Origin: Alloascoidea hylecoeti
Lineage: Eukaryota
Length of the DNA stretch: 25,206 nt
Direction of reading: 5' to 3'
Assembly (NCBI GenBank): GCA_001600815.1
Contig: BCKZ01000003.1
Span: 1,585,912-1,611,117, forward strand
Part shown: in pieces, positions 1 through 25,206 of the stretch
Layout: every line of letters starts with the position of its first letter
Numbering within the stretch: position 1 is the stretch's first letter
The notes under the pieces: model-generated
What the model was told of the DNA's origin: nothing
Seen by the model: the letters and a program-made list of their open reading frames with translations, nothing else
Database searches by the model: none
Translations under genes and position numbers: made by a program

Positions 1-900
1 TTGAAATATGTAATCTGAGTAAACATGTCTTATAATTTGATGAAATATGTAGAAGGCTTAGTATTAACCCTCAATTAATATTGTGTAGTTCATTGTAAAA
101 GGTTATGCTAGCGCTAACAACTGGCCCCTGGAACTCTTGGAACAAACCTACTGAACTTTATAGATCAAATCCGGAGGATTGATTTCCCCTTCATTAATTC
201 TGAAGCGCTGGCTTCAAAGTTCAAAACTAGGATTTCAAAGACTACCTAATAATCCTAAGTTCTTAAATACACCTTCTGAAAGAAGTCTTTGATGAGACTC
301 CCGAGGATGCCATATTCAATTAAGATGACACCTATTAATGCTAAAATTGCGATAGAGTGGTTTCATTAAAAGGAGATAGAGGAGTTGGGGTGGCCGTCTT
401 TTTCTCTACCCTAGACCTGAATCATATTGATGAATCAATACATCATTGATACTTGGATTGACTCCAAGATCCATAAATAGAGTGGCAACCGTTTATGTAA
501 TTAGGGGGACTAAGACTAAATACTAGATTTTAAAATCATTTAATTTTATATTGACAAATATAATATCTAATATATAATATCTATGGAACATTGTGCATTA
601 CTTCTAACTTCTTCTAAGAACAGTTTAAGGTCTTAGTAATACATTATCTTTTATTGGATTGGTAAAAAAGCTTAGCAAACTAAAAGGGAACCTGGTTGTA
701 CATACTTATTATTACGACCGGTGTGGAGATTAGACTGCCGCTAGTTTTTCGGAGATCACCACAAAGACTCATATTAAGAGAACCCTTCTAGAAAACATAT
801 ATGTATATGGAATATCCCTGGAACTTAAAAGGCATTTTGTAATTACGAAGAATTAAAGATATGATTTAAATATTAACTGAAGAGTTTGAGATGGTACTGG

Positions 901-1013
901 TGTTGTATTAGCGAATATTTAAATCTGGTACAGGATCCGTCGAGTATGTCTTCCAAGAAAGCTAGGCTTTGATCCCTTTGTGAGCTGTTCTAAGAGTGGT
1001 ATAATATCCAACA
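901..1013 (-). repeat. Degenerate LTR-like sequence related to the TRIM LTR at 11130
   Basis: Minus strand reads TGTTGGATATTATACCACTCTTAGAACAGCTCACAAAGGGATCAAAGCCTAGCTTTCTTGG...TACAACA. This aligns by eye with the TRIM LTR TGTTGGATATATTACACTCTTGGAACAGTTCACTAAAGGGTCAATTGGCTTTTTGG. Ends are TG...CA; no TSD seen. Confidence 0.6.
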
Positions 1014-1577
1014 TAACATATGGTATGGGCTTGAATCCGGAAAAGTGATCGTACTGCCTCGTAAAGACACGAGAGCGGTTGTGGTTCTCAATACTCCATG
1101 CATAACTCCGTCTATTAACTCTTAGAGTAGCGTAGCAGCCCACACTAAATGCTGAACTCAAAATGCCTTTTCATAGTTCATAGAATAATAGAATTTCTAA
1201 AATATACGGAACATTATGAAATTAAATGAAGAACGGTTTAAAGCCTTATAGATTATTCCATGGTACGGTTTTTGGTACCTGCGTAAAGTTGATATTGAAC
1301 CGACATATATAATTTGTAAACCCCTTACATAAAATCAGTTACAGTAATCTTGTGGCTCATTCCTCTTAAGATTGTCCTGGAATAATATCTTTAATATTAC
1401 AATTGGTAGGCCTACTCAAATTAACTCCATACAGATTCTTAAAACTAACATAAGCATTAGTAACTTGATGGAAGCAATTTATTATGATAAAACTGTGGAA
1501 AATCAAATTTAAACAATTACAATTAATACAAATGCATATAAGTTAGTTAAATATTGCAATTGAAGTTATGAGCAACT

Positions 1578-2504
1578 TTAATCACTATCTTCTTGTTCTT
1601 CTTCATATTCTTCTTGCTCTTCTTCAAATTCCTCTTGTTCTTCCTCTAGTTCTTCCTGTTCTTCTTCTAATTCTTCTTGTTCAGATTCAAGATCAGATTT
1701 TTGAGATTCTAAATCAGACTTCTGTGATTCAAGATCAGATTTTTGAGATTCTAAATCAGACTTTTGAGATTCTAAATCAGATTCTTTATCAGATAAAGCT
1801 TCCTCTCTTTCTTCTAACCTTTCTTCTCTTTCTTCTAATTCTCTTTCATAACCATAATCTCGAGGAGGTTCACTATATTCTTGAGATCCACCACCATAAT
1901 TTTGAGAAGGAGCACTAGTATGCTGATGCTCTTCATCCGAATCTGAATCATCTAACATTTCATGGGCAACTGCTCCAACTGCAATTCCTGCTACTGCACC
2001 TGCTGCTAAAGCACCAGCGGTTCCACCAGGGAAACTCTTTTTCTCTTTCTTCTTTTTGGGTAGACCGGTTTTTGGATCTATTTCAACTGATGTACCATCA
2101 TGACTTGTATAATTGGGTTGACCATAGGTAGTTGGGGGTTGTCCGTATTGTGCTTGTGGAGCACCATACTGTCCTTGTGGAGGATAGCCTTGTGGAGCAC
2201 CATATTGACCTTGGGGTGGGTAACTTTGTTGACCATATTGGCCTTGTGGTGGATAACCTTGTGGAGCGCCATATTGTCCCTGGGGTGGATAATTTTGCTG
2301 AGCGCCATATTGACCTTGGGGTGGATAACCTTGTTGAGGATAACCTTGTTGAGGATAACCTTGTTGAGGATAACCTTGTGATTGATGATCTCCATACTGA
2401 TTAGAAGGTTGGGCAGATCTTGTTTCATCCTGAGCTGGTTTCTTATCATCATCATCAATCATAACATCTTTGAGCTTATCCTTTAACTTATCAAATATAC
2501 CCAT
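1578..2504 (-). CDS. Low-complexity protein (308 aa): Q/G/P/Y-rich repeats, Gly/Ala hydrophobic segment, acidic heptad coiled-coil tail
   Basis: ATG-initiated ORF with an A-rich Kozak context. Contains PQQGY and PPQGQYG repeats, [19 protein letters not shown], then ESQKSDL and EEEQEEL heptads. Repeat units vary at synonymous positions. Confidence 0.85.
1595..1790 (-). repeat. Coding 21-nt tandem repeats (ESQKSDL and EEEQEEL heptads)
   Basis: Repeated units such as TTTTGAGATTCTAAATCAGA on the + strand; boundaries approximate. Confidence 0.8.
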
Positions 2505-3154
2505 TTTTGAAAAATAGTAACAATATTATAGTAATGGTGGGGTTTGGGTATAAATAATTGAGAATAAAGTTGCAATTAGAACTGGAATCGAGATTGAGAA
2601 TTGAAGGGATATTAATCGGTTTTATATTCCACCCAATGCGACGATCAATCGTAACTTTAACGATACGTGTTAAACATTTGCATAGCCCTCCGTCTATACG
2701 TAATATCTCGTAACCGTGTTGATACCGAAATATGCTGGCTAAAGGTTAACAAATCAGATAATCATAAAGATATAATTATGTATAAATGCTTGGAATGAAC
2801 TTGAAGATTATTAATTTATTACATTTGTAAATAATCAAATGGTGGTTATAATTGGCCTCCGAGGTCCGAGAAAGGCATCTACACAGCAAAATATGGGCTG
2901 TGAAGGGAGGTGAGTGTGGTGCTTGATCCAATTAGTGGATGGTCCGACATACTCGGAAGCATGCGGCCCGACGCCAAGAACAGTTGTGTTGCTACATCTA
3001 TTAGATACAATGGATACAATGGATACAATGCTACCATTTTTTTGACGACTATAAAAGTGAGCCCCAGGAAGACTATCACAATAAATAATGAAATTAAGTA
3101 ATACAATTAGCAATAAACAAAATAATAAAGAAAGATGTTAATATATTAATTGAT

Positions 3155-3949
3155 TTAACTTGCTCTGAATTTGTAATCTTTTTTCCTTACCATTACATCA
3201 GTTAAAGCCTCGTTATCCACAAACCAAGCTACTCTTCCTGCTGCTCCTTCGTTGACAATTGAACTTGGCAATCCAGCTTCCGGGTGTTCCATTATTGTTT
3301 TGATAACCGGAGCCTTTGTAGCACCTTCAACAACAAAAGCAATTCTTAAAGAGTGGCAAATAACCGGAACTGTTAAAGTAATTCTATTATGGATATGCGT
3401 TGGAGCATCTGTAACAGCTACACACCAAGCATATTCTTCTCTTAATGCTTCACTATTTGGGAAAAGTGAACAGATATGGCCATCTGGTGCGCAACCTAAT
3501 AACAATAAATCAAACATTGGTAATTTAACTGAATCTTTTGCTGCAAAACCTTTTATTAATAAATTCTCGTAGTTTTGTGCGGCCTCTGTCGGATCTGATA
3601 TAAGGTGTTCGTCAATATGAAAAGTACGTGGTTTACCATTTGGATTATCTGATGGAATTAAATCAAGTAAATTCTTTTTTGCAAGACCATAGTTTGAATC
3701 AGGGGAATCAAATGGAACTAATCTTTCATCAACAAAATAGATATCCCATTTATTCCATTTAATATCATTTCTATTGAGTAATCCTTGATTTAAAACATCA
3801 ATTAATGATCCACCACTAATGCCAATGCGAAAACGTTTTGAAGAATTTTGTAAACATGAGTTTTGAGCATGGATGATATGGTCTGCGACGGCATTGGCCA
3901 CATGACGGACATCATTAAATGCATAAATATTTGGAACGGTTGTTGTCAT
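3155..3949 (-). CDS. SOL1: 6-phosphogluconolactonase family protein (Sol1/Sol2-like), 264 aa
   Basis: Motifs ISGGSL, YFVDERLVP, SNYG, FDLLLLGCAPDGHICSLFP, RITLT, WFVD. The start MTTTVPNIYAF matches the yeast Sol1/Sol2 N-terminus, so ATG 3949 is preferred over the ORF-track start at 4027. Confidence 0.93.
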   Translation of the reverse strand: MTTTVPNIYAFNDVRHVANAVADHIIHAQNSCLQNSSKRFRIGISGGSLIDVLNQGLLNRNDIKWNKWDIYFVDERLVPFDSPDSNYGLAKKNLLDLIPSDNPNGKPRTFHIDEHLISDPTEAAQNYENLLIKGFAAKDSVKLPMFDLLLLGCAPDGHICSLFPNSEALREEYAWCVAVTDAPTHIHNRITLTVPVICHSLRIAFVVEGATKAPVIKTIMEHPEAGLPSSIVNEGAAGRVAWFVDNEALTDVMVRKKDYKFRAS

Positions 3950-4086
3950 TGATTGTGGATTAACTTTGCAATTGATCTTGAGTTTCGGAGGAGGCAAAAA
4001 GCTCGTGTGACCCGGACATTCCATCAATCACTTTATATAACATTAATGCGCTCTATACATTTTCATTTTACATAGTTAATAATAAT

Positions 4087-6054
4087 ATGATCCTCACAGC
4101 TCTACTAACGCTTTTTGGAGTTTTATTGGCTCCTTTGTGGATCCACCGGCACACAAGGTGGTCCCGGATGCCTCTAGTTTCCTCTTTTTTCCTGGTCTTG
4201 GCAGTGTTTTTACAAATTCTGGCGGTTTTGCTGCTGCCTTTGGATATTTACGACACAACCGGAAATAACAATGAGCTTATATGGTCCATTATATACTGGT
4301 CCGCATTTATGCTATCATGGTCAATATTACCAATACTACAAGCCTATTTGGCTTCCGGTTTCTGGTCTATCCGTGATAAATTAAAACAAGCAATAAAAGA
4401 TAATTTATTATTTCAATTGATGTATTTATCGGCTGGAGTAATTATATTAATTATAACAATATCAAAAGGTTGGTCATTATTTATTGTTAAAGATATGATA
4501 ATTGCTTTATCTCATGGTTATACTTTAGTATTAGCATTATGGATAATGTGTCATGGATTAATTACATTACCAAAAAGATTGTATAGAAATTCAAAATTAA
4601 AAGAAAAATTAAATCATTATTATTTAAAAGTTGGTTCATATTATGATAAAAAACAAGAATATAATGAAAAATTAGAAGAAATTATCAAACAAGTTCAAAA
4701 TTTAAAAAATTATAAAGGTGAATATGAAGAATGGGTTAATCATTTACTTAATGCTATAAAAATTATTAATATTGGTTCTGAATATAATATTAATGGAAAT
4801 AATGGATTATCACCACCAAATATGAATGAAATTGATAAGAATTATCTTTCCAAGTTAACAAGAGACTTAAAATCAATTGGGTACAAATATATTTCATCAC
4901 ATTCTGAATATGAAATATTAATTGAAGAAGTTGCCATATTGCATTATTTATCATCATTAGAATCATCATTAACTAATAATAATTCATCTATTAAATTAAC
5001 AAAAAATCAAATATTATATCATAAACATATTAAACCAATGATTAACTTAATTGGTTGTATAATATGCTCAATTTTATCAATTATTATTTTATGGTCAGAA
5101 TTAACACACTCAACAAAAATTTCATTAATACCAATTTTAACACATCCATTTTCAAAATCACCAACTTCTGGTACATCATTATCAATTTTAATAACTTATA
5201 TTTTTTTAATTTATATGTCTTTAACAACACAATTAACAACAACAAGAATTCAAATTTTCAATATTTATTCATTATCATCAAATGGAAATTCAAATCCTTC
5301 AAATTTATGTTGGTATGAAATGTATGGTGTTAGAATGATTATACCAATATGTTTCAATTATCTTACAATATCGTCAAGGATTTCAAATATATCTAATGAT
5401 CATGAAAGTGGATTTGAAAAAATTGTTGGTGATTCTGTTAATTTAACTGCATTAGGGAAAGATTGGAATGATTGGGTACCTAGAGCAATTGTAATAATAC
5501 CATTATTAATATGGAGTATTAAAAGTTGGTTAAATAAAAATGGTAAGAAGAATTCAACAAATGATGGAGAATCAAGTTCTGGTGTTATGAAATGGTTAAG
5601 ATCATATGAAGAAGAATTTGATGAAAGTAATGTTACACATGGAATTGGTAGAGGTGATGAAGAAGAATTAATTGATTCAAATCAAGATGATATTGAAGAA
5701 GGTAAAGGAATAATTGAAAGAGAATTAATTTTAAGAGAACATCGAAAAACTAGACAATTACAAAATCAATCTTCATCACAATCTCAACCATCATCAATTA
5801 CAGCAATTAATAATAATAAAAATTTAAATGATGGAGATATATCAATTTCAATTTCAAATTTAAATTGTATAACTATTGGTTTAATAATTGATCTATTTAA
5901 TTTTAAATTTAAACAATTTTTAATTAATAATGAAAATTTAATTCCTTTTGGATTAAATAGATATATAAATGAAATAGAAATTAGGAATGATAATGATCAT
6001 GATGAATATGGAAGATTGGGGACAAGTATTGATATTAATAATGAAAGAATTTGA
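4087..6054 (+). CDS. LMBR1-domain (LMBRD2-like) multi-pass membrane protein, 655 aa
   Basis: LLLPLDI, W..IYWSAFMLSWSILPILQAYL.SG, ALSHGY.L.L.LW.M.HGL..LP, IILWSE, R.IIPICFNYL; about 9 hydrophobic segments. Confidence 0.88.
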   Translation: MILTALLTLFGVLLAPLWIHRHTRWSRMPLVSSFFLVLAVFLQILAVLLLPLDIYDTTGNNNELIWSIIYWSAFMLSWSILPILQAYLASGFWSIRDKLKQAIKDNLLFQLMYLSAGVIILIITISKGWSLFIVKDMIIALSHGYTLVLALWIMCHGLITLPKRLYRNSKLKEKLNHYYLKVGSYYDKKQEYNEKLEEIIKQVQNLKNYKGEYEEWVNHLLNAIKIINIGSEYNINGNNGLSPPNMNEIDKNYLSKLTRDLKSIGYKYISSHSEYEILIEEVAILHYLSSLESSLTNNNSSIKLTKNQILYHKHIKPMINLIGCIICSILSIIILWSELTHSTKISLIPILTHPFSKSPTSGTSLSILITYIFLIYMSLTTQLTTTRIQIFNIYSLSSNGNSNPSNLCWYEMYGVRMIIPICFNYLTISSRISNISNDHESGFEKIVGDSVNLTALGKDWNDWVPRAIVIIPLLIWSIKSWLNKNGKKNSTNDGESSSGVMKWLRSYEEEFDESNVTHGIGRGDEEELIDSNQDDIEEGKGIIERELILREHRKTRQLQNQSSSQSQPSSITAINNNKNLNDGDISISISNLNCITIGLIIDLFNFKFKQFLINNENLIPFGLNRYINEIEIRNDNDHDEYGRLGTSIDINNERI

Positions 6055-6572
6055 TGTCTAGTTGGGTTTAGTTAAGTTTTTATAAATATCATAGGTGAAG
6101 TTTTATTTGTTTAGTATTAGTATTGATATAAGGGTGGATTATTATATTATTACATTTCTAGAAAATCTTGTAATTAGTGAATGAAAACATGTCTCATTTG
6201 TATGTTGTGATCGGTATTACAATTTAAACTACCGATATTGAAACCATTTTTAAGCAACATTATTCTATAGCATCAACACAGACGTTATTGAGCATGAAAT
6301 ATTATATTATCAAGTTAGTCTGGAAAAACTCATTGATGGTCAATGTACTTTATCGTTAAATTAAGATTATTATTTGTTTGCTTCCTTTTTTTTTTCCAAG
6401 GAAATGTCGGGAAAACCCTATGTAAAGTTCCGTAATCATCCATTCTCTGAGGATTCAAAAAATATAATTAAAACTAACTGATACCTATTTATAAATTATA
6501 CACACCCGCAATTGTAGAGATAGTTGAAAGTCAACATTCGAACGATATCTTTTATATTGATTACAATTATAA

Positions 6573-7613
6573 TTAATTTGTAACTTTAACTATGATTTTA
6601 CCCTTTGATTGAGATGTTTCCATATATTGATGAGCTTTAACAATATCTTTCCAATCAAAAACTTTATCAATAAATATTTTAAAATTCCCATTAATTATTT
6701 GTGGTAAATAATCACGTCTAAAAATATTTAAAATATCATATTGATAATCTTCTGATCTTGCTCTTAACGTTGTACCTATTATTTCAATTCTTCTAATTAA
6801 AATTGAAAGTAAATCAATTGGTTCTTTAGTTTTATTACCACCCATAATTGCTAATAAAACCAATTTACTATCAAGACCTAAAACATTTAAATCTTTTTCA
6901 ATATAACCTCCACCCGCAACAGGATCTAATATATAATTAATTTTTTGTTTATAATTTCCATTATCAAGTGAATTAATTTTTTTTTCAAAATCTTCTTCAT
7001 GATAATTAATTCCAATAATTTTTGTTTTATTTTTTAATCCTGATGAATTTTTAACAATTAAATCATTCTCAACAAATTTTTGTTTTTCATCAGATCCAAT
7101 TGTTGTGAATATTGTATTAATTTCTAAAAATTGAGCAATTTGAATAGCAGCAATTGATACAGCACTTGCACCAGCATGTAATAAAATATTTTGATCTTTT
7201 TTAATTCCACCAATATAATTTAATGCTTGTGTTGCAGTGATCCAAACTTCACAAATTCCAGCTGTTTCTTCAAATGATAATTCTTTTGGTTTATGAAGTA
7301 AAGTTTTTGTACTTGTTACGATTTTTTCAGCATATGCTCCACCATAAGCTAAACCGAAAACTTCATCACCATTTTTAAATTCTTTTGAATTATTACCATC
7401 AATCACAATTCCAGAAAATTCAACTCCCAAGATTGTAGAAACACCTTCAGGTATGGGGTAAAGACCTTCTCTTTGCATTAGATCCATTCTATTAAGACCA
7501 AAAGCATGGACTTTAATTAAAACGGATCCAGGTTTTAATTCAGGATCTGGGTATTCATCTATGAATAAAGAGGTTGCAGGACCTTTTCCATTTTTAATTT
7601 GAACAGCTTTCAT
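6573..7613 (-). CDS. NADPH:quinone oxidoreductase, PIG3/zeta-crystallin-like MDR family, 346 aa
   Basis: GLNRMDLMQREGLYP, ILGVEFSG, VFGLAYGGAYAE, LLHAGASAV, GTTLRAR, AHQYME...GKII. Confidence 0.92.
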   Translation of the reverse strand: MKAVQIKNGKGPATSLFIDEYPDPELKPGSVLIKVHAFGLNRMDLMQREGLYPIPEGVSTILGVEFSGIVIDGNNSKEFKNGDEVFGLAYGGAYAEKIVTSTKTLLHKPKELSFEETAGICEVWITATQALNYIGGIKKDQNILLHAGASAVSIAAIQIAQFLEINTIFTTIGSDEKQKFVENDLIVKNSSGLKNKTKIIGINYHEEDFEKKINSLDNGNYKQKINYILDPVAGGGYIEKDLNVLGLDSKLVLLAIMGGNKTKEPIDLLSILIRRIEIIGTTLRARSEDYQYDILNIFRRDYLPQIINGNFKIFIDKVFDWKDIVKAHQYMETSQSKGKIIVKVTN

Positions 7614-8493
7614 TTTTTGTTCATATAAGGATATAAGGATTGATTAATAATGATGAAAGTGGGGGATTTCACCCGTTTTATATTCCTTTCCTCCATGCCG
7701 TTATTTCCGATATACGTCACCCGAACCTCAATTGATGAAAACCGCAACTTCTCATCAGCATAAACATGATAGTTTTATTGTAATGATTATTGCTTTGTCA
7801 TAAATAAAAAGGGAATTGGTTGCGGGTAATGCATCACTTTCTATTTATGGTGATGTCATTCGTTGCTACATGGGTTTTTGAAATACTTATAATACTTGAA
7901 ATTCTGTGAAATCTATATTCATCTTTGTAAGATCACATTTAAACTTATTTACTATTTAGTATTAGCACCTCCCTCAATACGCGCATGGAATTGATCAGAT
8001 TATCATGGTATCCTGATCCATGGGGTCCCCTCTTCCGATCCTTTAACGGCTGCACATTCGCCATTAACTATAACACCATCCTAAACAACCTGAAAACATT
8101 CAATCTATATCTTAATTACATCTTTCGCTCATTCAGTTCTTCTCATTCAGAAAAATCCCTTTTGGTGACGAGAATGGTTCGAATTTTATGTTCACGTTTC
8201 TTCCCAAAGGATCTGAGATAGTCTTTGATATTGTAATGTTGAACCTTGAAGACGACACCCTATCAGTTCAGTCCTTAGATTCCGAGTTACCCTCCTTTCA
8301 GCAAGTTTTGTAGGGTTTCTTGATGGACATATTTCTTTCTGAAGTTTGACGGATCAATACGTGTTTTACTTATTTTGGAATTGAGAAGTCAGTTTTTTTA
8401 TACTTATATTACACATTTAATATACAGAATATTACATCCCCAATTAAGTCCATCAGGTTTAATAAATAAAAATGGTAATAACTAATTATAATC

Positions 8494-10456
8494 TTAATGG
8501 GTTTCTTCTTCCTCTGCTTCTTCTTCTGTGATCAACTTTCGTGCTTCTCTCATTCCCTTTTCGGCATCTACCCAAAAATAAATGGATGCTGAAATCGCGA
8601 CAAGAAATAAATTTGGTAAAAATGGATATCGATCGTTTCCAGTTTTATCTTGAATTACAGCAATAACAAGTGATCCTATCCAACCTGTAGCAACACCAAG
8701 GAAAATTTCAAGTCCAAAATATTGTGCTTCATTGCCTTCAGGTAGCAAAGTACTGTATAAAACACGATTAAGTGATCTCAATGCACTACCGCTACTGATA
8801 TAAAATATATCAAAAACCCAAAATTCGGCTCTATGTTTGTAACCAATTGTTAAACTTTTGTTGATTCCTAAACATCCCCAAAAATTACTGAATAATTGAA
8901 TTGCAAGGAAGATGTACGCCCAATTTTTAATTCCTAATCTTGTACGTGGGTATAAAAACATCCATAAAAGTGATCCTATTGAAGCAACAACGTATGACAT
9001 AAAAGAATAAATTGTATATTCTCCATCTGTTGATCCTAAACCCAAAGTACTTCTGAAAAGAAGTACAAATACTGAAAGAAAATTGCTATATGAAACATTC
9101 CAAATAACCCATGCAACACAAAGTTTATAAGCTTCTGGATATTCTTTGATTCCTTTAAAAAGAGTAAAAATTCTCTTGAAACTTAATTTCACATATGATA
9201 TATTTGGTGGTTTTTTCATTCCTTCAATTGATGGAATGAAAAATGCACCTATGATACAAAAGACAATGGTAATACAACCAGCAATTGTAATAGCCAATAA
9301 AAAGCTGTTTTCTTTTGGTTAGTGATAATTTGATAAAATGGATAATTGTTATATTTGAAAATACTTACTTCTCGTATCCCTTATCAAAAGCAAATCCTCT
9401 TGTGTATGAAATAATTATACCAATTAATAGGGCTGTAAGGCCTCCAACATTTCCAATAAAAAGGCCTAGAACACTAACTACACTTCCTCGTTTTAAAACG
9501 ATATCCCGTCTAACGTCTTCAGCTACTGTTCCTTTAGAGGCAACTCTAGCTCTCATAAATATAGGGATATATGAACCTTCCAATGCTTGATAAATTGAGT
9601 CAATTGAGTTTAAGAGAATATAAAGAACTGACATAGTTATTAAAATAGGGTATGTTTTATTTTTCAATCCCGCAAATGGAAGAGCGAATATACCAAAAAG
9701 AATAATTGTTGCGATCATTATAGTTTTTCTATTATTTGAATAATCCGCAAGTTGTGAGGTAAACAAAATCAATACTCCTTCAACAGCAGTGAAAATAGCT
9801 CTTAAATATAGGCTAAAAAATAAAATTATTATTTTTTTGTTAGATATGTTAAAGAGAAACTTTTAGTTAATTATAAAATTAGATTCTTCCATTGAATTTG
9901 TGAATCGAAGAAGCAATAACATCATCATATAAGAATAGTATTAATAATACTTACATATAACTGTTCATTCTTACTTCACCAACGCCAAATTTCACAAGAC
10001 AATCTCCTCCTCTTCTCAAGCAAGGTTCAGTAGAATCAGGTTGATGACCAAGACGGTTTGCAGCTGATTGAATAGCAGCAGGAACATAACTTCTAGCCAT
10101 GGATGATGTTGGACCAGTCTTAAATTTAAAGAGTTAACGTTAGTACCTTTTCTTGGAACGATATATATTCATAGATATTATAAATATAGTAATGATTGTA
10201 ATGGAGATATTCATAAATATCATTTACCTTCATAGAGTTCTTATTTGCTTACCGAGTAACAGATTAATAACCAAGTCAAGAGACTCTTTTTTGTATCCCA
10301 ATCTTTTAATTTGTTCTTTAATGATGAATTTACAGGATCCTCAAGATCAACATCATGATCAGACATTGCTCTACGCTGCTCAGTTTGGCTGGCACGATCA
10401 GAACTGTCATCTGTACTTGCTGAAACAGCACTCGATGAGATTGCTTTGGTTTCCAT
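8494..10456 (-). CDS. ATG22: Atg22-like MFS amino-acid efflux transporter, 4 exons (10456-10253, 10118-9955, 9812-9369, 9304-8494), 540 aa
   Basis: Splicing at GTAAGC/GTAAGT donors and TAG/AAG/CAG acceptors joins the pieces in frame (1623 nt). Branch sites TACTAAC (intron 1) and CACTAAC (intron 3). Motifs LADYSNNRK, LYSTLLPEGNEAQYFGL, WIGSLVIAVIQDKTGNDRYP, VDAEKG. Confidence 0.85.
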
Positions 10457-11019
10457 TTTTTGTTTTGCTTTTCTTATTATCTTCTGTTAACGATAATCCA
10501 AGAAATACCACGAATAGTTATAATAAAAATGAAACAATAGGATACCAAATAAATTTTTGACTGAAATATTTTATTAGAATAAGATCTTATTTATATATTT
10601 AATTTATACAAGTAATTATAAACTTTCTTAAAATTTTCAAAATTTCAATTTTTTCCACTGCTGTTTAGGTATTATACATATTTGGAAATGAGCAATATAC
10701 AAGCGCTAATGCTAGTATTGCTTTATTATCAGATTGAGATAGGAATACAAAATACATACTAGTGTTAGCGAATTTTCAACGGTATTCAATTTTTACCCTT
10801 CTTACAGAGGACGGAGTTAGAAAAAAACATATATAAATATGGTTGTAGTTAATTATGAATTGGCAATAGCATACATTAGTTCAATTGGAATTGAACAAAT
10901 ATCAGATTTACTGCGAAAATTACCTTAATTAATATTTTGCATGAATCTCTAAATCTAAATTTCTTTTCTTGCTGTAATCAACATTTGTTTATACGTATCA
11001 TTTAATGTTATTATGAATA

Positions 11020-11662
11020 TGTTGAATAGAATTAGATGTTGATTCTTGTTCGCTCATTGTTAATTGATGTCCTCAGATTGTATAAACACGTTGTTCTTAA
11101 ACTCTTGGAAATTAAATATGAATATATTTTGTTGGATATATTACACTCTTGGAACAGTTCACTAAAGGGTCAATTGGCTTTTTGGCGCAACTGGGAGAAC
11201 AGGCACTTTGAACTTTAGCATGGTAGCGGCGCCGCCACGAGAGGCATCAGGTCCGCCGTAGGACCGTAGTTTACATCAGTCTAGTTGAGGCTTAGTAGGG
11301 TAACGCATAAATGGCCCGAAAGTAAAATGTCCGAGTCAGTCTGCAAGAAGTCCGAAGCCCGAAAGATCACGGGGGTGAGCAGATATGGCGACTAGTAAAG
11401 TGACCTGCCTAAGGTTGGGGGGTGTGTTGGATATATTACACTCTTGGAACAGTTCACTAAAGGGTCGATTGGCTTTTTGGCGCAACTGGGAGAACAGGCA
11501 CTTTGAACTTTAACATATTTATTATATTATATTTTTACGATACTTTCTAAAATGTGGGAATTCCTCCATATAAATTATGTAATCCCCAAAAACTATTTAG
11601 TCTAATTAATCTAAATAATGAACTATAAAATTGTTTCACCATGTTCTTCCATATAATCAACA
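11020..11662. mobile_element. Solo LTR, family A (252 bp once the nested TRIM and its TSD are removed)
   Basis: TGTTGA...TCAACA termini. 5-bp TSD GAATA (11015-11019 and 11663-11667). Near-identical inverted copy at 16416-16668. Confidence 0.9.
11130..11515 (+). mobile_element. TRIM (terminal-repeat retrotransposon in miniature), non-autonomous, 386 bp
   Basis: LTRs 11130-11220 and 11425-11515 (91 bp, 2 mismatches, TG...CA). PBS TGGTAGCG at 11221. PPT-like AAGGTTGGGGGGTG at 11411-11424. TSD TATTT (11125-11129 and 11516-11520). 204-bp non-coding interior. Confidence 0.92.
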
Positions 11663-12342
11663 GAATATATGTGTCATTTCTGTATTTCTGGTTTTTGTAT
11701 AGCCTTCTTACTAATATTGTTGTAATATTAAATATAAAACCTTCTAAAGATACAGAATCAAGCATCTACTCGTATAGCGTTGGCTATTCCAGTTGTAAAT
11801 TTAAGTGTAGTATAGATAGAGTTAAGCTTAATCATATGCAGCTGAACTTTTTGGATCCGAATTTTCAGTTTTACCCTTTAATTTCGTCTCATCAAATTAA
11901 ATAACTGTTCCATCAATTAAAAACTTCCGACTATAAATTTCAGACAGTATGAGAGTAGATGAGGATGTGAATCAAAATCTATTTATAAGTTATAGGTCTC
12001 AAACTTATACTGGTATCCATATATTACGGGACTATGCATATGGCAGCAATAAAGATAAATTATGATAAATACTATTACTAAAAGCTACTTAATTTAATAA
12101 TTCTGATAATCTTAGTTCAATTTGAATTTTTCTGTGTTTCCGAGCTCATTCCAGGTCCAATCTCCCGAGTCCTGGCACACATTTGTGAGAACTTAATTCC
12201 ACTCAATGTTGACCTAACCAGTAATTTAGTGTTTGGCCTGTAGAAACACAGAAAAAAACCATATCGGCACGTATAAGACTTTGTTACGCAATGATTAACT
12301 AATGTTTTACTTTCAAATTTCAATATACGGATTATAAATGCT

Positions 12343-13583
12343 TTAATATTTTTTCCTTAAATTTCCAGTAAGATCATAAATAACAAGCTCATATTCTTTA
12401 GTAAAAATGGCAATTCTTTTTGAATCAACATAAATTGGTGAAGCAGAATGTAAATCTGATTTTGAATATTCTTTTAAAATTTTTTGATTTAAATTCCAAA
12501 TCCTAATAGTACCACCATGATCGACAGAAAAGACTCTATTATTATTTATACATAAACTGTGTACTCTCTGATCTAATAAAGAATTTATTAATTCATTTGA
12601 TTGTAAATCCCGTACTGTTACTTTATTGTATATGTATTGATTTTCAAGTTTACTATCATGCAAGATAATGCATCATATCGAAATTCTTGGATTATTTGAC
12701 CAGTTTCTATATTCCAGGTTGTTATAACGTTATATCCTTTACTATATATAATTCCATTATGAATGCAAACACCATTAATAATACTGTTTCTTTTTAAACG
12801 GCGCTGTAAATGAACCTGTAGTTGATCTTCACTATTATCAAAACTTGATTTCCAAATCACAATATACCCATCCCCAATATAACCATCTCCAGTACAACAT
12901 GCAATATATTCATTGTTTATAGTGACATCATTATTACGTATACTGGAATATATATCTTCTGGTCTCTTGAAACGAACCATTTGTTTAAAATCTGGTAGTT
13001 TCCATATTATACAACTACCATCAAAGGAACTAGAGACTAAATATTTATAGTTGATATCCATACAACTAACTATATCGGAATGTGATTTGATATTCAGATC
13101 TTCTTTAAAGGCCAATAATTCCTTTACTGAAAATATTTTGCTTATATACGGTTCACCTGAAACTTTTAAACATTGAAAAGTTTCAACATCCCAAACTTTT
13201 ATTGTACCCTCTTGCGAACCAGTTAAAATCCAGTTTTTAAAAATCTTGGCACAAAATACGTCAGAAAAAGGATCACTAAATTTATGCTGTATAAATTTAT
13301 CATTTCTCCAATTTAAATCTAATAGGTAACGCTCCTTATACAACTCATACCACGAATCAGTTTCAAAATCATCGTTATAGTATATCCATGATTTTTCATC
13401 ATTAAACTTTGATTTCCATATGTTATCATTTTCAACTATTTTTTTCCATGCTTTAGATACTCTTCTACAATTTAGTAAATAAGTTGGTGGCAAATGCAAA
13501 AAGATTATTATAGATAGTTCAGTGGGAAGATCGGAAATAAAATCGATTAAATTTATGGTCACAATATTTTTGTATGAGTACAT
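12343..13583 (-). pseudogene. F-box/WD40-repeat protein gene with a frameshift near 12663-12680
   Basis: F-box DFISDLPTELSIIIFLHL...CRRVSKAWK...DNIWK. WD repeats ILTGSQEGTIKVWD and LVSSSFDGSCIIWK. The last WD repeat (VFSVDHGGTIRIWNL) lies in a different frame (12343-12663). Confidence 0.75.
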
Positions 13584-14031
13584 ATTGCAATTGTTTAAAT
13601 GATAGTTGTTAATATACCTATATTATGGTCTTTCAAAAAAAAAAATGTTGGGAACTCACTTCTTATTTCTGCAAAATCTACTGAAGGTGGGGGTTAAATT
13701 AAATATACGTGGTGGTAGGAAATCTCTGCGTTTTGTAAAATGCACGTAAAAAAGAAACACACTTTTGCAAAGATTTAGGATATCGCGGACAATCCGGGAG
13801 ATTATTGAAAGTCAATATGTTCATTAGAAACAGAATCGCGGAATATTAGATATTTGTCAAATATATATATCTGTGACAAATAGAGTTCTATTTAAGCTTT
13901 AGTGAATGACTAATTCCAAAACACCTTTATAACTAAATAGTTTATGTATTCCTAAGGACTTATAACAACAAAAAATTTTTATTATATCTCATATAACGAA
14001 TGAAGTTATCTGAAAACGTAAATACGATAAA

Positions 14032-14283
14032 ATGGTTGATACTAGTAACACCAATACAGCAACTGCAAATAGCATTCTTCTACAATTTGAGGATCTAAGA
14101 CTTAACGTTGATGAATTCAAAGGTGATATTAAATCAGACATTAAAAGGATGGAAGATAAGTTCATTGAACTATCTAATACGTTTGATAAGCTTATGGATA
14201 TGTTTACAAGATCTGCAATCGCTGATAAAGATCTAACGATTGATAATGAAGGTTTAAATACCATTAAACCTAAATTGTCTTAA
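14032..14283 (+). CDS. Small hypothetical coiled-coil ORF (83 aa), possibly a transposon gag-like remnant
   Basis: AAAATG start context and an amphipathic heptad pattern; no recognised family. Confidence 0.25.
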   Translation: MVDTSNTNTATANSILLQFEDLRLNVDEFKGDIKSDIKRMEDKFIELSNTFDKLMDMFTRSAIADKDLTIDNEGLNTIKPKLS

Positions 14284-15338
14284 TTTCCTATATTGATAAA
14301 TTTGAATTTTGTGAAATAATTTAGAGTTTGGTTCGCAAATAAAGATTAGAAGATAAAGTTAGTTGAAAGGAAGTCACAGCTACGGCTCACAAATAAAACT
14401 CCATCTTACATCTTCTAATTTATAATTATTCATATATTTGGTGTTGTGATGATTCGGTAGATAATTATTGAACTTAACTGAGTATCACCTTTATTTCAAT
14501 CTTATAAGTAGTCGAATTCTACTAAATCTTTAAACTTATATTAAAATTTGTTCCTTTCTCCTTTCTCGCTAACATTAACCTCTTTATACTTTTTATAACA
14601 TAAACTACCGCTTCTGATACTAACAGCAATAGCTTCTATTAATGGAAACAAATATTCCTACTAATAGCACTATTGGCTATCAAAGCTACTATCAAGACCT
14701 ATAATTAGAAAACTAACACAGGGAGGATTCAGTCGAGACTTTCCGAACTATAAGGCCGATCCTCACAGTGTATGGATGTAATGGACATCTTTAAATCTTA
14801 ATCAGCATACATAGGCATAAGGATATTTAGGAATCTCGGAACTACTTACGGGGCGCATTCCCGTATCCCACCCAAAAACCAAACCAGCTTTAGTTTTAGT
14901 TGGGTGGATATAGTAACATTGACTAACAATCAATGTTAAGGAAGAAGGTACATGCTATGATATACCAAGCAAGCTTTTGATGCAAAAGGGTCTGATCCAT
15001 TGATAGCAACATTTGTATTGTTAGGAAAAATAAATCGCTGATCTCTTACAATGTATGTCGTATTATTTTCTAATGTTATAAAATGTGTTGACTCGGGGTA
15101 TTTGGTGAAGATAGATCACCTTCAGATATACTAAGACAACATTATAAAGTCTTAATGCAATTGATCAGTAATATAGTTTTAATAACTCTAATTTATTGAA
15201 ATCCTATCAAAATTACCAGATCTGGAGTCATGTATGCTCTATTTAATAAATTTAATGTTAAATGAATACTGTTGTTCGTGAACTCAAATCTAATTAAAGC
15301 ATGAAATGCTATAGCGCTAGTGGTCGATATATTGATAT

Positions 15339-15464
15339 TATTGGATATATAGTTATATAATTAAATTAGAATAGTTTTTGTTATTACATAGTTTCATATA
15401 TATGGGGTGATATTTATGAAGATCTTCATTTCCCTTATATATTAGCGAGTTGCCACATTATTTA
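15339..15464. repeat. LTR family B fragment, truncated by N gap
   Basis: Near-identical to 20705-20830; begins TATTGGATATATAG. Confidence 0.85.
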
Positions 15465-16229
15465 NNNNNNNNNNNNNNNNNNNNNNNNNNNNNNNNNNNN
15501 NNNNNNNNNNNNNNNNNNNNNNNNNNNNNNNNNNNNNNNNNNNNNNNNNNNNNNNNNNNNNNNNNNNNNNNNNNNNNNNNNNNNNNNNNNNNNNNNNNNN
15601 NNNNNNNNNNNNNNNNNNNNNNNNNNNNNNNNNNNNNNNNNNNNNNNNNNNNNNNNNNNNNNNNNNNNNNNNNNNNNNNNNNNNNNNNNNNNNNNNNNNN
15701 NNNNNNNNNNNNNNNNNNNNNNNNNNNNNNNNNNNNNNNNNNNNNNNNNNNNNNNNNNNNNNNNNNNNNNNNNNNNNNNNNNNNNNNNNNNNNNNNNNNN
15801 NNNNNNNNNNNNNNNNNNNNNNNNNNNNNNNNNNNNNNNNNNNNNNNNNNNNNNNNNNNNNNNNNNNNNNNNNNNNNNNNNNNNNNNNNNNNNNNNNNNN
15901 NNNNNNNNNNNNNNNNNNNNNNNNNNNNNNNNNNNNNNNNNNNNNNNNNNNNNNNNNNNNNNNNNNNNNNNNNNNNNNNNNNNNNNNNNNNNNNNNNNNN
16001 NNNNNNNNNNNNNNNNNNNNNNNNNNNNNNNNNNNNNNNNNNNNNNNNNNNNNNNNNNNNNNNNNNNNNNNNNNNNNNNNNNNNNNNNNNNNNNNNNNNN
16101 NNNNNNNNNNNNNNNNNNNNNNNNNNNNNNNNNNNNNNNNNNNNNNNNNNNNNNNNNNNNNNNNNNNNNNNNNNNNNNNNNNNNNNNNNNNNNNNNNNNN
16201 NNNNNNNNNNNNNNNNNNNNNNNNNNNNN
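15465..16229. other. Assembly gap (N run)
   Basis: Run of n. Confidence 1.
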
Positions 16230-16366
16230 TTTTCTAAAACTAAATAATGTGGCAACTCGCTAATATATAAGGGAAATGAAGATCTTCATAAATATCACCC
16301 CATATATATGAAACTATGTAATAACAAAAACTATTCTAATTTAATTATATAACTATATATCCAATA
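16230..16366. repeat. LTR family B fragment in inverted orientation, truncated by N gap
   Basis: Reverse complement of 20705-20841; ends ...ATATCCAATA. Confidence 0.85.
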
Positions 16367-16415
16367 AAATCATTCAAACTTACGGATTACATGAAGTATT
16401 AGTTTTAAATAGTTG

Positions 16416-16668
16416 TGTTGATTATATGCAAGAACATGGTGGAACAAATTTATAGTTCATTATTTAGATTAACTAGACTAAATAGTTTTCGGGGATTCCA
16501 TAATTTATATGGAGGAATTCCCACATTTTTAGAAAGTATCGTAAAAATATAATATAATAAATATATTCATATTTAATTTCCAAGACTTTAAGAACAATGT
16601 GTTTATACAATCTGAGGACATCAATTAACAATGAGCGAACAAGAATCAACATCTAATTCTATTCAACA
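16416..16668. mobile_element. Solo LTR, family A (253 bp), empty of the TRIM
   Basis: TGTTGA...TCAACA termini. TSD AGTTG (16411-16415 and 16669-16673). A single AAATA (16559-16563) marks where the 11 kb copy carries the TRIM. Confidence 0.92.
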
Positions 16669-16988
16669 AGTTGTTGTTATTTCAATTTTAATTAACTTAT
16701 TACATGCCTTGCATATTGGATATGCAGGGAGTACTTGGTAATTCATATACTACAGCAAGCCCCTTAATATTATTGCCACCTCCTTATTATTATTTAGCCT
16801 ACATAGTTACATATATAAAATAGTTAAATCCATTGGATTTAACTCTCCACTTTTTCTTATTCCTATTTTAATATATTATTTACTTTATTTTTTCACTTTA
16901 TTAGTTTTACCGATTATTAGATTTCCAATCTTTTCGTCTGTGAACTATTCAAACTACTCAATAACTACTTTAAAACTATTTAAACAAA

Positions 16989-18086
16989 ATGTCCGATAAC
17001 AAATTTGAATTTGGAAAAGACTTCGATATTTCAAANGAAGTCTTCAAAGCTACTAAAACAGGTGTTACTGCTGGTGAATTCGCAAAGTTTGAAAAAGGAT
17101 ACTATCTTCCTGTTGTCATTAAATGGCTCAAGATTAAACTGGTAACAATTGTNAACTCTACTGATATTGATATTCAAAAATTTTTAGACTGTACTTCTGT
17201 TAATTTTTATCCACCCAATTTTGCTCTTATTCTGGAATACTTATTAAAATTACGNTTTTCTACAAATCTTTTAAAGTACTACGAAGAAGACTTGAATGGT
17301 ATTGATCTGTTTTTTACTTTGAAAAAGGATTATAAAATTTTGGATAATGGAACTAGAATTGGATTGTTAAAAAATNTCTTTGATGAAACCGTTAAATCTG
17401 GCTGTAATGTAAAAAACTTCAATGAAAAGGTTAATGTAATTGTCAATTATTTTCCTCACTTGAAAAAATGTATCCCATTAATCACTATGTTCAATCTGTC
17501 TTCTGCNCAACAAGACCANGTNCTAATGAGAAAAGACCTTAATGGTGANAGTGAAACTGATAATATNAAATTTGAAGCAATGAAACATACAGANATTCTT
17601 TCTTATATTCGCAAGCTTACTGATAAAGGAGTTCTCCCAGAATCTTCAAACATTGAATCAAATANNACTGATGAAGTGAACTACNGAGAACATAAAGCAA
17701 AATTCTATAAAAATGTCCGCTGTTATCGCTGTCACAAATTTGGTCATGTCATGAACGATTGTCCACTCAACAAGATGAGAAAGCATCCAAAAAGATATGA
17801 GGTTATTCAATATGTTGAACTTCCGAGCGGCGCTGATATATACTATTCTGCTAGAAATGATTCTGATGAAGATGATGAAGAAGCAAATCTTGTTGAACAT
17901 GAAGAAAAAGTATTTCTTGTCTCTGATGTGGAATTTATTATCGATTCAGGAGCAACCTGTCATGTTGTGTATGATAAATCGATTTTGGATAATGTTTCTA
18001 CCTCTAAGACTTCAATCAAAGGTGTCGATGGCTTAAGGAATCTATCACCAAGTGGTTCTAAATTGCTTATAAGATCTTTTTGTTAG
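16989..18086 (+). mobile_element. Ty1/copia retrotransposon gag-protease ORF, 3'-truncated
   Basis: Zinc knuckle CYRCHKFGHVMNDC and copia-type protease FIIDSGATCHVV. The ORF ends at the gypsy LTR; no integrase or RT follows. Confidence 0.85.
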
Positions 18087-18251
18087 AGTTACACGCTACG
18101 ACGAACTGATCTTAATTAATTTCTAATAAAACTTAAAACTTTTATTTTAACTATTAAATACTTTTCTAGACGTTAACTAATATTCGGCCAAAATTAACTT
18201 TATTTTCGTGGTTTCGTTGAGAATCTATTTTTCTGATTTACTTCTCATACA
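18081..18251 (-). repeat. Putative 3' LTR of the Ty3/gypsy element (left end uncertain: 18081 or 18023)
   Basis: On the minus strand, PPT AAAAGGGAGGAG (18263-18252) is directly followed by TGTATGAG. Candidate ends are ...CTCTAACA (18081) or ...CGACA (18023). Confidence 0.6.
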
Positions 18252-20704
18252 CTCCTCCCTTTTAAACTAGGACGTCCTCGTCCTATGCTCCCTATTCTGC
18301 TCAGCTTTCTTCCTCAGGAACTCGTCGCAATACCTTGTCTTCATTTGGTTCTTCAATTTTTCTGGTGCTAATTCAAATTCCCTGCTGTGTATTTCTGATG
18401 CTGAATGGGGGTCACAATCTTTCCAAGTTACAGTGTAAATTCTAGAGAATTCATTGTGGTTTATCAATTGTTTCATTTCTTCTATTCTGGTTCTGACTTC
18501 TTTCGGTGTTCTAGGTGGTACTTTGGTGTAGACTTCGGGATTGTTGTATGGTTTAAGCCATTTTATGTTGACGTTCCGCCAGCGATTCTTAATGGTTCTA
18601 AAGTCGATTTCATAGGTGTTCTCATTCATCACGTTGGTTATTTCATAAGGTCCTAAATAAACTAGCTTCAATTTCTGTTCTATGGCTACAATTCCCTTGT
18701 TCTTCCTATCTATTAGTATCCAATCTCCCTTTTCATACTTACTGGGTCTTCTCTTCCTGTTCGTCTGTTCCTCTTGTTCTTTCTGTGCTTCTGTCATGTT
18801 ATCCCTAATTCTTTGGAGGATTGCTTTCATCTTGGTTACCTTTTCTTCAGCTGACTTTGATTTTCTACTTAGTGTTAACGGTTCTAGGTTCCTTGGGTCT
18901 GTTGGTTCGTATCTCAACTCAGCCATAAACGGTGAGCAATTTATTGATTTTTGGTGACTACTATTGTATGCAAATTCTAATATCGGTAAGTAGTCCTCCC
19001 AGTCGTCGTTTTCTCTTTTCACATAAGCTCTTAATAATTGGTTCAGTATCTTGTTCAGTCTTTCTGTCTGACCATCCGTGTCTGGGTGATTAACCGTCGA
19101 GAAATCTAGTTCTGTTCCAAGTAGTTCGTGCAAAGTCCTCCAAAAGGCTCCTAAAAATCTAATGTCTTTGTCTGAAATTATACTCCTTGGAGTACCGTGA
19201 AGGCGGAAAATTTGATCCACAAACAATTTTGCTGCCCCCTCCCCCGTTAATTCTTTTCGAGTGGCAATGAAGTGTCCCCGTTTGGTTAGTCTATCAATTA
19301 CTACAAAAATAGCATTATGTCCTTTCTTATTCTTCGGAATACCTGTAAAAAAATCCATTGATATTTGTTCCCATCTTTCTTTAGGTACTGGTAATGGCAT
19401 AAGTAGTCCTTGTGTCGCTCGGGTGGTTGTCCTTACTGTTTGGCAAGTGTAGCACTTATTAATATATCTCTTTATTTGTTTGAACATATTTTTCCAATAG
19501 TATTTCTTTGCTAATCACAAATACGTCTTATAATAACCAAAATGTCCACTCATCGGTACATCGTGTCCTATTTTCATAATCTTCTGTCTTAGTTTTCCAT
19601 TCGGTGTGTCCGGGACGCAAATTCTGTCTTCTTCATTATCCCCAACCGTTGTATTGAAGTACGATAATCCGTTGACTATGGAGTAGTGCTTAATATATGC
19701 GTTCATCTTCTTGGGTACCTCTTTATCGTTGCTTAAAATATCATAAATTTCATTGAAATCTTGGTCTTCTTTATAATGTTCTTTAATTTCTTTCAACAGT
19801 TCTTGGCTGTTGTCTGTTGGTGACAGTTCTATCGCGTGGGCTTTTAGGTCGACTCTGCTTAAGGCGTTTGCTGCTGAATTGGTTTTACCAGGTATATACT
19901 TAATGGTAAAATTAAATTCCGCCAGGAAGTCTATCCATCTAGCAATTCTGCTTTTGTTCAGTTGCTTTTGTTGATGAATNTANTGTANTGAATTATGGTC
20001 NGTNTGTANNACAAAGTGGTTGTCNTTCAAGTAATATTCCCACTCCTTTAGTGCAAACACTACCGCCATAAATTCTTTCTCCCTTGTTGGATAATTCAGT
20101 TCTGCTTTCTGTAACTTCTTTGAAGCGTAGCCCACTACTCCTATCAGTTTTCCATCTATTGTCTTTTCCTCTAGCGTAGCCCCTAATGATATATCGCACG
20201 CGTCTGTAGTCACTATAAATACTCTATCACCTTGTTGTGGTATTTGTGGTACTACTAAAATTGGTTCAGACGACAATTTCTGTTTTAATTCGTTAAACGC
20301 TGTGTCGCATTCTCCGTCCCAATCTCTGGCTTTGTTCGCGAATTCTATCATTGGCTTTGCTATCGTCGAGTACTGTGCAATGAATCTTCTGTACTAGTTG
20401 GCTAGGCCCAGAAATGATTGTGCCTCCTTGTCGTTCTTAGGTACCGGCCATTCTTTTATTGCCTTTATCTTCTTTTCGTCTGGCATAATGCCTTTATCTG
20501 TGATTCTATGTCCTAAAAAGTCTAATTCCTTTAACATGAACTCACATTTCTTTCTTTTTGCTCTTAACTTATTAATTCTCAGCTTCTCCAATACCAGTTT
20601 GAGATGCTGTTCGTGCTCTTTCTCGTTCCTTGAGTATATCAAGATGTCATCTAAATATACTATAACAAATTTTCCTTTAAACTCTGCTAAAACATCATTC
20701 ATAA

Positions 20705-21288
20705 TATTGGATATATAGTTATATAATTAAATTAAAATAGTTTTTGTTATTACATAGTTTCATATATATGGGGTGATATTTATGAAGATCTTCATTTCCC
20801 TTATATATTAGCGAGTTGCCACATTATTTAGTTTTAGAAAANNNNNNNNNNNNNNNNNNNNNNNNNNNNNNNNNNNNNNNNNNNNNNNNNNNNNNNNNNN
20901 NNNNNNNNNNNNNNNNNNNNNNNNNNNNNNNNNNNNNNNNNNNNNNNNNNNNNNNNNNNNNNNNNNNNNNNNNNNNNNNNNNNNNNNNNNNNNNNNNNNN
21001 NNNNNNNNNNNNNNNNNNNNNNNNNNNNNNNNNNNNNNNNNNNNNNNNNNNNNNNNNNNNNNNNNNNNNNNNNNNNNNNNNNNNNNNNNNNNNNNNNNNN
21101 NNNNNNNNNNNNNNNNNNNNNNNNNNNNNNNNNNNNNNNNNNNNNNNNNNNNNNNNNNNNNTATATTAGCGAGTTGCCACATTATTTAGTTTTAGAAAAA
21201 CACACGTTCTTTATAATATAAATTTATTACCAACTATGCCTCCGAAACAATTCAAGGACATCGCCACTGATGAGCCCATAACCCAACA
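20705..21288. mobile_element. LTR family B insertion in gypsy RT (about 226-bp solo LTR if the gap is spurious)
   Basis: TSD CATAA (20700-20704 and 21289-21293) splits FQYVM|NDVL. Termini TATTGG...CCAACA. Both gap flanks share a 38-nt overlap. Confidence 0.88.
20842..21161. other. Assembly gap (N run), possibly spurious
   Basis: The flanks overlap (TATATTAGCGAG...TTTAGAAAA). Confidence 0.95.
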
Positions 21289-22948
21289 CATAACGTACTG
21301 AAAGGTGGCCGGGGCAATGGTTAACCCAAACGGCATTACATTCCATTCAAAATGTCCATCTTTCGTCGTGAAACCTGTCTTTGCTCTATCTGCTTCATTT
21401 ATAACAATTTGGTGATAGCCAGGCATCAAGTCTAACTTCGAGAATACTTTCGCACCATGTAATTGATCTAGCAAGTCATTAATTACTGGTAAAGGGTACC
21501 TATTCTTAATCGTTTGGTTGTTCAGAAGCCTATAATCAACACATAATCTCATACTACCATCTTTCTTCTTTACAAATAACACTGGTGCCGAATATGGCGA
21601 CTGTGACCTGGATATTGACCCATTCTCCAACAGCTCTCTTAGCTGTCGTTGTAGTTCTTCATTATCCTTATACGACATTCTATAAGGAGCCCTAGCCGGT
21701 GGTTTAGACCCTTCCATTATATCTATGTTATGATAAAACTGGTGCTGTCTTTCCGGTACTCCTTTTGGTTGTATATTTGTCACAACATCTTCATATGCGC
21801 TCAGAAATTTGGGTAGCTCTGGTTCTAGATTTGTTGACTCTGCTACTTCGTTCACTTCCAACGGTTCTTGCCCTATGTCTTCAACTTTTAGTTGTACTCG
21901 TCCCCAACTGTTGTGTCTAATTTCCTTCAAAACTTCTGTCACACCAAGGATTTGGCACTTAACTGACTCAGGTTCATTACTTCTGAGGTTGCATTCACAG
22001 GTTCTACGATTAGTGAATATTCTGGTAAAATCTTTCAAAACTTTAAATACTTTATTACTTTCTTTAACTTCTTTAATACTTTCTCTTTTCTTTTCTATTT
22101 CTTTAGGTTTTTCTATTATTTCTCTAGATACAACAACACTTGGTTTTATATTTTTCATACTCTTGAAATCACATACATTATTTTTACATACGAATTTTCC
22201 TGCCACATTTTTCTTAATAATCAGGCCCTTTTCTCTGGGATTTGATTCTTCTTTTCCGTTGGAATCCTTTTTCTTTTCTAAATCAATTGTTTTTTTTCCA
22301 CTAACCATTGTGGGTCTTTTTGGGTTTTTATAATTTTTTTTGTTTTTTATATTTTTAACATTTTTTTCTATTTTTTCTGTGTTGTTGCTATCTTTCTCTA
22401 TTTTTTGGTAACATATTATCTTTTCTAGTTCTAATTCTGGGTCAGCACTCTGTTCCATATTCAAAATTCTCTTTGGGTCTCTTTCTAATCTTTCTTTAAA
22501 AATGAACGGTCTGCCTAAGTATACTTGGTGGCTAAGTCCTTCAGCTACCCAGAAGTGAATCTGCCAGTATCTGTCTTCATAGTTTAATTCTAACTTTACC
22601 ACACCTGTCACCGTCATTTCTTTACCCGATTGTGCTGTGTTCAATATTCTTGGGACACTTAACTGTCTGACCGCTCTAGAGGCTCCCACTAACTCAACTG
22701 TACTAACATCAATTAACATTGAAAAGCAACCCGAATCTATCAAACATGGGACTATGTTCCCATTGATTTTGAACGGAATTTCCTTTAACTTGCTGTTCAA
22801 AGGTAATTCTTCCTCGTTCTCTAGACCTAACTCGATTGATTCCTTGATGGTTTGTGCTATTGTGCTGGCCGTCGTGACTAATTTGTCTTCTTGTACCCGC
22901 CTCGGCATTACCCTTGGTTGGTTTGTCTGACTCTTAGCCTTGGACTGG

Positions 22949-23001
22949 GAACCTTTAGAACCAATATTAACGGTTCTTCTTAATATTGGTTGGCTTTTGG
23001 G
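22949..23001 (-). promoter_or_regulatory. -1 programmed ribosomal frameshift signal (slippery heptamer plus hairpin/pseudoknot)
   Basis: C CCA AAA in the gag frame (23001-22995). Stem AACCAATATTAA/TTAATATTGGTT. Loop GAACC is complementary to downstream GGTTC. Pol lies in the -1 frame. Confidence 0.8.
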
Positions 23002-23143
23002 CACTCTTGCTTCATGTGCCCTTTTTCATGGCAATGGTAACATCTACCGTCTCTTTTTAATACTTTTAGTTCCTTCCGCGTTAATCTCTTTCCTGGCATT
23101 AACGCTGTTACCGTCATTTCCGTATCGCCATCCGCATCGATTC
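22980..23143 (-). pseudogene. Gypsy gag C-terminal fragment (not in the ORF track)
   Basis: Translates as [53 protein letters not shown], with a CCHC knuckle. The upstream part is replaced by the repeat at 23144. Confidence 0.88.
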
Positions 23144-23238
23144 TTCTAACATGCGAAACTGAACCTCATGCCGTATTTACATACTATGTATTCCGCTGCC
23201 GTGAAGCATATTCATAGTTAATATATGCATCAATTCTC
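23144..23238 (+). repeat. Unclassified dispersed repeat, copy 1 (at least 95 bp)
   Basis: Identical to 25112-25206; truncates gag. Confidence 0.9.
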
Positions 23239-23791
23239 TTAATCACAACGGACTATGCAGTCCTATCCAAAACTTGAAATTTAAATTATTCCACCTCACC
23301 ATTAAAAATATTTATATATAAAATATGGAGAATAAATCTGGCATCCTAAGAATTATAATCATATATTTTAAAATTAGTTTATTATTTAGAATTGTGGATA
23401 GATGAGTATTTTTAGAATTAGTATACAAATATTGGTTTAACTATGAAGGTCTTACTCCTCGATAGTGTCTGAAAGTTACGTAATTTGTTAATATATATAT
23501 TAAAGACACCAATTGTGTGTGAATGAGTCAATATATTTGANATATTATTTTAAAATAAATTATTATTAAAGTATATCAATATTATNTATACACTGTAAAA
23601 TAATTTTGGATGATTATATGGGTGGTACTTGAATCTTTTATTTCGCTACATTTCTTAACTTTTGAAGTTTGCAAAAATATGTGGGGATTGCTTTTGCTCT
23701 GTTTTTTCGATGTCGTCGGACTGTTGTCTTGGTAATAAATTAGAAAACGTTCTATTTTTCCAAAAAGGTAGCGAATGTACGGGTGTAAGAG

Positions 23792-24066
23792 NNNNNNNNN
23801 NNNNNNNNNNNNNNNNNNNNNNNNNNNNNNNNNNNNNNNNNNNNNNNNNNNNNNNNNNNNNNNNNNNNNNNNNNNNNNNNNNNNNNNNNNNNNNNNNNNN
23901 NNNNNNNNNNNNNNNNNNNNNNNNNNNNNNNNNNNNNNNNNNNNNNNNNNNNNNNNNNNNNNNNNNNNNNNNNNNNNNNNNNNNNNNNNNNNNNNNNNNN
24001 NNNNNNNNNNNNNNNNNNNNNNNNNNNNNNNNNNNNNNNNNNNNNNNNNNNNNNNNNNNNNNNNNN
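23792..24066. other. Assembly gap (N run)
   Basis: Run of n. Confidence 1.
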
Positions 24067-25090
24067 CAAAATGAATTAAGAACTGCTGATTATAAACCTG
24101 TTTATTTGGAATTATTTTATAATGATAGACTCCAATTGTTGAAGTTATGGAAAGTGGAAATGATCGAATTATATAATTCTATTGGAAGTTATGGTTTGTT
24201 AATNATGATAAATTTAATTTGAATATTAATGTTATTAAACCAATTATTGGAGAAAAGATTAAAATTACAAAACAACAAATTGCAGAATTTATTCATAGTG
24301 TTGGGAATCGGTGAAACTTTTGCTCCAAAGGATTTTTCAAAATGTTGCTGGTTGCAAATGAATTATTAAATCATTATTTCCAAACAGATGTGTGTGTTAT
24401 CAAATTTTATTTTATTGTTTTAGTATGACTCCTGGTGCTGAACCTTTAAAAGATGGTGATATTGTTTCTTCAAAAGCAGAATTTAGAGCTGTTATTAATC
24501 AATCCAATGGTAGAGTTGTTGAAGTTTATGGTCCTATTTCGAGCAATAATTATAAACAATTTTACAAGAAATCATACTGCTTATGAAAATTCTTTTCAAA
24601 AAGTACAGGAACTCCAATGCAAATTACTTTATCAACTGCACAAGATGTTGCTTTTTTAAAATTAATACAATGATTTCTACTTGAATGTTGAAATTTTTGA
24701 ATAGGTCAAACTTTGACTTTTAGGTTAGATTTTAATATTTTCAGTGAAGTATCAACAGCTTGTCAAATTTTAGTTGAAATGTCTTCAAAAGAAATTATTC
24801 AAATTGGTACAGTTGATTATCTAGCTTCTGCATCTCATGGTAATCCAGCTATTGATGATTTTGAAGCAAATGATAACTTTATCGAAAAACTATTATGTTT
24901 GAAAATGCTATTCTTTTNACAACTTCTTCTGAAGCTTATGCTATTGTTTCTGGTGATCATAATCCAATTCATGTTTCTAGAGTGTTTTGTAGTATTCTCT
25001 GCAAATGATGTTGCTTTGCAATTAAGAGCTTANTTGAATTATTGTTGGTATGGTCTTATCTTATAATAATAGTTGGTTTTTCTAAGGATG
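24067..25090 (+). pseudogene. FAS1: Decayed fatty acid synthase beta-subunit fragment (dehydratase/MaoC region)
   Basis: Across shifting frames: TADYKPVYLEL, FYWKLW, MTPGAEPLKDGDIVSS, VINQSNGRVVEVYG, SFQKV, KEIIQIGTVDYLASASHGNP, AIVSGDHNPIHVSRVF, VGMVL. Collinear with fungal Fas1, with many indels and stops. Confidence 0.85.
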
Positions 25091-25111
25091 AAATCTTTAT
25101 TTATGATTTAA

Positions 25112-25206
25112 TTCTAACATGCGAAACTGAACCTCATGCCGTATTTACATACTATGTATTCCGCTGCCGTGAAGCATATTCATAGTTAATATATGCATCA
25201 ATTCTC
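25112..25206 (+). repeat. Unclassified dispersed repeat, copy 2 (runs off the window)
   Basis: Identical to 23144-23238; abuts the FAS1 relic. Confidence 0.9.

Follow-up and report, generated by a model that had tools for sequence, protein, structure and literature searches.

A probable 386-bp TRIM/SMART-class LTR retrotransposon nested in a solo LTR of a budding yeast

A solo long terminal repeat (LTR) of Alloascoidea hylecoeti, located in a 25,206-nucleotide stretch of DNA that was analyzed as a whole and is referred to here as the window, is interrupted by 386 bp bounded by two nearly identical short repeats. What is this insert: a mobile element that is complete in itself and spreads in its short form, a remnant of a longer coding retrotransposon, or a product of the assembly? 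Our data argue strongly for the first answer. The insert is very probably a complete miniature non-coding LTR retrotransposon of the TRIM/SMART class, and a member of a repeated yeast family. Budding yeasts are a model for LTR retrotransposition (Ty1, Ty3, and Ty5), and what is known of the minimal cis requirements of the process comes so far from mini-Ty constructs made in the laboratory. A family of 386-bp elements found in nature would reveal which minimal packaging, priming, and integration signals are kept by selection in a yeast, and it would show how a 91-bp LTR both promotes and terminates transcription. If the LTR is truly present in hundreds of copies, it would also be a major source of ectopic recombination and regulatory change. 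Annotation tools with a default minimum LTR length of 100 bp miss elements of this kind.

Structure and insertion site of the element

The element occupies positions 11130 to 11515 (386 bp) and is composed of two 91-bp LTRs and a 204-bp interior. The 5′ LTR (11130 to 11220, plus strand, TGTTGG...TTTAGCA) and the 3′ LTR (11425 to 11515, plus strand, TGTTGG...TTTAACA) both begin with TGTTGGAT, have TG..CA ends, and agree at 89 of 91 positions (97.8%), the mismatches lying at 11172/11467 (A/G) and 11218/11513 (G/A). The interior (11221 to 11424, plus strand) is non-coding, with a G+C content of 54% versus 32% for the window. At its left edge is a PBS-like octamer, TGGTAGCG (11221 to 11228, plus strand), which starts at the first base past the 5′ LTR with zero gap. 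This octamer occurs once in the 25.2-kb window when both strands are searched; shuffled sequences contained it 0.09 times on average, with at least one match in 9 of 100 shuffles. At the right edge, the polypurine-tract-like sequence AAGGTTGGGGGGTG (11411 to 11424, plus strand, 11 purines among 14 bases) adjoins the 3′ LTR. The longest ATG-initiated open reading frame (ORF) lying fully within the element is 42 amino acids; one ORF of 60 amino acids overlaps the element and begins outside it, in the host LTR. The element gave no match to the gag/pol elements of the window. Immediately outside the LTRs are two copies of TATTT (11125 to 11129 and 11516 to 11520, both plus strand), forming a target site duplication (TSD). 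An earlier sequence-only reading of the window had described the LTR pair, the position of the PBS, the polypurine tract, the TATTT duplication, and the absence of an ORF, and all of these were reproduced here from the sequence. Thus, the element has the short TG..CA repeats, the length below 1 kb, the non-coding interior, the polypurine tract adjoining the 3′ repeat, and the 4- to 6-bp TSD by which TRIM and SMART elements are defined. A further defining feature, that the short form itself makes up a repeated, spreading family, was found on the basis of contig depth and not of counted copies.

The solo LTR that hosts the element belongs to a different family. It spans 11020 to 11662 on the plus strand, measures 252 bp without the insert (11020 to 11129 plus 11516 to 11662), has 6-bp inverted ends (TGTTGA..TCAACA), and is flanked by its own duplication, GAATA (11015 to 11019 and 11663 to 11667). 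A paralogous solo LTR of the host family lies at 16416 to 16668 on the minus strand, between two copies of AGTTG (16411 to 16415 and 16669 to 16673), and it carries a single TATTT (16559 to 16563) and no insert. In BLAST comparison, the paralog matched the host LTR to the left of the insert over 110 nt (98% identity) and to the right of it over 148 nt (95% identity), and the two matches overlapped by exactly 5 nt (16559 to 16563), namely, the lone TATTT. Neither excision nor LTR-LTR recombination would leave such a site, so the difference between the two copies is an insertion made with a 5-bp staggered cut. These data demonstrate that the element entered the host LTR by an integrase-type event, as is evident from the TSD and the precise empty paralogous site. 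Accordingly, the earlier proposals that the element is nested in a solo LTR whose empty counterpart lies in the same window, and that it arrived by integrase-type insertion, both hold.

Evidence for a repeated family

Logan contigs of four sequencing runs were aligned to positions 10900 to 11800. Two of the runs, X1 and X3, come from the same organism and from different studies, X2 is a wood-decay metagenome, and X7 is an insect metagenome whose contigs contributed just two short, poorly matching pieces. The unique flank contigs had depths of 57 and 52.8 in X1, 9.8 and 5.64 in X3, and 9.32 and 14.5 in X2. They were 989 to 1096 letters long, and five of the six showed no differences, the remaining one (X3, 1068 letters) showing a single difference. 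The main interior contigs covered 11206 to 11355 at a depth of 1537.7 in X1, 11254 to 11391 at 142.7 in X3, and 11196 to 11361 at 184.6 in X2, and thus stood at 13 to 29 times the flank depth in these three runs. A minor variant that spans the border between interior and 3′ LTR (11267 to 11432) was present at depths of 188.3 in X1 and 21 in X3. Since high-depth contigs are unbroken over 11196 to 11391 and the variant extends over 11267 to 11432, these results indicate that the short interior itself is present many times.

The LTRs are deeper still. Summed depth at LTR position 11463 was 51,008 in X1, 8,075 in X3, and 4,909 in X2; summed contig word depth is no copy number and may be inflated by overlapping contigs, and, read as an order of magnitude only, it suggests tens to hundreds of LTR copies. 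Moreover, contigs diverge exactly at the LTR ends into mutually different AT-rich flanks. Past 11515 to 11517, 19 diverging contigs were seen in X1, and before 11425 there were 3 in X1, 6 in X3, and 7 in X2; agreement among the diverging flanks was 0.52 to 0.58, and 139 further loose ends exist beyond those listed. This is the pattern expected if numerous solo LTRs or elements lie scattered over different sites. The family size is an estimate from word depth; among the contigs, a second complete copy bounded by a duplication of its own did not appear. Two LTR-derived probes, a 30-mer and a 20-mer, returned no match when scanned against a collection of metagenome contigs.

A third LTR-like piece lies elsewhere in the window, at 901 to 1013 on the minus strand (113 bp, TGTTGG...CAACA, with no clean duplication). 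It is diverged and resembles the element LTR in its first ~45 to 55 nt only (82% over 45 nt, E = 2.6e-7). This piece may be an LTR of a related family, possibly that of the helper, sharing the end recognized by integrase and U3. Together with the depth of the interior contigs and the varied flanks at the LTR ends, it agrees with the suggestion, made from the sequence before any contigs were compared, that the element belongs to a family.

The copy in the window departs from the family majority at several positions. At 11250/11251 (plus strand), most members have GTTCGA, which gives the 11-mer GGTTCGAGTCC, and this copy lacks these 6 nt; contigs bearing GTTCGA accounted for 1537.7 of a total depth of 1537.7 at this site in X1, for 184.6 of 184.6 in X2, and for 111.8 of 210.7 in X3. 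Further substitutions relative to the majority occur at 11265, 11357, and 11362. Furthermore, positions 11168 and 11463, which correspond to each other in the two LTRs, are both G in this copy and A in nearly all other contigs of the family, and the shared G fits the copying of both LTRs from one template. The 6-nt deletion, the substitutions, and the two differences between the 91-bp LTRs imply that the copy is not very fresh, and with the changes that it has since acquired or inherited the copy itself may be inactive. The view that the family was recently mobile is therefore not fully supported by this copy, whose LTRs differ at 2 of 91 positions and whose interior differs from the majority and carries the 6-nt deletion.

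Could the insert instead be what a single internal deletion left of a full-length coding retrotransposon, with no family spreading in the short form? Deletion is probably how all TRIMs begin, and summed depth climbs 2- to 4-fold over the last ~60 nt of the interior (11365 to 11426) relative to its middle, as it might if other elements shared that end. However, contigs at 13 to 29 times the flank depth run unbroken across 11196 to 11391 and a second variant covers 11267 to 11432, and nothing similar to the interior was found in the coding elements of the window; we thus consider a one-off remnant very improbable. An assembly artefact or a local tandem duplication in place of an insertion is hardly credible. 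It is true that the window is a draft containing 1386 N with odd repeats at gap edges, and that none of the 26 contig pieces listed (of which there are 719 further) bridges the junctions between host LTR and element at the locus. Nonetheless, the TSD, the precise empty paralog, and the correct placement of the primer site and polypurine tract speak against both, as do the LTR ends, which coincide with the points at which dozens of independent contigs diverge in three runs. Contigs of the host LTR family that skip 391 nt, i.e., the 386 bp and one duplication, are also present in the Logan data and, like the G shared by the two LTRs, fit retrotransposition. One contig of unique depth (59, 5.61, and 10.7) skips 394 nt (11124 to 11519) and corresponds either to the paralog at 16416 to 16668 or to an empty allele.

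Priming, helper, and transcription

The octamer TGGTAGCG suggests how a member of this family could be copied. It equals the first 8 nt of a probe, beginning TGGTAGCGCCGCTCGG, that is complementary to the 3′ end of S. cerevisiae initiator tRNA-Met (PMC11791190), and likewise the initial 8 nt of the Ty1 sequence that starts at nt 335 and begins TGGTAGCGCC (PMC7055915). Past these 8 nt, the primer site of the element departs from the S. cerevisiae sequence. By analogy to S. cerevisiae and from the 8-nt identity, we infer that the primer is initiator tRNA-Met. An element RNA would begin in the 5′ LTR, end in the 3′ LTR, and be packaged by the Gag protein of an autonomous element elsewhere. Minus-strand DNA would then be primed at TGGTAGCG by the 3′ end of the tRNA, plus-strand synthesis would start from the G-rich tract that precedes the 3′ LTR, and the integrase of the helper would insert the TG..CA-ended DNA with a 5-bp staggered cut, the cut being the step that the TSD and the empty paralog show directly. 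Self-priming of the Tf1 type was considered and rejected: such elements pair over about 11 nt with the start of their own RNA, whereas the longest Watson-Crick run between the LTR and 11221 to 11260 is 5 nt, a length reached in 375 of 500 shuffles.

The helper is probably of the Ty1/copia type rather than the Ty3/gypsy type, to judge from the TGTTG...AACA termini, the gapless primer site, and the 5-bp duplication of the element. A review of Candida elements gives TGTTG..CAACA ends as typical of Ty1-like elements and a gap of 2 to 10 bp between LTR and primer site as typical of the gypsy class (PMC4139406), and copia helpers are likewise proposed for the fungal Helenus elements in Kojima's study (PMC10886601). 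Within the window, no helper was found: neither the LTR, nor the primer site, nor the interior of the element recurs in the gypsy and copia-like elements there. The sequence-only reading held that the element borrows the machinery of an autonomous element. That dependence we can infer for the family; the two coding elements in the window, the Ty3/gypsy pol and the copia-like gag-protease, share nothing with it.

Transcription is the point at which the structure counts against a TRIM/SMART assignment, as a yeast Pol II promoter, R, and U5 would scarcely fit together into 91 bp. An alternative is that the element is a TRIM with its own Pol III promoter, similar to TRIMp3 elements, in which TFIIIC is recruited by two boxes, A in the LTR and B in the interior. 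The candidate A box is TGGCGCAACTGG, at 11183 to 11194 on the plus strand (LTR positions 54 to 65) and again at 11478 to 11489; it is a pattern match and serves as a lead only. The pattern TRGCNNARNNGG has just these two matches in the window, one in each LTR, and shuffles gave a mean of 1.01 per 25-kb window on both strands. The candidate B box is the majority-variant 11-mer GGTTCGAGTCC, which fits the tRNA T-arm/B-box consensus. In most family members it begins 30 nt past the LTR, on the same strand as the A-like box and 67 nt downstream of the start of that box, and the pattern GGTTCGANTCC, with up to one mismatch, has 0 matches in the window. PMC10886601 gives GGTTC as the core of the B box; Helenus TRIMs are defined there by conservation of box A and box B, and 386 bp fits their size range of 311 to 1263 bp. 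A Pol III promoter would also account for transcription from so short an LTR. With the boxes divided in this way between LTR and interior, an active promoter would form only where a 5′ LTR leads into the interior, and the transcript would end at the T5 run of the LTR or at T runs in the AT-rich flank.

Several observations weigh against Pol III transcription. No tRNA-like gene was detected in this copy by ARAGORN or Rfam, or by ARAGORN in a majority variant built by script. The T5 run (11179 to 11183) directly before the A-like box separates it from the expected start site, a position at which Pol III would be prone to terminate. Both motifs were noticed post hoc. Ty1 makes an extra contact with the T arm of its primer tRNA. 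Judged by eye against the probe of PMC11791190, the 11-mer comes close to full complementarity with the T arm of initiator tRNA in S. cerevisiae, and it could therefore be an extra primer-tRNA contact and not a promoter box. The B-like box lies outside the LTR, unlike those of Helenus, Ajax, and Cassandra, and at its fifth base the A-like box deviates from the TRGCY given for Helenus in PMC10886601. Overall, a TRIM with its own Pol III promoter seems to us unlikely, and the fuller proposition, a budding-yeast family with 91-bp LTRs in hundreds of copies that is transcribed by Pol III from a promoter split between LTR and interior, quite unlikely. If it were true, a TRIM with split A- and B-like boxes would represent a new TRIMp3 architecture and the first TRIM described in Saccharomycotina.

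Other identities were sought and rejected. The interior is not predicted to be a structured RNA (fold z of +1.29, with 185 of 200 shuffles at least as stable), and neither interior nor element gave a relevant Rfam match. A retrozyme was likewise dismissed, as Rfam gave no match at E values up to 10 in 10500 to 12200 or at the gathering score over the whole window. Membership in Helenus, Cassandra, or Ajax fails on the absence of a tRNA or 5S unit in ARAGORN and Rfam searches, only the A-like box lying within the LTR. There are no tRNA genes in the window, and none was found in the element or in the majority-variant model with relaxed ARAGORN settings.

Relation to known elements and neighboring sequences

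The miniature LTR retrotransposon reading places the element among a recognized kind of mobile DNA. The closest structural likeness is to FRetro129, a SMART element described in PMC3281118 as 292 bp long with 85-bp repeats, a 122-bp interior, and a 5-bp duplication. Both have very short repeats (85 versus 91 bp) and a tiny non-coding interior (122 versus 204 bp), and the element shares with SMARTs and TRIMs as portrayed there the TG(T)..(A)CA ends, the 5-bp duplication, the occurrence of solo LTRs despite short repeats, and the presumed mobilization in trans. At 386 bp, it is longer than the 292-bp SMART and shorter than the classical TRIMs of 500 to 900 bp in the same source, and its host is a yeast whereas theirs are plants; the likeness is one of structure.

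Within budding yeasts, the nearest parallel is Candida albicans, for which PMC4139406 records 34 LTR families with LTRs of 127 to 780 bp and 3 to 30 copies per family. Four of its elements, Tca1, Tca9, Tca10, and Tca13, are non-coding, retain an intact primer site, polypurine tract, and 5-bp duplications, and are "presumably" trans-activated (PMC4139406). Like them, the element resides in a budding yeast, lacks gag and pol, and combines a PBS-like octamer, a polypurine tract, and a 5-bp TSD. In contrast, those whose size is stated measure kilobases (Tca1, 5614 bp; Tca10, an interior of ~2 kb; PMC4139406, summarizing Goodwin and Poulter 2000) and not 386 bp, an LTR of 91 bp falls outside the reported range, and the LTR depth of the element suggests far more copies, a comparison that is by published description only.

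TRIMs are known from other fungi as well. According to PMC8549362, Parastagonospora nodorum and Zymoseptoria tritici contain them in abundance and with recent activity, and RLX_TRIM_Sinope of P. nodorum resembles the element in being fungal, below 400 bp on average, relatively high in G+C, and present in high copy. Elements of the Sinope type, as presented there, inhabit Pezizomycotina genomes with RIP, whereas the element is found in Saccharomycotina. The tRNA-bearing Helenus TRIMs are reported from Pucciniales and some Agaricomycetes, with none from yeasts in the excerpted sections of Kojima 2024 (PMC10886601). They are similarly miniature and fungal, with a 5-bp duplication, a probable dependence on copia elements, and Pol III box-like motifs; however, as described there, they contain a tRNA-like unit with both boxes in the LTR, and the element has no tRNA-like unit and carries its B-like box in the interior.

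A functional precedent comes from S. cerevisiae, where Xu and Boeke are said to have found in 1990 that a mini-Ty1 without coding sequence transposes when Gag and Pol are supplied in trans. Mini-Ty1s are laboratory constructs that keep several hundred nucleotides of each Ty1 end. The element differs from them in belonging to a natural family and in having an interior of only 204 nt enclosed by its 91-bp LTRs. With Ty1 it has the initial 8 nt of the primer site in common (PMC7055915).

The host was also examined. All species-named relatives of a 6-phosphogluconolactonase-like protein encoded in the window (~50 among the 120 matches listed) belong to Saccharomycotina, with 53 to 71% identity, and none of the 120 listed is a close named relative. 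The uniform placement of these relatives bears out the earlier guess, made from the sequence, of a budding-yeast-like genome. The novelty attached to that guess was too strong, given the non-coding LTR elements of C. albicans and the TRIMs of filamentous ascomycetes and other fungi. No TRIM from a budding yeast was found in the full-text literature searched, a body of text that has Repbase and most subscription journals outside its coverage. Altogether, the element is an unusually small but not fundamentally new mobile DNA, of a kind that is already known. In the wood-decay metagenome X2, the contigs over the flanks of the locus (10900 to 11048 and 11606 to 11800; 989 and 1096 letters) showed zero differences, indicating that the sample contained this yeast or a strain very close to it.

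The surroundings of the element contain further mobile DNA, and positions 15331 to 25206 form a nest of mobile-element remains. A Ty3/gypsy pol lies in pieces on the minus strand at 18267 to 23004, comprising reverse transcriptase (21211 to 23004 and 20394 to 20702), RNase H (19515 to 20351), and integrase (18267 to 19487), with a polypurine tract and a ~169-bp 3′ LTR at about 18081 to 18249, also on the minus strand. A copia-like gag-protease ORF occupies 16989 to 18086 on the plus strand, and the Ty3/gypsy element appears to have inserted into it. A ~134-bp repeat is present in three copies that are 98 to 99% identical (15331 to 15464, 16241 to 16372, and 20697 to 20830), each at the edge of an N run. 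Two copies form an inverted pair around the N run at 15465 to 16229. At the N run of 20842 to 21161, 38 nt are repeated directly on both sides (21162 to 21199), and the repeat copy there interrupts the gypsy reverse transcriptase. This repeat could be an element with a masked or unassembled interior, or a scaffolding artefact. A 95-nt stretch is 100% identical at 23144 to 23238, where it adjoins the zinc-knuckle region of the gypsy gag, and at 25112 to 25206, 1968 bp away, where it runs off the end of the window. On the other side of the element, a gene for an ATG22-like vacuolar effluxer (8494 to 9772, minus strand) is split into ORFs at 9365 to 9772 and 8494 to 9297, which may reflect an intron, a frameshift, or an error in the draft sequence.
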